This document shows positions 1 to 60,101 of a DNA stretch of 60,101 nucleotides, one piece after another (position 1 is the first letter of the stretch; every line of letters starts with the position of its first letter). Under the pieces are notes generated by a model. It was not told the origin of the DNA. It saw nothing but the letters and a program-made list of their open reading frames with translations, and made no database searches. Source of the DNA: a virus. Its lineage: Duplodnaviria > Caudoviricetes. The stretch lies in IMG/VR virus record IMGVR_UViG_3300020430_000017, positions 1 to 60,101 of that record. One strand, written 5' to 3'. The translations under genes and the position numbers were made by a program.

Positions 1-1
1 C

Positions 2-388
2 GAAGGAGCGAGCCGCCGCAAGTGCTGAATCACTATAACGCCCCTCGATCTTGGTAAGGATCTCAAGCTGACGCGGTGACAACCGGTGACCGTTGGCGTT
101 CTGACCTTGAACGCTCTCCACGAATCCGCGATCCCAAGAGTTAGCCGGTGTGCGCTCGATAAGAGCGGCACAGCGAGCCTCGATGGTGGCATCACCAGTC
201 GCACCAGAGGCATCAAGCTGCGCGATTCGCTCTTTAACAAGGAAGAAGTGGTGCTTTCGCCCACTGGTCATAGCCTTGCCGCCGCTCCAGTGACGGTGCA
301 GGCTCTCAATAAAATTACGGTCGCGACCAACAAGGCGCTTGTTGGCGAGAAGGGCGGCGAACTCGATTTTCCAGTTGGTGCGTGCCAT
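2..388 (-). CDS. hypothetical protein, truncated by the window edge
   Basis: Not in the ORF track. ATG at 388 with AAGGAGA RBS, open to the edge (MARTNWKIEFAALL...). Two DRxFxES repeats. ECF-like promoter upstream. Confidence 0.75.
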   Translation of the reverse strand, partial: MARTNWKIEFAALLANKRLVGRDRNFIESLHRHWSGGKAMTSGRKHHFFLVKERIAQLDASGATGDATIEARCAALIERTPANSWDRGFVESVQGQNANGHRLSPRQLEILTKIEGRYSDSALAAARSF

Positions 389-430
389 GTAGTTATCTCC
401 TTGCCTCTCGGCTCTAACTCACTACATGAG

Positions 431-460
431 TTAGACGTATTTGGGACCGGCTTTATTCAA
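431..460 (-). promoter_or_regulatory. ECF-like promoter, copy 1
   Basis: TTGAATA-N16-CGTCTAA on the minus strand. Confidence 0.75.
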
Positions 461-489
461 TGAAAGGTGAGAAAAGTTTAGAAAAGTGG

Positions 490-558
490 AAGGCTCAACG
501 ACTGGCGCGAGGATCGTGAGAGAGAGAGAAAGACCAGCAGCACGCCAGCCGGAGCCTC
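490..558 (-). ncRNA. structured RNA hairpin with a CU-repeat apical loop (candidate sRNA / 3' UTR element)
   Basis: Stems AGGCUC/GAGCCU, CGGCUGGCGUG/CGCGCCAGUCG and GGUC/GAUC. G-U pairs work only on the minus strand. Loop UUUCUCUCUCUCUCAC, followed by CCACUUUUC. Confidence 0.55.
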
Positions 559-565
559 AGAAAGT

Positions 566-805
566 TTATTGATCGTCGGGATTAGCCCACAGATCGTGAC
601 GCTGAACCTCTGTTAGCCGTCGCTCTGCCATAGTGCGGGTTAGACGCTGAATAACTCCAACGTCTGCCAGCTTGCGGTGAACCTCTACGACTGTCGGCAC
701 GTCCTCTTCGCACGCGATCTGATCCCAAATCGCCATCGCCTTTGTCTCTTCGCCCGAAGATAGAAGGTTAGTAATTTCTTGCACGAATGTATCTACGTTT
801 GACAT
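566..805 (-). CDS. hypothetical protein
   Basis: 79 aa ORF, AAGGA RBS, downstream of the AAA gene. Confidence 0.7.
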   Translation of the reverse strand: MSNVDTFVQEITNLLSSGEETKAMAIWDQIACEEDVPTVVEVHRKLADVGVIQRLTRTMAERRLTEVQRHDLWANPDDQ

Positions 806-849
806 GGTGTGATTTCCTTAATGATTTCAACAGGTTGCCAGTGGCAGGC

Positions 850-1950
850 TTAGGAAGCCTGTCCACCGGAAAGAACCTCGACGATGAATGACGTGACGAG
901 TGTACCGTCCGTCGCAGTCGTCTGGTGCAGCTTGATGCAGTTCTCGACCTCGTTGCCCTCTGCACCGGCAACGGTCCACAGCTTCATGGCTACCTCGGAA
1001 GGCAGAGACACAAAGTAGTCCGCAAGGTTTTGGATCTGATCCTCAGACAGTGCAGCCTTGAAAACCTCCTTAGCCTCCATTTTCTCCACGAGAGCGGAGT
1101 GGTCATTGATACCCCAATCCTTAGTGCGGTCGATCTGACCGTCATCAAGAATGTTCTCGACAGTCACCTGAGCCTCGTAGGTCTTGATGAAGTCTTGAAG
1201 CGCAACGGCAGCCTCAAACCCGACGAACGCGGTCGCAAGGTTAAAGATTGTGCCAGCATCAGCCTTGACTGTCTCTGCTTCCAACAGGTTAGCAGCGGTC
1301 AAGCACTCGTTGAGGCGATCCCAAGAGCGGCGAGAAGGGTAAACCTTGTTAGGCTCAAACTCACCGGAGTGCTCAAGGTGGTTACGGTTAGTGTTGATGA
1401 AGTCCCAAACAAGACCATCAACGTTGTCCTTTGCCCAAGTCAGCCAGTCCTCACAGGTAGGCTCAACGTCGAACACGGTCCAACGGTCAAGCTCTGCCGG
1501 GTCCATTTCGCCGACTTGGTACTGAGCGCCATGCTCACCACCGTTGACGGCAGCGAAGATCAGAGTCTCAGGGTGAAGGGTCCAGCCTGCAATCTTGCGG
1601 CTATCGGTAAGCTCAAAGATACCTTGACGGACCTCCATAGTCGCGCGGTCAACCTCGTCCAAGAACAGGACACAAGGCTCAGTGCAGGCTTGAATAAGCC
1701 AGCTAAACGGACGGAACTGAGAAGCGCCAACACCGTTGACCTCGATCAGTTCTGGGGCTGGCATACCGAGAAGATCACCCTCGGTCATTTGTGAAGCGCG
1801 GCGCTCCACCACAGGCAGACCAGCAGCAGCAGCGTACTGGTACACAACCTGCGACTTGCCAACGCCGTGACGACCGCGCAGAAGCACAGGCTTGCGAACG
1901 CGGGCAACGTGGGGGATAACAGCGGAAAAGGTCTTGAAGTCTACAGCCAT
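850..1950 (-). CDS. MoxR-like AAA+ ATPase
   Basis: Walker A GRHGVGKS, Walker B LFLDEVDRA, AAVN sensor, MDPAELDRW arginine finger, PSRRSW. Confidence 0.9.
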   Translation of the reverse strand: MAVDFKTFSAVIPHVARVRKPVLLRGRHGVGKSQVVYQYAAAAGLPVVERRASQMTEGDLLGMPAPELIEVNGVGASQFRPFSWLIQACTEPCVLFLDEVDRATMEVRQGIFELTDSRKIAGWTLHPETLIFAAVNGGEHGAQYQVGEMDPAELDRWTVFDVEPTCEDWLTWAKDNVDGLVWDFINTNRNHLEHSGEFEPNKVYPSRRSWDRLNECLTAANLLEAETVKADAGTIFNLATAFVGFEAAVALQDFIKTYEAQVTVENILDDGQIDRTKDWGINDHSALVEKMEAKEVFKAALSEDQIQNLADYFVSLPSEVAMKLWTVAGAEGNEVENCIKLHQTTATDGTLVTSFIVEVLSGGQAS

Positions 1951-2028
1951 TTTATTCTCTCTCTCAATGGTTGAAGGGTTGAAGGGCGGAATGCCCGGTA
2001 GTTGAATCTCTCTAACTAACTACATTAG

Positions 2029-2086
2029 TTAGACGTAAAAGGAGGGTGTTTTATTCAAAGAAAATCGAAAAAAGTTGATCTTTTTT
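2029..2086 (-). promoter_or_regulatory. ECF-like promoter, copy 2, with upstream A6/T6 dyad
   Basis: TTGAATA-N16-CGTCTAA; dyad at 2068-2086. Confidence 0.8.
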
Positions 2087-2428
2087 TCAAATAAACATCG
2101 GAATCTGAAGGTTAATAACGTCAGCGAATGGTTCGGTCTTGTCGTCGCCCCAGTCGCAGACATAGGCGAATTCATCCCAATTGAAGATCTTGTCAATCAT
2201 CGTGCATGCAGCGCGACCGGCTTCAGTGATGAACCAGCGGTCAATCCAGCCGCCCTCAGTCATGCACCGTTGGCGCTCCAGAAGCCCAGCGAGCACAAGC
2301 GTATCAATGTCGTTACGCATTGGTCCTCCGAGCAGCGACCAGTCAAAGTCGCGTGAGGCAACCGCTTCAAGGGTTGACCACTCATCGAGGGTGAGGCGAA
2401 GGCTACGAAGGTCGGAGACTGAAAACAT
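2087..2428 (-). CDS. hypothetical protein, possible winged helix
   Basis: LVLAGLLER...WFITEAGRA resembles a wHTH wing; AAGGA RBS. Confidence 0.6.
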   Translation of the reverse strand: MFSVSDLRSLRLTLDEWSTLEAVASRDFDWSLLGGPMRNDIDTLVLAGLLERQRCMTEGGWIDRWFITEAGRAACTMIDKIFNWDEFAYVCDWGDDKTEPFADVINLQIPMFI

Positions 2429-2454
2429 GATGTGTTCCTTTGACTTACTCTATG

Positions 2455-2496
2455 ATTATACAGGAAGTAGAAAATAAATGTGGACAAAATATGTCC
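2455..2496 (-). promoter_or_regulatory. TATAAT -10 with upstream GGACA-N5-TGTCC palindrome
   Basis: Palindrome 2482-2496, 21 nt from TATAAT; same geometry at 4938-4979. Confidence 0.5.
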
Positions 2497-2520
2497 GGTT
2501 TGGGTGGACTCGCCGAAAAC

Positions 2521-2739
2521 CTACCAATTAACTGGATCATTCCCACATAGGGTTTCTGATATAGTGGCAGTTGATGTGCCCTTCATCATGCGCTCGTTGC
2601 GCGTTTGCTGTTCTTCTTCAAAAGCAAGGATCTTCCTTGCATCCTCGATGGTGCCGTGGTCGGGGCAAGCTGGACCGGCAGCTAGTTCGCAAAGGTCTTT
2701 AATGATTGCCAGCAGATCGGCACGGGATTGACGCTTCAT
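2521..2739 (-). CDS. hypothetical protein
   Basis: AGGAGA RBS before the ATG at 2739. Confidence 0.6.
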   Translation of the reverse strand: MKRQSRADLLAIIKDLCELAAGPACPDHGTIEDARKILAFEEEQQTRNERMMKGTSTATISETLCGNDPVNW

Positions 2740-2752
2740 GTTTAATAATCTC

Positions 2753-3958
2753 CTATTCATCGATGGCGATGATGCGTTCGTTGGTTTGAAAGTATGGGCG
2801 CTGAGCGTAGTACGTGGTAGTCATCCACATACGCTGAGCGTTGCAGTTCTTAGGCTTTGGAGCCATCAGGTCCGTAAGGACGATCATGCCGTCGAAACCG
2901 TTGGCGTTGCAGTGGTCAGTCGGCGGGTCGAAGTTAGTACCTCCGCATGCAACGCGCTCCCACTTACGACGCTCGCCCTTCTTCCAAGTGTAAACCTTGT
3001 CGGCGATTACCTCATCATCGAACGGCACGACAGTAAACTCGGCAAGTGCAGCCAGCTTGTCCAACTCAGAGTAGAAGGCGGCAAGCATCGAATCGGACAC
3101 GGAGCCAGACTGGTCGATGTAGATGCCGATGCGGGCAACACGGTTGACCTTCTTACCCGGATGGATGTAGCGGTAACGCTTGTTCAGGCGCTTGACGGTC
3201 GAGGACCGGTTAGACCGCTGAGTGGTCTTTACAAAGTAGCGCAGCACCTTCTTCCAATCGACCTTTGGCGTGATGCGCTCCATGATCTCCTGACGGGTCT
3301 GGCGACTAACGGAGCCCCATGAGTTAGCGCGTGCGGCTTCCTCGGCTGCTTTCTTGACTGCCTCTTTAAGACGCTCTTTGGCGATCTCATTCATGGTGTT
3401 GTCGCCTTGACCCTCTTCCCATCCAGAGTGATCGTCAAAGCTATCGCCGAAGTCGCGACCACCAGAAGAACCGTCACCGTCGCCGGACTCGCCGTTACCT
3501 TCGCCCTCTTCGCCTTCGCCTTCGTCCTTGTTCTGCTCATCCTTCAACTTGTTGAAGTACCACTCAGCAGACTTGCCAAGGGGCATATCCTCAAATGGAC
3601 CCTCACCGGGCAGACAGCACATGTCGGGCAACTCGCCCTGAAGGTGGGAGTTGATAGCGAGGTCAGTCGCGACGTTCCACAGCTTAGACATACCAGCTTC
3701 GGGAAGGCGACCAGTCACATGCTCAAAGACAAGGTGGTAAAATTCGTGTTTGAGAACACCCAATTTCTGCTTGTCGGTCAGACCCTCAAAGAACTCAGGA
3801 TTATAAAGCATAACGAACGTACCGCGATCCTTGTCCACCTTGACGCCAGCAGTCGGGATAGCGGTCGTAGCTCGCTTGTCGATGCGACGTGAAAGGGCGG
3901 CAAAGAATGGCTCATCCATCAGGAGTCGCGCAGTGTGCATGTTAAGGTTGAAGGACAT
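2753..3958 (-). CDS. vWA-domain protein with N-terminal HExxH metallopeptidase-like domain (DUF2201-like), MoxR partner
   Basis: HEFYH, WNVATDLAIN, acidic Gly linker, MIDAS DQSGS, GGTNF, VLTD. Confidence 0.88.
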   Translation of the reverse strand: MSFNLNMHTARLLMDEPFFAALSRRIDKRATTAIPTAGVKVDKDRGTFVMLYNPEFFEGLTDKQKLGVLKHEFYHLVFEHVTGRLPEAGMSKLWNVATDLAINSHLQGELPDMCCLPGEGPFEDMPLGKSAEWYFNKLKDEQNKDEGEGEEGEGNGESGDGDGSSGGRDFGDSFDDHSGWEEGQGDNTMNEIAKERLKEAVKKAAEEAARANSWGSVSRQTRQEIMERITPKVDWKKVLRYFVKTTQRSNRSSTVKRLNKRYRYIHPGKKVNRVARIGIYIDQSGSVSDSMLAAFYSELDKLAALAEFTVVPFDDEVIADKVYTWKKGERRKWERVACGGTNFDPPTDHCNANGFDGMIVLTDLMAPKPKNCNAQRMWMTTTYYAQRPYFQTNERIIAIDE

Positions 3959-3986
3959 AGTTCTCTCTCTCTGTTTGGTACATCTA

Positions 3987-4044
3987 TTAGACGTACTAGC
4001 AGGGTCTTTTATTCAAAGAAAATCGATCTTTTTTGATCTTTTTT
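3987..4044 (-). promoter_or_regulatory. ECF-like promoter, copy 3
   Basis: TTGAATA-N16-CGTCTAA; upstream AAAAAAGATC x2. Confidence 0.8.
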
Positions 4045-4084
4045 CAGATTTCTTAAATAACTAGGTTCAAAGCCGACAATGGAC

Positions 4085-4822
4085 CTACAGGTCATAGTCG
4101 AGCCAGAAGTGACTGCGGCTCTCGCCCTTCTCAAAGGCGTTGGCGACAAGCGAATCGGGCGGGTTCTTCCAGTCTGGACACTGTTCGACCCACTCTTCGT
4201 CAATCTGTGCTGCCATTTGCTCTGGCGTCAGCTTGCCAACGACCTCGATAGTCATAGCGTAGGTGCTCGTTTGCGCCTCGCGATGAGCAGGACTGTTGAT
4301 TGCAACACTGTGCTTGCGACCAACGCCGCTGATGGGGCGCAACGTCACCTTATAGTTAGGCTGGCGCTTGTGCGTAGACTGTAGATCAAGAGCCTCGACC
4401 ATCATCAGAGTGGATTGAGTGGAATAGCCATACTCCTTGTACTTGACCATGGCACCGATGCCGATGCCGTCTGTCAGCGCCCAATCGCGAACCTCTTGGC
4501 GAGTCTCGCGGGTCATGACCGCATAACGCTCTATGTCTTTCTTGAGGACCGGGCAAGTACGTCGATTGTGACCGTGATCCTTGCAGTAAGAGCACACGCG
4601 CCCGCGACTCTCATCGCGACGACCGCTCTTTTCGCCAGTCTCAGGGTTCACACCCGTCATCTTCGCGATCTGGCGTGCATAGTATTCGGTGTAACGTCCT
4701 TCGCCTTCTTTTTCTTTCTCAAGATTCCGTTGAATGCGTGCTAGACGCTCAGGACACGTACGCTTATTGTGACCGTACTCAAAGCAATAGCTGCAGCGAA
4801 CTCTACCGTTGTAATTACCCAT
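4085..4822 (-). CDS. tandem CCHC zinc-knuckle protein
   Basis: CSYCFEYGHNKRTC and CSYCKDHGHNRRTC (Cx2Cx4Hx4C); paralog at 14390-15058. Confidence 0.8.
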   Translation of the reverse strand: MGNYNGRVRCSYCFEYGHNKRTCPERLARIQRNLEKEKEGEGRYTEYYARQIAKMTGVNPETGEKSGRRDESRGRVCSYCKDHGHNRRTCPVLKKDIERYAVMTRETRQEVRDWALTDGIGIGAMVKYKEYGYSTQSTLMMVEALDLQSTHKRQPNYKVTLRPISGVGRKHSVAINSPAHREAQTSTYAMTIEVVGKLTPEQMAAQIDEEWVEQCPDWKNPPDSLVANAFEKGESRSHFWLDYDL

Positions 4823-4852
4823 GATTTACCTCTCTCTTTGTTGGTACATGTA

Positions 4853-4910
4853 TTAGACGAATGAGGGGAGTGGTTTATTCAAAGAAAAGTGATCTTTTTT
4901 GATCTTTTTT
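4853..4910 (-). promoter_or_regulatory. ECF-like promoter, copy 4
   Basis: TTGAATA-N16-CGTCTAA; upstream AAAAAAGATC x2. Confidence 0.8.
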
Positions 4911-4937
4911 TTGAACCTCTCCCCCACTGACTCTTCG

Positions 4938-4979
4938 ATCATACCACACTTTAATAATCTTACCGGACAGAAAATGTCC
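4938..4979 (-). promoter_or_regulatory. extended -10 (TGGTATGAT) with upstream GGACA-N5-TGTCC palindrome
   Basis: Palindrome 4965-4979, 21 nt from TATGAT. Confidence 0.45.
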
Positions 4980-5238
4980 GACCTGCAAGCTCTCCCGAAA
5001 AGGCAGGTTCAACCTCGATTTCATCGAGGGGCAACCAGCCAGTCCAGTGTTCACGTCCGCCCTTGCCATTGCTGGAGTGGCGCGTTTGCGATACCAGCAG
5101 AAGCGCGGCACGTCCGTCCATGCACCATACTGAGTTCTTTGCCATGGCTACCTTGAACAACGGTCCATGCTCACGGATGCGGTTCTTCGTGCGGCTGCAC
5201 GCTTTCTGGTTCCACGTTACTTTAATAAAATCAGCCAC
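4960..5238 (-). CDS. hypothetical protein
   Basis: 92 aa, GGAGG RBS, overlaps the upstream stop. Confidence 0.65.
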   Translation of the reverse strand: MADFIKVTWNQKACSRTKNRIREHGPLFKVAMAKNSVWCMDGRAALLLVSQTRHSSNGKGGREHWTGWLPLDEIEVEPAFSGELAGRTFSVR

Positions 5239-5470
5239 TTATGACCTCCATATCTCTTGGTAAATATCTTCGTTGCCATTCGCCCCGATGGATGCCGAGG
5301 AATTGAACCGTGAAAATCTCAGGTGGATACATCGGCATACCCTCTGAGGTTACGTGCCCTTGCATCACATAGTCACCGCGAGGTTTACCGACTTTAATAA
5401 TCAGACCCACCGCGCCAACTGGCACGCCGATGGATGCGCGTGTGATCTTTACTAAATTACCGACTTGCAT
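5231..5470 (-). CDS. small SH3/KOW-like protein
   Basis: MQVGNLVKI...VGLIIKV; start adjusted to the ATG at 5470. Confidence 0.65.
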   Translation of the reverse strand: MQVGNLVKITRASIGVPVGAVGLIIKVGKPRGDYVMQGHVTSEGMPMYPPEIFTVQFLGIHRGEWQRRYLPRDMEVISG

Positions 5471-5561
5471 CAGCCACCTCGCCAGCAGTCTCAAGTGCAG
5501 CACCGATAAACAGGAACGGCATCGACATAACGATCAGAGTCTCAATCATGGTGATAATCAT
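5457..5561 (-). CDS. 34 aa hydrophobic microprotein
   Basis: MIITMIETLIVMSMPFLFIGAALET...; ATGA overlap with the upstream micro-ORF. Confidence 0.45.
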   Translation of the reverse strand: MIITMIETLIVMSMPFLFIGAALETAGEVADASR

Positions 5562-5635
5562 GCAGACACCATCAGCAGAAGAAACGAAACGATACTAATC
5601 GACATAGGAATCAGGAATGGAATTGCTTCAAGCAT
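5558..5635 (-). CDS. 25 aa membrane microprotein
   Basis: MLEAIPFLIPMSISIVSFLLLMVSA; first ORF after ECF promoter 5, AGAGAGAGG RBS. Confidence 0.55.
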   Translation of the reverse strand: MLEAIPFLIPMSISIVSFLLLMVSA

Positions 5636-5663
5636 ATGAACCTCTCTCTTTGTTGCTCATTTA

Positions 5664-5721
5664 TTAGACGTATGAGCGCATGGGTTTATTCAAAGAAAAG
5701 CGAAAAAAGATCAACTTTTTT
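5664..5721 (-). promoter_or_regulatory. ECF-like promoter, copy 5, with upstream dyad
   Basis: TTGAATA-N16-CGTCTAA; dyad 5703-5721. Confidence 0.8.
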
Positions 5722-5911
5722 TAACGCTTGAAATCACTTTAATATCTTGTCGGCGAGCGGGCGAAACCACATTCTGACCCAGCGCGCCGAACCACAGCAC
5801 GTCTATGCCTGCATACCCATGGTTAAAGAAGCCGACCACGATACCGAGAACGGGTGGATCGGTCGGTGTCCACAGGACGAGATCCCCGACGCTGATAGGC
5901 TCGTTGCTCAT
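5711..5911 (-). CDS. small SH3/KOW-like protein
   Basis: MSNEPISVGDLVLW...LGIVVG...VLWF; ACTACTTA motif 6 nt before the ATG. Confidence 0.65.
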   Translation of the reverse strand: MSNEPISVGDLVLWTPTDPPVLGIVVGFFNHGYAGIDVLWFGALGQNVVSPARRQDIKVISSVKKS

Positions 5912-6029
5912 GTTTAATAAGTAGTCCATTCCAGTGCTTCCACGGGAAAACAGCCAACGCAACAACACAAAGCAGTGGCACAAGCCACAGCCCACTATCC
6001 AACAATGCAATCTGCCAATCACTCAACAT
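5823..6029 (-). CDS. possible small membrane protein
   Basis: Hydrophobic LWLVPLLCVVALAVF; GAGGTG RBS; overlaps the next gene substantially. Confidence 0.4.
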   Translation of the reverse strand: MLSDWQIALLDSGLWLVPLLCVVALAVFPWKHWNGLLIKHEQRAYQRRGSRPVDTDRSTRSRYRGRLL

Positions 6030-6210
6030 TATCAACCACCTCTATCAAGTTTGTTTGAATCGGGCTTACCCGACCACCGAACCATGCGACCATCGCACAA
6101 GTATACGGGTTTGTGTCTTTGTCAAAGGTACGCATACCAAGGAACACACCGCGAGAGTTATTGAACGATGGGTGTGCGTTCTTGTTTCTTACTACATCAC
6201 CGACTTTCAC
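6019..6210 (-). CDS. small SH3/KOW-like protein
   Basis: MKVGDVVRNK...RGVFLG...VAWF...LIEVV. Confidence 0.7.
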   Translation of the reverse strand: MKVGDVVRNKNAHPSFNNSRGVFLGMRTFDKDTNPYTCAMVAWFGGRVSPIQTNLIEVVDNVE

Positions 6211-6376
6211 TGATAACTCTCAATTGTGAATGATGACCAGAATCAAGCTCCAGAGTATCCATCCAGCGAATGATCGGGTACTTGTTGCCACAGCCCTCGT
6301 ATACTTCTTTGAAGCCAAGCACAACAGCCATTGCGCGCGGGTTTCTTGCTGATCGAACCAAATCACCGACTTTCAT
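6197..6376 (-). CDS. small SH3/KOW-like protein
   Basis: MKVGDLVRSA...IRWM...QLRVIS. Confidence 0.7.
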   Translation of the reverse strand: MKVGDLVRSARNPRAMAVVLGFKEVYEGCGNKYPIIRWMDTLELDSGHHSQLRVISESR

Positions 6377-6378
6377 GA

Positions 6379-6729
6379 TCAATACTCCACCGAACGAGTG
6401 ACGTAAATATGGTCAAAGCCCCAGCCCCGAACCTCGTTGTCATCCAGTTCTTCGCCAGTGCGAACGAACCGATAATGATCTTCCATGTCCTCAGCATCGC
6501 AATCGTTCATGAATTCCTCAAGGGCTGCAACCTCTTTGAAAGTATCGTACCACTTGATGTGATCCCAATGAAAGAGGACAGCGCCGTCATCGTAGTTGTC
6601 GATGCGCTTGTCAGCTTCCGAATAGCACAATTTGCGCGCCATTTCACAAGTAGCGAGCGCATTGAGAAACAACGGCAACGCCTCTTTGCCGACAACCAAG
6701 ACAACTTCCGAACGATAACCCACGTACAC
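6379..6729 (-). CDS. conserved phage hypothetical protein
   Basis: GYRSEV...HWDHIKWY...YRFVRTGEELDD; start may be the GTG at 6723. Confidence 0.75.
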   Translation of the reverse strand: MYVGYRSEVVLVVGKEALPLFLNALATCEMARKLCYSEADKRIDNYDDGAVLFHWDHIKWYDTFKEVAALEEFMNDCDAEDMEDHYRFVRTGEELDDNEVRGWGFDHIYVTRSVEY

Positions 6730-6754
6730 CTCTCTCTTTTCGTTGGTACATCTA

Positions 6755-6809
6755 TTAGACGTATGACGTTCAGGGTTTATTCAAAGAAAATTAAAAAAAG
6801 ATCAACTTT
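6755..6809 (-). promoter_or_regulatory. ECF-like promoter, copy 6
   Basis: TTGAATA-N16-CGTCTAA; partial dyad from 6794. Confidence 0.8.
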
Positions 6810-7017
6810 CTTTAGGTCCAGACAAGAATTCTACATCGTTACAAGCGACTGAGAAGATGTCACCATACCGTGGACCAGTGGTAACGACTACGGAAATCGC
6901 CTCCAAGCCATACACAAGATAATGATCGCGAACCAAAGCCAAGGCACCGAACAGGCTGTCACCTACATGATTCGGTCTGCCTCCAAAGGTTAATCTTACT
7001 AAGCTACCCGGATGCAC
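6802..7017 (-). CDS. small SH3/KOW-like protein
   Basis: MHPGSLVRL...DVEFLS. Confidence 0.6.
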   Translation of the reverse strand: MHPGSLVRLTFGGRPNHVGDSLFGALALVRDHYLVYGLEAISVVVTTGPRYGDIFSVACNDVEFLSGPKES

Positions 7018-7201
7018 TGATCACCTTTAGGTATCCGCTGTGTTCCGTTGTCGTCTTTAGATCCGCCCACAACACTCGGAATCGTCGATTCTTAACACCG
7101 ACACTCGGACCAAGATCCTCCATGATAATGCCGGGGTTGGCATATCTCTCTTTGCCTCCGAAGAAACCAGACACAAAGTTTACTAAATCACCTACTTTCA
7201 T
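7004..7201 (-). CDS. small SH3/KOW-like protein
   Basis: MKVGDLVNF...PGIIME...RVLWAD...YLKVIS. Confidence 0.7.
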   Translation of the reverse strand: MKVGDLVNFVSGFFGGKERYANPGIIMEDLGPSVGVKNRRFRVLWADLKTTTEHSGYLKVISASG

Positions 7202-7293
7202 GACAGAAACCAAGTCATCGCAAACGAAAACAGGAACACACCCACAACTATAACAATGGTTATTAACAACGGTCCAATTTCATCGTCCCTCAC
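7198..7293 (-). CDS. 31 aa membrane microprotein
   Basis: MRDDEIGPLLITIVIVVGVFLFSFAMTWFLS; GTGA and ATGA overlaps with both neighbours. Confidence 0.55.
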   Translation of the reverse strand: MRDDEIGPLLITIVIVVGVFLFSFAMTWFLS

Positions 7294-7601
7294 TGAACAC
7301 CTTCCTTTATCTCTTCGATATGCCGACACTTACGACGAAAACCATAGCCAGTGCATGTGCATGAATACAAACCATCGGACAGCTTGACAGTATAGGTATT
7401 GCCTTTGCTACCATTGACTTGCCAAGCCTGCTCACCGGCTGCTGACTGGCGTTCGCGAGGTTTATAAACCATGTACTCGGATAACTCATCGAGAGTAGTA
7501 CCAGCAGGAACCTCGACCCACACAGAGCCAGCGATCCCATATCGGATGCCGGTATGACTAGTGAACAATGCGGGCGGTATACTGACCTCTACTGGACTCA
7601 T
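7290..7601 (-). CDS. SWIM-type zinc finger protein
   Basis: GSKGNTYTV...CTC-x8-CRHI. Confidence 0.75.
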   Translation of the reverse strand: MSPVEVSIPPALFTSHTGIRYGIAGSVWVEVPAGTTLDELSEYMVYKPRERQSAAGEQAWQVNGSKGNTYTVKLSDGLYSCTCTGYGFRRKCRHIEEIKEGVQ

Positions 7602-7948
7602 GCTTTCCCCTTGTGGTTGGCGTTGCCTGCATTGTACGCAACGTGACGCATCGGACGATTGCCGATAGTTGTGTTAGAACCTGAAAGATGGCAGGATTTG
7701 CCCTTGTGGAAGCCTGTGACGGCTTTCCAAGCCTTGGAGTATGCGTCCCTGTCCTCGTCGCTCTCAAAGGCGACAATGGAGATTCCAGCGGCTTTACCGT
7801 CGCCTGCCTGCAGACCGAGATACTTGACAGCAGTTTCGGTACCCAACTCTTCAACACAGTCAGGACACTCATTGATCTTGCCGCCTGCCTGCTTCTTGGC
7901 AGTCGAGTTAGGGTCGAACATAATTTCACAGTGAATGCATTCCCTCAC
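7598..7948 (-). CDS. zinc-ribbon hypothetical protein
   Basis: CIHC...CPDC. Confidence 0.65.
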   Translation of the reverse strand: MRECIHCEIMFDPNSTAKKQAGGKINECPDCVEELGTETAVKYLGLQAGDGKAAGISIVAFESDEDRDAYSKAWKAVTGFHKGKSCHLSGSNTTIGNRPMRHVAYNAGNANHKGKA

Positions 7949-8403
7949 GATACCAACTCCAGATCACGGGTGGCAATGTATGAGTCGCTACGGTCAATGC
8001 CGATCCAGTCGATGCAGACGCTATCACTAGCCTCTTTAGTAACCATGCCAGTCAAGCCAGCAAAGCCCCAACGCTGAGCGCGCTTGCTCTGCTTGCCGCG
8101 CACAAGCTGACCAGCCTTGAACTTGCAGGGTGGCGGCTTCATCGAGTGAAGCAGTTGTGTCAGGTTGTCGCGGAATGATCCTGCGTGATAGTCAGTATAC
8201 ATACAGCTTTCGTCACCGACCCGACGACGGTGCCAGTTGCAAGCATCAGCTTCCATAGCATCGGCATCCATGCCGCCGCGATGACCATTCGCAAGGAACG
8301 AACCTACTTCATTCTCATACTGGAACCAGTATCGGCATCCGTCATACTGGACCTTAACGCCAAGGTACTTCTCGATCTTCTTGATTGCTTTTCCGACTTT
8401 CAT
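7945..8403 (-). CDS. hypothetical protein with C-terminal SH3/KOW-like domain
   Basis: FKAGQLVRG...TGMVT...IDW...DLELVS. Confidence 0.7.
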   Translation of the reverse strand: MKVGKAIKKIEKYLGVKVQYDGCRYWFQYENEVGSFLANGHRGGMDADAMEADACNWHRRRVGDESCMYTDYHAGSFRDNLTQLLHSMKPPPCKFKAGQLVRGKQSKRAQRWGFAGLTGMVTKEASDSVCIDWIGIDRSDSYIATRDLELVS

Positions 8404-8434
8404 ATATGTCCTCTCTATCAGTTGGTGACATTAG

Positions 8435-8491
8435 TTAGACGTACAACTTTCAGATTTATTCAAAGAAAGTTCAAAAAAGTTGATATTTTTT
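8435..8491 (-). promoter_or_regulatory. ECF-like promoter, copy 7
   Basis: TTGAATA-N15-CGTCTAA; dyad 8473-8491. Confidence 0.75.
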
Positions 8492-8704
8492 CGGAGGCTC
8501 CACAACGATCAGTGCGCCAAGGTTATAGTCGGACTCTTCATAAGCCGCAAGCTCATAGCGGGTCAGCACTTGCCTGACCAAATCTTTCATTCGTCGCGAG
8601 TTGCCAGTGATAATCTTGAAAGGAGTTTCATTTTTCCAAGCAAAATCAAGTACTTGCGACTCCACATCCTCATGCTTTACGCCATGCAAATCAAGCGTCT
8701 GCAT
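8471..8704 (-). CDS. stand-alone Smr-domain protein
   Basis: LDLHG...IITGNS...NLGALIV. Confidence 0.8.
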   Translation of the reverse strand: MQTLDLHGVKHEDVESQVLDFAWKNETPFKIITGNSRRMKDLVRQVLTRYELAAYEESDYNLGALIVVEPPKKYQLF

Positions 8705-8921
8705 GGATCACTTCCAAATCTCTTATGGGCAATCTGAGGATCTGCCCATCGAGCAGCACCTCCGCAAAGGATTCCTTCGGTGCCTTTGACCAATCAATCT
8801 TCTTGCCTCTCTCAGAGGTATTCCACAGCTTGTGCTGAAATACCCGCTTGACCAAGCCCACGGTATCGGGACGTTGCCGACCCACCATAGCTTTCCACCT
8901 TACCAAGTCACCCACTTTCAT
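8691..8921 (-). CDS. small SH3/KOW-like protein
   Basis: MKVGDLVRWK...VGLVKRV...DLEVI. Confidence 0.7.
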   Translation of the reverse strand: MKVGDLVRWKAMVGRQRPDTVGLVKRVFQHKLWNTSERGKKIDWSKAPKESFAEVLLDGQILRLPIRDLEVIHADA

Positions 8922-9781
8922 TCTGGCTCTCCTATCATCAAAATCTCGACTGCTTTCTTTGCAGTGAATGTCCCATCATCATGCTTCTTCCTGCGACCGG
9001 CTGTGTACGTGGTATCAAACTTTACTAAATGATTGCTACCTGTCCGATCCTCAAAGAAATTGTCACCCACATCGCGGTTGGACATAAGAACATAAGCTCC
9101 TAACTCCTTAGAATCATTGAGGAAATCAATCACTTGTTGCTGCAGCCCATCATCAAAGTCAACGCCATACTGAGTGAACGAACCACGATACGGAGGGTCG
9201 AGGAAAACGTAAGAACCACGCTGGATATGGGATAGTGTGTCATTAAAGTCACCGGATAGCAGTGTGCAGCTTTGTAGCGCAGCATGCCATTCCATCACAT
9301 TGTCACGATCATAAACCTTGTCCTTCTGGTTCAACAGACCGCACGGTGTTCCAAAGCGACCGTTGGTGTTCTGGTTGATCTGCCAGATACCATTGAATCC
9401 TGTTTTCATTAGAAAGTACAGTGTTGCAGTCTCCTGAATATCTCCCCACTTGTCGAACTCATACGCATGCTCATTACGCAAAGCATAATAAAACTCCTTT
9501 CGACCGGGCTTATCAAGCGATAGGTAACGTTCCGACAGGCAATCAAGGTGCTCTGTGAACTCTTCAACGTCATCGCGCACCGCTGAATAGATACGCATGA
9601 TAGATTCATTTGAGTCATTCAGCACAAATTCAGCATCAGGATTCTTCTGATATGCCCAAACGAACATAGCACCAGCACCGACAAACGGTTCGACATAATG
9701 ATCGAACGTGTCTGGTAGATACTCGGTGTACTTTTTAATCATGCGAGTCTTACCACCCGCCCACATAAACAATGGCTTCAT
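8918..9781 (-). CDS. DNA adenine methyltransferase (Dam/D12 class)
   Basis: WAGGK, YVEPFVGAGA, VLND, FLDPPY. Confidence 0.92.
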   Translation of the reverse strand: MKPLFMWAGGKTRMIKKYTEYLPDTFDHYVEPFVGAGAMFVWAYQKNPDAEFVLNDSNESIMRIYSAVRDDVEEFTEHLDCLSERYLSLDKPGRKEFYYALRNEHAYEFDKWGDIQETATLYFLMKTGFNGIWQINQNTNGRFGTPCGLLNQKDKVYDRDNVMEWHAALQSCTLLSGDFNDTLSHIQRGSYVFLDPPYRGSFTQYGVDFDDGLQQQVIDFLNDSKELGAYVLMSNRDVGDNFFEDRTGSNHLVKFDTTYTAGRRKKHDDGTFTAKKAVEILMIGEPE

Positions 9782-10302
9782 ACAATCTCCATGATCTTGC
9801 CAGCAACGTCATCAATGTTCGCAAAATCAGGTTCCATTATCGCATAGTTTGAATCTTCAAGCAAGAGATTTATTTCGTCTTGATACTTTTGCCCTTGGAA
9901 CGTGTGTCCTGAGAACACAAGAAAGAACGGTTCCTCTACCAGCGTGGGATCGTCGCGGCGCACTCGTCGTTTTAGCGACTCGGACAGATACTTGTAAACT
10001 CGCTCATGAGCGTTGCCGCCATTGTTGCCAGTTTTCTTTTCGATGTAAAGGCACTTACCGGTAACCTTATTAATTACCTTTAGGTCGAGCACGATACCGC
10101 GACCCTCGGAATAGACCTGCAGCTTTGGCGGCTTGGTTACAACCTCATAATGCGCTGGCAGCGCGCTGCTCAGAATGGTGGCAAATGCATTCTCACCGCC
10201 CATGCCAGTCTTAGCAGCCTGATCTTGCCACTTCTTGCGGTCAGACAGAGCGCTGTGGTGGCTCCAATAGTTACGGTCGCTCGGATAATCGTGATAACTC
10301 AA
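9778..10302 (-). CDS. MunI/EcoRI-like type II restriction endonuclease
   Basis: LD-x13-EKK catalytic pattern followed by GNAHER; overlaps the methylase start. Confidence 0.7.
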   Translation of the reverse strand: MSYHDYPSDRNYWSHHSALSDRKKWQDQAAKTGMGGENAFATILSSALPAHYEVVTKPPKLQVYSEGRGIVLDLKVINKVTGKCLYIEKKTGNNGGNAHERVYKYLSESLKRRVRRDDPTLVEEPFFLVFSGHTFQGQKYQDEINLLLEDSNYAIMEPDFANIDDVAGKIMEIV

Positions 10303-10520
10303 TCTTCTTCCTCTCCCAAGTTTAATGTTTCTTCATGCACTGTCAACAGTTCGCCAGTTTGAAGCAAGCTGATTACCCAGCCCTTTTCAAAGCTGGGTCC
10401 GTCTTTCTGATATTCTTCTGGTGTTTGTGCGACTGCTTCAACATCGCACTCATCCAAAATCAACGCTGGACCTTGATCTAGCCAGTTATAAACTCTGCCA
10501 ACCTTAATCGTCTTATCCAC
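10299..10520 (-). CDS. small SH3/KOW-like protein
   Basis: IKVGRVYNW... Confidence 0.55.
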   Translation of the reverse strand: MDKTIKVGRVYNWLDQGPALILDECDVEAVAQTPEEYQKDGPSFEKGWVISLLQTGELLTVHEETLNLGEEED

Positions 10521-10851
10521 TTACGGGCTCCATGTTACGCCATGCTTCCGGCGCGACCTTCATTTTCTTACCAGCGAAAGTCACATATGCTTCGTGCCTC
10601 GCTTCGTAGGTACTGGCACTCAACTTGTCTTGTCTTGCAACCTTGCCCAAGTAGATAATCGGACTATCAAACAGTTTTCCACTTGATAGGCGTCTGAAGC
10701 GATGTCTATGATTTGCCCTGCGGCACTCCAATTGCTGATATGTTCCGTCGCCTACATAGTGTGCAGCAGACCAGACCGAAAAGTAAAACCCTTGCTTCGG
10801 TCTGATCATCATACCTTCTTTTAGTTCACTCACTCTCATTAGCAACCTCAC
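10513..10851 (-). CDS. hypothetical protein (SH3-like)
   Basis: ELKEGMMIRP...IYLG; true start probably 15-18 nt inside the ORF. Confidence 0.6.
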   Translation of the reverse strand: MRLLMRVSELKEGMMIRPKQGFYFSVWSAAHYVGDGTYQQLECRRANHRHRFRRLSSGKLFDSPIIYLGKVARQDKLSASTYEARHEAYVTFAGKKMKVAPEAWRNMEPVSG

Positions 10852-11047
10852 TTAGAAACTTCAAATCCTGATGTATAAATGTGGACTCGCTCACGTAACG
10901 CCCGCCAAAGTTGACAGGCGGCGTCCATGCAACTTTATAGCACGGCATGTTCTTGAACATTACGCTTTCATTCACTTCAGTGATGATGCCCCTGCGACCA
11001 TGGAAGTCACTAAACGCGCCAGTATACTCCACCATGCTGCCGATCAT
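10826..11047 (-). CDS. small SH3/KOW-like protein
   Basis: MIGSMVEY...RGIITEV...KVAW...DLKFLS. Confidence 0.65.
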   Translation of the reverse strand: MIGSMVEYTGAFSDFHGRRGIITEVNESVMFKNMPCYKVAWTPPVNFGGRYVSESTFIHQDLKFLSEVANESE

Positions 11048-11346
11048 GACGCACCCCACAAATCAGGAATGCCCTCGGGTAACTCACCTTCGACCATGCC
11101 GCCATGCCTTGCGATGACCGCAAGGATCACATCACGCGGCACCCATGCGTACACAGTGCCAGTCGGATCGGTAGGATCTTCTGCCCACTGCCTCAACATA
11201 GGTTCTTCACGGTTCGGGAACCCAATCTCAGCCGACGTGTACGGTCCTGTATCGTTACGCGGGTCGCAGTATGCGCCCTGATTTGCTTGTACTGACATGC
11301 GGAAACCATCAGCACACACAACTGTTTCATTCTTCTTCTTGAACAT
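11044..11346 (-). CDS. conserved phage hypothetical protein
   Basis: CADGFRMSVQA...YCDPR...EIGFP...VYAWVP...HGG. Confidence 0.75.
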   Translation of the reverse strand: MFKKKNETVVCADGFRMSVQANQGAYCDPRNDTGPYTSAEIGFPNREEPMLRQWAEDPTDPTGTVYAWVPRDVILAVIARHGGMVEGELPEGIPDLWGAS

Positions 11347-11557
11347 TCATTCTCTCCAAAAACATTTCATGGATTCTCATATGATGCCCATTCAACATCT
11401 TAACATTATAAATGGACGTAAACTTTCTCTTAGGGTCAACGTTTGTGCCGGTAGCACTCCACTCGGACAGCACCAGCGCAAAGCGTTTGTCTCCCATTCC
11501 TTCCTCATGCACGCCGTCTTTGATCCTTACCAGATCACCGGGCTGGAACTTGCTCAC
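11327..11557 (-). CDS. small SH3/KOW-like protein
   Basis: FQPGDLVRIK...FLERM. Confidence 0.7.
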   Translation of the reverse strand: MSKFQPGDLVRIKDGVHEEGMGDKRFALVLSEWSATGTNVDPKRKFTSIYNVKMLNGHHMRIHEMFLERMNVQEEE

Positions 11558-11796
11558 TTTTCTGCCTTTATGACTGTGCAGTCTGCCACGTTGAGCAGCC
11601 TGACTGCATTCCAGTCGTTCAATGGTCGAACCTTCACAATGCTACCAACAGAGATCTCGACAACCAAACCGTGTTCCGGCTCCATCGACTCTTCACATAG
11701 CGCGTCAGGCTTCCACACATCATAGCACACCATGTCGCCGACCTTAACTTTTTTTGATGTCGAAAGGTTATTAATATGTGGTCTAGCTGGTTTCAT
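11554..11796 (-). CDS. small SH3/KOW-like protein
   Basis: VKVGDMVCY...HGLVVEI. Confidence 0.65.
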   Translation of the reverse strand: MKPARPHINNLSTSKKVKVGDMVCYDVWKPDALCEESMEPEHGLVVEISVGSIVKVRPLNDWNAVRLLNVADCTVIKAEK

Positions 11797-12064
11797 TGGG
11801 ACTCAACAATCTCACGTTATGCGAGTGAATGTTATAGTATGACCGACCGTTAGACAAGACCTTAAGGATCTGGTAGTATGGTGATGCACCGGCTGGCATG
11901 CCTCCACCATTTGACGTTAGCTTTACGCAGTGCCAATCTGATGCCTTTAGTACAACCGCTTGACCGACAGGACACTGAACGAACATGCGGTCGTCAGCGT
12001 TTACAACCTCGATGAGATCGCCTGTACGGTAAGCACGGTCAAGTTTGCGAATCGGAGTGCTCAT
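11783..12064 (-). CDS. small SH3/KOW-like protein
   Basis: YRTGDLIEVV...NVRLLS. Confidence 0.6.
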   Translation of the reverse strand: MSTPIRKLDRAYRTGDLIEVVNADDRMFVQCPVGQAVVLKASDWHCVKLTSNGGGMPAGASPYYQILKVLSNGRSYYNIHSHNVRLLSPNETS

Positions 12065-12294
12065 GCCTCTCCAGTAACCAAGCCGTCAATTTGCTTGACT
12101 GATTGGCTCAAGAAACTCTCAATGAGAAATCGATCTGCAAGCGATTGTGGGTCATCCTTTCCCTCCAGCGCGGCAAGTTTCTCTGCCATACTGAACCACA
12201 TCGAGGATTGCACACAGTTCTCACCGAACTCTGCAGCCTCTACATGGGCTTGCTCAAAAGGTGTAAGTTTAATGTCACGTACTTGGCTAGTCAT
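12061..12294 (-). CDS. hypothetical protein
   Basis: AAGGAGAG RBS, ATGA overlap. Confidence 0.65.
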   Translation of the reverse strand: MTSQVRDIKLTPFEQAHVEAAEFGENCVQSSMWFSMAEKLAALEGKDDPQSLADRFLIESFLSQSVKQIDGLVTGEA

Positions 12295-12303
12295 GTTCTC
12301 TCC

Positions 12304-12657
12304 TTAGCTAGCGTAGCGGATACCATAATTGGTAGTGGCATTCATGCCGTTAGAACTATCGCAGACGTTACCGCGAATAGCAGATGGACCTTTGGTGTTG
12401 GGTGCCTTCCAAGTTGCAGGCTTGAAGATAGCACCGTCAGACTTACGAACAAAGCCGTACACAGAACAGTTGATACCCAAGCCCTCACCCTCTTCACGCA
12501 CCACCTTCCAGTACACGCGACCCGGATGAACCGTGATCTTAGGGGGCTTAAGGTTTGAATAGTTAGTTGAGTAATACTCATTGACCTTTTGTTGAACCTT
12601 CTTTACAAAGGTTTCAAAGGCATATTCGATTTCGACTTGACTACGTTGAGTGTCCAT
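12304..12657 (-). CDS. conserved phage hypothetical protein
   Basis: GRVYWKV...SVYGFV...GAIFKPATWKAP...RGNV; start set at the AAGGAG-preceded ATG. Confidence 0.75.
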   Translation of the reverse strand: MDTQRSQVEIEYAFETFVKKVQQKVNEYYSTNYSNLKPPKITVHPGRVYWKVVREEGEGLGINCSVYGFVRKSDGAIFKPATWKAPNTKGPSAIRGNVCDSSNGMNATTNYGIRYAS

Positions 12658-12685
12658 ATAGTTCTCCTTTTTGATGCTCACTACG

Positions 12686-12715
12686 TTAGACGTACAGGGG
12701 TCGAGTTTTATTCAA
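12686..12715 (-). promoter_or_regulatory. ECF-like promoter, copy 8
   Basis: TTGAATA-N16-CGTCTAA. Confidence 0.8.
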
Positions 12716-12731
12716 AGAAAAGTGAAGTTTT

Positions 12732-13025
12732 TTAATAATCGTCTGAAAGCGTGCTGTTAAGGACATAATCAATGTAGTCCTCTGGGCATTTCATGATGAT
12801 AAATCGCCAACCCATCCATTTAGAATCCCACAACTCATTCAACAGGGGTTCATCGAGGGGAGCACTCGGGTTCTCTACCTCAAGCCACAGCACCAAGTGT
12901 GTACCTCCGTCGTCGCTCTCAAACTTAACGTCAAATCGTCCGTCCCAAATGCCCGCAACGTGCTTGCGAAGTGCGCGTTCTGCCTCATCCTTTGGTGACT
13001 TTTCCCCCAGTGCGAATTTAGCCAT
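12732..13025 (-). CDS. hypothetical protein
   Basis: AGGAGAGAG RBS; ACTACTTA at 13052-13059. Confidence 0.7.
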   Translation of the reverse strand: MAKFALGEKSPKDEAERALRKHVAGIWDGRFDVKFESDDGGTHLVLWLEVENPSAPLDEPLLNELWDSKWMGWRFIIMKCPEDYIDYVLNSTLSDDY

Positions 13026-13061
13026 GTCTCTCTCCTATGGTTGGCTATAAGTAAGTAGTTT

Positions 13062-13517
13062 CTAAAACGGAACTTGAAGGTCACCGGGAGCAGAAGTTAG
13101 CGGAAACATGGTCCACGCTTGCGGGCTCCACACTGCGGCTTCGGGGATGGTTTCTTTAGCGAGTCTAACGTGGTTTACAATTTCCTCCATTGATGGGCAT
13201 GCTGGGTCAAAATAATGTTTGCAAAGATAATCATAGTTATAGTCAACAATAATAAGAGCGCCGCCGATGTTGAGCCCTATCTGTACCCAGTTCGACAGTA
13301 ACCACAGGCGACTGCCATTAGCGACAAACGATTCAGAACGACTCTGGATGCGCTCATGGTCAGGGTGAGGCTGGTAGGCTTCGGGATATGGCGAGTATGG
13401 CGGCTGCGCTGAGTATCCCTCTGCCCATGCATTGATGACGCCACGAACCTTGTCGAGATCAGTATAATAATGATCTGGCACCGAACAGTGTTTTAGGTCC
13501 ACTCTAACCAGCGGCAT
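13062..13517 (-). CDS. hypothetical protein
   Basis: 151 aa, coupled to the upstream gene. Confidence 0.65.
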   Translation of the reverse strand: MPLVRVDLKHCSVPDHYYTDLDKVRGVINAWAEGYSAQPPYSPYPEAYQPHPDHERIQSRSESFVANGSRLWLLSNWVQIGLNIGGALIIVDYNYDYLCKHYFDPACPSMEEIVNHVRLAKETIPEAAVWSPQAWTMFPLTSAPGDLQVPF

Positions 13518-13903
13518 TATTTACGCCTCTTATCTGCGGCACCCAGCTTCTTAAAGAAGCGACCCTCATACCATTCGCCAGTTTCCACCTCACCCATTGA
13601 GGATAAGATGCTGTCACGTTCCCACGCGGCAAAGCCACTGTGTTTTCGCCCAAGGCTGCACATATCTTCGTAGGTCATCTTTATCATGTGGCGATACACG
13701 GGCATATGAATTGGCTTAGGTTTCAAGCCAGTGCGTAACCACTTAATACGAACGGAGTTCGCGTATTTTTTCGGCGCAGATGCCTCCCAAGGTTGGCTTG
13801 GTCGCCACAAATCCGCAGCTTCTACAACTAAACCCATAGTCTCGTATCCTCTTCCACCCACATTGTACCATACCAGATCGCCGATTGTCAATCGTTTTGT
13901 CAT
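13517..13903 (-). CDS. SH3/KOW-like protein
   Basis: LTIGDLVWY...MGLVVE...RIKW. Confidence 0.7.
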   Translation of the reverse strand: MTKRLTIGDLVWYNVGGRGYETMGLVVEAADLWRPSQPWEASAPKKYANSVRIKWLRTGLKPKPIHMPVYRHMIKMTYEDMCSLGRKHSGFAAWERDSILSSMGEVETGEWYEGRFFKKLGAADKRRK

Positions 13904-14163
13904 GTGCTCTCCTTTGGTCCCGCGCTTGACAGGACTTCAAATGAATACTTGGAAGTGTCTAAAATATGATACTCGCATGAGCGCGGTATGTAAACTACAA
14001 CGGTTGGCGATTCATCATTGGCAGTTTCGACAATGAGCCCGTAACAATAAACAGGTTGATGTGGCCATGCGTTGCCGGTATCGTCGGCAGTGTAAACAGC
14101 ATACGATATAACCCACCGAACGTAATCGCCGGGGTATAGCTTATGTTGCGCGCAATAAGTCAC
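13900..14163 (-). CDS. SH3/KOW-like protein
   Basis: LYPGDYVRW...YGLIVE...FEVLS. Confidence 0.65.
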   Translation of the reverse strand: MTYCAQHKLYPGDYVRWVISYAVYTADDTGNAWPHQPVYCYGLIVETANDESPTVVVYIPRSCEYHILDTSKYSFEVLSSAGPKEST

Positions 14164-14166
14164 ATA

Positions 14167-14298
14167 CTAACTAGACTGCTTTTTCCTCTCGGTGTCACGA
14201 ATCTTCTCGATACGCCTCATAACTTGTTCAACCATTTCTTTATTGTAAGCGGGATATGCCTCCCTTAGAAGCTCCCGCATGTAATCATACTTTGACAT
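14167..14298 (-). CDS. 43 aa hypothetical protein
   Basis: Not in the track. MSKYDYMRELLREAYP...; AAGGAGA RBS; follows ECF promoter 9. Confidence 0.6.
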   Translation of the reverse strand: MSKYDYMRELLREAYPAYNKEMVEQVMRRIEKIRDTERKKQSS

Positions 14299-14319
14299 TG
14301 TTTCTCCTTTGTCATCCAG

Positions 14320-14348
14320 TTGGACGTATAAGGTGTATCATTTATTCA
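14320..14348 (-). promoter_or_regulatory. ECF-like promoter, copy 9 (variant)
   Basis: TGAATA-N16-CGTCCAA. Confidence 0.6.
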
Positions 14349-14389
14349 TTTGAGAGAGGAAAATTTTCCGGCGAAGTTCCGCGCTGAGA

Positions 14390-15058
14390 TTATATTACCC
14401 TCGAATCTTTATCTTTGTTCTCAAACAGTGCGTCGATGCCGCTTTCTCCACTAATCCAATCGGCGGGCATGCCGAAATCGTATGATGGTGAAACTACCTC
14501 CCACCCATTAATCTTTAATGATGGCTCACTTAGTGTGTGCGGGACTGTCAAGTAAACCCGACGACCGACGTTAGATATTTGTTGGACTAAAACACTCCGC
14601 TCCCCACCATTGACATGATTCATGTTTTCCCATTCGTGCCTTAAGACCATCCACAACCCACCGCTTTCGGGATTATAGTGTCTATGGAGTCCGTGACGCT
14701 TCTTCATGCGAACCATGGCACCAATACCAAGACCAAGTAGCTTGATGTTTGCATAGTAGAGGCTGCGCCATGCAGCATTCTTCATCACTGCTGCCTCTCT
14801 ATCATGAGCCAACACCACGCATGTTCTACGGTTGTGACCTAACGTGTGACAGTATGTACAACTACGGGGCATTTTAGCACGTCGCGATGCGCTCTTTGAA
14901 ATAGAAACTTTATTAGCCTCATGCTCTTTGACTAACGGATGATCCTCACCGTGTGCTTCTTTGATGCGCTCAATGTCGGCGCGCAATTGTGGACATGTCT
15001 GTCGATTGTGCCCTTTCGTGTGACAATAACTACACACTACTGTTTTTCCGCTGCCCAT
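14390..15058 (-). CDS. tandem CCHC zinc-knuckle protein
   Basis: CSYCHTKGHNRQTC, CTYCHTLGHNRRTC, GLGIGAMV; paralog of 4085-4822. Confidence 0.8.
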   Translation of the reverse strand: MGSGKTVVCSYCHTKGHNRQTCPQLRADIERIKEAHGEDHPLVKEHEANKVSISKSASRRAKMPRSCTYCHTLGHNRRTCVVLAHDREAAVMKNAAWRSLYYANIKLLGLGIGAMVRMKKRHGLHRHYNPESGGLWMVLRHEWENMNHVNGGERSVLVQQISNVGRRVYLTVPHTLSEPSLKINGWEVVSPSYDFGMPADWISGESGIDALFENKDKDSRVI

Positions 15059-15114
15059 CCTTAATAATCCATTAGCTAATGTACACTAAGTAGTTTCCAA
15101 ATGATTCTTTATCC

Positions 15115-15360
15115 CTATTGCCTTTGTCTAATGATCTTATGCGTGTCTGCATATTTCTCATAGACTTCTTCAATAAACCAAGTGAAATGCTTGTTCTTCT
15201 TCCACGGGTACTGAACCTCATACGAACATGGCTTGTCGCCATATCTTTCTTTGAGCACTTCAATGTCACCGGGCATCAAAGTACCGGACAAATCATCGGG
15301 ATAAACCTCGACAATAATAATCTCTTGCCCTCTTGTGCTCTTTGCTGTCTTTCCCATCAT
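15115..15360 (-). CDS. hypothetical protein
   Basis: 81 aa, ATGA-coupled. Confidence 0.55.
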   Translation of the reverse strand: MMGKTAKSTRGQEIIIVEVYPDDLSGTLMPGDIEVLKERYGDKPCSYEVQYPWKKNKHFTWFIEEVYEKYADTHKIIRQRQ

Positions 15361-16151
15361 ACACCACCGGGTGGGGATGACTTGCTGCGCTTCATCTTGG
15401 GTTTAGTGTGCCCCTTGCCGCCGCCAGTCTCTTTGTTGTTGCCTTTTCCGATCAAGTCTTTCTTGTGACCTGCGTGTTGCCTTCTCATTCTAGTTTGAAA
15501 CTCTCCGTGATCCAATTCTGGATCTTTATCTTCGTCCATAGTCTCCGCATAGTTGACGAGGCGTGTGATCACATTGACCTCGGGATACTCTCTTTTCAAT
15601 TCATCAACCGCTGCAATGTTCTTAGGAGAGTCATCGAAAAACAAAACGTCGTTCATCCCAAGATTATTAATCTGGTCCTCGATCCATGCCTTCTTTGCAT
15701 ACGGATCGCTAGTACCCAGTGTAATCATTTCAAACATGTTTGCATCAATGTGAAGCACATCCTGTATGAAATCCATGATGTCGTTAGCTGCAGCGTCGGC
15801 GCGAGCGGTCAGGATTGCAATCTTTCTGCCTGCACCATCACGTATCTCTGCGTCTACAACCTTCTGCATGATTCGCGCAACCTGTTGAATCTGGCGAGGG
15901 TTAATAAGCGCATCGAACTCGCCAAAGTCGAACACCTCATCCTTTGCATTAATGTACTCACCCGTAGCAGGGTTCTGTTCGGGGATAGGTTCATACACTG
16001 CGTACTCGGCTGGCGTCAGTCTGAACTGTGTTCCATCTGCTCTGGTTACAATCACGTCTGCATCGGTAACAGCCAGCGTGTCATCAAAGTCGAACACCCT
16101 TAGCTTGGACTCATTAAGAAAATGATTCCATTTATCAAGATGCTTTTTCAT
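15357..16151 (-). CDS. HAD-superfamily phosphatase with putative capsid-targeting N-terminus
   Basis: FDFDDTL, ILTAR, K, FFDDSPKN; N-terminus MKKHLDKWNHFLNES. Confidence 0.8.
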   Translation of the reverse strand: MKKHLDKWNHFLNESKLRVFDFDDTLAVTDADVIVTRADGTQFRLTPAEYAVYEPIPEQNPATGEYINAKDEVFDFGEFDALINPRQIQQVARIMQKVVDAEIRDGAGRKIAILTARADAAANDIMDFIQDVLHIDANMFEMITLGTSDPYAKKAWIEDQINNLGMNDVLFFDDSPKNIAAVDELKREYPEVNVITRLVNYAETMDEDKDPELDHGEFQTRMRRQHAGHKKDLIGKGNNKETGGGKGHTKPKMKRSKSSPPGGV

Positions 16152-16154
16152 AGC

Positions 16155-19100
16155 TTACTCCGCTTCTTTAATAATCTTTCTTATCTTACCACGGATTTTT
16201 GCTTCTGTCAACCTTTTCTTTAGATACGCAACGCGGCGATCAATACTTTCTGCTGGTCGAGGCTCACCTGTTGTGCCGCGAAGGGTTGCATTCTCTGGAT
16301 CAAGCTGTCTGATGATCTCTTTAGTCCATGCGTCAAGCATTTCTTGGGGTGGTGGCTCACCATTATGAGCCGCACGCCAGCGGCTGTCGGCAAGCGCCAC
16401 TTCATAATCAACACGCTTCTTCAAAATCTCTTCCTTGGAGCCAAAGAATTTCGTTGTGATTGCTTCGTCGGCGTGGCGTGCAAAATCCATCTTATTGATA
16501 ATCGCACCTGCAACGCCTGCTTCGGTTGTCCATCGTCGGACCTCCTGTTCCCAGCCTTCGGGCAAGTGCTTCTGCTTGTCCCAGCCAATGTGCCGACCGT
16601 TTGACATTCCAGTTAGAAACCTCTCAACCAAGACCTCTTTCTCGTATACGTTCATGGCTTCCCAAATGGCTCCGTCATTGTTAGTCCACCATTCGGCAAT
16701 AGCTTGTGTACTCTTAGCAATCTCTTCCTGATAATGGTTTGCCCTCTGTATAGCGTTAGCTGAAAGCTCAATTGCATGATTGCCGCTCATATAACTCTGC
16801 TTCATTTCTTCTGAAATCTCATAGTTTGGCTCAAGAACAAACTCTTCTGTGACCTCTCTTGCTGCCTGCATAATCATATCAATGTGTTCATCGACAAACT
16901 CAACAAAATGGAATGCACCTTGCAACTCTTCAAGCGTGTCCTTGCTGTTCACCACAACTCTGAATCTGAAAAAGATTGGAAGCTCTGTCGAGTCATCTCC
17001 CGACTCGCCAAATATCAGACCAAGCTGCACGTCCTTAGCAAAGTCAACGCCCTCGTACTCCGGTCTTGCGTATTTATCACCGAAAGGAAAGTCAAGCTGC
17101 TTCTCTGCATAGCCATTCGCTGCAGATTCCAACTTCTTTAGCTTGTCTGCAAAGAACTTGGCGAAAGCAGAGTTTGTGTCTGGTCCGACCCACACAACAC
17201 GACGCTCTTTTCTACCACTGATTGCGCTAGCCATCAACTGGCTAAACTGGTTTCTGATAACCGACCGGCTAATCGTACTGTAGGTGTTCATCGGGTGTTT
17301 CGTGAGCCAATACATTTTCTCTCTATTGATCTTAATGTCTAGAGGCATGTCAGGGTCGCCGTTGCCAGTGCCTCGCCCAAGATTAAACCAAATCTCGCCC
17401 GATGGATCGTCATCGTCGTCACCAATGACATTAAAGTTTTTGAGCCTATCTTCAAAGTCCTCGATCTCACTGGTTGTGTTATCCCATGCGTTTTGCTTGG
17501 CATAGCCGTCACTGACCAGCTTTCTCCTCACCTTCTCATAAAGCTCATCGTACTTGCCGTCTAGCTCTAGCATATAGTCTAAGAAATAGTCAGCATCGTC
17601 GGGGTTGCTGCAGTCTTCGCATTGAAATCTATAATCAATAACCAGAGTGCCATCATCATCTATTTCCCAGTCAATCTCTTCTGCATATTCGCCTATGTCG
17701 AGGGTGCTGTTTGAAAATTCACGGCTTGCGTACGACCCGTCGCCCCAACTGTTTTCGGGAATGCTTTGTTCTGGGGCTCCGTCCTTCCAGCCCAAGTCGA
17801 TTCTTAACGTTAATGTTCCGTCCGCATTGACATATGGCTGGTCGCCCCAACCATCGGCTTCTTGGACATATGCACCGAAGGTTGCATTCTCCAACTGGTT
17901 ACTAGCTGTATCGTTCAAGTCGTCAACGGCATTTTCATATTCCTCATAAAGCCGGTTTTGTTCTTCCTCTTCTTCGTCTCCTTCGTCGTGATGTACATCC
18001 ATGCCAAACGAGTAAGGGTCGTCCATGTCTGGGCTTCTACCCGGTCTAAAGAACAGACTGAGGATTTCGCCGTCGCGGGTGTCACCATAGCTACCGCCGT
18101 AGCGTGTGAGATAGTCTGACTGCGGTATGAAATACGTGGTTGCTTCGCCCTTGCCAGTCTCAGGATCAATGTCTCCCAACTCTTGAGCGAATATCTCTTT
18201 CTGCTTATCCCACACAAACTCTCGCACTGCGGCGATAAAGCCGGGGATCCCCTTGCCGTATTGTCTGCTCTCGGGAGCAGCAAAGGTTAATGAATTGGGT
18301 TCGTCCACATACTTTCTGAGCCTAACGCGAGCAGAAGCACCGATGCCCTCAACGCCCCTGTCGTTATCTCTAAAGATTTCTTCATCGTCAAACTCGCCGA
18401 TGTCTACCTTGTCTGGCGCTCGGGTAGCTTCTTCGCTGTGCTTCTTTAGTGCGGCATCGTATTCTTCTTGTGATGTGATGCCTTCGTATGGTTTGAAACC
18501 GGGAAGCCCAGCCGCTTGTGCATCTTCATAGTTTTTAATGTACTGCTTGAATAGCTCAGGGCTGATGTTCAACTCTTTTGCTTTGGAGATCAGTGCGACC
18601 TCTTTGAATTTCTCTGGCTTTGCTGCCATCTCAACACGCTTATCAAGATCGTTCCACCACTTTGAGCCGTGGCTGCTCCTAGACCAAACCCACAACAGCA
18701 CCAATGCACCTTCGGGACTCTCTGTATCATAGTCCTGACGAATCTGTGTAATTCTCTCGGCTTGTCCCATCGTGTCATACATTCTGTCTAGCTTGGCAAT
18801 CGGCTTTTCTCTTTCCTCAGAAGGTGTCAGAAGTTTATTAAGTTCTGTCTCTGTGACTGCGTACGCGATAGGTCCGTGACCCTTGGCTTCCGCAACTGCA
18901 CATTGGAAATACTCGCTGCCCTCGCTGTGGCATGAGCGAATGTTACTAATGTCACTCATGCGCAGAACATCAATGGGGTGACGCGACAAGATAACGTGCA
19001 TGTTCGCTGACTTAGCAGGATCCGTCAAGAGGGCATCAATCTTTGTGTGGTTTCTGTCTTTTGTGTAGAATGTTTGGTTCTTTGCCCACCACTGCGCCGA

Positions 19101-19754
19101 GCCCTCGGGAACCTCACCCTTCTTCTCAAGACCACCAATAATCTTATTGATGCCCTGTTTCTGAACCTTAGTAATCTTCTCGCCTGCTCGCGGTCCTTTC
19201 GGAATGACCTGCTCGACTCGGCGTTCCATAGTCAGATCGGCAACGTCAATTTCTACTTCGTATTCGCCACCACCATCAGCAGCAAGGCGTTGGCGCTTCT
19301 GCTTTACCTTCTTTGTGGGAAAGCCACGGGACGAAGGATCAACACGGGCTTCCCACGCCTTCCAATCTTCTTTCGTTGGCTCCCAGTCTTCGTCCGTATC
19401 TGGGTTGACCTGTTGCCCGGTTTCTACGTTCTTCTCGTAAGCATAGAGGCTACGGTATCGGTCGCGAGCATCCTCGCTAATCGGCGGCAACCAGCCTGCA
19501 GCCTTGACGCCTCGCATGATAGCTTTAAGCATGCGGGTGTCCTCGCTGTCCAGCGGGAAAGTAACACGCATGTTGTCGCCAAAGATCTCTCCGAAATCGT
19601 AAGCTAAACCTTCTGTTTCAGCCATCCAGTCATAGATCTTCTGAGCAGCCTGCGAAGAGATTTCATTCATAATCTCGCGGCTCTCGGCAATGGTCGGCGG
19701 CTTTGTACTTTGTGCGAACTTCTGCCAGTTCTCTAGAATAGTTTTATAATCCAT
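16155..19754 (-). CDS. large acidic putative virion-internal protein (paralog of 53353-55704)
   Basis: 1199 aa; N-terminus ILENWQKF; SRHPIDVLRMSD...SCH...CAVAEA core. Confidence 0.75.
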   Translation of the reverse strand: MDYKTILENWQKFAQSTKPPTIAESREIMNEISSQAAQKIYDWMAETEGLAYDFGEIFGDNMRVTFPLDSEDTRMLKAIMRGVKAAGWLPPISEDARDRYRSLYAYEKNVETGQQVNPDTDEDWEPTKEDWKAWEARVDPSSRGFPTKKVKQKRQRLAADGGGEYEVEIDVADLTMERRVEQVIPKGPRAGEKITKVQKQGINKIIGGLEKKGEVPEGSAQWWAKNQTFYTKDRNHTKIDALLTDPAKSANMHVILSRHPIDVLRMSDISNIRSCHSEGSEYFQCAVAEAKGHGPIAYAVTETELNKLLTPSEEREKPIAKLDRMYDTMGQAERITQIRQDYDTESPEGALVLLWVWSRSSHGSKWWNDLDKRVEMAAKPEKFKEVALISKAKELNISPELFKQYIKNYEDAQAAGLPGFKPYEGITSQEEYDAALKKHSEEATRAPDKVDIGEFDDEEIFRDNDRGVEGIGASARVRLRKYVDEPNSLTFAAPESRQYGKGIPGFIAAVREFVWDKQKEIFAQELGDIDPETGKGEATTYFIPQSDYLTRYGGSYGDTRDGEILSLFFRPGRSPDMDDPYSFGMDVHHDEGDEEEEEQNRLYEEYENAVDDLNDTASNQLENATFGAYVQEADGWGDQPYVNADGTLTLRIDLGWKDGAPEQSIPENSWGDGSYASREFSNSTLDIGEYAEEIDWEIDDDGTLVIDYRFQCEDCSNPDDADYFLDYMLELDGKYDELYEKVRRKLVSDGYAKQNAWDNTTSEIEDFEDRLKNFNVIGDDDDDPSGEIWFNLGRGTGNGDPDMPLDIKINREKMYWLTKHPMNTYSTISRSVIRNQFSQLMASAISGRKERRVVWVGPDTNSAFAKFFADKLKKLESAANGYAEKQLDFPFGDKYARPEYEGVDFAKDVQLGLIFGESGDDSTELPIFFRFRVVVNSKDTLEELQGAFHFVEFVDEHIDMIMQAAREVTEEFVLEPNYEISEEMKQSYMSGNHAIELSANAIQRANHYQEEIAKSTQAIAEWWTNNDGAIWEAMNVYEKEVLVERFLTGMSNGRHIGWDKQKHLPEGWEQEVRRWTTEAGVAGAIINKMDFARHADEAITTKFFGSKEEILKKRVDYEVALADSRWRAAHNGEPPPQEMLDAWTKEIIRQLDPENATLRGTTGEPRPAESIDRRVAYLKKRLTEAKIRGKIRKIIKEAE

Positions 19755-19769
19755 GTGGCGTTCCTACAG

Positions 19770-19777
19770 TAATTAGT
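19770..19777 (-). promoter_or_regulatory. ACTANTTA putative late-promoter motif (representative copy)
   Basis: ACTAATTA. Other copies start at 5918, 13052, 15087, 20940, 24483, 27636, 30237, 35531, 50126 and 55723. Confidence 0.6.
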
Positions 19778-20132
19778 ACGTTTTCTGCTCACCGTCATCA
19801 TAAGTAATGATAGTTTTGTTCGACGGATGAGGTTCTACATGAACCTTCAAAAAGTCGCCCAAGCTATCAAAGATAGCGATACCGCCTCTCGGCGGTGGAT
19901 AGAGCCAGTGAATGATGCAGTGACCTGACGCTAACTCAACGCCCTCAATCACGACACCCTCTCCTGAAACGCCAGTCTCGTCGTTCTGTCGGCACACAGT
20001 AAAGGTACGAATACCTCTCGGAGCCAACTTAGGCGGTGGCTTAGGTTTCAAGCTCTCGTCTATCTCACCCAACTCATCAGTTGTGACCATAGCGATAACT
20101 TCACCATCATCGTCAAATTGAATACTCATCAT
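19773..20132 (-). CDS. conserved phage hypothetical protein
   Basis: FTVCRQNDETGVSGEGVVIEGV...HW motif. Confidence 0.7.
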   Translation of the reverse strand: MMSIQFDDDGEVIAMVTTDELGEIDESLKPKPPPKLAPRGIRTFTVCRQNDETGVSGEGVVIEGVELASGHCIIHWLYPPPRGGIAIFDSLGDFLKVHVEPHPSNKTIITYDDGEQKTY

Positions 20133-20449
20133 GCATCCCCCACAGGCGCTAAGTTTCGGAGCAAACTGTCTTCGATTTCATCTGTAAGTGATTTCATGAT
20201 TGCCCTCTCTGCCTCTTTCATCTCATCCATGTGCTGCCAAAGCAACACATTCTCATCCTTGACTGCTGCCAAAGCCTCTGACAGTTTCTTGTTGTTGATC
20301 CTCAATAGCTCTACCTGATATCTTAGCTCAAGGTTCTCACGCTGTAGAGAGGATCCTGATCTTACCCTCTTCCAAGCCCGACTCAAAGTCCGTGCGGGCA
20401 ATAGCACTGCGTCTTTTGCTGTGACCAGTGCCCAATGAAAAAGTCTCAT
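20129..20449 (-). CDS. coiled-coil hypothetical protein
   Basis: Heptad-like C-terminal half. Confidence 0.6.
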   Translation of the reverse strand: MRLFHWALVTAKDAVLLPARTLSRAWKRVRSGSSLQRENLELRYQVELLRINNKKLSEALAAVKDENVLLWQHMDEMKEAERAIMKSLTDEIEDSLLRNLAPVGDA

Positions 20450-20558
20450 AGTAATATTCCTTTTTTAAATCGCTGTCGAGCATCTGAAACCCGACGCAGA
20501 ACTTGTCAACAATAACATGCTGCGTGTCTCCGATCATAACCAATGTGCCGATTTTCAT
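20337..20558 (-). CDS. small hypothetical protein (SH3-like start)
   Basis: MKIGTLVMI; overlaps the next ORF. Confidence 0.5.
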   Translation of the reverse strand: MKIGTLVMIGDTQHVIVDKFCVGFQMLDSDLKKEYYYETFSLGTGHSKRRSAIARTDFESGLEEGKIRILSTA

Positions 20559-20935
20559 GATGACACCTCCACTGGCTCTCCCCAGCGAACAATGCTGAGT
20601 CCTTTAATCTTGGCTAAATCAGCCGTCAAATAGCGACGAACCCAGTAACGAGGCGCTAGATCGGAGTTAAGCTCAAACTTAATAACATATCGGTTGAACC
20701 AATACTGGTCAGTAGCTCTCGCTCGACTGACGTGACCTGCACGCGCAGGATCAGTAACCGTCGTAACACGCTCAATTGAGCGAATATCATCGAGGGTCTG
20801 ATCCTTATTGCCGCCTTTCGTCTTGCTGATGCGTACATCCACCTCAACCTCATAGGCGCGGTGAATATATGTAGGGTCATCCTCTTCCTTAAGAAGCCTA
20901 AACCACTTGTCTGCTGCTCTCTTCGATTCTTGCAT
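20555..20935 (-). CDS. hypothetical protein with putative capsid-targeting N-terminus
   Basis: MQESKRAADKWFRLLKEE; ACTATTTA 4 nt before the ATG. Confidence 0.65.
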   Translation of the reverse strand: MQESKRAADKWFRLLKEEDDPTYIHRAYEVEVDVRISKTKGGNKDQTLDDIRSIERVTTVTDPARAGHVSRARATDQYWFNRYVIKFELNSDLAPRYWVRRYLTADLAKIKGLSIVRWGEPVEVSS

Positions 20936-20958
20936 GTAATAAATAGTTTGTTTCATGT

Positions 20959-21696
20959 TTAAATGCTTTTTAACAACTCTGCAGTGTCTTTCCATGACTC
21001 AACACTGTGAACGTGACCGTTTCCCCGATTGCGAACAGCCTCTGCGATTGCAAAGTCGTTACCGGGATATTCTGTCCTATCCCCTACAAAATGTATTATA
21101 GCATCTTGCGGTAAATCTTTAAAATGTTCTCGTATCACCTGAGACTTGTCGCGACCCTTGGTGAAAATATCAATACTAACTGCTCCACCGATAACAAAAT
21201 CACAGCTAGCATGCTTCTCGGACAAGCGTGCAACAATAGCCTCGCGCTCTTTGTGTTCTGCATCATAGGCTGCGTACTCTCTTCTTTGGTCCTGAGTAGC
21301 CTTTGTTCCAACGATAGAAAAGTTAATCATCCCAGTGCGATTATCATAGTGGGCACCTGTCTTGGTTGGGTAGGCAGACTTCTCTACTTCCTTTGTCAAG
21401 TCAGCAATCAAGCCCTTGTTAGGTCTGAACTTGTGCTCGTATTCGTGAAACCATGCTCTAGGTTCACCTTTCTTTCTTCTGTAATATACGTTGCCCATGC
21501 ACGCAAACACGCCCTCGATACGGTCCATCACCGCTGGAGATAGCTGCTCGGTCAGTCTCTTGAAGCTGCCGCCTGAGACAAGGTAGACTTCTTTATCCTT
21601 TGTCCACTCGAAAAATTGGAGGCGAAAAATTTCAACCGCCTTCTGTTTCGGAGGCGTCAAAGTTCCATCAACATCAAACAAGTATATTGTTCTCAT
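20959..21696 (-). CDS. phosphomannomutase-like HAD-IIB enzyme
   Basis: FDVDGTLT, VSGGS, RTGMINFS, GGAVSIDIF, DK, FVGD...GND (eukaryote-type PMM motifs). Confidence 0.82.
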   Translation of the reverse strand: MRTIYLFDVDGTLTPPKQKAVEIFRLQFFEWTKDKEVYLVSGGSFKRLTEQLSPAVMDRIEGVFACMGNVYYRRKKGEPRAWFHEYEHKFRPNKGLIADLTKEVEKSAYPTKTGAHYDNRTGMINFSIVGTKATQDQRREYAAYDAEHKEREAIVARLSEKHASCDFVIGGAVSIDIFTKGRDKSQVIREHFKDLPQDAIIHFVGDRTEYPGNDFAIAEAVRNRGNGHVHSVESWKDTAELLKSI

Positions 21697-22055
21697 CTAT
21701 TGTAATCATCCTGCAAGCGAACCACATCGTCAATCTCTGCTGTGCTCACCTCAATCAGCACAACGTCTTCCTTGTCGGCACAATAGCGATGAATCAAACC
21801 GGGTCGAATACGCTGACTCTCACCTTCGCCCAGCACCATTTGGATGCTAGTCTCTGTATCGGTGTACTCATGGTGTGGTCCGTACTCCAACAACAAAGAA
21901 CCTTTCAAGACGTAGATAGTCTCATCCTTTTCTCTATGGTACTGCAGGGACAGTCTGTGTCCTGCATTGATGTGCAGAATCTTTCCCAAATATCTGTCGG
22001 TGATTGCCCACCTGTCTTCGTAGCCCCAAGGCTTCACAACTAAGTTATCTTTCAT
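21693..22055 (-). CDS. cupin, mannose-6-phosphate isomerase-like
   Basis: KPWG...KILHI..GHRLSLQYH..KDET...HR...EVST..DDVVRLQDDY. Confidence 0.8.
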   Translation of the reverse strand: MKDNLVVKPWGYEDRWAITDRYLGKILHINAGHRLSLQYHREKDETIYVLKGSLLLEYGPHHEYTDTETSIQMVLGEGESQRIRPGLIHRYCADKEDVVLIEVSTAEIDDVVRLQDDYNR

Positions 22056-22060
22056 GTCAC

Positions 22061-22231
22061 TCACCTGCACACTGGGGGCTTTGCAAAAAGATGAATGCCC
22101 TCGCGAGGCTCCCACCCATGCTTCTTGATGTAAGCCTTCTTAGCTGCTTTGCCATCAATACCCTCTTCAACACCAATGGTGGTGTATTTGCGAGTTTCAA
22201 AGTTGTATTCCATAATCGTATAATCGTTCAT
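22061..22231 (-). CDS. 56 aa hypothetical protein
   Basis: Not in the track. GGAGA RBS; MNDYTIMEYNFETRK...; fills the gap. Confidence 0.55.
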   Translation of the reverse strand: MNDYTIMEYNFETRKYTTIGVEEGIDGKAAKKAYIKKHGWEPREGIHLFAKPPVCR

Positions 22232-22232
22232 T

Positions 22233-22583
22233 TTATCTCCAAAATAGTTGTACAGCCATGATGCAGCACGAAAGAAAGATGCAGATCATGGTCTTGGTTG
22301 TGAACATGCTCTCGTTAAGCAAGAGCCATGTAAGGACGGGAAAAACAAAGTATGACGCGGCAAAGCCCATGAATCGTGCTGACCACGCTTCTCCTGTTTC
22401 CTCAAAAATATAGCGGGTAGCCATCCAAAAGCTGAGCCCAACAGGGATAGAATAGATACCAACTGCCAATAGGGGTTTATCTTTCCACCACTCCCACGCA
22501 AACTGAGAATTTAGCTGGAACCATGCGCAAACATGCCCAAGAAAAAAGAACCCAAGACCATATAAAAAGTTAACACTAGGCAT
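22233..22583 (-). CDS. small multi-pass membrane protein (DMT/SMR-like)
   Basis: Four hydrophobic segments. Confidence 0.7.
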   Translation of the reverse strand: MPSVNFLYGLGFFFLGHVCAWFQLNSQFAWEWWKDKPLLAVGIYSIPVGLSFWMATRYIFEETGEAWSARFMGFAASYFVFPVLTWLLLNESMFTTKTMICIFLSCCIMAVQLFWR

Positions 22584-23070
22584 TCTTACTCCATTCAAGA
22601 TACTTGTAAAGTGCGCTGGTCACCATGGAGTGCCATACACTATCGTCAATTGGGATTTGAAAATCCGCAGCAATCTCTCGCCCCTTCTCCCACGCCATCA
22701 CCTCTTCTCTCAGGGTGTCGATCTTGTGGGCTCGGGTGGCGCGTTTGCCATTAATAACCGCAGCAGGGTAGCGTCGTTTATGATCTCTCTCGCACTCTCT
22801 CAAGAGAACGTGTCCAGCCTCATGGAGCAACAAGTATAGTTGTCGCTGACGAGTGACGCGATTGTTGACCACGATAAAATCACCGGGCACAATGCCACGT
22901 CGCTCATGAAACAAAGCTGTTTCACCATCTTGTTCAAATGTTACTTGCAAATCATACTCAATCTCTAGGAAGCTGACAACTCTGTCGATATACTCTTTAT
23001 AAATCGCCGTTCTGTTGGAGTCTTCGCTTCCTTTTCTTTTCGCATTCTGTGCATCCTTCATTCTCATCAA
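22576..23070 (-). CDS. zincin-like metallopeptidase (ImmA/IrrE-like)
   Basis: LLHEAGH...EEVMAW. Confidence 0.7.
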   Translation of the reverse strand: MMRMKDAQNAKRKGSEDSNRTAIYKEYIDRVVSFLEIEYDLQVTFEQDGETALFHERRGIVPGDFIVVNNRVTRQRQLYLLLHEAGHVLLRECERDHKRRYPAAVINGKRATRAHKIDTLREEVMAWEKGREIAADFQIPIDDSVWHSMVTSALYKYLEWSKNA

Positions 23071-23314
23071 TCCCCAAATGTTCTTTAAGTTCAGCTAAGC
23101 CGCCAATTACTTCTTCATCTCCATTTATATCACACTTTACAACTAAAGGCAAGGCTGGCCACTTATATTTTTTGCCAATAAACACCTGCATCTCAGGGCT
23201 CTTGTCCATAAAGGTTAATGCATACTCATAACCAGACTTGTCCAGTGTCTTAACAGAAACAATAGTGTAAGGATCGTGACCGGTGCCATACACTTGGTAG
23301 TACATAATTGCCAT
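22997..23314 (-). CDS. glutaredoxin-fold protein lacking the CPYC cysteines
   Basis: VYGTGHDPYT...WPALPLV...IGGLAEL. Confidence 0.6.
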   Translation of the reverse strand: MAIMYYQVYGTGHDPYTIVSVKTLDKSGYEYALTFMDKSPEMQVFIGKKYKWPALPLVVKCDINGDEEVIGGLAELKEHLGIDENEGCTECEKKRKRRLQQNGDL

Positions 23315-23315
23315 G

Positions 23316-23612
23316 TCAGCCCTTTAACAACTGTTGAGTAGATATGTTTAGCTTATCTTCAATGAGCCCAATAGCGCCCACAACTACAATATCCATGCCG
23401 CCGTTGCCGCGACTCATTTGAATTTTAGTGAACTCCTGCCTAGCGTCTAAACCTTCGGGCAAAATACCCTCCTGCAAAAGCGCTGTTGCGCGAGCGTCAG
23501 GACGCAGGCACACAACATAGTCTGGGTTCACGACGACTTCTCTCAAAGTCCATTTGTTTTTTGTACGCTGAGTGGGCTGTTCATAAAGCTCCACCAACTT
23601 AATTCCCTTCAT
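23316..23612 (-). CDS. hypothetical protein (FlbD-like pattern)
   Basis: VVVNPDYVVCL...TKIQM...IVVVG. Confidence 0.6.
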   Translation of the reverse strand: MKGIKLVELYEQPTQRTKNKWTLREVVVNPDYVVCLRPDARATALLQEGILPEGLDARQEFTKIQMSRGNGGMDIVVVGAIGLIEDKLNISTQQLLKG

Positions 23613-23860
23613 CGTAATTCCTCCTTGTAGGGATAAACGTGTCTTTTGTTAGCATGCATGCGGCGACCGTTGACAAAGACAACAACAGTGTCTGGTAACT
23701 CGTCCATCACCACGCCAGTAGTTGGAGCGGTAGTGGTAGTCGTATGTGTCAATTCCAGTTCTGAAAGGCTCCACAGCACTACATCTTGGGGGATATGAAC
23801 TAAGTCGCCGACGACAAACTTAGGATTATTCACTTGTGTCTGGCGCTTCTTCTGTGCCAC
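23609..23860 (-). CDS. small SH3/KOW-like protein
   Basis: FVVGDLVHIP...TGVVM. Confidence 0.6.
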   Translation of the reverse strand: MAQKKRQTQVNNPKFVVGDLVHIPQDVVLWSLSELELTHTTTTTAPTTGVVMDELPDTVVVFVNGRRMHANKRHVYPYKEELR

Positions 23861-24128
23861 TTACTTTTCCTTGGATTGCGTTATTATAGCCAGAAAGCAG
23901 TGAGCCTGCATCCTCCAACCTCTGATCAATAGACGCAAGTTTGCGGCGAGTCTGCTCAATAACCTCTAAGATCTCTTCACCTTTAAGGACATCCCTGATG
24001 GAACCGTCGTCAATAGAACCGACATGGTTTGACAGGATGAGCAAAGCCTTGCCGCTATCTCTCATGAATTCAGTAATCAGGCTGGGTATATTCTCCAACT
24101 CTTCTGAATAAGTGATGTTAACTCTCAT
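23826..24128 (-). CDS. hypothetical protein
   Basis: GGAG RBS, helical 100 aa. Confidence 0.65.
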   Translation of the reverse strand: MRVNITYSEELENIPSLITEFMRDSGKALLILSNHVGSIDDGSIRDVLKGEEILEVIEQTRRKLASIDQRLEDAGSLLSGYNNAIQGKVSGTEEAPDTSE

Positions 24129-24148
24129 CTATACTCCAATAGATACTG

Positions 24149-24478
24149 TTAGGGGGCTGTTGTAATCATACCCCAAATACTATTCATAACCAATGCTATC
24201 GTCAAACTTACGATAGACCAAACAACCTTTGTGTTACTAGCCTTCCACGACTCCAACTGCTGAATGCGAGCCTCAAGCTGCGCATGTCTGGCGTATAGTC
24301 CCTTATCAGGATTATACATAGCTTCTTTGATCTTAGAAATGTCGCCTGACATGCTCTCCAGATCTGTCTTAAGATCCGTAATCCCCGACGAAAGGGTGTC
24401 AAGCTTCGCTCCTAGATTTGCGATAGAGGCGTTAAGCTCAATCATCATAGCACTCGCATTTGGAATATCATTGGACAT
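24149..24478 (-). CDS. coiled-coil protein with C-terminal transmembrane helix
   Basis: Heptads then VVWSIVSLTIALVM; ACTACTTA 4 nt before the ATG. Confidence 0.7.
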   Translation of the reverse strand: MSNDIPNASAMMIELNASIANLGAKLDTLSSGITDLKTDLESMSGDISKIKEAMYNPDKGLYARHAQLEARIQQLESWKASNTKVVWSIVSLTIALVMNSIWGMITTAP

Positions 24479-24504
24479 ACCTTAAGTAGTTTCTAGATAT
24501 TGTT

Positions 24505-26085
24505 TTAGCCCACAACAGCATGGCTAGTAGTCAACAAAGTCCCAGCAGCAGAAGCAGCGTTCTGCAGAGCGCAGCGCGTAACCTTGACAGGATCAATAAC
24601 ACCTGCCTCAATCATTCTGCACATAGTGCCTGTGTAGAAATCCCAGCCCTCGTCATCAGAACCTGCAAGCACACGCTCAGTAACAAGGTCTGCACTAGCA
24701 CCTGCGTTGTTAGCCATCTGTTGCAACGGGGCAAAGACCGCATTCTTAACAATCTCGATGCCTGCGCGCTGCTCTTCGGTAGGTGCATCAACCACAAGAT
24801 TGCTAGCTGCACGAATCAGGGCAACACCACCACCGGGAACGATCCCTTCTTGTTGGGCAGAGCGCACGGCTTCAAGTGCATCTTCAATTCGATGACGCTT
24901 CTCGGTCATTTCAATCTCGGTAGCAGCACCAACTTTAATAACCGCGACTCCGCTTGCGAGTCGGGTGATGCGCTCCTGAATCTTCTCGCACTCATGCAGG
25001 TCATCTGTCTCTTTCAACTCTGCCTTGAGATCTTCAATCTTCTCTTCAATCTTAGAATAGTCGCCTGCACCACCAGCAATAGTGGTAGAGCCCTTGGTAA
25101 CCTCGATAGTCTTGCAAGTACCAAGATGCTCAAGGGTTACATCGGCAGGGCTCATCGCATCAATCTGCGAAATGTATGTGGCTCCTACGGATAACGCAAG
25201 ATCCTGCATGATATTGGCACGGTCCTCACCATAGCGCGGTGCTTTGATAGAGGCAACCTTAATGCCTGAGTTCATTTCCTGACGGCGAACTGCATTCATA
25301 ATAAGTGCAGCCAGTGCTTGACCCTCAACCTCGTCAGCAACAATAATAAGCGGTCGAGTACTCCGATCTGCAATTTCAAGCACTGGCAAAATTTCATCCA
25401 CTCTCTCAATCTTGGCATCAGTCACCATGATAAGCGGATTTTCATAACGTACGTGTCGGCGGCGCTGGTCATTGATAAACGCCGTAGCTGTGAAGCCCGA
25501 AGAGAACCTGAAACCTTCAATGAGATCCAAGCTTGTCTCAAGGCTACGTGCCTCTTCTACCGTGACAGAGCCGTCCTTGCCAACGCTGTCAACCGCAGTA
25601 GCCACAATGTTGCCAAGGGTGCGGTCGTTGTTAGCAGAGATGGTAGCAATGTGAGCGATGTCATCCTTGCTGCGAATCGGCTGCGCCATGTCTTTCAGGT
25701 TAGTAACAATCCCATCGACAGCTAAGTTGATACCTCGCTGCAACTCGATAGGCGACATACCTGCGACCAGATACCTTTGCGACTGGTTCAGGATAGCACG
25801 GGCAAGCACCGTTGCGGTGGTGGTGCCATCACCAGCGGAAGTGTTCGTCTGCGCAGACACCTGCTTGATGATCTGTGCTCCCACATTCTCAAATGGATCC
25901 TCTAAGTCCACATGATTAGCGACGGTCACTCCGTCTTTAGTAATCATAGGATTGCCATTCTCAGTTTTAAGAATGACGTTCCTTCCACGCGGTCCAAGTG
26001 TTGCCGCCGTATAGTCTGCTAGCAGATTGACGCCTGCCAGAATCTTTTTGTTTAACTCAGTACCTTTACAGAATTGTCTAGGCAA
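24505..26085 (-). CDS. groEL: chaperonin GroEL
   Basis: TLGPRGRNV, ITKDGVTVA, AGDGTTTATVLA, GIVPGGG, GVIDPVKV. Confidence 0.97.
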   Translation of the reverse strand: MPRQFCKGTELNKKILAGVNLLADYTAATLGPRGRNVILKTENGNPMITKDGVTVANHVDLEDPFENVGAQIIKQVSAQTNTSAGDGTTTATVLARAILNQSQRYLVAGMSPIELQRGINLAVDGIVTNLKDMAQPIRSKDDIAHIATISANNDRTLGNIVATAVDSVGKDGSVTVEEARSLETSLDLIEGFRFSSGFTATAFINDQRRRHVRYENPLIMVTDAKIERVDEILPVLEIADRSTRPLIIVADEVEGQALAALIMNAVRRQEMNSGIKVASIKAPRYGEDRANIMQDLALSVGATYISQIDAMSPADVTLEHLGTCKTIEVTKGSTTIAGGAGDYSKIEEKIEDLKAELKETDDLHECEKIQERITRLASGVAVIKVGAATEIEMTEKRHRIEDALEAVRSAQQEGIVPGGGVALIRAASNLVVDAPTEEQRAGIEIVKNAVFAPLQQMANNAGASADLVTERVLAGSDDEGWDFYTGTMCRMIEAGVIDPVKVTRCALQNAASAAGTLLTTSHAVVG

Positions 26086-26109
26086 TGTACACCTCTCATA
26101 TTATGGTTT

Positions 26110-26138
26110 ATTATACCCCAACTACACGGGGTTGTCAA
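26110..26138 (-). promoter_or_regulatory. sigma70-type promoter of groEL
   Basis: TTGACA-N17-TATAAT. Confidence 0.85.
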
Positions 26139-26143
26139 ATTGT

Positions 26144-27631
26144 TTATTCAGGATCGGATGAAATATCTTCTTCGAGTGATTTCTTGACCACTTCGGCATC
26201 CTGCACAGCTTCCTGACCGTGGGTAATGGCTGCGCTGCGCTGGCGTGATGAGAAGTATTCACCGATATTTGTGGTTAGATTCTGAACACCGTCGAGCAGG
26301 TTGGTAACGCGACCCTGTAGAGTCTTCGCATAAATCTCTGCGATAGCATTGAATCGTTGCTCAGTAAAGTCAAGGTTACCGTGACCCTGCAAGTTGATGC
26401 TGTCTCCCAGCTTCTTAATCATGCCGAACGACACCTCCCATTGTGAGGGATCTTCACCGCGACCCTCAGTCATAAGGATCTTCTCGCGCTGGTAAAAGGT
26501 TAATGATTCATCAAGTGGCTCTTGCTCTTCTGGCTCTGGCTTAGCTTGCTTGTGCAACATGCCTCGCTTGGTATAGCCGGGAGCCTGCGTGATAATGGCA
26601 GCAAGCTGCTCCATATCTCCCGATTGGATTGCAGCATTGAGAGCGTCAACAGACACGTCACCCAGCAGGGCTCGGGTTTTCTTTGAACCACCAGCCAAGA
26701 ACGTAGTCAGGTTTTCTCTGGTAATGTCGAACTCCCAAATCTCTAGTGCTCCGACGCCGCCGCTCTCTTCTTTGGTCTTGTATGCAACAAGATACTTGAT
26801 AGCAGGCTCGCCGCGAACGAACAAAAAGTCCACAAGGTTAGTAAAACTTCCCTTGACGCCCGTGCTCTTGCCCAGCAGCTTGAGGCTGACTGGAACATTC
26901 TGCCCGCCGAACTGACTGAAAGCCACGAAGTCTTCGATGGGCAGTGTGCCCTTGACGCGACCGGCTTCTTGATGACCTCCAGTTAGTGCCGCCATGAATG
27001 CCTCAAACACGAAACCAGCAGACGACTCATTAAAGTGGTTCATCGCTGCCTTAAGGCTTTCGATAATGATCATGGTGTTGATAATAACGCGAGGGCTTGT
27101 CTTGCGCTTTGCCTTCGCAGGGTCCAAGAAGTCATTAAGATATTGGATACGCGCAGCAATAGATGCACCACCGCGAACAACCTTAAAGATATTATTTACT
27201 TGCTCACGATCCATATGCTTTGGATCACCCCACGCCTCGGTGGGTGTATACTTGGGAAGCGATAACACGAACTTCTGACCGGCACTCTGCTCTTCGTTCA
27301 TCTGCTCCATGCCACGTACGTCTTGCATCGCTTGCTGACTAAGCATAGCCTCAAGATCATCCTTGTTCATGCCGCTGTCAGCCAGCAGCTTGATTGCCTC
27401 AACCATGTCGGAGTCAACACCAACCATCAAAAGCTTGCGGTATAGTTCCTTCCATTGGTCAGGCGGTAGTCTACCCTCTTTAATCGCCTTCTTCGTAGGT
27501 TGAAAATCTTCGATAACTTCTTCGATGATCTCGGTGAGCATTTCAAAGCTCAGTACGTCGTTGGTTGGCGATAAAGAATCGGCAGATTTGAAATAGCTCT
27601 CAATGAGCGCGTCTAATTCTTTGTTTCCCAT
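26144..27631 (-). CDS. putative virion protein with PD-(D/E)XK-like nuclease motif
   Basis: GFVFEAFMAALTGG...IED...VSLK; ACTAATTA 4 nt before the ATG. Confidence 0.55.
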   Translation of the reverse strand: MGNKELDALIESYFKSADSLSPTNDVLSFEMLTEIIEEVIEDFQPTKKAIKEGRLPPDQWKELYRKLLMVGVDSDMVEAIKLLADSGMNKDDLEAMLSQQAMQDVRGMEQMNEEQSAGQKFVLSLPKYTPTEAWGDPKHMDREQVNNIFKVVRGGASIAARIQYLNDFLDPAKAKRKTSPRVIINTMIIIESLKAAMNHFNESSAGFVFEAFMAALTGGHQEAGRVKGTLPIEDFVAFSQFGGQNVPVSLKLLGKSTGVKGSFTNLVDFLFVRGEPAIKYLVAYKTKEESGGVGALEIWEFDITRENLTTFLAGGSKKTRALLGDVSVDALNAAIQSGDMEQLAAIITQAPGYTKRGMLHKQAKPEPEEQEPLDESLTFYQREKILMTEGRGEDPSQWEVSFGMIKKLGDSINLQGHGNLDFTEQRFNAIAEIYAKTLQGRVTNLLDGVQNLTTNIGEYFSSRQRSAAITHGQEAVQDAEVVKKSLEEDISSDPE

Positions 27632-27638
27632 ATATTAA

Positions 27639-28574
27639 TTAGTCCTCAATTTCCTCTTTTACTTGTTCTAATAGCCCACAAATGTCTAAACCTGCACAAT
27701 CAATCTTTCGGCTGGTTAGATGGTAGTGGCTGATAAATCCTTTGAATGTGCCACGGGCTGCTCTATTGTCCACCCTTGTACTGGTTGCCCCATCACGTTC
27801 GATAGTCTCCAACGGGATACCAACGCCATCGTGAACAGCTTTCCATAATGCTTTCAGTGCCTCAATCTGTACCGGGTAAAAGTCCAAGAACGGATCTAGC
27901 TTATTGCCATGAACCCATGCACTATCTTGAATGGGGCGTTCGCCAAACCCGTTCTTCACATACCAGTCCTGATACTTTGGGTAGTATGCGTTGCTGATTT
28001 CAACGCCAATAGATTTGTGGTTGACCTTGCCGTTGCCAGCATGCCATGCGCCGTGCTGTGTGTCTAGCAGTTGATAGATTGTGCCGTCATTGTCAATACA
28101 AAAGTGTACGGAGATTCCTCGGCGGGCTAGTACCATCGCACAAGATTCAGCCGACAAGCAGACATCCCAGTGGTTCACGAAGATCGTGGGCTTCCTGTCG
28201 GGCTTGCCAGCGTAATCATAATAGCTGCCCTCGTCGCAGTCAAGACCCAAAGCCTCATCCCACAGGACTACCTTGTCCCAGCCAATCTTGATGAACTTGC
28301 CATTGTGAACAATATATTTTTGATCACTGCAATACTTCGACGCCTTCTCATAAGGAGATGGGTGCGGAACATGGTCAGATATTTCAGCTTCGCGCTCAGT
28401 CCAAATTCTTCTGTAGGTGGCAGGACCGACCAAGCCATCGGCAGTGAGCCCCATTCTCTTCTGCCACTTCTTAACTGCACTGACAAGCTCGTCGTCGTTA
28501 TGTGTGCAGCCGAACCATGACGGATCCCAGCCTAGCGAATCTTGAGAGGATTTGTTGTAAAATACCTTGTCCAC
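27639..28574 (-). CDS. N-acetylmuramoyl-L-alanine amidase with peptidoglycan-binding domain (endolysin)
   Basis: WQKRMGLTADGLVGPAT; NHWD, SVHFCID, AWHAG, SIGVE, SHYH...KIDC. Confidence 0.88.
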   Translation of the reverse strand: MDKVFYNKSSQDSLGWDPSWFGCTHNDDELVSAVKKWQKRMGLTADGLVGPATYRRIWTEREAEISDHVPHPSPYEKASKYCSDQKYIVHNGKFIKIGWDKVVLWDEALGLDCDEGSYYDYAGKPDRKPTIFVNHWDVCLSAESCAMVLARRGISVHFCIDNDGTIYQLLDTQHGAWHAGNGKVNHKSIGVEISNAYYPKYQDWYVKNGFGERPIQDSAWVHGNKLDPFLDFYPVQIEALKALWKAVHDGVGIPLETIERDGATSTRVDNRAARGTFKGFISHYHLTSRKIDCAGLDICGLLEQVKEEIED

Positions 28575-28598
28575 GCCATGTCCTCAAGTTTAATAATC

Positions 28599-29255
28599 TC
28601 AGACAATAATGTCTGCGATACCGTATTCGACAGCCTCTGTTGCTGACAGGTATACGTTGACCTTTCTCTCTAAAAGCTTCTTGAGTGTACGCTTTGTCAA
28701 GCTAGTTTCTGCAAGCAAAGCGTTCATGTAAGTCTCTTGAGAGTTTCTGATCTCTTCCATCTCATTCTCAAGATTGTGAAGTGCGCCGTGGTTACCGCCA
28801 ATAACTGAGTGGATCATGACTCGGCAGTTCTTACCAATCTTTCGCTTACCCTTGGTGCCAGCAGCTAACAACAGCACACCAGCAGACATAACCTTACCAA
28901 GACCAAACGTGTGAATCTCACAGTCCTTCTGGATAAGGCGCATAATATCATAGAGTGCGAACATATCATCGGCACTTCCACCGTAGGTTGAGATGATCAT
29001 TTCCATCGGCTCCCACGTTTCCTTACCATCCTTCTCAGTCTTGCCTGAGTGGTGCAGAACCAGTAGACCGCTCAAACATTCGCGGGACTTGCGCTCATCA
29101 ATATCTCCGTAAAGACCAACGACGCGCATCTCTTCTTCTGGCACATCAAGCCCCAGCGCTGCAGCCAACTGCTCTGCGGACAACTCTTCAGCTTCAATCG
29201 CCTTGTCGTCCTTCTCATCTTCTACTTTTGTAGTCTTCTTTGGTGACATTAACAT
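28599..29255 (-). CDS. clpP: ClpP-like protease subunit 1
   Basis: STYGGS, GKVMSAG, VMIH, YLSATEAVEYGIAD. Confidence 0.88.
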   Translation of the reverse strand: MLMSPKKTTKVEDEKDDKAIEAEELSAEQLAAALGLDVPEEEMRVVGLYGDIDERKSRECLSGLLVLHHSGKTEKDGKETWEPMEMIISTYGGSADDMFALYDIMRLIQKDCEIHTFGLGKVMSAGVLLLAAGTKGKRKIGKNCRVMIHSVIGGNHGALHNLENEMEEIRNSQETYMNALLAETSLTKRTLKKLLERKVNVYLSATEAVEYGIADIIV

Positions 29256-29632
29256 TACAACTTTCCTCTGTTATTTTCAAAATGCTTAACGGCGCTGTCC
29301 CAATCAGTGAAAGGTACTTGACGCCTGAACACAACTGGATAAGCAGTCAGGAATGTATCCACCGCTGAGCGCTTCCACTTTTCATATTCGTAATCGTCTA
29401 CGTTCCTCTGCCTAATAGCTGTGGCTGAGTCTCCGAATTCATCTTCGGCAATACGATATTTGATGGCGCGGATAAACTCAATGTCTTGAGCGACTCCGAC
29501 CATTAACTTTAATGTTTGGAGCCCGACCTTTTCTACCATCAAGCCGGTTCTTCCAAGATGCATTATGTTTGCTAGAAACCATCCCAGCATATACCCGATA
29601 AGCCCTGCAAGACCTAACGATGCGTATTCCAT
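29255..29632 (-). CDS. membrane-anchored hypothetical protein
   Basis: N-terminal TM; GGAG RBS. Confidence 0.7.
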   Translation of the reverse strand: MEYASLGLAGLIGYMLGWFLANIMHLGRTGLMVEKVGLQTLKLMVGVAQDIEFIRAIKYRIAEDEFGDSATAIRQRNVDDYEYEKWKRSAVDTFLTAYPVVFRRQVPFTDWDSAVKHFENNRGKL

Positions 29633-29711
29633 TTTGTCTCCATTACAACACTACCCCATAGTTTACACTATAGGGCAGCAGTGTTAAAAAATAATATTGT
29701 ACAACTTGACC

Positions 29712-30194
29712 CTACTTGCGGGCTTTAGCTGCAGCGACAAGGCGAGCGGCAACGCGGCGTGCGACTTCGTTGACCATATCTTCGTCGGAAGTAATGGTAA
29801 CGTTATCGGCAAGCTCTTGCATAAGTGGCTCTTCTTCCTCTTCGGGTGGAAGCTCTTCGTCGCCAGCTACTGGCTCCATCTCTTCTCCCTCGGGGGCTTC
29901 TTCTTCGCCACCTTCCATGCTTACGTCTGCACCTTGCTTCTGGAGTGCTGCAACAATGTCTGAAACAAGCTCTTCGGCATCAACCTCAACGGTGTCTCCC
30001 ATTGGCTCTTCTGGCGGCATCTCTTCTTCTGGTCCCTCGTCACCGGGCATCTCATCCTCGGGTGGTCCCATCTCCATGTCCATCTCATCGTCAAGCTCAG
30101 TCAGGAACTCATCCGTAAACTTAGACTCAATCTCGGCAAGACGCATGAATCTGCGAGTTACTGCCTCGTTTAAAATTAGCTTCTTCTTACTCAT
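29712..30194 (-). CDS. acidic low-complexity protein (scaffold/internal-protein-like)
   Basis: LILNEAVTRRFMRLAEI, E/P/M-rich centre; ACTATTTA upstream. Confidence 0.7.
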   Translation of the reverse strand: MSKKKLILNEAVTRRFMRLAEIESKFTDEFLTELDDEMDMEMGPPEDEMPGDEGPEEEMPPEEPMGDTVEVDAEELVSDIVAALQKQGADVSMEGGEEEAPEGEEMEPVAGDEELPPEEEEEPLMQELADNVTITSDEDMVNEVARRVAARLVAAAKARK

Positions 30195-30264
30195 TGCTTT
30201 ATAATCTCCTAAATAATATTATGAAGGCTTCGATAATAAATAGTCTATACGTCAGCAAACGGCT

Positions 30265-30519
30265 TCAACTGCTGAATAAAAAATCTTTCAAATACGCAGC
30301 GCGAAGCGAGATCTTGTGGAGTGCCCTTTTTTCTAACTGTTGAATCCTCGCTGGCGTGTATCCTAATCGCTTTGCCACTTCCTCTAAAGTCATGGCTCCG
30401 TTCTTCCGAACTGCTATCAGTGTGCAGTTGTTGTCCTCTGTGTAATCTATCCACAATCGACATTCTTCTTCTTTGCAATCTTCGTTTTCTTTAAGGCACC
30501 GTCTTGCACAGCGCCTCAT
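30265..30519 (-). CDS. stand-alone sigma70 region-4 HTH protein with Cys-rich N-terminus
   Basis: MTLEEVAKRLGYTPARIQQLEKRALHKI; five Cys upstream. Confidence 0.75.
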   Translation of the reverse strand: MRRCARRCLKENEDCKEEECRLWIDYTEDNNCTLIAVRKNGAMTLEEVAKRLGYTPARIQQLEKRALHKISLRAAYLKDFLFSS

Positions 30520-30797
30520 CTGACACCCTTTACTTCCTCTGCTACCATCATAGCTTGATGCAGCTTAGAAATGATATCGTACCCGTCTATAATGTTCACA
30601 TGGTCACAACGGAACCACTCTTCGGTAAACTCGGGCGGGACAGGCGATGTCCACTTGACCTTGTACCACCGCCATGGTGGTAGCGGTGCTCCGCATTCAC
30701 GCAACTCTGTGTCTAGAATCACGCCGTAGTATGGTGGGTCTGTTTTTCTATTCCAACATACAATCTTTCCTCTACAATCCTTCATGTTCTTCCTCAA
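30516..30797 (-). CDS. SH3-like hypothetical protein
   Basis: GKIVCW...YGVIL...YKVKW. Confidence 0.6.
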   Translation of the reverse strand: MRKNMKDCRGKIVCWNRKTDPPYYGVILDTELRECGAPLPPWRWYKVKWTSPVPPEFTEEWFRCDHVNIIDGYDIISKLHQAMMVAEEVKGVR

Positions 30798-31098
30798 TCA
30801 TATCAAATATATTCTCAATCTCATTGGAGTTGAGTGCTAGTTTATTAGACAATTCTTTTCCTTCGTTCTTCAACTTCTTTGACTTAGCCAGCTTCGCTTT
30901 ACTCTGGCTGCTCTTCTTCAACTTTAATGTTTCTATAAACTCTTCAAACTCTGCGTCATCATTTAGGTATGCCTCAATGCAACCCCGAAAGAAGTCAGAC
31001 TGCTTGATACCGTCATAATGCAAGCGAATGCGTAGCTTGGCGTGTACTTGGTCATTCTCCCTGAATACTACTCGCTTGTTGTAGAACTCATCGGACAT
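30772..31098 (-). CDS. hypothetical protein, possible ribbon-helix-helix
   Basis: KRVVF...HAKLRIRL...QSDFFRGCIEAYL. Confidence 0.6.
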   Translation of the reverse strand: MSDEFYNKRVVFRENDQVHAKLRIRLHYDGIKQSDFFRGCIEAYLNDDAEFEEFIETLKLKKSSQSKAKLAKSKKLKNEGKELSNKLALNSNEIENIFDMIEEEHEGL

Positions 31099-32123
31099 TA
31101 CTTAATACCCAAGATGTGTGTGCCTGACTCTCTCATGCCCGCTGCGGTCTGCCGTGTGAACACAGCCTTTGTCTGTAGTTCAATCAAAGTCCGTGCGCCC
31201 GTATAGGAGAAGCCACTGCGAATGCCCTTATCTAAGCTGTACAGCACATTCTTTACTGTACCCTTGGATGGGAGAACAGTGGAGATCCCCTCCAGCGATG
31301 ATGCTGAACCTCTCCAGTCCTTTTGCGCCTCTTCTGACGCCATGCCACGGTAGGTTTTGTGGGGCTCGCCATCAATATAAATGATCTCGCCGGGAGTCTC
31401 GGACGTGCCAGAAAGAAGTGAGCCAACCATTACACAGTCTGCGCCTGCAGCAAGAGCCTTTACAATATCACCACTGTTGCGGATACCTCCGTCAGCAATG
31501 ATAGTAACGTCGCGGTCTGTCTTGGCACAGTCAACCACTGTCTGTAAGCCGGGATGACCATGACCGGTCTGGATTCGCGTGGAGCAGATAGAACCGCCTC
31601 CGATGTTACACCGAACAGAGTCGGCACCCCAGTCAGACAGCGCGTTAATGCCATCGAGCGTAGCAACATTGCCCGCCATGATGTGTACGGTGTCACCAAA
31701 TGTATCTCTAAGCTGCTTTAATGCAGACTCCATTAGCACATGATGACCGTGAGCCACGTCCACACACAATACTTTTGTGCCCATCGCAACCAGCGCCTTT
31801 GCTCTGTCGTGATAATCTCCGGTCACGCCGATAGCTGCTGCCTTGATACCCCTGTTGACCTTTCTGATCATCCTCGCTTGTTCATCGGTTGAGCAATAGC
31901 GATGGATAATGCCCATGCCGCCAGCCTTGTTCATAGCGTTCGCCATAGCCGGTCCAGTAACTGTATCCATTGGCGACGAAATGACAGGCAGGTGAAGCCT
32001 TATAGGTCTAGACCATCTGCCACCAAGGTTTGTGCCAACATCAATTTCCTGTCGGCTTCGGATATCTGAGTACTGTGGCACAAGCAACACATCATCATAT
32101 GTTAGGCTCACTAAAGTTCTCAT
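31098..32123 (-). CDS. IMP dehydrogenase / GMP reductase family (no CBS domain)
   Basis: [45 protein letters not shown]. Confidence 0.9.
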
Positions 32124-32386
32124 TTCATTTCTCCCTTCTCATACTTCTCAACAACGCGCTGTGCAGCATCCCAGCAATCTGGGCAGTACAGCCTGACCGT
32201 CTTCTGCTGTTCCCGCACTACAACATTCCACGTTGCTAGCATTTCCCTATCACGTTTATCAAACTCTTTCTCGCACATCAAACAAGAATCCGGCAGTTTT
32301 GTATAGATGCCCATCTTGTCGGCTAGGTCTGGGTTGCCGCTCTTTCTTTCCATCTTGGCTGCTGCACGGCGTTGCTTGCGATTCAT
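32120..32386 (-). CDS. zinc-ribbon hypothetical protein
   Basis: MNRKQRR...CLMC...CPDC. Confidence 0.7.
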   Translation of the reverse strand: MNRKQRRAAAKMERKSGNPDLADKMGIYTKLPDSCLMCEKEFDKRDREMLATWNVVVREQQKTVRLYCPDCWDAAQRVVEKYEKGEMK

Positions 32387-32874
32387 CGAGTGAGCGCCCC
32401 CATGACTGGTGGTGCGCCTTGAGCCCATGACGGGTGTTTGCGGAACACAACAACTGCTGACGGGAATGGTGCGGAGTTGTCGCTATCACCAAACTTAAGA
32501 CGACCCTTGATAAAATATACGAACTCTGCCTTCATCACATAGTCGTGCCAATACTTTGTATCTGTCCTCGCCGGGATCAGCATGACAACCTTAGTATTGT
32601 TATCTGCCTCGGCTGACTCGTACCCCTTACGGATCCACTGGTCAATACCACGACCGTACGGAGGATTAACAAATACGGTGTGTCCCGTCCAGTCCTTAGA
32701 CAGACCATCCTCTGCTTCTGTGTAGAAGTTGGCGCACTTTGTGTTGTGCGGTGATGCGCATGGGTCCAAGTCAAAGGGACCGAAGCGCCAGTTTAGCTTG
32801 TCAAAGAAATCCTGTGGCGTTGCCCAGTCACCAGTTGCGCTGGAGAACATTACTTTTTGTGTTGCTTTATCCAT
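32383..32874 (-). CDS. phage N6-adenine DNA methyltransferase
   Basis: WATPQ, FDLDPCA, VFVNPPYG, LIPARTDT, GRLKF. Confidence 0.9.
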   Translation of the reverse strand: MDKATQKVMFSSATGDWATPQDFFDKLNWRFGPFDLDPCASPHNTKCANFYTEAEDGLSKDWTGHTVFVNPPYGRGIDQWIRKGYESAEADNNTKVVMLIPARTDTKYWHDYVMKAEFVYFIKGRLKFGDSDNSAPFPSAVVVFRKHPSWAQGAPPVMGALTR

Positions 32875-34060
32875 TGCGTGCCTCCACTTGTACAAATGCT
32901 TGCTCTGCCACATCCCACTCCCACGCTTCTGTCTCAGTCAAATCAACGATCTGATGAACCCAGATGACTCGCTGAACTAGTGGGTACTTTGCATTTCTGT
33001 GGCGTTGGTTAAGGTTGAACTCGGTTAGTGCCTTCATTACGCTACTTCGCTCATCGGTAACTGACTTGAGAGAAGTCAAGGGTGATCCGTACGTTGCTCC
33101 CGCTCGTAAAATAAGGTAGTGAGGATGGTTGTCGTTTGTATCCACTGGCTGTTTCGACCACCATTCGCGCATACGACGGAGCACCGACTGCTTGCCGCTG
33201 GGCATAAAAATCATTCGGGCGTGTTGATTTTCGGTGTTCCAAGTGCCGTTAAAATATTTATTGTACAAAGCAGGAGCACCACTCCAATCTTGTTCGTGAA
33301 CGATGACCTGACCGATATGCGATGCAAAGCAGGCATTAGCGAGAGCACCCAGCTTCTTAGCCATCTTCGGCAAACCATACTTACTATCGCGAACAATAAT
33401 CTCCTGCTTTGCCCACTCAAGCTTCTGCTCTTCTGTGTAGGCGAGGTATGTCGGGTCTTCTTCGGAGATAAGTTCCCACTCCGTAAGGACTTGGTGAACT
33501 AAGTCTCCGCTCTCTTCTGGTCGCGTCCAGTGACTTTGCCGGTTACCAATCTCTGCCAACGTCTTAATGCGGCGCTTAAATTGAATCTCTGAATAGTCGC
33601 TCAAATCAATCACAACCAAGTTGCACAATGATTTATTTCCCGCTGCAATGCCCATTTCATGAGCGCGTACGCGCTTGTTACCGCAAAATACCCAAAGCAT
33701 ATCATTCCACAATGCGGCATGGATAATGCGGTCCTGTGGTACATCGAGAGTGTAGAACTCCTTAAAGTACTGTCGAGCGCTAGTTCCGTCGATAGAGTTT
33801 GTGCCGAGAATTCTAGTCTGAGCGTATCTGTACAGCGGGTGGGTCGCAGGGGCAAGGTTGGAAAGGTCGTGCGCTTCCAAGATTTCTAGATCATCATCGT
33901 GATCAATGTAGTTCTGCCAAAGCTCTCCTTGTCGAATATCAGAGTCGGAAGTCGGAGCAAAATGCTGTAACCTTCTGATTCGACTCTCTGCATCGGTATA
34001 ATACTTTGAGTTCTTAGCTTCTCTGATTCGTCGCCATGTTGACTTCTTGTTTTTACTCAT
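32867..34060 (-). CDS. hypothetical protein, possible ParB/Srx-like N-terminal domain
   Basis: WVFCGNKRVRA resembles the ParB G-x-(H)R motif; weak. Confidence 0.55.
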   Translation of the reverse strand: MSKNKKSTWRRIREAKNSKYYTDAESRIRRLQHFAPTSDSDIRQGELWQNYIDHDDDLEILEAHDLSNLAPATHPLYRYAQTRILGTNSIDGTSARQYFKEFYTLDVPQDRIIHAALWNDMLWVFCGNKRVRAHEMGIAAGNKSLCNLVVIDLSDYSEIQFKRRIKTLAEIGNRQSHWTRPEESGDLVHQVLTEWELISEEDPTYLAYTEEQKLEWAKQEIIVRDSKYGLPKMAKKLGALANACFASHIGQVIVHEQDWSGAPALYNKYFNGTWNTENQHARMIFMPSGKQSVLRRMREWWSKQPVDTNDNHPHYLILRAGATYGSPLTSLKSVTDERSSVMKALTEFNLNQRHRNAKYPLVQRVIWVHQIVDLTETEAWEWDVAEQAFVQVEARNG

Positions 34061-34481
34061 CTGTGCTCCCTGCGGGTTGGTTGTGGTTAGTGGGGAAATC
34101 ATCAGGAGGATTTTTCTTCACACTAAAAGACTTTGTTGGAATTTTAGAATAATTCTCAAGTTTATAAAAATAACAGGAGTCTTCTGCTTTGTTGTATCCA
34201 ACTAGCCAGTCAATCCCATGCTCTGCATAGTCAAGAGAATTTCTAGGTTTTCCATTTTGACTAACCACCTCACTTGAGCGATCAACTACCTTGGTAATAC
34301 TGTTACCCTTCATTGTCTTAACCTGAATCGTCTGAAACGATCCATTGATATCAGCTACTAAATCGTACGTCGCATCGCGACTGATTGGCTCTAGTACATG
34401 CCAGCCTCGCCTTACTATCTCCATGGATACTGCCATTTCGCTGAGATCTCCGCTCTGATTTGATAAATGTCGATAGGTCAT
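34053..34481 (-). CDS. PD-(D/E)XK endonuclease (homing-endonuclease-like)
   Basis: GDLSE...GWHVLEP...YDLV...IQVKT; visibly AT-richer than its flanks. Confidence 0.75.
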   Translation of the reverse strand: MTYRHLSNQSGDLSEMAVSMEIVRRGWHVLEPISRDATYDLVADINGSFQTIQVKTMKGNSITKVVDRSSEVVSQNGKPRNSLDYAEHGIDWLVGYNKAEDSCYFYKLENYSKIPTKSFSVKKNPPDDFPTNHNQPAGSTDE

Positions 34482-34943
34482 CTACTCACCTGTGCTCCCC
34501 AAGGCTCCATCGCCCCTGTCGCTAATTGTGATTGGATACCAGCCATATAGATCGTCGTCACCGTTGCGCTCCATAGCACGGAAGTGAACGACAGGGACCA
34601 TAACTACTTGTGCAATCTTTGAGTGCGACTCGATAGTTTGTGGCTCAGTCCCAACGTTGTGAAGGTTAATAAACACCTCGCCATCATAACCAGAGTCAAT
34701 GACGCATGCGCCGACCAGCAGACCACGCTTTGCAGCCATGCCTGAGCGATTCTTGACCTCCAGCATATATCCGTGTGGAATACCGAACCGCAATCCAGTT
34801 GGCAAGATAGCGCGACTACCGGGCTCAATTACCACCGGCTGATGATCAGGGGGGCTGAAATGGATATCCAGCCCCGCATCAGACGGGTTAGCTCGGGAGG
34901 GAGGGTGAACGTTAAGGTGCGTACGGCACCACTCGATCATCAT
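34482..34943 (-). CDS. dut: dUTPase
   Basis: AGLD, RSG, IDSGYDGE, KIAQ, RGDGALGSTG. Confidence 0.95.
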   Translation of the reverse strand: MMIEWCRTHLNVHPPSRANPSDAGLDIHFSPPDHQPVVIEPGSRAILPTGLRFGIPHGYMLEVKNRSGMAAKRGLLVGACVIDSGYDGEVFINLHNVGTEPQTIESHSKIAQVVMVPVVHFRAMERNGDDDLYGWYPITISDRGDGALGSTGE

Positions 34944-35230
34944 TACTCATCTCCATCAGGGTTAGCAGCAGTCGAAAGGACGCTGTAGGTATCATAAAGA
35001 GCGTCAAGATCAACTTCACCCTTCATGAGTCGGTATGCCTTAACAGCAACGCTCATTTCCTCACGGGTAAGCCAGCCTTGGCGTCGGTAATCATTCCGAA
35101 GCTCGCGGCGCTGATCCTTGTAGGGCTCCATAGCGTCTTCAATAGTTTTAAGAGAGCGGATATACTCTACGATATATCGCTGACGACGTGCTTCTGCCCC
35201 AGAAAGTGTGGGCTTCTTCTCTTCACTCAT
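34943..35230 (-). CDS. DsbA/GapR-like dsDNA-binding protein
   Basis: Helical IEDAMEPYKDQRRELR...G...AVKAYRL pattern. Confidence 0.5.
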   Translation of the reverse strand: MSEEKKPTLSGAEARRQRYIVEYIRSLKTIEDAMEPYKDQRRELRNDYRRQGWLTREEMSVAVKAYRLMKGEVDLDALYDTYSVLSTAANPDGDE

Positions 35231-35263
35231 TGTATCTCCTTAGTGAGAGTGGTTAGTGTGTAT

Positions 35264-35292
35264 ATAATACCAGCTTACTTGTTGGCTGTCAA
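35264..35292 (-). promoter_or_regulatory. sigma70-type promoter
   Basis: TTGACA-N17-TATTAT. Confidence 0.75.
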
Positions 35293-35526
35293 CTACTTTT
35301 TTTCTTTTTCATGCTTTCGCCACCAATGGTCACGAAGCTCTATGATGTTATCACGCAGGAAGCCATCATCCGGGTTCTGTGCATATGCCTGTTCGTATTC
35401 GCGCATCATTTCTTCAATCATGCGCTCGCTACGCCTGATACGGATCCGTGCCATCACCAACCCGACCAAGAGAAAGACGAAGAACAGAACAAAGAACGAA
35501 CCGAATACTACAGCAAAACCTTCCAT
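35293..35526 (-). CDS. single-pass membrane protein
   Basis: MEGFAVVFGSFFVLFFVFLLVGL; ACTAGTTA 4 nt before the ATG. Confidence 0.65.
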   Translation of the reverse strand: MEGFAVVFGSFFVLFFVFLLVGLVMARIRIRRSERMIEEMMREYEQAYAQNPDDGFLRDNIIELRDHWWRKHEKEKK

Positions 35527-35533
35527 GTTATAA

Positions 35534-36145
35534 CTAGTCCGCTGAAAATTTGATGTCAACGTTAATGTCTACCTCAAACTGAGGGACACCAATGTGGTCA
35601 ACCAAGCCATGCTCAAGTGCCTCGTCGGGCTCCAAGTACCAGTCTGCGTGCCCACGGTCATGGATGTGCTTCAAGAAATATGTTTTGTTCTTGCCGCAGT
35701 TCTGTGCCATCATGTGGTAGACGCTCTTTTGTAACCTCTCGGCTTCCTTCGCATCAGATTTGATCTCTTCAATCTTGCCCCATGCACCACTTGATACATC
35801 ATGAATCATGACAGTTGCGTACGGGTCGCAATATCTCATGCCCTTGGTTCCGAAGGTCGAGAAGATAGCACCACAGGACATAGCCTTGCCCTGAATGAAG
35901 GTGGCGACAGGCAGCTTAGAGCTACGCACATCTGAAATCATAGACATCAGACTGTACACAGCGCCGCCATAACTATCAATAATGATAGGGATGACAGGCT
36001 GACCAGTGTTGTGTGCCTTTGCCATTTGATTAGTGAAGTCTCTGGCAGCGACCTCGTTAAAGTTTCTCACCCTGATGATTACAGGAAAGCCTTCCTTCAA
36101 CGTGTATTCTTTCAGTAGAGGACTAGCGTTAATAATGTGTTTCAT
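35534..36145 (-). CDS. clpP: ClpP-like protease subunit 2
   Basis: DSYGG, GKAMSCG, VMIHD, ADWYLEPDEALEHGLVD. Confidence 0.88.
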   Translation of the reverse strand: MKHIINASPLLKEYTLKEGFPVIIRVRNFNEVAARDFTNQMAKAHNTGQPVIPIIIDSYGGAVYSLMSMISDVRSSKLPVATFIQGKAMSCGAIFSTFGTKGMRYCDPYATVMIHDVSSGAWGKIEEIKSDAKEAERLQKSVYHMMAQNCGKNKTYFLKHIHDRGHADWYLEPDEALEHGLVDHIGVPQFEVDINVDIKFSAD

Positions 36146-36147
36146 GT

Positions 36148-39100
36148 TTACCCCAATAGTCTAAAGTTGTGGTGAATCGAGCGCGTGCTAAATCCCCACT
36201 TTGGATCATAGTCCAGCTTCGCCATGTATGGACGATTGATTTGAACGTTGTCGCCTCGCTCGGGTCTTACGCCCCAGCACTTAATCTTTGTTGTCTTGTT
36301 AGACGAATCGATTGCCTCAACAATCCAATATGTCTTTCCGTTCTTTGTCTTGCGTGGAATAATCTTACGAGGCACAAACCATGCCACCTGCAGATCTGGA
36401 TCAAACTCGCCGAGAGGCGGGACAAACTTTTCTTCCAGCCGCTGACGAACACGCTCGCTGAGAACTAAGTCGAACGGGAACACACCGGTAAGGTCAACTT
36501 GATACTGAATCAATTCTTCCTCGGTGAATGCACCCTCGTCTGCGTATGCCTCGATGTTCTCGATGAACCGCTTCTTGTTCTTTGGGCGGTCCACGGCAAC
36601 ACATGACCAGAAGTGCTTGAGTCCGGTGAACCGGTCGTCCATCAGAGAGTTGAGTGCTTGACAGCGAATCAACACATCCAGAGCCTTCTTGTTCAACTTA
36701 GAGTATGTAATGTTTTCGTTGAACAAAAACTCTTCAACGTTAGCAAATGGACGGTTAGCAATCACCTGTGCGATAGCTGCCTCGCCCAAGCCCTTGACCG
36801 AAGTGAGTGGCTGGATGAGCGTTCTGCCGTCCTCGCTGATCTCCCAGACTGTGCCAGACTTGTTGATGTCAAGCGGTGCAATCTCAAAGCCATAGTTCTT
36901 GGCGACATTGATTGCCTTTTCCTTGCGAGACTCTGGCTCCTTGTCCAAGAAAGATGCCAGCCACTCGGCAGGATAGTAATTCATCAACCACGCGCACTGG
37001 AACGAGAGGACCGAGTACGACACTGCATGTGACTTATTGAAGCCATAACCAGAAAAGTACTCAAAAGTATCCCACAGTCCCTCAGCGTCTGCGACCTTGA
37101 TGCCTTTCTCTTGGCAACCTTCAACAAACTTTTTATGAATAAGCGCTTTCTTATCATTCTTGCCTGTACCCTTCTTGGTAAGTAGTTTCCGCAACAAGTT
37201 ACCCTCATCGAGCGTCAAGTCCTTACCCAGCTTGTGAGCCAAGATAGCAATCTGCTCTTGGAAGATGAGGAAGCCAAATGTCTCTTCGGTTACCTCTTGC
37301 ACGATAGGGTGAATGTACTTCACATACTGTGGGCTGTTCTTGGCATCGACGTAATCTTTATCAACGCCAGCACTCAGTGGACCGGGACGAAAGATAGACG
37401 TGATAGCAGAAATGTCAATGATGCTGGTCGGCTTGGCGCGAACACAAAACTGTTGCGCTCCGTTCTCAGTAAACTGAAAAACGCCTCCCCACTTGCCTGC
37501 ATGAAAAACATTTTCGTATACCTCTTGGTCATCAAAGTCAATCGAATCGGGATGAAGGTTATTATTATAGAACTCACGGACCTGCTCAAAGCTAGGATCC
37601 TCGACCCCATGATGGCGCTGGAGAATGTGACGGATGGCACCTTCAATCATTCGCAGCGTAGACAAGCCGAGAATATCAAACTTAATAAATCCCATCGGCT
37701 CAAGGTGTCGGACGTTCTGACCCTCGGACCATGGCGTTTGTCGAACACCGCCTGAGTTAATCAGCGGCATGTACTGGTCAAGATTCTCAGCGACCACAAC
37801 ACCGCCAGCATGACGCGAGCATGAGCGAGTCTGTCCATAGAGCGCGTTAACGTGTGTCTTCACATGTGGATACTTGTTAAGGAAAGCCTGCAAGGTTCCG
37901 CTAAACTCCATCACCTCTTCAAAAGTGGGAGTATAGACGCCAGCCTTGATTCCGTGGCGCTGCTTCGCTGGACCTGTAGCCTCAAACATCATCGTGCTCG
38001 TCACCGCATTGACCTCGGTGAACGGGATACCATAGAACTTAGAGATATCCTTGATGAGCGACTTAAGTTGCAGAGTGTTCCAGTTGGAAATGGGAGCAAC
38101 GGTATCTTCACCCCACTGCTCGATAAGCTCTTCTTTCAGGACCATCGGGTCAGACACATCGTAATCAATATCTGGGTAGTCCGTGGCATCGGAACGCAGG
38201 AAGCGGGAGAACAGCAGACCGTACTTGATAGGATCAATCTGTGTAATGCCCAGCGCATATGCCACTAGTGAGCCTGCAGCAGAGCCTCGACCGGGACCAG
38301 CCAGCATCTTCTCAGTAGCCTTGTCAGCAATAGCCTTCATGGTCAGGAAGTATTTGCTGAATCCACGGTTATCGATGACTTTCAACTCACGACGCAGCCG
38401 TTCTCGATACTCTTCATTCTTGTCAAAACCAAGTGCTCGCAAACCTTGCATCGAATATTGTACTAGTGCCTCCGTTGCGGTGGAGCCTGCTGGTACCACA
38501 AAGTCCGGTAGGCGAACGGTGTTGTCTGGAAAGAACGACTCAACGCGCTCATGAGCGATTTTGTGACCGTTCTTAATTGAACTAAGAACCAGATCATCAT
38601 CATATACAGCCCCAGCCTCAGAAGAATACTTCCGATAGGACTCCCACATTTGGTCACCGTTCTTCGGGTACAGTTCATAACCGATTTCCTCTACATCAAT
38701 AGGTAGCTCGTTGCTCTCATAATCAGGCTTAGCTTTTCCAAGCCAGCCAAGACGCTTGTACAACTCGCGATCCTTCCATGCTGTTGGGCTCGGGTAGTGA
38801 CTATCTGCCGTTGACAGTAGCTCCAGACCAAACTCGTTATGCATTTCAACGATACATTGGTTCAGTTGATGCTGCTCGGGCACATTGTTCCACTGCAACT
38901 CGCCGTACCAGCGATCGCCAAAGATAGACTGCATGCGCCGTGTCGTCGTGCGCATACGGTCAAGGCACGCTTCCTTGTCGAATGTGCGGTTGCCGTCCTC
39001 ATCAGTCTCCCAGCTTTGCCAGAAGTCTTGAGCATATACGCCACCGAGACATGCAGAAGAGGCGATGATGCCCTCTGAATATTTCTCAAGAAGCGCATAG

Positions 39101-39600
39101 TCCATGCGCGGATAACGATAGAAATTGTCAGGCTGATAGCTTTCGGAGATGAGCTTAAAAAGGTTATTAAGTCCTGTCTGGTTCTGCGCGACAAGCACAA
39201 GGTGGGCACGACGACGTAGCACGTCCTTCACTGCTTTCTTGCTCGCGTCTTCGTCTTCAATCGTAGTACCAGATTGGGACTCCTTCTTAACGTTTTTAAG
39301 TTTGGCGCGTGCTACCTCGTAGTCCGTTCGCCATTCCTCAATAGAAGGAATGAAATATGCTTCAACACCATAGATAGGCTTGAAGTCCTTGCCATCAGCT
39401 TGCATCTTCTTAGCATGCAGAACTTGATGTGCAAGACCATTCATATTTCCGTGGTCTGTCAAAGCCAAAGCTGTGCAGCCATTATCATATGCAAAATCCA
39501 TATGCTCTTGGGGATAGCCAATAGCATCGAAAATGGAACCTGCAACGCTGTGCGCATGCAGATTCACGAACGGAATCTTTGAGGTAACTCGCTTTGTCAT
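36148..39600 (-). CDS. dnaE: DNA polymerase III alpha subunit (family C)
   Basis: PHP LHAHS/TDHG, GRGSAAGSLV, PDIDYD, KFDILGL, YGFNKSH. Confidence 0.96.
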   Translation of the reverse strand: MTKRVTSKIPFVNLHAHSVAGSIFDAIGYPQEHMDFAYDNGCTALALTDHGNMNGLAHQVLHAKKMQADGKDFKPIYGVEAYFIPSIEEWRTDYEVARAKLKNVKKESQSGTTIEDEDASKKAVKDVLRRRAHLVLVAQNQTGLNNLFKLISESYQPDNFYRYPRMDYALLEKYSEGIIASSACLGGVYAQDFWQSWETDEDGNRTFDKEACLDRMRTTTRRMQSIFGDRWYGELQWNNVPEQHQLNQCIVEMHNEFGLELLSTADSHYPSPTAWKDRELYKRLGWLGKAKPDYESNELPIDVEEIGYELYPKNGDQMWESYRKYSSEAGAVYDDDLVLSSIKNGHKIAHERVESFFPDNTVRLPDFVVPAGSTATEALVQYSMQGLRALGFDKNEEYRERLRRELKVIDNRGFSKYFLTMKAIADKATEKMLAGPGRGSAAGSLVAYALGITQIDPIKYGLLFSRFLRSDATDYPDIDYDVSDPMVLKEELIEQWGEDTVAPISNWNTLQLKSLIKDISKFYGIPFTEVNAVTSTMMFEATGPAKQRHGIKAGVYTPTFEEVMEFSGTLQAFLNKYPHVKTHVNALYGQTRSCSRHAGGVVVAENLDQYMPLINSGGVRQTPWSEGQNVRHLEPMGFIKFDILGLSTLRMIEGAIRHILQRHHGVEDPSFEQVREFYNNNLHPDSIDFDDQEVYENVFHAGKWGGVFQFTENGAQQFCVRAKPTSIIDISAITSIFRPGPLSAGVDKDYVDAKNSPQYVKYIHPIVQEVTEETFGFLIFQEQIAILAHKLGKDLTLDEGNLLRKLLTKKGTGKNDKKALIHKKFVEGCQEKGIKVADAEGLWDTFEYFSGYGFNKSHAVSYSVLSFQCAWLMNYYPAEWLASFLDKEPESRKEKAINVAKNYGFEIAPLDINKSGTVWEISEDGRTLIQPLTSVKGLGEAAIAQVIANRPFANVEEFLFNENITYSKLNKKALDVLIRCQALNSLMDDRFTGLKHFWSCVAVDRPKNKKRFIENIEAYADEGAFTEEELIQYQVDLTGVFPFDLVLSERVRQRLEEKFVPPLGEFDPDLQVAWFVPRKIIPRKTKNGKTYWIVEAIDSSNKTTKIKCWGVRPERGDNVQINRPYMAKLDYDPKWGFSTRSIHHNFRLLG

Positions 39601-39606
39601 CTATAA

Positions 39607-39798
39607 TTACGCCTCGTCAATGATGTTATCGACAAGACGAACGAAATCGGTAGGACCGAGATCGTTTCCGTTAGCACTCTCAGTGATCACATGGTAGCGC
39701 AAACCACCCAAACGACGTTGGATAGATGATAGACGAGAGCGCAGTTCCTCATTCTCATTCTTGAGCTTTGTGGTGGGGGTTGTTTTCTTAGTGGACAT
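39607..39798 (-). CDS. hypothetical protein
   Basis: AAGGAG RBS. Confidence 0.6.
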   Translation of the reverse strand: MSTKKTTPTTKLKNENEELRSRLSSIQRRLGGLRYHVITESANGNDLGPTDFVRLVDNIIDEA

Positions 39799-39799
39799 T

Positions 39800-40711
39800 T
39801 TATTCTCCTTGTTGAATGTCTGTTCCTATAGGATTGAGCTTCGATACAGGCAATAAGCAATCAGGACGCTCAATGTGTTGTGCCTCTTCTGAGGCTAAAA
39901 AGTTGCGGTATTTGTTCCAGTCTTCAATGGCATGGAACCACGGGACTTCGACTTTATTAGCTTCATCCATTATAGCAGAACCAAACACAATGTCAAGCGG
40001 AAAATGGCGGGCAGAGTATCTTTTTTCTATTGGCAATTTCTTACTCGGATACTTCTCCCCTTTCTTCGGGGCATACCAGCCGCCAGTGCCTTTCTCTCTG
40101 ACATCGCGACGAAACATCTTGAAGTCCTCCCCGTCAAAGGTGAAGGGGAGCGGAAGACCATCACGTATGGTCTTGTTGTTATGTGCTAAATAAAATCTAT
40201 TGTTGGATGAGATGTGCTTTCGACTAGAGCGCAGCACTTCAGCATTTATAATCCCTGTTGGAAAGGCGACAAAGAACCTGTCTGGTATCACCCACTTACT
40301 CATCTGACCAGAGATGTGGTATGCAGTCAGCGCTCCATGCAATACGCTCCAGCCATAGCAGTCTCTTTTGTCTCTGTCTTTGGGGTGAATCGGAACATAA
40401 TAAATAGGAATCTGCTGTGTTTCCTCGCTGGGAAATCTTGTCATTGTGCGGTTTCTATAAACCGGATCTTCTACAAAATCGCCTAGGGTATGTTTAATAA
40501 TAGGGGCAACATCATCATTACAAACAATCCAGACTGTCTCGCATCCAGCATATGCACATTGGACTACAGCATGTTCAATTGCCGTGTAGTTCTCAGCGAT
40601 CATTGCCATGCAGTTTGGCAATCCAAGGTTAATGTTTGCTGACATGCCAGCCACCGGAATAATCCCTGCAAGATGATATGAGAGATTGCTCCCTTTGCCC
40701 GTTTCAATCAT
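39800..40711 (-). CDS. divergent sugar-nucleotidyltransferase-like protein
   Basis: LAGIIPVAG...LP...AIEHAV...AGCETVWIV. Confidence 0.6.
   Translation of the reverse strand: MIETGKGSNLSYHLAGIIPVAGMSANINLGLPNCMAMIAENYTAIEHAVVQCAYAGCETVWIVCNDDVAPIIKHTLGDFVEDPVYRNRTMTRFPSEETQQIPIYYVPIHPKDRDKRDCYGWSVLHGALTAYHISGQMSKWVIPDRFFVAFPTGIINAEVLRSSRKHISSNNRFYLAHNNKTIRDGLPLPFTFDGEDFKMFRRDVREKGTGGWYAPKKGEKYPSKKLPIEKRYSARHFPLDIVFGSAIMDEANKVEVPWFHAIEDWNKYRNFLASEEAQHIERPDCLLPVSKLNPIGTDIQQGE
39969..39996 (-). promoter_or_regulatory. sigma70-type promoter inside a CDS, upstream of dnaE
   Basis: TTGACA-N16-TATAAT. Confidence 0.6.
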
Positions 40712-41595
40712 GGTGTCAATAAAACTTTAGGAATGTAGGGGTTAGCGGGGCGCGGATCGCCGTACGGCTTTGTGTTTGCCAAACACTCGTTCAGCAACAT
40801 GTGCGGCTCAATCCTATTAAATACAATGTTTGGTGTTTCTGCATATTTGTGCATATCTGTTTTGCGGATACGCCTCTTCTGAAACTCTATCTTGATGGCA
40901 TAATGTTTTGGGTTGCCATTGGGATCACTTCCGTTGCGGGCTCCACGGATACCTACTTCCTTCATCTTGCTGATAACTTTGAAGCGTGCATATGTCGGGG
41001 AGTACTCAAACTCATCAAGCTGGTCTTCCGAAAGAAACGACTCGGAGCATAAATCTTTCTTGTCGGCATGGTTGCCGTGAAGACGCTCCGAGGGATAAAA
41101 ATATATATTTCTCACAAAATCCTCAGATGGCTCTATTAATTTGCTCTCGCCATGGCGCATTCCAGAACGCACGTCAAACCAGTCAACAACTCGATACGTG
41201 TCACAAAGGTTTAATATATCGGGCATACCCTCAATCTTGTCATCATCGAATACCCATGCAGTGCTAAAGTCTCCCCTCACAATACGTGAGCGATTAGCTG
41301 TGGTTACCACAAGAGAACTGTCATCGACACGGATTGAGGCAGCATTGTCGGCGAAAGGAAGCTGACCGCCCATGGATAGAATCATATAAAGATGATCCCA
41401 AAGGTCAATCTGGTGCTTGATCTTGCCGCTGCCCATTCCGTATGCTGACAGGTCAATCTCTCTTATCTTCTCAAAGTTCCAAGGTGCCGACGAAGGATAG
41501 CCAACTACAGGCATGCCGGTGTAGAATGCATAGATCAGTGCGCTTAGGCTGTAGCCCACAATGACTCCATCCCATTGGTACCTATGTTCCTTCAT
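40708..41595 (-). CDS. hypothetical protein with degenerate Rossmann-like N-terminus
   Basis: WDGVIVGYSLSALIYA. Confidence 0.6.
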   Translation of the reverse strand: MKEHRYQWDGVIVGYSLSALIYAFYTGMPVVGYPSSAPWNFEKIREIDLSAYGMGSGKIKHQIDLWDHLYMILSMGGQLPFADNAASIRVDDSSLVVTTANRSRIVRGDFSTAWVFDDDKIEGMPDILNLCDTYRVVDWFDVRSGMRHGESKLIEPSEDFVRNIYFYPSERLHGNHADKKDLCSESFLSEDQLDEFEYSPTYARFKVISKMKEVGIRGARNGSDPNGNPKHYAIKIEFQKRRIRKTDMHKYAETPNIVFNRIEPHMLLNECLANTKPYGDPRPANPYIPKVLLTP

Positions 41596-41867
41596 TAAGC
41601 AAAAGATGCTAACACATAATTCTCCAAAACCAAAAGATACTTTGATCCATCAAAGTCCAGATTCTTTACCATGTGGCGCTCGACAGCAATAAGATCTCCA
41701 GTCTGGTAATTCTGGCTACAGTCTTCTGCTTGCGATACCACGCGATAACATTCGTATTCCTTTGCGGGAGGCTTGTAGCTATCGGGTAGCACAAACCCCT
41801 TTTCATCTTCTGGGTTGGTGTTGACTTCTTCAACTTGAATGTGTCGGTTCTTTGGTGTTAGTTGCAC
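41595..41867 (-). CDS. groES: GroES-like co-chaperonin
   Basis: LTPKNRHIQV...GFVLPD...GDLI...YLLVLENYVLA. Confidence 0.75.
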   Translation of the reverse strand: MQLTPKNRHIQVEEVNTNPEDEKGFVLPDSYKPPAKEYECYRVVSQAEDCSQNYQTGDLIAVERHMVKNLDFDGSKYLLVLENYVLASFA

Positions 41868-41875
41868 CTTTCCTC

Positions 41876-43855
41876 CTAGATTGTGCAGGTGTCGTTGGTG
41901 CAGAACTTAGATCCAGCACCTTCGGCTTCGGTATCGATACGATCAATCGGCGTGATTTTGCTTGACATTTTCTCGTATTCTTCTTTTGTGATTGCTTCAT
42001 AGGGAGCCTGTTTATATCCTGTTTCTTTGTATGCTAAGAATGATACTGCCTTAAGGCGAGTCTCGTACATCTCCAGCGCACTCTTGAGAGCATCGGCTTC
42101 GTGAGGCTGGAAGGTTACTGTTACAGACACAGAGTTGTCAGCCCAAAAGTGCTGGTACTGTGCTGCGATCTCAAGCTGCTCCCACATGGACACATCCTTC
42201 TTGCTCTTCTCAAAGAAAGGCTCTTGCACCGGAAACTCTACAACAGTAGTGTTGGGCGAGTATGCATCCGGTTCCATATTATACCCTGCTTTCTTCAAAT
42301 GGTCAAGCATATCTGACGTGTTTGAGAAACGAATCCTACGAATGTAGTACTCGGACTCGGGAAAGTGAATGCCGGGAGTCGAGCCATTCAGCAATGACAC
42401 TGTGCCGCTGGGCTTAATGCTGGTCATGCGTACGGAGCGAGGGATACAAAGCCAGTTTGAATATTCCTCATCCAAATCCTGCACACGATCATATGCCTTA
42501 TCGCACCAGTCATAGACTTCACGGCGACCATGCTTGGCGAATGCCTGTACAACTCCAGACTGCGACAGTCCGATGCGTCGGTTCTTGAGCATGATTGCGT
42601 TTGTCTCTGGCCAGTGCGTGTTGACCAGTGTAACTGTCTTGCCATACAAGTATGCGATCTTTAATGTTTTCAGATAATCATCATAACTCTCATGCTTTGC
42701 TGGGTATGTCTCGACCAAGCAGCACAACTCTGCATCCTCAAGCTGTTGCTCAACGCAAGGGTTGAATCCCATAACGTGACGATCATCGTCGCGAGGCTCA
42801 TCCTTGAAACGACCACGGGTGCGAGCGTTGTTCAACCAGATATAGCCGGGTTCGCCGTTCTTCTGTGATTGTTCCGCGTGCCATGTATAATCCATTCCAA
42901 CCATAGCCTCAAACGAGTTATTGGATCCCCAGCGATGTGAGTAAAGCTTTTCCTGATCATTCTTCATCGACAGATATTCTTTATCGTCGTGCGCGCCAAG
43001 CGCAAGAGCAGCAGAACGTCGGACGTTGCCTGCAACAACACACTTCCCAATAAGGTTCTCAGTGTCAACAATATCAACAGATGTTACAGTCTCACCAATG
43101 CGAGCGTCATAAAGTTCTTTAAGGTTATTATGTAACAGCAACAAAGGCTCATGCCCAGCAGACGTACCGCCGAAACCCTTGATGGGGGCACCCAATGGAC
43201 GAATGGCACTGTAGTCGAACTGAGGCACGTCGCTTCCAAAGTAGTATCCGTCAAGCAGAATACGAACTGAGCGCACCCAACCTTCGCGGCTATCATCAAT
43301 GACATAAACGTCATCAACAAAGTTAGGCTGGCGAATTGTCGCGGTGCCTGCACCCTTGGTGTCGAACCCAACACCAATTCCAACCATCAGCGCATCCATA
43401 ATCCATGCAAACAGATAGCCCCCCTTGGTACTAATATCTTTAGTAGAGCGGAAAGCGCAGTTGAACAAGCCTGCGCCAGTGCGCTCTTGGACAAACTTCG
43501 TTCCCATCATCCACAAGCCGCGACCGGGTGGCGACCACTTGAGGGTGAAAAGCCTATCGTACGCATCCTTGGCAGTGCGCTGTGCCTTTGCATCATTCCA
43601 CTCAAGCCCTAAACGGGCAACGTGCTGCTTCTGTATATCAAACATACCCTCGATAACTCGGCGACATGTCTGGAACCACTCTTCGGTTCCCGATGTGCCG
43701 GGTGTTGTTTCTTCCAGTCGGCGGGCGTACGTCCTCTTAAACGTCACGTATCCCAACGGACCCCACGGCACTTGTCGATCTCTATAGTTATCAATAAAAG
43801 ATTCTGACAGTCGAAATCGACGGACTGACGGATCTCTCTCGGTTTGCTCGTACAT
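41876..43855 (-). CDS. nrdJ: class II (B12-dependent) ribonucleoside-triphosphate reductase, monomeric type
   Basis: PPGRGLW, NCAF, GNVRRSA, NPCVEQ, SIKPSGTVS. Confidence 0.93.
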   Translation of the reverse strand: MYEQTERDPSVRRFRLSESFIDNYRDRQVPWGPLGYVTFKRTYARRLEETTPGTSGTEEWFQTCRRVIEGMFDIQKQHVARLGLEWNDAKAQRTAKDAYDRLFTLKWSPPGRGLWMMGTKFVQERTGAGLFNCAFRSTKDISTKGGYLFAWIMDALMVGIGVGFDTKGAGTATIRQPNFVDDVYVIDDSREGWVRSVRILLDGYYFGSDVPQFDYSAIRPLGAPIKGFGGTSAGHEPLLLLHNNLKELYDARIGETVTSVDIVDTENLIGKCVVAGNVRRSAALALGAHDDKEYLSMKNDQEKLYSHRWGSNNSFEAMVGMDYTWHAEQSQKNGEPGYIWLNNARTRGRFKDEPRDDDRHVMGFNPCVEQQLEDAELCCLVETYPAKHESYDDYLKTLKIAYLYGKTVTLVNTHWPETNAIMLKNRRIGLSQSGVVQAFAKHGRREVYDWCDKAYDRVQDLDEEYSNWLCIPRSVRMTSIKPSGTVSLLNGSTPGIHFPESEYYIRRIRFSNTSDMLDHLKKAGYNMEPDAYSPNTTVVEFPVQEPFFEKSKKDVSMWEQLEIAAQYQHFWADNSVSVTVTFQPHEADALKSALEMYETRLKAVSFLAYKETGYKQAPYEAITKEEYEKMSSKITPIDRIDTEAEGAGSKFCTNDTCTI

Positions 43856-45225
43856 TATGTTTGCTTACTCCTATTAGCCTTAAAGTTTTTGTATTTTTCT
43901 TTTAGATTTTCTGCCTGTTTCTTGGCAGTGTTTTCGATGATTTCACCGGGTGTCTCACCAGTTGGTTCAAGAACCTTAATCTTCACAGACGCAGGATCCA
44001 TGAATATCGGGTAAACGAGTCCATCGGGTCCGTTTCTGTTTTTGGCAACGAATACTCGTCCGGTGTTGTTGTTTTTGTCGTCAATTGTTCTGGAGACTGA
44101 GAAAATAAAGTCTGCCACAAAGCACTTATTGAACGCCTCGCTGATCGACTCCATTGTAATAACTTCTGCATTCAGTCCTGACCTATTAGTTTGCGATGCT
44201 GTCCAAAGTGGACATTGATTTTCTTGAGCGATTGCCCGCAACTCTTCATAGATAGATTCCAGTTCATTTCTTTTCTCTTTTTGATAAGTAACAGGTCGCA
44301 AAAGATCCCCATAATCGACAATAATCATATCCGGTGTGATGTCTCGCTTGCGCAATTTCTCTAAATGAGTGGATAGAGTTCGCGTGCTTGCAGACTTGGT
44401 TGGATACTCTTTAATAATTAGTGTGCCTTCAATGTCTTGGACAGTCTCATACACTAATTCTTTTAGTTGAAACAGATCACCTAGCGGCACCCCCGTAAGG
44501 CATGAGTCATACCTGTTTCCAATAGCTGACTCTGCCAACTCAAGAGTGTAATGAACCACAGTCTTGCCTTCCTTGACAGCCTGTGCGCCTAAGTGCGTAA
44601 GAACCATAGACTTTCCGGCACCTGTAGGTGCGATGACGACACCAAGCTCGCCAGCACCGATGCCGCCTTTGCAGATATCGTCGATGCGATCCCAGCCGGT
44701 AGTGATCGCGTTTCTTGTTTTAAGCTGGAATCTTGCTTCAAAATCTTTCACATAATCATGACCGAAATTGTTATCGCTGCCAAGCTTAAGAGCGTTATTA
44801 ATCACAGCACTAATCTCGTCGAACGAAGAAGACTGCAGCAGCTTGACCGATTCCATCATCGCCTCTTTAAGTTTCTGCTTGCGGCAGAAATCAAGCGACA
44901 CTTCTTTAATATATTTACGACCCTCGACCTCAGAATTGCAGATGCGCGCAAAGTAACTGCGCACCTGTTGCTTGTCTGTGTCTGTCTCTCCCTCTAGTTC
45001 CGACCGCAAAAGCGTCATCATGATCTTGCGTGACGGATGTACATTATATTTGTCACGATATGCAAAGACTTGCTTCACGAACGTGCGCAGATAAGACAAC
45101 TCCAAGAAGTTTGTGTCCAATACCTCATGAATCTGATCCGCGAACGGACGATCTTCAAGGATAAGCTGGCACAGTCCCTCTTGGAAGTTCTTTCCAAATT
45201 TACTGAAACTTGGCTGCTCTGTCAT
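43855..45225 (-). CDS. DnaB/gp41-like replicative helicase
   Basis: APTGAGKS, YTLEL, IVDYGD, TASQTNR, KNRNG. Confidence 0.92.
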   Translation of the reverse strand: MTEQPSFSKFGKNFQEGLCQLILEDRPFADQIHEVLDTNFLELSYLRTFVKQVFAYRDKYNVHPSRKIMMTLLRSELEGETDTDKQQVRSYFARICNSEVEGRKYIKEVSLDFCRKQKLKEAMMESVKLLQSSSFDEISAVINNALKLGSDNNFGHDYVKDFEARFQLKTRNAITTGWDRIDDICKGGIGAGELGVVIAPTGAGKSMVLTHLGAQAVKEGKTVVHYTLELAESAIGNRYDSCLTGVPLGDLFQLKELVYETVQDIEGTLIIKEYPTKSASTRTLSTHLEKLRKRDITPDMIIVDYGDLLRPVTYQKEKRNELESIYEELRAIAQENQCPLWTASQTNRSGLNAEVITMESISEAFNKCFVADFIFSVSRTIDDKNNNTGRVFVAKNRNGPDGLVYPIFMDPASVKIKVLEPTGETPGEIIENTAKKQAENLKEKYKNFKANRSKQT

Positions 45226-45242
45226 TTTTACCTCTGATGCAG

Positions 45243-45271
45243 ATTATACCGCGTTCGCTACTTGTTGTCAA
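45243..45271 (-). promoter_or_regulatory. sigma70-type promoter of the helicase/RNR block
   Basis: TTGACA-N17-TATAAT. Confidence 0.85.
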
Positions 45272-46241
45272 CCACAATTCGCCTCATTGTTTGGAACAGG
45301 TCAGACCAATCGCCAGCACCAAAACCATCATCAATCATCATGCCCTGAACAGCGGTCTTATTAAATAGCATCTCGGCTTCTTCAACCGCAAAACGGACTT
45401 GCTTTTTTCCCTGTGGGGAGATGGCTGGGGCGTACAACTGCATCAGCTTATAGTTCTCTCTGATTGTGTCTTCGTTTGCCACAATTGATTGAAATACTTT
45501 AAGTTTTGACTCGTTGGCAATCTGATCTTGGCAGTGCTCAACGAGGTCTGTAACCGTGCAATAATCGTCATTAGAAAAAAGATCGCCGAAGCGCTTCTTG
45601 ATGGTGCCCAAGCCAACACCGGGAACTCCCGGCAGGTTGTCTGACTTGTCGCCAGCGATAGCGCGAGCGAGAGCCATGTTAGTTGGGTGGATACCGAACT
45701 CTTCAAGCAGTCGCTTGGAGTTCATGATTTGTTTTTGGATTGGTCGAAAGACAACCGTATTGTCGTCGCAAAGCTGAAAGAAATCCTTGTCACTGGACAC
45801 GATGACTTTCTGCCAGTCTGCAAAATGTCCTAGCTTAGAAACGTATGCGATAACATCATCAGCTTCCACTGCCGGTAGCATCGTCTGAGAAATCGGCATT
45901 TCATTTAGGTACTCAATCAGCCGTGTTTGCTGCCACACCTTGTTTTCAATTTCCTCATTCTCGGACAGGTTGCGCACCTCTCTGTTAAGTCGGATTGGCT
46001 TGCGACCTTCCTTGTAACCCTTGTTGACCGACTTGCGCTTCTGTGAGCCGCCAGCGCCGTCCCACGCAATCACTACATGATCTGGCTTTGTCTCACGTAG
46101 CAGCTTTTGAAGAATCTTAAGAAACCCCTTGACCCCACCGATAGGCTGACCATTGGTTGATAGGCTGGGATCTACAATGTATGCGCGAAAGTACATGTTC
46201 AGCGCGTCAATAATCAATACCCGTTTCATACCCTCAGTCAT
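45258..46241 (-). CDS. 5'-3' exonuclease / flap endonuclease (PolI N-terminal / RNase H-like)
   Basis: LIIDALN, YKEGR, EADDVI, SSDKDFFQL, GDKSDNLPGVPGVG. Confidence 0.93.
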   Translation of the reverse strand: MTEGMKRVLIIDALNMYFRAYIVDPSLSTNGQPIGGVKGFLKILQKLLRETKPDHVVIAWDGAGGSQKRKSVNKGYKEGRKPIRLNREVRNLSENEEIENKVWQQTRLIEYLNEMPISQTMLPAVEADDVIAYVSKLGHFADWQKVIVSSDKDFFQLCDDNTVVFRPIQKQIMNSKRLLEEFGIHPTNMALARAIAGDKSDNLPGVPGVGLGTIKKRFGDLFSNDDYCTVTDLVEHCQDQIANESKLKVFQSIVANEDTIRENYKLMQLYAPAISPQGKKQVRFAVEEAEMLFNKTAVQGMMIDDGFGAGDWSDLFQTMRRIVVDNK

Positions 46242-46401
46242 TTATCTGATTCTCCAATTCTGTAATCTGTTCCATAATAAAAGCCAATCCACGCAAGTTA
46301 CCATTCCGCTGGTAAATCATCGCTTGTTCTTGTAGCTTAGATATTTGTTTTGTAATCTTGTTTCGCTTTCTCTTATTCAAGAAATCAGTTAAAAATTTCA
46401 C
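46234..46401 (-). CDS. 55 aa helical protein (DUF6435-like)
   Basis: Not in the track. GTG overlaps the uvsE stop; LQEQAMIYQRNGNLR. Confidence 0.6.
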   Translation of the reverse strand: MKFLTDFLNKRKRNKITKQISKLQEQAMIYQRNGNLRGLAFIMEQITELENQIND

Positions 46402-47330
46402 GCTGCCACCTCTTCTGCCAAAATCTCACGATAACGCAGCAGTGCCTGCTCCTTGAACTTAGCCTCGATCATAACATCAAAGTCATTACCGTAATCGTCG
46501 AAAGGTTTAATAACATAATCAGAATGAGCTTGTGGCTTGATCTTTGGATTGTTGTGCTCGACTGACCGCGACTCGGCATAGTGGACCACAGGCTTGATAT
46601 CGCCCCATGTAGATAGGGCTAGCTCTAGTGCTTCCTGTTCGGTCTGTCCACCGGGGTGAAGCATGTGATGGTGGTAGTCGAACACAATAGGGATGCCGAT
46701 GCGCTTGTATACGCCGTCGTATAACTCCTGTGTGGAATAGAGCGATGGCTTGTCGTCGTTCTCGACCGTAAGGCGTGAGCGCACAGACTCTGGCAAGCGT
46801 TCAAAGTTGCGACAGAAGTTGTCGAGGGCGAATGGCTTGTCGCCGTAGGCGGCACCGACGTGAATGTTGAGCTTGGCATACGGAGTGCGAGGCAAACCGA
46901 GAAGGTCGAACATGTCAGCATGCACAGTCAAGTCAGTAGCCGTAAGCTGAAAGACCCGCTCCTTGGGCGAAGCAAGTTTGTTGAATGGACCGGGGTGAGA
47001 TGTGAGCCGCATGCCGTGTTCGCGAGCAAAGTTGCCGGCTGAGAGGGCTGCAGCATGTAGAGCGCCGTAGTTAGGCATGTCCTCAAGGTTGTACTCGCTA
47101 GCCCACGGAATCATGTCCGATGACAGGCGATAAAAATAAATGTCATTCTCAAGATTCCATTCCAGAATCTTGCGCAAGTCACGCATGTTTTGCAAAGCTA
47201 GCTCGGAAGCATACTCAATGCCGCGCTCTTGGAATGTGCGCTTGATCATCGTGCGATTAGTGGTAATGCGTTGCGACTTGGGGCGGTCTGAGAATGTTTT
47301 GTTGATGCATGCGTAGCCGTAGTTTCTCAT
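46398..47330 (-). CDS. uvsE: UV DNA damage endonuclease
   Basis: GYACIN, FYRLSS, HPGPF, NIHVG, LTVENDD, FDYHHH, AHSD, EAKFKE. Confidence 0.93.
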   Translation of the reverse strand: MRNYGYACINKTFSDRPKSQRITTNRTMIKRTFQERGIEYASELALQNMRDLRKILEWNLENDIYFYRLSSDMIPWASEYNLEDMPNYGALHAAALSAGNFAREHGMRLTSHPGPFNKLASPKERVFQLTATDLTVHADMFDLLGLPRTPYAKLNIHVGAAYGDKPFALDNFCRNFERLPESVRSRLTVENDDKPSLYSTQELYDGVYKRIGIPIVFDYHHHMLHPGGQTEQEALELALSTWGDIKPVVHYAESRSVEHNNPKIKPQAHSDYVIKPFDDYGNDFDVMIEAKFKEQALLRYREILAEEVAA

Positions 47331-47355
47331 AGTGTGACTCCTGTTAAGTGTGTGT

Positions 47356-47384
47356 ACAATACCATATGCTGATTCATAATGCAA
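47356..47384 (-). promoter_or_regulatory. sigma70-type promoter of uvsE
   Basis: TTGCAT-N17-TATTGT. Confidence 0.5.
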
Positions 47385-47401
47385 GCGTTAAAAATAAAAA
47401 A

Positions 47402-47487
47402 TGGTAGGACTGGCGGGAATCGAACCCGCATGACCTATGGTCGAGAGATTTTAAGTCTCTTGTGTCTACCAATTCCACCACAGTCCC
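47402..47487 (-). tRNA. tRNA-Leu (anticodon TAA)
   Basis: GGGACTG acceptor, D-loop AATTGGTAGA, AGAGA-CTTAAAA-TCTCT, variable arm, GGTTCGATTCC, encoded CCA. Confidence 0.95.
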
Positions 47488-47494
47488 ATACGAA

Positions 47495-47530
47495 CAAAGA
47501 AACCCTCGGGGAGATAAACTCCCCGAAGGC
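47495..47530 (-). terminator. intrinsic terminator-like hairpin
   Basis: GCCTTCGGGGAG-TTTAT-CTCCCCGAGGGT then TTCTTT. Confidence 0.65.
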
Positions 47531-47543
47531 AAGGTTAATGTCA

Positions 47544-47891
47544 TTACCGACGACGTGGACGGTGCTGACGAGGGTTTGCTGGGCGGCGTTCCCAGTGACC
47601 GGGTACCCATACCCGACGATGGCTGCGACGAACCCAGTGACCGGGAACCCAAACAGCGTTTGAGTTTGGTCGGGCTGCTGGTCGGTTAGGACCAAAATCG
47701 CGTCCATAGACAGGATGTGACCAGTGGGCACGGTGAACACGGGTGGCAGGAACCCACACCCAAGTAACAGACACAGTAGGAGTACCTACGGTGACAGCAG
47801 CACGGGTGTTTGGACGATGCCGGTTGTGCGCATCAGCAATTTGCGGCGCTGCCAATGCAGCAGCCGCGAGGAACGTGATAAGGAATTTCAT
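47544..47891 (-). CDS. secreted protein with YXWGXW-like repeats
   Basis: Signal peptide ending ADA; WVWVP, VWVPGHW x2. Confidence 0.75.
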   Translation of the reverse strand: MKFLITFLAAAALAAPQIADAHNRHRPNTRAAVTVGTPTVSVTWVWVPATRVHRAHWSHPVYGRDFGPNRPAARPNSNAVWVPGHWVRRSHRRVWVPGHWERRPANPRQHRPRRR

Positions 47892-47923
47892 GTTTATACC
47901 TCCTTCCTTGTTTGTTCACTATG

Positions 47924-47951
47924 TTAGACGTATGAGACTACATTTTATTCA
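47924..47951 (-). promoter_or_regulatory. ECF-like promoter, copy 10
   Basis: TGAATA-N15-CGTCTAA; the -35 overlaps the recA stop codon. Confidence 0.7.
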
Positions 47952-49081
47952 TCCTTTTCTTCATTTTCTTCATAAAAATCTGAGGCTTCGCCAATACGTT
48001 GGTCGAACTTCATGATAACCTCATCGTCCATGATCTCCATGACCGTCTTGCGGAACTCAGGATCTTGCAGGCGCTCAACCCACTTTGAGGCTTGGAACTT
48101 AGGACCAACTGCCTCGCCCTTGCTGTCGAGCAGGGAGAACCAAGCGCCAGCGCGTGCAAGACGAGGCGAACTGTGGATTGCATCAAACCAGCTTTCCTCG
48201 TCCTGCACACCGATAGCGTCACCCCACAGAATCTTAAAGTTGCACTGTCGCCCCTGTGTGCCAAAGCGTGACTTTTCAAGCTTTACCTTGACCTCGGAGC
48301 CAATACGGAACCCTTTATCATCTGTGATATAACTCGCTTTCGCCTTACGACCGGTCAGCCAGATGCGCAAAGAATATGCGTAAATCATAGCCTTTCCACC
48401 GGGAGTCATGTAAGGGGTTGTCAGGGCTTCTGACGGCGAGCGCGTGATGTTGGTCTTAAGCTGATTAAGAACAAGGAACGTGCTCTGCGAATTGGCAATC
48501 GGCACAGTTAGTTTAGACATACCCTTCGCAAGAATACGTGCCTTAACTGCCATAGATGAAAGTGGGTTGAAGTCTCCCTCAACGTCTGATACAGACGGAG
48601 TTAGCGCAAGCGAATCCCACACAAACAACATGCGATTATCATTAGAGCCTAGAAGCTCTTCAATAGTCTCCAGCACAAACTCAACAGAAGTTGCCTGAAC
48701 ATACAAAAGGTTATTAAGATCGCACCCAGCGCGCTCAAGGAACGTCGGGTCAATCGCAGACTCAGAGTCAAAGTAAATAACGTCGATGCCCATCTTCTGT
48801 GCATTCGCCGCTACCTGCGCAGCCATGTAAGATTTGCCCGTAGCCTCAAGCCCAGCAATCTCAACCACCTTGCCGACTGGGATTCCTGCTAGTTGCCCAC
48901 GACAAATAATAGAATCAAGCCAGCGAGAGCCGGTAGGGATCCAGTCCTTTACCTCCGTTGGATTCTCTTCCTTAAGATCATGAGCCACGTTGTGACCAGC
49001 CTTCTTGTTGATCAGATCGCGCATTTGTGTGATAGAGAGCTTGCCAGCCCCATTTGATTTCTTAGATCGTGCCATTCTCAA
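47945..49081 (-). CDS. recA: RecA/UvsX recombinase
   Basis: IPTGS, GLEATGKS, DSE, WDS, NQLK, TPGGKA. Confidence 0.93.
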   Translation of the reverse strand: MRMARSKKSNGAGKLSITQMRDLINKKAGHNVAHDLKEENPTEVKDWIPTGSRWLDSIICRGQLAGIPVGKVVEIAGLEATGKSYMAAQVAANAQKMGIDVIYFDSESAIDPTFLERAGCDLNNLLYVQATSVEFVLETIEELLGSNDNRMLFVWDSLALTPSVSDVEGDFNPLSSMAVKARILAKGMSKLTVPIANSQSTFLVLNQLKTNITRSPSEALTTPYMTPGGKAMIYAYSLRIWLTGRKAKASYITDDKGFRIGSEVKVKLEKSRFGTQGRQCNFKILWGDAIGVQDEESWFDAIHSSPRLARAGAWFSLLDSKGEAVGPKFQASKWVERLQDPEFRKTVMEIMDDEVIMKFDQRIGEASDFYEENEEKDE

Positions 49082-49105
49082 TTTATTCTCCTGAGTAGTG
49101 ATACT

Positions 49106-49134
49106 ATAGTACCATAGATTATTTCGTTTGTCGA
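49106..49134 (-). promoter_or_regulatory. sigma70-type promoter of recA
   Basis: TCGACA-N17-TACTAT. Confidence 0.6.
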
Positions 49135-49153
49135 GCGATTTTTTTAAAAAGAT

Positions 49154-50113
49154 CTACCAAGGATCTCCGCTCATCTTTAGGGACGAAGCGAGCTTCTGTG
49201 ACTCAAACTTGAACCTCATCTTCATCACTCGCTTGCCGCCAGCCATAACACCAATCGAGTCATTGCCTACAGGTTGCAGTGTAATCTCGTCTGACATTAA
49301 AGCTTTATATTTTTCATTCTTAACCGGGTCTGAAATAGATGCGCTAAAGCCTTTCTTTCCACCGCCGCGACCGGTCACCTTAATATAATATGGATAGTTA
49401 TCCTTCGCGTCCATCCATACATCTAAAATATGCTGGCGAATGTCCTCTTGTGACATATTAGATATATGCTCCAGCAATACGCCGCGCAACGTGTTAAGCA
49501 TTGTTGCACCAATCTTTTCGGCTGCAGCTTTCAACTCTTCGTTGCCAACAGCACGTAAAAACTTTTTTCTCTCCTTGGCAGACCGAGGCAGACCCATGCT
49601 CTCAATAGCAATCTTGTCCATATCGTTCAATGCTGCAAGCAAATCAATGCCAAGCGACACCCCCACTGGTCGAACGCCGGGATTCTTAAATCCAATGTCT
49701 CCTGATGATTTTGTGCTCTTTGCGCTGATACCAAGAAACTCACCGCCAGAAAACTGTAACAGGATGTCGGTTGGATTACCAGCAGAGGCTTCTGTCCCGA
49801 CTGCTTGACTCAGAACGCCGGGGCGCGCTGTCCACCAGACATTAATAATATTGCCTTCCCAGCCATTCTCGTCAGCCCAATTCATAGTCTCATCGAACAT
49901 AGCTAGCGCACGACCCTGTTGGGCTTGAAACTCTTCGGGAGTCACCTGTGCTTGGCGTTGCAATAATGCTTGCTCTGCCTCTTCACCATTTACGAAGCGG
50001 TCCCAGCTATTTCCTGCTGCGATAAATCCAAATAAAATTTCGTTAATATCAGCACCAAGAGTGTTCTTTGACTCTCTCATATTGTCGCGAAACTTATGCA
50101 ATACTGGTTTCAT
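49154..50113 (-). CDS. putative restriction-endonuclease-like PD-(D/E)XK protein
   Basis: INE...NPTDILL...GISAK; adjacent to Dam; ACTAATTA upstream. Confidence 0.55.
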   Translation of the reverse strand: MKPVLHKFRDNMRESKNTLGADINEILFGFIAAGNSWDRFVNGEEAEQALLQRQAQVTPEEFQAQQGRALAMFDETMNWADENGWEGNIINVWWTARPGVLSQAVGTEASAGNPTDILLQFSGGEFLGISAKSTKSSGDIGFKNPGVRPVGVSLGIDLLAALNDMDKIAIESMGLPRSAKERKKFLRAVGNEELKAAAEKIGATMLNTLRGVLLEHISNMSQEDIRQHILDVWMDAKDNYPYYIKVTGRGGGKKGFSASISDPVKNEKYKALMSDEITLQPVGNDSIGVMAGGKRVMKMRFKFESQKLASSLKMSGDPW

Positions 50114-50117
50114 TTCT

Positions 50118-50963
50118 TTACCCTATAATTAGTATTTCAGATGAGGATCCCATCGTTTTTTTGCCGACGCATTTGCCATCGACCCACTCGACATTCTTCA
50201 TGCCGTACGCCCATTCAGCAGTGACGATCTTGCGGTTAGAATAGAGGTCACGCACCTCTGGACAATCATTATATGACATGACCCAATCGGATCTGTCGGA
50301 AATCAAGTTATAAAGCGCCATATGGTCGAAACCGGCGTGTAAGCCCCCTGCTTGCCCGTAGAGCATCGCTGCGTCTTCTGGCAGCATGTAGGGCGGGTCA
50401 AGGTACAGGAAGGCTCTAGGGTGCCATGGGAGGCTCGTCTGGAAGTCTGCATAGTCTACCCTGAAATTCTCGGCGTTAAACTTACGCAATCGGTCGATGG
50501 ATGATTGAGTGAATCGAGCGTATGATGCTCGCTTGGACCAGCCACCGGAAAAGGTAGCTCCTGAGAAGCTAGACCTATTGATTGCATAAAACTTTGCAGC
50601 CTTATCGTACGAGAACATGAACGATGGATCTCGTAGCTGTTCCCGAAAGTTAATAAAATCTTGTTTGGAGCATCCCTCTACAAGTTTAGTAATGCCCTTC
50701 TCTTCAATCTCATACTCCGTGCGCAAGCCAGCGACCTCATCAGCCAGCTTGTCATTGTCACCACAGAGTGCTTGCCAAAACCATACAAGGGGCACCAGCT
50801 TGTCATATCCAATGACTTTGGTGCCCCTTGATGCTACTGCTAATTCCACAGAGCCACCGCCAAAGAATGGCGAGCACAATCGTGGCACATCTTCCGGTAT
50901 GTATGGGAGTATGTGCTTAACAGCGCGTGACTTACCGCCGGGGTAACGTAGTGGAGTTTTCAT
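50118..50963 (-). CDS. DNA adenine methyltransferase (Dam/D12 class)
   Basis: RYPGGKSRA, SPFFGGGS, NRSSFSG, YLDPPY, SYND. Confidence 0.92.
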   Translation of the reverse strand: MKTPLRYPGGKSRAVKHILPYIPEDVPRLCSPFFGGGSVELAVASRGTKVIGYDKLVPLVWFWQALCGDNDKLADEVAGLRTEYEIEEKGITKLVEGCSKQDFINFREQLRDPSFMFSYDKAAKFYAINRSSFSGATFSGGWSKRASYARFTQSSIDRLRKFNAENFRVDYADFQTSLPWHPRAFLYLDPPYMLPEDAAMLYGQAGGLHAGFDHMALYNLISDRSDWVMSYNDCPEVRDLYSNRKIVTAEWAYGMKNVEWVDGKCVGKKTMGSSSEILIIG

Positions 50964-50966
50964 AAT

Positions 50967-51146
50967 TTACGAGTTTTTAGTATTCTGAACGTCAACACGA
51001 ATCTCTTGGGCTGCAGCCTTTACTTCCTGCATAGCCTTTCGGACGCGAGTTCCAGCGGCGTTATTGCCTTTCTCATAAAACTTATGAAAATCAACCTTTA
51101 CTTCTTCAAGCAAGGTGATCAACTGGTCTAGTTTATTGCAACTCAT
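50967..51146 (-). CDS. histone H1-like Hc1-family small protein
   Basis: Not in the track. DFHKFYEKGNNAAGTRVRKAMQEVK; AGGAGG RBS. Confidence 0.75.
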   Translation of the reverse strand: MSCNKLDQLITLLEEVKVDFHKFYEKGNNAAGTRVRKAMQEVKAAAQEIRVDVQNTKNS

Positions 51147-51161
51147 CTTAGTTCCTCCTAT

Positions 51162-51197
51162 AAAAAGTGGCAGACTTTAACCGGTCTGCCATCGGTT
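51162..51197 (-). ncRNA. H-type pseudoknot / terminator-like element
   Basis: AACCG-A-TGGCAGAC-CGGTT-AAA-GTCTGCCA-CTTTTT. Confidence 0.55.
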
Positions 51198-51201
51198 TGG
51201 T

Positions 51202-51318
51202 TTACTCTGCTGCTGTATCAACAGAGTCAGCGGCAGTGTCTTCACTGCCAGTGTCTTCGTCCTTATCGCCGCAAGCCACAAGAAGGCTAGCTGCAAGGAC
51301 AGTGAGAGCGAATCTCAT
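51202..51318 (-). CDS. 38 aa lipoprotein
   Basis: Not in the track. MRFALTVLAASLLVAC lipobox plus acidic tail; AAGGAGA RBS. Confidence 0.7.
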   Translation of the reverse strand: MRFALTVLAASLLVACGDKDEDTGSEDTAADSVDTAAE

Positions 51319-51376
51319 GTTGTCTCCTTGGGAAAGTGAGGCACCTGATGACCCTGTGCCTCCCTGTGGGCGGGCA

Positions 51377-52150
51377 CTATGCCCCCATCAGTTCATCAAA
51401 GGCGGCGTCAACCGGATCAGTCGTGGTGGTCGTCGCGGTGTACTTCTCAGTTTCATTAGAAGAAGTCTCGGCACTTTGATCCCCAGACAAATACTCATCA
51501 AGCATAGCGGACACCTCACCGGTAGTCTTACGCTCAAACAAGCCGTCGAAGTCGGGGATATTATCTAGAAGCTCTGCACAGCGCTCATCACCACCCACAG
51601 CTTCATCACAAAGCGGCGAGGAACGGCGACGAGGGGTCAGCTTCGTCTGGGGGAAAGACGCACCCGAAGGCTTGCCATATGTAAGAACCAAGTCGGTACC
51701 AGTCTCTGGATCAGTGATGTCACCGTACTCAGGGTTAAGGACCAGCCCCAGCAAGGACTCGTAAGCCATCTTGCCATAGCCCCAAGCGCGAACACCTTGG
51801 TCTTCTTCGCCTCGGACAAGAACAGGGCTAAAGAAGCGTTGGCGGGCGAAAAGCCCCTTTGCCATCTTCTTAGCTTCGTTGTCATCGTTTGCAGCACCCT
51901 CCTTCCAGAGTTGGGATGCAAACTCGCAAACCGGGCAGTCATCGCCGAAGTTGCGCTTAGGACAAAGGAAACCACGGTTTTGTCCCACGTTATAGTGGAA
52001 GTGGAACTCGCGGAAGGGGTCGCCATCTTCGGTGGGCACAATACGAATCGCTTGCTCACCGTCGCTGGGACGCCAGAACTTGTTGTCGCCAGAATCTTTG
52101 TTTTGGAGAGCGTCTAGCTTCGCTCTCATCTTTGACAGGTCAATTGCCAT
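51377..52150 (-). CDS. gp32-like single-stranded DNA-binding protein
   Basis: KFWRP, IRIVP, HY...CPK...CPVC zinc site, DITDPETGTD, acidic C-terminus. Confidence 0.85.
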   Translation of the reverse strand: MAIDLSKMRAKLDALQNKDSGDNKFWRPSDGEQAIRIVPTEDGDPFREFHFHYNVGQNRGFLCPKRNFGDDCPVCEFASQLWKEGAANDDNEAKKMAKGLFARQRFFSPVLVRGEEDQGVRAWGYGKMAYESLLGLVLNPEYGDITDPETGTDLVLTYGKPSGASFPQTKLTPRRRSSPLCDEAVGGDERCAELLDNIPDFDGLFERKTTGEVSAMLDEYLSGDQSAETSSNETEKYTATTTTTDPVDAAFDELMGA

Positions 52151-52207
52151 GTTTTTTACCTCTTGTTGTTATAGTCAAAGTGACAAATCTCTCACTTTGC
52201 TTTGCTT

Positions 52208-52236
52208 AGTATAGCCTATTCTGAATCATAAGTCAA
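52208..52236 (-). promoter_or_regulatory. sigma70-type promoter of the SSB gene
   Basis: TTGACT-N17-TATACT; leader hairpin at 52176-52199. Confidence 0.8.
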
Positions 52237-52244
52237 GCCTTTTC

Positions 52245-52502
52245 TCAACTATTTTCAAAGGGGCTATCAACCTCGATTTCGGTCACGTTGCCCTCCACAG
52301 TTTTCCAATTAAACATGCGGAATGCGTTCGTGTCCAAGTCCCAAACAAGTTCCATACCTTCGGCAAGGGTTGGCTTGCGCCCAGTGCCCTTGATTTGAGT
52401 AGTGATAAACTTGTCGGGAATATCTGTAATACGAATGAAACGCATGGTTCGCGCCTCACCATTCTTCTTTGTGAATGTGCCGTTGTAGGCTTTCATCAGC
52501 AT
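52245..52502 (-). CDS. WYL-like SH3-fold protein
   Basis: FTKKNGEARTM...VWDLDTNAFRMF. Confidence 0.7.
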   Translation of the reverse strand: MLMKAYNGTFTKKNGEARTMRFIRITDIPDKFITTQIKGTGRKPTLAEGMELVWDLDTNAFRMFNWKTVEGNVTEIEVDSPFENS

Positions 52503-53344
52503 TATACCTCCTGTTCTTGTACTTCTGATGAGTTGGCTATTAGATAGCCATAGTTGTCGTTATAGTCAGTAGAGTGAATCCGAACCGATACGATTGTTTC
52601 ATCCCCTACCATATTCGCGCTACGCTCGCGCAAAGTCGTGAAAAGATTTCCGTCTGTTTCCAGTTGTTCTTTGTTGATAGCATAAATATAGCATCTTTCA
52701 TTAATGGTGTCAAGAGGGAAAAACAACTTTTCTTCATTTTTCTCGATATCGACCAGACCGAACGTTGAAACCCGTGCTGTTGCCAGCGACGTGGACGGCG
52801 TGTTGTAGACCGTCTTGGTGTTCAGAAAAACGTTGGTCATGTGTACTGTCCCAGCAATCAATTCATTCAGTCGCTTATAATACCCGATGACTGGAACATT
52901 TACAAGGATTTTTTCAACTTCTTTGTTGTCGATCATGTAAAGCCGCTCAAACACTCCACTTCTTGCATACTGCTGCAGAACATTTCTCACCACACGCTCA
53001 TGAAGGCGAGACTCGTTATTGAGCAAAGTGCGATCTGGCATGACATAGAGAATGCTGACTTTGCACTTCTGCAGCTTCTCCAATACTCGCAGTGACGCTG
53101 CCGACACCCGACCAGCACCACAGACGATGAACAGCACTTCTGAGCCCTTGCGCAGATACCGAAAGAACGAGCGAAAGTTAATAGGAATCGTTTCATATTC
53201 CTCAATGTTGCCAACTTGTGGCAATGCAAAATTTCCTTTTTCCTTCGGCAGTCCCACGTCAAGTTTATAAATGTTATACTGTGGGTACTGAGCGAATTCC
53301 TCTGCGATGTTACAGCCCGCAGCGCCTAAGCCTACAATGTTCAC
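52502..53344 (-). CDS. divergent tubulin/FtsZ-like (PhuZ-like) protein
   Basis: IVGLGAAGCNIA, CGAGRVSAAS at the signature-loop position, MIDN, LNELIA. Confidence 0.65.
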   Translation of the reverse strand: MNIVGLGAAGCNIAEEFAQYPQYNIYKLDVGLPKEKGNFALPQVGNIEEYETIPINFRSFFRYLRKGSEVLFIVCGAGRVSAASLRVLEKLQKCKVSILYVMPDRTLLNNESRLHERVVRNVLQQYARSGVFERLYMIDNKEVEKILVNVPVIGYYKRLNELIAGTVHMTNVFLNTKTVYNTPSTSLATARVSTFGLVDIEKNEEKLFFPLDTINERCYIYAINKEQLETDGNLFTTLRERSANMVGDETIVSVRIHSTDYNDNYGYLIANSSEVQEQEV

Positions 53345-53352
53345 TGTTCACC

Positions 53353-55704
53353 TCAACTGTATAAAAAGTTTTTCCAGCTACGAACGATGGACTCGTTAGT
53401 AACCTCTTTCGGCGGCTCTTCCGTCCTGTCGTCAGTGGTCTGGACATGTTCGCCCACCACCTGATTGAATACCGCTTGCACCCTTGCTGCCAACTCGTCT
53501 TCATCATCGTTATGTTCAATCGTGATCTTCATAGCCTCGACTTGCTCTTCGCTGCTGTTGTCGGTGACCTGAAGCTCCATGTACAGCCTGATCATGGGTG
53601 ATCCACCGGTCGTGCGAAGTTCTGACACCCTTGTAATCATGTTTGGATAATGCCTGTCGTCACCCGGTGTACCCTCTTCGTTCCATGCATGCTGAGTCAG
53701 CGCCTGACGCAACGGAACGCTAAACTCTCTACTCATTAGAATCGTCTTAACATCTTCGGGCGACATGTTATCGGGATAATCTGGATATGCGTATGCTGTA
53801 GCTTCGACGCTATAGTATTCCTGATAGTCTGCTTCTTCGGTTCTAACGTCCCACTCATATGCGCTAAACTCGCCGTCGTCTACTTCTCGACCAAACGTGT
53901 TGAGTGCGCCGCCATCCATGTATCCGTCGCGCTTTGCCATGCGAGTTAGCTCGCCCTTAATGCCATCGTACATGTCGTCAATCTCATTGACCTTGATACA
54001 GGCATCTTCAAAATTATCAGCGTTGAAGGCATAGCCGCTGTCGTCGGTGATATACTCATTATCAATCTGTATAGTCAGAATGATGCCGTCGCCATCGCGG
54101 TGCAGGCGTGTGCCCCATGAACCGTCATCCATGAAGCCCCATTCCATATCGCGCAACTCATCAGCCCAATACTCGACAATGCGGCGACTATCTGGAAGCG
54201 AATTCCATTCGTCAGCTTCCCACCTAATGTGTATCTTGGCATCTATCTCAACGTAATAACCTTCACCGCCGTCGTATGTAACCTCGCCTTTGATTTCGCA
54301 GGCTTGATAGCGATAGGTCCAGTCGTCGGCAAGCTCGTTGCATCGCTCTTGTTCCGCTGCCATGGTGCTCTCAAGAAACTCCATTTCTGGCAGCGTGTCT
54401 TCTGTTTCTGTATTCTTTCCTACTCTTTCAAGCTCGATGCCTGTCAGATCTTGGATTAGTCCCTTAATATTATTATCCTCGTAAGATCCACCATACTTGA
54501 TCCAGTTATCGTCTGGTCCGACCTTGGAAATGACAGATGCTTGGCTTTCTTTCGCCCACTCAGCAACTCTCTTCTGAAAGCCGGGGATCTTGGAGCCATA
54601 CACGCGAGTTTCTGGTACAGCCAATTGGAGATCGACCATGTTAGGGGGATCACCCGAGTTAACACGCACTTGGCGCAGACGGACGCGAGAAAGCGGCACC
54701 AAATCAGTGCTAAGCCCAACGTAGCTACCACGCATGTCATCAGCAAAAATCTCGCCCTCCTGAATCTCTTGCTCTGCACTGTCTATGTTGCTAGTATTTG
54801 TAGCATGCAGCAAGTCTTCTGTATTCACCACATAGGCGACAGCGCCGTGTCCATGGGCTTCTGCGACTGCACACTTGAAATAGCCATCTGTGGACTGCTC
54901 TCGCGATGGTGGCGAATGGCATGATGTAATTCGCTGGAAATCTGACATGCGGAGAATGTCTACGGGATCGCGTGTAATTATAATACTGTATCTGTTGCTG
55001 TACAGCTTGTCCATGTTCTTCTTAATATATTCGGCATTATCCTTCCAAAAGTTTGCCATCTTCTGAGCAACCTCGTAAGTGTGCCCCGATTGCAATAGAC
55101 CGGGATTGGGAATATACAGCGACATCTGCTTAGACAGCCGCTCCCAATTCTCCAACTGTTCTGCGTTCAAGGCATCTGCAGCCTCGTTGCCAGTAACGTT
55201 GCCGGGGTGACGGAGAGTGCGATCTGCCTTTTTCTGAATAATGGCAAGTAGCTCATTCTGCCTCTGTGCGACATTTGCGATTTTCCCGAAGAGCTTGCCG
55301 ATTTTCATCTGAATCTTCTTCTTTTTCTTCTCGGGGCGTGCGCCAGTGATTGCAGCCATGATATCGTCTGTGGCAGACTTCGTTGAAACCTCTCTTTCGG
55401 CAGAAACCAAGCCCTTTTCCCAATCTACTGCGTATCCTTGGTCTTGGAGAGTTTTCGCAAACTTGCCCAAATCGCTTGTTTCGTCAAATGCTTTGAAATC
55501 GATGACGAGGCGCGTTTTGCCCTCAAACAACTCATTGAATGCCATATCCTCCGGTTCCATAGAATCGATAGCGTCTTGAATGATCTCAAATTCGTCTTCG
55601 GTGAGTTCTCGGAGCAATTTGCTCTCTGTATACATTTTTGGCTTTTTAGCCGGATTTCTGGCTTCTGTTAAAAACTTGCGCCAGCCATATTCGTCGTAAT
55701 TCAT
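53353..55704 (-). CDS. large acidic putative virion-internal protein (paralog of 16155-19754)
   Basis: N-terminus GWRKFLTEA; TRDPVDILRMSD...SCH...CAVAEA core; ACTATTTA upstream. Confidence 0.75.
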   Translation of the reverse strand: MNYDEYGWRKFLTEARNPAKKPKMYTESKLLRELTEDEFEIIQDAIDSMEPEDMAFNELFEGKTRLVIDFKAFDETSDLGKFAKTLQDQGYAVDWEKGLVSAEREVSTKSATDDIMAAITGARPEKKKKKIQMKIGKLFGKIANVAQRQNELLAIIQKKADRTLRHPGNVTGNEAADALNAEQLENWERLSKQMSLYIPNPGLLQSGHTYEVAQKMANFWKDNAEYIKKNMDKLYSNRYSIIITRDPVDILRMSDFQRITSCHSPPSREQSTDGYFKCAVAEAHGHGAVAYVVNTEDLLHATNTSNIDSAEQEIQEGEIFADDMRGSYVGLSTDLVPLSRVRLRQVRVNSGDPPNMVDLQLAVPETRVYGSKIPGFQKRVAEWAKESQASVISKVGPDDNWIKYGGSYEDNNIKGLIQDLTGIELERVGKNTETEDTLPEMEFLESTMAAEQERCNELADDWTYRYQACEIKGEVTYDGGEGYYVEIDAKIHIRWEADEWNSLPDSRRIVEYWADELRDMEWGFMDDGSWGTRLHRDGDGIILTIQIDNEYITDDSGYAFNADNFEDACIKVNEIDDMYDGIKGELTRMAKRDGYMDGGALNTFGREVDDGEFSAYEWDVRTEEADYQEYYSVEATAYAYPDYPDNMSPEDVKTILMSREFSVPLRQALTQHAWNEEGTPGDDRHYPNMITRVSELRTTGGSPMIRLYMELQVTDNSSEEQVEAMKITIEHNDDEDELAARVQAVFNQVVGEHVQTTDDRTEEPPKEVTNESIVRSWKNFLYS

Positions 55705-55805
55705 GAAATAGCCTCTGTGCTATAAATAGTTAGCAAAACCGCAAATCTGAAAATTATGGCGGCGAAAAAAATTTGCAACAACGACATTTTGAAGGGCATT
55801 TAGTT

Positions 55806-57023
55806 TCACAGGTTCAACGCCTTCATATTGCCAAAGTCTCTCCCCACTTGGACGTTAACTTTGAAGTCACCTAGTTCGTTGTGGCCAAAAAGGTTAATAA
55901 GTTCTGGAATCAGTCTTCGGTCTTCATCGGCGAGGTCGAGGATAATGGAATCGTGTAGGGTAAATGCGATTGTTGTTCTATTCTCTTTAAGGCGTTCATT
56001 GATTTCGATGAGCCGCCTAAGCACAACGTCCACACAGCTACTTTGAATAATATAAGAGAGAGCATGGTGGTGATCACTATGAATACATCGACCGAATCGT
56101 GTGTTGACATGTGTGCCGGTCCAATGCGAGCCAATAATTCTCTCTCTTCCGTACGTCTTTTCCAGTAGTTTTTCCACAGCCTCATCATTAGTACCTAGTG
56201 AGCCTGAGACGTTTTTACTGCCGTACAGCCACGCAAAGATTCTGCGCTTGGCTTGTTGGCGGTCCATGGAGCCGAAGATATTATCTATGTTCCACTGGTG
56301 AATGTCTTCTGTTGGTTGCTTGTTTCCAGCGAGCGACATGGCAACTCGTAACTCTGCCGCGTTGTAATCTAGCTCAAGGAACCAGTCATTGTTGGGCTTC
56401 AAAATAGAACGGTATTGCTTGTCCAGTGTGAGGATAGGGAACGTGCCCGGTGAGTTAGTTAGGCGTCCTGTCTTGGTGCCCCACACGTTATACTTGCAAT
56501 AGGGTGTGTACTTCTGAATCTTCTTGAGGAACTTACGTGTTGCGGTCTTGTGATACACGTCACGAATCCCATCCATAGATACGTTCAGTTTCTGATATCT
56601 GATGTCATCTAATGCCTCGACCAAGCTTCTTATAAAGTTATAGTTCGCGGGGCGTTCATGAGTCTCAAACACATGCTGAGTGATGCGGTTGCGCACCTCA
56701 CAATAGTCTAACAAAAAGCGCTCTGGCACCAAGTCGAAGAAGCAGTTCTCAGAAAGAGGCACCTTGGCAAACTGAAATGAACGGTAGTATGCGCGCAACT
56801 TGTCTCTCACAGTCTCCCATTGAATAGACAGGTGTGGTGGGCATACCTCATCCAACGACTTGCCGCCGCAGTATATCTTGGCAAATTCAACAGGAGTCTC
56901 GCGTAGGAATGTGCTGTAATCCCATGTCTGTGTCAACGTCGATGGCAAGCCATCATACAATAGTTCTCCATCGAGATATACACCAACGCAGTCTCGCTTG
57001 TCGTCCAATGTTTGAAACAGCAT
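55806..57023 (-). CDS. minimal family A DNA polymerase-like protein
   Basis: TKTGRL, LDYNAAELR (motif A), RQQAKRRIFAWLYG (B), IQS, HDS (C); 405 aa. Confidence 0.8.
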   Translation of the reverse strand: MLFQTLDDKRDCVGVYLDGELLYDGLPSTLTQTWDYSTFLRETPVEFAKIYCGGKSLDEVCPPHLSIQWETVRDKLRAYYRSFQFAKVPLSENCFFDLVPERFLLDYCEVRNRITQHVFETHERPANYNFIRSLVEALDDIRYQKLNVSMDGIRDVYHKTATRKFLKKIQKYTPYCKYNVWGTKTGRLTNSPGTFPILTLDKQYRSILKPNNDWFLELDYNAAELRVAMSLAGNKQPTEDIHQWNIDNIFGSMDRQQAKRRIFAWLYGSKNVSGSLGTNDEAVEKLLEKTYGRERIIGSHWTGTHVNTRFGRCIHSDHHHALSYIIQSSCVDVVLRRLIEINERLKENRTTIAFTLHDSIILDLADEDRRLIPELINLFGHNELGDFKVNVQVGRDFGNMKALNL

Positions 57024-57036
57024 GTGCCGTCCTTGA

Positions 57037-58884
57037 TTATGTGATGTTTAACATGAACATGCCTCTTCCGGCACGGTGTCTTTCGCGGTCTTCGTAGATA
57101 TTATACGCCTTTGAATAGTGCTCAACTGTTCTCGGCATCGGATTACCACCGGGGGTCGGCAGTCGTCTTGTTTTGCTGTTAATATAATCCATTGCTGCCT
57201 TGCCGTCAAGAGATTTCTGCAACTCTCTCAAGATTTTTACATATTTGTCGAATCGTTTCTGGCTCCAACCGATGCCAGCCTCGCGTGCGCGCACGAATAA
57301 ATAAAACTGTGCTGGGAATGCGGAGCCAAACGTTGTTACCCACACATCCCACGGTGACATGCCTGCAGTCGTGACCTGTTCAGTGCGTTGACCGGATGCA
57401 CGGTAGATGGACTTGCCGGCAAGAATAGAATACGGATCTCTCAAGTTCTTCACGCTTGGATTGGCATTGGCATCGTAAACAATTTTTTCACGCACGTATT
57501 CAATGGTAAGCGTCTGGTTGGCTGGTCCCTTTTCGTTCATTGCATAGGTGGTCACACGCTGAATCGGGAAAGCGTTTGAGAAATCGTTCCACCATGATAG
57601 GATGTAGCTCATGAGCATCTGCAAATCCGTTAGGTCAGCCCTATAGTAGCACGTCTTAAACATCACGTCAAGGTTCTTTGTCTGCGCGCTCATCGCTGCC
57701 CTGTCATACTTCTCAGCCAACTCAAGGGCTCGCTCTGTACCTATGTCCCTCATTTCTTTAGCCTTAGCGCGCAATGTCGGAATCTTTTTGTGGACCCCAA
57801 ATGGGTCGCGACCTTCGACGGCATAGTCACGAATGTAGTTGCGCATCGGTGTGGAGTTCACATCAGCAACAACACGCCATGGAATATTAAAGTCCACAGA
57901 GAACCCATATTGTCTCAGCTTAGCAACCCAAATTTCAAAGTTAGGATCATTCAACCATGTCTGTTTCTTAAGCACGTCATCATTGGGATCCTCGTCAGTC
58001 AACTCAAGCTGAAATCCACTAACGGCGCGGGGGCATTTCCTGCTGAGAATGAAGGCACTGCGAGTCAGAAAACAATCAGGTGCGTGCGTGTCAACCCAGT
58101 ATAACAGAGACTGTACAAACTGCTTGAAGTTTAATATCTTTCTGTTTCGATGTTCGATGAAGAGCCACTGTTGAAACTTCTGGAACATCTCTGCCATGTG
58201 CTCATTGTATAATGGATGCACGCTGACCCAAGCTTTTTTGAGTGGGATATTGCCCTGCTGATCGGGACGGAACACACCAGCATCAACCAGCAATGCCTTT
58301 TGGGTGTTGCCTGATGTGGTGTGGCGAGTCCAAAACCTAGACCAGTCTTTCTCAAAATGACGCCATGCTTGTGCTACAAAACTTGGTGCAAGCATGCTGT
58401 CGTCAGCGTCAGAACATGACATAAGGAACGCTTCTGACAGATAGATGGGAGTTTGATTAAGATTGACCTTTCCGTACATCGCCTTGTCGTACCAAAAGTC
58501 AATCATACCCAAAGGTGATATAAACTCGCCTTCAAGCTTGGTCTGACCAGCCGGCGCTGGCTGTACCAAGAACCTAGGGGCATTAAGCTCCCAGTCCATG
58601 CGGTTTATAAACGTAGCTTTCGTAAAATCGTCTGGTGTTGCGCCAGACCACATTGCATCCTTGTGCATCATGGGGATCCTCACGAAAGAATCAACATTAG
58701 GGTGACGCTTAGAGCGGAAAGCTATTCTTTGCATACCTCGGCGACGGCGATCATCAACCGGCTCTAATGCGCCGGGTGGTTCGACTACAAACTCAACGGA
58801 GTTATTATTGGCGCGCAGTTTCTCTTGAATAAGCCTCTTTTGCTCTTGTCCTTTTTTGAAATCTTCGTCAGAATAATCAGCCAT
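57037..58884 (-). CDS. hypothetical protein (possibly structural)
   Basis: 615 aa, AAGGAG RBS, follows the hub-like gene. Confidence 0.65.
   Translation of the reverse strand: MADYSDEDFKKGQEQKRLIQEKLRANNNSVEFVVEPPGALEPVDDRRRRGMQRIAFRSKRHPNVDSFVRIPMMHKDAMWSGATPDDFTKATFINRMDWELNAPRFLVQPAPAGQTKLEGEFISPLGMIDFWYDKAMYGKVNLNQTPIYLSEAFLMSCSDADDSMLAPSFVAQAWRHFEKDWSRFWTRHTTSGNTQKALLVDAGVFRPDQQGNIPLKKAWVSVHPLYNEHMAEMFQKFQQWLFIEHRNRKILNFKQFVQSLLYWVDTHAPDCFLTRSAFILSRKCPRAVSGFQLELTDEDPNDDVLKKQTWLNDPNFEIWVAKLRQYGFSVDFNIPWRVVADVNSTPMRNYIRDYAVEGRDPFGVHKKIPTLRAKAKEMRDIGTERALELAEKYDRAAMSAQTKNLDVMFKTCYYRADLTDLQMLMSYILSWWNDFSNAFPIQRVTTYAMNEKGPANQTLTIEYVREKIVYDANANPSVKNLRDPYSILAGKSIYRASGQRTEQVTTAGMSPWDVWVTTFGSAFPAQFYLFVRAREAGIGWSQKRFDKYVKILRELQKSLDGKAAMDYINSKTRRLPTPGGNPMPRTVEHYSKAYNIYEDRERHRAGRGMFMLNIT
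57181..57209 (-). promoter_or_regulatory. sigma70-type promoter inside a CDS, upstream of the polA-like gene
   Basis: TTGACG-N17-TATATT. Confidence 0.45.
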
Positions 58885-58896
58885 ATCTTATACTCC

Positions 58897-60099
58897 TTAC
58901 CAACTGAACCAGTCGGCGAATTCGTTAGTGCTCTCCTTGCCGCCACAGGGATCTTCCGAGTCCACATCAACACCAGCTTCGCCACGACGGAAATCGTCAT
59001 CACCCCACATGGCATCCCACACATCACTGAGCGTCATGTCTTCCCACGGATCATCCGGCACAGTCGCGTTGGCGGCGGCGACTGTTTCACAATCTGGAGC
59101 GCAATCGCTCTTCTCGGCACAGTTCTCGCTTGTCGCGGCTGCAAAAATACATTCTAGTGTTGTGTCGTACTGACCGCCTCTGCGTATCTTCGAGCGAACT
59201 TTAATAACATTATAATAGCCACCCAAACCAAGCATGTTTGCATCACTACCACAAACTGATGGATGACCTAAGCCGGGGGGCGGGTGTAGGAACACGGTCA
59301 TGCCGGGAATGTAGATGTTGTTGCCCAGCATCGTAACATCAGCATTGTACATCTCTCGAATCTGAGATATAGCCCCTGACTCGTCTTGCCGAGCCTCCTT
59401 CATTCCTTGCACATCGTTCTTTTTAAAATCAATCTTCTTAACAAGCCCTCTATCTTCACCGATTCTGTAGTGGTAGATACCGCGTGCCTCATCTAGCCCT
59501 TGCGCGCCTGTGCCGACATATGCCGTGTTCATATACAGGAAAATATAGGTAAAACCAGACAGGTCTTCACCGGCAATCGCACCTTGTGACGAAATGTAGT
59601 CGGCAATCTCTCCAATACCGGGACGCTGACCCGGCATCTCTCCGATCAAATCGGTAGGGGCAGCACCGGGAGTGGCAACCGTGAACATGGCAGTAGAAAT
59701 AACCACCTCTTGGCGAGGGGCTTGTGGAAAACAGCCGGCATTGATCGCGGGCGACACAAGCCTCGCAATAACGTCCTTCAAAAACTGCCTGACAGGGTAA
59801 GAATTGCGCTCTGCGTTGACGACGGTATCATTCCAAAACTTCATAAACATTGTATATGAAATGGGCACATCAGCCAAGTTCATCGAGATGATTTTAGGTG
59901 CCTCATCGTTATCCTTGGTCCACGCATGTCTCGGATCTTGATACTGCAGAGGACCAGTGATAAACTTCATATGCTTGACTGGGTTATCAGGGTCGATTTG
60001 GGCATCGGGAGCAAATGATTTACATGCCAACTCCATAATGTCACCAAAATAGACAAAGTAAATATCGTCATCTGAAACATCGCTTGGGTCTGCGGACTC
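58897..60099 (-). CDS. baseplate hub / tail-tip-like protein, 5' end outside the window
   Basis: YNADVTMLGN..YIPGMTVF...GYYNVIKV...YDTTLEC hub-like C-terminus; frame open to the edge. Confidence 0.55.
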   Translation of the reverse strand, partial: ESADPSDVSDDDIYFVYFGDIMELACKSFAPDAQIDPDNPVKHMKFITGPLQYQDPRHAWTKDNDEAPKIISMNLADVPISYTMFMKFWNDTVVNAERNSYPVRQFLKDVIARLVSPAINAGCFPQAPRQEVVISTAMFTVATPGAAPTDLIGEMPGQRPGIGEIADYISSQGAIAGEDLSGFTYIFLYMNTAYVGTGAQGLDEARGIYHYRIGEDRGLVKKIDFKKNDVQGMKEARQDESGAISQIREMYNADVTMLGNNIYIPGMTVFLHPPPGLGHPSVCGSDANMLGLGGYYNVIKVRSKIRRGGQYDTTLECIFAAATSENCAEKSDCAPDCETVAAANATVPDDPWEDMTLSDVWDAMWGDDDFRRGEAGVDVDSEDPCGGKESTNEFADWFSW

Positions 60100-60101
60100 T
60101 G

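What the first reader, a model, noticed from the sequence alone, without database searches (positions are those of the whole stretch)
490..558. Candidate phage anti-RBS small RNA: hairpin with a (CU)n loop complementary to the (GA)n leaders of the ECF-class genes
Seen: after the MoxR/79-aa transcription unit, the minus strand folds into a long three-part stem. It has several G-U pairs that would be A-C mismatches on the other strand, which points to a minus-strand RNA. The 16-nt apical loop is UUUCUCUCUCUCUCAC and the stem is followed by CCACUUUUC. The loop is a perfect 12-nt complement of the vWA leader (AGAGAGAGAGAA, 3961-3972) and an 11-nt complement of the MoxR leader (1955-1965). It also pairs with the AGAGAG(AG) leaders before the starts at 4822, 5635, 6723/6729, 8403 and 13025. 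Known: bacterial sRNAs present C/U-rich seed loops that occlude ribosome-binding sites, and some derive from 3' UTRs. Inference: one phage RNA could shut down or buffer translation of the whole promoter class that produces it, giving negative feedback or a temporal switch.
Basis: partly seen in the sequence, partly recalled or inferred. Interest (0 to 1): 0.82.

Follow-up and report, generated by a model that had tools for sequence, protein, structure and literature searches.

The report
Phage terminator loop matching its own leader
A conserved RNA hairpin at the end of a marine phage's chaperone-ATPase message carries a CU-repeat tip that can pair with the GA-repeat ribosome-binding leader of that same message and of its partner gene, so it probably limits their translation, though no RNA experiment has tested this.

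Summary
On the minus strand, 490-558 folds into a 22-pair, three-part hairpin (-31.2 kcal/mol, z -3.7; plus strand z -0.55) with the 16-nt loop UUUCUCUCUCUCUCAC. It lies between the stop of the 79-aa gene and the next promoter.

All 8 close relatives (87-99% ATPase identity) keep a hairpin there with CUCUCUC in the loop, and the stems carry compensatory changes. Across 171 distinct relatives, 25 have a CU motif in the 3' UTR of the MoxR-like ATPase unit, in four separate clades.

Where the ATPase leader differs, the loop differs to match (for example GGAAAGUUA with UAACUUUCC, and UUGUGGUG with CACCACAA). Own leader-loop pairs beat permuted pairs (p = 5e-5, also with the CU run masked), but this is a clade-level signal.

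In the window the two best targets among 82 gene starts are the vWA leader (12 nt) and the ATPase leader (11 nt).

Best reading: a terminator-type 3' hairpin whose loop masks the ribosome-binding leader of its own operon and its partner, in the manner of icaR.

A class-wide trans-acting sRNA remains possible but is less supported. No transcript data exist. It matches no Rfam family, and two literature searches found no description.

The parts
490..558 (-). Long three-part hairpin (7 + 11 + 4 pairs, 4 of them G-U) at the 3' end of the ATPase/79-aa transcription unit
516..531 (-). 16-nt apical loop UUUCUCUCUCUCUCAC, the proposed anti-leader seed
470..489 (-). Tail CCACUUUUCUAAACUUUUCU: a weak U-tract (4 T in the first 9 nt) that is also the T-rich upstream element of the next promoter
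431..460 (-). Next promoter of the repeated class (TTGAATAAA at 452-460, CGTCTAA at 431-437), driving the gene that starts at 388
566..805 (-). 79-aa gene, last gene of the unit. No Pfam or PHROG hit. A small ORF sits at this position in the 8 close relatives
850..1950 (-). MoxR-like AAA+ ATPase gene (PF07728; phrog_1297, E 2e-45), first gene of the unit
1955..1966 (-). ATPase leader UGAGAGAGAGAA, 4 nt before the AUG. It has an 11-nt perfect complement in the loop (duplex -19.1 kcal/mol)
2029..2058 (-). Promoter of the ATPase unit (TTGAATAAA at 2050-2058, CGTCTAA at 2029-2035)
2753..3958 (-). vWA/DUF2201 partner gene (PF13203 + PF09967; phrog_1314)
3961..3972 (-). vWA leader AGAGAGAGAGAA with a 12-nt perfect complement in the loop (duplex -19.6 kcal/mol), the best of 82 gene starts
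4830..4837 (-). GA leader (8-nt complement) before the start at 4822, a weaker candidate target
5642..5649 (-). GA leader (8-nt run) downstream of the promoter at 5693, a weaker candidate target
6730..6737 (-). GA leader (8-nt complement) before the start at 6729, a weaker candidate target
13027..13034 (-). GA leader (8-nt complement) before the start at 13025, a weaker candidate target

Best explanation
The hairpin is the 3' end structure (terminator type) of the transcription unit: promoter at 2058, GA leader, MoxR-like ATPase, 79-aa gene. Its stem holds open a large single-stranded pyrimidine loop. That loop is an anti-leader seed. It base-pairs with the purine-rich ribosome-binding leader of the ATPase message it belongs to, and with the leader of the ATPase's vWA partner. 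This hides the ribosome-binding site and lowers translation, and probably shortens mRNA life.

Pairing could occur within one molecule (a 5'-3' UTR contact) or between copies, or from a processed 3' fragment. Sequence alone cannot tell these apart.

Shown here: the structure, its strand, its conservation with stem covariation, the fixed CU core, its constant link to the 3' end of the ATPase unit, and loop changes that follow leader changes. Inferred: that the pairing happens in cells and represses.
For: Structure and strand: z -3.72 on the minus strand against -0.55 on the plus strand; 4 of 22 pairs are G-U.

Conservation in close relatives: 8 of 8 (ATPase 87-99% identical) keep a 21-27-pair hairpin at the same place with CUCUCUC in the loop. 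In 9 of 13 compared stem positions both sides change while the pair is kept. RNAalifold found such changes in 6 of 10 predicted pairs.

Wider family: 21 loop-form and 4 flank-form members among 171 usable distinct ATPase loci. They fall in 4 separate clades of the ATPase tree, which needs a minimum of 4 changes. Clade A is 8 of 8, clade B 3 of 3, clade C 13 of 13.

Position: 19 of 25 qualifying CTCTC-loop hairpins on the sense strand of 174 loci lie within 400 nt 3' of the ATPase stop. That zone is about 7% of the 1.04 Mb scanned. In the complete relative G001, 1 of 16 CTCTCTCA sites sits in a long hairpin loop, and it is this one.

Leader-loop matching: a GA run of 7 or more in the leader against the CU loop gives counts of 18 / 8 / 3 / 142. 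Variant pairs are:
- L028: GGAAAGTTA with TAACTTTCC
- L010: AAAAAGGAAA
- L056: GAAAGGAAAA
- L187 and L175: TTGTGGTG plus GGAGATAG
- L205: a 16-nt match to the 5' end of its leader
Leader GTGGTGA against 3' UTR TCACCAC gives 4 / 1 / 2 / 164.

Permutation over 18 members: own sum 172 against 146.0 +/- 5.8, p = 5e-5. With CU runs masked: 101 against 81.1 +/- 4.8, p = 5e-5.

Window targets: vWA -19.6 and ATPase -19.1 kcal/mol are ranks 1 and 2 of 82 gene starts, with a median of -6.35.

ATPase against vWA leaders in 11 members: ATPase p = 0.001 (0.0002 masked); vWA p = 0.016 (0.022 masked).

Precedent, from abstracts only: icaR 3' UTR-SD pairing (PMC3868564), and aSD-like pyrimidine sequences hundreds of nt downstream that pair with the RBS and repress (PMC12697547).
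Against: There are no transcript, 3'-end or expression data for this uncultured phage.

Loop and leader are low-complexity pyrimidine and purine runs, so some complementarity comes free. In a plain all-against-all matrix, loops of other phages match a given leader as well as its own loop in the (GA)n clades.

The permutation p-values count related sequences as independent. The signal amounts to a few clade-level events. The independent-pairs test on the tree was not significant (2 pairs go the same way, 0 the other way, 7 show no difference).

In clade C the two loop motifs stand in the same 5'-to-3' order as their two leader partners, so they cannot form one continuous helix.

Eight of 26 loci with a GA-run leader were first scored as lacking the CU loop. 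Two of these proved to be flank forms, so 6 lack any CU motif.

RNAcofold cannot model loop-strand pairing and gave no gain.

The window's own U-tract is weak, with 4 T in 9 nt.
Confidence: 0.55

Rival explanations
1. The hairpin is released or kept as a stable 3'-derived small RNA. It acts in trans on the whole class of GA-leader genes, as a feedback loop or a temporal switch for that promoter class.
For: Five further class leaders carry 6-8-nt complements (4822, 5642-5649, 6729, 13025, 8403), and 8-nt seeds are enough for many known sRNAs (general knowledge).

In relatives, the leaders of neighbouring genes are also GA-rich.

In the complete relative G001, both motifs of the loop recur in the unstructured 3' UTR of the tail sheath/tube operon, followed by a canonical terminator. 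That only makes sense for action in trans.
Against: The ATPase and vWA leaders are 3-5 kcal/mol better than any other class leader.

Loop variants follow sequences peculiar to the ATPase leader rather than the neighbouring gene's leader: 8 of 11 members match the ATPase leader better, and in all 8 clade C members.

The element always stays at the 3' end of the ATPase unit, even where the gene order with vWA differs.

No second copy was seen in the window or in the partial genomes G002 and G003.

The hairpin has no promoter of its own; it starts 7 nt after the stop codon.
Confidence: 0.2
2. It is a terminator or 3'-end stabiliser whose pyrimidine loop is conserved for some reason other than RNA-RNA pairing. 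Examples would be a binding site for a host or phage RNA-binding protein (S1, Hfq or similar), or a feature that tunes termination.
For: The stem is GC-rich. A U-rich tail (5 or more T in 9 nt) follows in 18 of 21 members. The script gave 17, but it picked the wrong hairpin for L083; the right one has the tail TCTTTTTTC.

The CUCUCA core is fixed across clades, as expected for a protein site.
Against: A protein site does not explain why the rest of the loop changes to mirror each phage's own leader. It also does not explain why 4 members show the CU motif as a single-stranded flank rather than in a loop. The three clade B hairpins include two with no U-tract at all (L015 and L208).
Confidence: 0.15
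3. It is an insulator for read-through. When transcription runs through the hairpin, the loop folds back on the ribosome-binding leader of the next gene downstream, so that gene is translated only from its own promoter.
For: In clades B and C the hairpin sits directly upstream of the vWA promoter and its GA-rich leader.
Against: In the window clade the downstream gene (start at 388) has a canonical AAGGAG site and only a 5-nt match (-14.0 kcal/mol). Loop variants fit the upstream ATPase leader better than the downstream vWA leader in all 8 clade C members tested.
Confidence: 0.05
4. It is an ordinary terminator that happens to contain a neutral CT microsatellite. The match to the GA leaders is a by-product of low complexity.
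For: The repeat length slips among near-identical relatives: (CU)6 in the window, one unit fewer in L163, and the leader repeat is shorter in L164 and L165. Cross-matches are as good as own matches within the (GA)n clades.
Against: The CU core persists while the surrounding stems are completely replaced. It recurs in four clades, always at the 3' end of the same gene unit. The non-repeat parts of the loops still match their own leaders (masked test). CTCTC is otherwise half as frequent as GAGAG on the sense strand (835 against 1621).
Confidence: 0.05

Closest known systems
icaR mRNA 5'-3' UTR interaction of Staphylococcus aureus (PMC3868564; abstract read)
   Same: A pyrimidine motif in the 3' UTR (UCCCCUG) pairs with the Shine-Dalgarno region of the same mRNA and blocks the initiation complex.
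   Different: In icaR the motif lies in a 3' UTR the paper classes as long (over 100 nt), and the duplex is an RNase III substrate. Here the motif is the apical loop of the terminal hairpin, in a phage. The seed is a CU repeat matched to a non-canonical GA leader, and a second gene (vWA) is an equally good target. Nothing has been tested experimentally.
Long-range anti-Shine-Dalgarno-like sequences in Bacillus subtilis mRNAs (Gill et al. 2025, PMC12697547; abstract read)
   Same: Pyrimidine-rich sequences hundreds of nt downstream pair with the RBS, promote decay and inhibit initiation. Such sequences are depleted from genes. Here CTCTC is half as frequent as GAGAG on the sense strand.
   Different: That work describes a general constraint revealed by synthetic substitutions. 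Here the sequence is positively conserved, displayed in a loop, and changes with the leader.
B. subtilis hbs mRNA 5'/3'-UTR interaction (PMC5737220; abstract read)
   Same: A long-range 5'-3' UTR duplex (14 bp) within one bacterial mRNA.
   Different: In hbs the duplex modulates RNase Y cleavage of the leader, affecting stability rather than masking the RBS. There is no loop display and no phage context.
3' UTR-derived small RNAs such as NarS (PMC7038943) and those reviewed in PMC9438474 (search listing and start of abstracts only)
   Same: The terminator hairpin of an mRNA doubles as a base-pairing regulator of other messages, and sometimes of its own operon.
   Different: In those sRNAs the seed usually lies 5' of the terminator hairpin, not in its loop (recalled). 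The 4 flank-form relatives resemble them more closely. No processing site or chaperone dependence is known here.
c4 antisense RNA of phages P1 and P7, and lambda sib retroregulation (recalled; no call)
   Same: Both are phage RNAs that control translation or stability of a gene in their own transcription unit. c4 uses two short loop motifs that pair at an RBS. sib is a 3' hairpin that acts back on the upstream gene.
   Different: c4 lies upstream of its target and is processed into a discrete RNA. sib works through RNase III cleavage, not RBS masking. Rfam gave no match in the window.

Membership tests
Intrinsic (Rho-independent) terminator | GC-rich stem | tested here: met
   22 pairs, 14 of them G-C, -30.7 kcal/mol
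Intrinsic (Rho-independent) terminator | Short loop (about 3-8 nt) | tested here: not met
   The loop is 16 nt in the window and 10-29 nt in the 21 members. The simple terminator scan did not call the whole hairpin.
Intrinsic (Rho-independent) terminator | U-tract directly 3' of the stem | tested here: inconclusive
   The window has CCACUUUUC, 4 T in 9 nt. 18 of 21 members have 5 or more T in 9 nt (with the L083 hairpin corrected). L015 and L208 have none.
icaR-type 5'-3' UTR pairing | 3' UTR motif complementary to the SD region of the same mRNA | tested here: met
   11-nt perfect complement 4-15 nt upstream of the ATPase AUG. Matched variants occur in relatives.
icaR-type 5'-3' UTR pairing | Pairing occurs and blocks initiation (gel shift, toeprint, mutants) | not testable with these tools
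   This needs bench work. RNAcofold cannot represent loop-strand pairing.
3' UTR-derived small RNA | A stable fragment ending at the mRNA's terminator accumulates | not testable with these tools
   No transcriptome data are available for this uncultured phage.
3' UTR-derived small RNA | Conserved single-stranded seed with complementary targets in other mRNAs | tested here: met
   The CUCUCA core is conserved. The vWA leader gives 12 nt, and four further leaders give 8 nt.
Any Rfam 15 family | Score at or above the family's gathering threshold | tested here: not met
   Only a tRNA passes in the whole window. At 380-700 there are two chance-level hits, E 0.31 and 3.2.

The most novel reading that the evidence does not exclude
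These uncultured marine jumbo phages carry a programmed 'anti-leader' RNA system. Single-stranded pyrimidine seeds sit in terminator loops or 3' UTRs and are matched to the phage's own non-canonical purine leaders. They act in trans as a timer. In the complete relative G001, the abundant late tail sheath/tube message ends in a 3' UTR with the same two seeds as the ATPase terminator loop. That message would switch off the early MoxR/vWA genes, and perhaps the whole GA-leader class, late in infection.
Probability: 0.15. Interest if true: 0.8.

Novelty: new variant of a known kind. Interest (0 to 1): 0.62.

Why it matters
Post-transcriptional control by phage-encoded RNA is little mapped, and hardly at all for uncultured marine jumbo phages. 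This element is small and sharply defined, and relatives of its gene are common in marine metagenomes (572 of the first 599 matching stretches encoded a relative). It makes a clear, testable prediction: the loop pairs with the leader, and compensatory mutations should restore regulation.

If confirmed, it would extend 3'-to-5' mRNA pairing, known from a few bacterial genes, to phages. It would show a terminator loop used as the seed. It would also explain why these phages use odd (GA)n leaders in place of canonical Shine-Dalgarno sites for the MoxR/vWA pair. The leader-hairpin pair could also serve as a compact translational throttle in synthetic constructs.

Tried and rejected
- DNA searches of the first 6 kb against 50,697 phage records found nothing. 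The best protein match in a cultured phage is 30.4% identity.
- The 79-aa protein has no tblastn match in the first 80 loci. Synteny was therefore anchored on the ATPase.
- The window's exact promoter motif is present in only 1 of 80 IMG/VR loci (L039), so it could not be used to find relatives.
- A plain all-against-all leader-loop matrix (longest complement and RNAduplex energy) showed no own-pair advantage in the (GA)n clades. It was replaced by a permutation test, with and without masking.
- treekit independent_pairs between GA leader and CU loop gave 2 pairs the same way, 0 the other way and 7 no difference, which is not significant.
- RNAcofold of the hairpin with leaders gave ddG of 0 to -0.2. 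The method cannot form loop-strand helices.
- The fold of the ATPase leader alone is not better than shuffles (z -0.63). RNAalifold on 7 leaders found no covarying helix.
- The MAFFT alignment of the hairpins misaligned the inner stems, so pairs were also counted from each sequence's own fold.
- A search for second copies of the loop motifs in the window, G002 and G003 found only scattered 8-13-mers. The tail-operon proteins of G001 have no match in those three.
- RNase III processing site was considered. Clade C stems have only 12-14 pairs, so RNase III cleavage is unlikely to be the shared function. The size an RNase III substrate needs is recalled, not from a call.
- Antisense promoter in the hairpin was considered. 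By eye, the arms are GC-rich and no promoter-like hexamers were seen (sequence; no scan was run).
- No covariance model was built, because the stems share no sequence between clades.

Full report
**What is there.** The window is a 60,101-base IMG/VR virus record estimated at 33% complete. Nearly all genes lie on the minus strand (71 of 83 crude ORFs). It carries GroEL, a DnaE-type polymerase, ribonucleotide reductase and DnaB. It has no close cultured relative: there is no DNA match, and the best protein identity is 30.4%.

On the minus strand the order is as follows:
- promoter (TTGAATAAA at 2050-2058, CGTCTAA at 2029-2035)
- leader ending in UGAGAGAGAGAAUAAA-AUG
- MoxR-like AAA+ ATPase (1950-850)
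- 79-aa gene (805-566)
- the hairpin (558-490)
- a T-rich tail, then the next promoter of the same repeated class (460-431)

The class has 8 copies on the minus strand, at 460, 2058, 4016, 4882, 5693, 6784, 8463 and 12715.

The minus strand folds at -31.2 kcal/mol with z -3.72, and 0 of 200 shuffles do as well. The plus strand is ordinary, with z -0.55. The stem has 7 + 11 + 4 pairs, 4 of them G-U. The loop is UUUCUCUCUCUCUCAC. It is a perfect complement of 12 nt of the vWA leader and 11 nt of the ATPase leader. Among 82 gene starts these two are ranks 1 and 2 (-19.6 and -19.1 kcal/mol; next best -16.7; median -6.35). Four other class leaders have 8-nt matches (before the starts at 4822, 6729 and 13025, and the run at 5642-5649), and the one before 8403 has a 6-nt match. 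No Rfam family matches.

**Conservation.** The ATPase found 238 relatives in IMG/VR (80 kept, 63-71% identity). In metagenomes, 572 of the first 599 matching stretches encoded a relative (80 kept). Eight of these are close (L163-L170, 87-99%).

All eight have, after the small gene, a hairpin of 21-27 pairs with CUCUCUC in the apical loop. The arms differ. L165 has compensating changes in the second helix, and L166-L168 have different stems altogether. Counting from each sequence's own fold, all nine keep a 7-pair outer helix, a 1-2-nt 3' bulge and a second helix. In 9 of 13 compared positions both sides change. RNAalifold on a poorer MAFFT alignment found such changes in 6 of 10 pairs.

**A wider family tied to the ATPase unit.** After removing duplicates there are 174 complete ATPase genes, 171 with usable flanks.
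- Twenty-one have a long hairpin with a pyrimidine loop of 10-29 nt containing CUCUC, either directly after the ATPase or after the small gene.
- Four more (L206, L218, L233, L241) show UCUCUCUCA as a single-stranded stretch between the stop codon and an ordinary terminator stem.
- L189 and L193 have a U-rich loop facing an A-rich leader.

On the ATPase tree the 25 CU-bearing rows form four separate groups: the window clade (8 of 8), L015/L192/L208 (3 of 3), a 13-row clade (13 of 13), and L120. The minimum is 4 changes.

The position is highly non-random. On the sense strand of 174 loci (1.04 Mb), 25 loops qualify, and 19 of them lie within 400 nt 3' of the ATPase stop. The antisense strand gives 24 qualifying loops from twice as many CTCTC sites. 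In the complete 203,859-base relative G001, only 1 of 16 CTCTCTCA sites lies in a long hairpin loop, and it is the ATPase one. A U-rich tail follows in 18 of 21 members (with L083 corrected). The window itself is one of the three exceptions.

**The loop follows the leader.** A GA run of 7 or more in the ATPase leader goes with the CU loop, with counts of 18 / 8 / 3 / 142. Two of the 8 proved to be flank forms. More telling, where the leader is different the loop is different:

| Phage | Leader element | Loop element |
|---|---|---|
| L028 | GGAAAGUUA next to the AUG | UAACUUUCC |
| L010 | AAAAAGGAAA | complementary stretch |
| L056 | GAAAGGAAAA | complementary stretch |
| L187, L175 | UUGUGGUG (in the loop of a small 5' hairpin) and GGAGAUAG (Shine-Dalgarno) | CACCACAA and CUAUCUCC |
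| L205 | 5' end of its leader | 16 nt complementary |

Leader GTGGTGA and 3' UTR TCACCAC co-occur with counts of 4 / 1 / 2 / 164.

Over 18 members, own leader-loop pairs exceed permuted pairs: 172 against 146.0 +/- 5.8, p = 5e-5. This also holds after masking every CU run: 101 against 81.1 +/- 4.8, p = 5e-5. Where both leaders are available (11 members), the ATPase leader is the better match in 8 and gives the stronger permutation signal (p = 0.001, or 0.0002 masked). The vWA leader gives p = 0.016 and 0.022 masked.

**Limits of that evidence.**
- Both partners are low-complexity. A plain matrix showed cross-matches as good as own matches within the (GA)n clades.
- Related sequences are not independent, so the p-values describe a few clade-level events. 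The independent-pairs test on the tree was not significant.
- In the 13-row clade the two loop motifs stand in the same order as their leader partners, so they cannot form one continuous helix. Two separate short helices, or alternative pairings, would be needed.
- Cofolding software cannot model this kind of pairing.
- No expression data exist.

**Mechanism.** The most likely reading (0.55) is a 3' terminal hairpin whose loop masks the ribosome-binding leader of its own ATPase message and of the vWA partner. Two published cases support the principle; I read only their abstracts. One is the icaR 5'-3' UTR pairing (PMC3868564). The other is the recent finding that anti-SD-like pyrimidine sequences far downstream pair with the RBS and repress (PMC12697547).

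A perfect 11-12-bp CU/GA duplex would compete well with the 16S rRNA tail, because (GA)n is an imperfect Shine-Dalgarno. This step is inference.

It gains something from G001, where both loop motifs (UCUCUCUCUCA and CAACAACCAU) recur in the unstructured 3' UTR of the tail sheath/tube operon ahead of a canonical terminator. A related pyrimidine-rich 3' UTR is kept in L287 and L288. No such second copy was found in the window, G002 or G003.

Three other readings are less likely, for the reasons given under rivals: a protein-binding loop (0.15), a read-through insulator (0.05) and a neutral microsatellite (0.05).

**Novelty.** Two literature searches listed no paper on such an element. None of the 8 papers listed contains the word MoxR. 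Earlier notes of this scan on other genomes describe the same kind of moxR 3' hairpin. I saw them only after my own analysis, and they are not independent evidence. I rate this a new variant of a known kind: 3' UTR to 5' leader pairing, here in a phage, with the seed in a terminator loop and a repeat-based leader.

Noticed in passing
G001 (complete relative; locus L271) about 130293-130380 in genome coordinates; also L287 about 2895-3000 and L288 about 3985-4090: The tail sheath/tube operon ends in a roughly 55-nt unstructured pyrimidine-rich 3' UTR, followed by an 11-pair terminator and U7. In G001 this UTR carries the same two motifs as the ATPase terminator loop. Relatives at 74-75% tube identity keep a related CU/CA-rich UTR (shared CACACC-ACCCUCAC). 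It looks like a candidate 3' UTR-derived small RNA.
   Followed up: partly
window 431-488, 2029-2086, about 3990-4044, about 4855-4910, about 5665-5721, about 6755-6812, about 8435-8491, about 12690-12743 (minus strand): There are eight copies of a promoter-like element, TTTCTTTGAATAAA-N14/15-TACGTCTAA. Most are preceded by A/T-rich repeats or palindromes that contain GATC (for example AAAAAAGATCAACTTTTTT). The phage encodes two DNA methyltransferases (8918-9781 and 50118-50963). The sigma factor and any role of methylation are untested.
   Followed up: partly
ATPase leaders of L010, L015, L028, L056, L187, L205 and others, compared with the window, L163-L170, L039 and L211: Two promoter types drive the same ATPase gene. 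The window clade and L039/L211 use the TTGAATAAA...CGTCTAA type. Other clades use sigma-70-like TTGAC(A/T)-N17-TATAtT. So the promoter type has been swapped among relatives.
   Followed up: no
5' leaders of L199, L232, L241, L233, L206, L218, L187, L175, L010 and L169: A short 5' hairpin of 4-6 pairs presents UGAGAGA(GA) or UUGUGGUGA in its loop, complementary to the 5' half of the terminator loop or flank motif. This suggests a loop-loop contact in addition to Shine-Dalgarno pairing. The stems were judged by eye, not by a fold call.
   Followed up: partly
L215, L204, L196, L171, L194, L087 (3' of the ATPase): In the sister clade without CU loops, the terminator's 3' arm contains the -35 TTGAC of the next promoter, and the loop is A-rich. 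Terminator and promoter are interlocked.
   Followed up: no
174 related loci, sense strand: GAGAG is about twice as frequent as CTCTC on the coding-sense strand (1621 against 835 sites). This fits depletion of anti-leader-like words from messages.
   Followed up: no
window 14351-14359 (minus strand): CCUCUCUCA lies just upstream of a variant promoter (TGAATAAA-N14-TACGTCCAA), after a small hairpin that follows the stop of the 222-aa gene. It sits where other copies have the T-rich upstream element, so it is probably part of the promoter and not a second seed.
   Followed up: partly
window 47402-47487 (minus strand): tRNA-Leu (anticodon UAA), the only Rfam or ARAGORN hit in the window.
   Followed up: no
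L015 / G001 ATPase start region: The second half of the L015 loop (CAACAACCAU) complements AUGGCUGUUG, the start codon and first codons of its ATPase, with one C-A mismatch. The alignment was made by eye.
   Followed up: no
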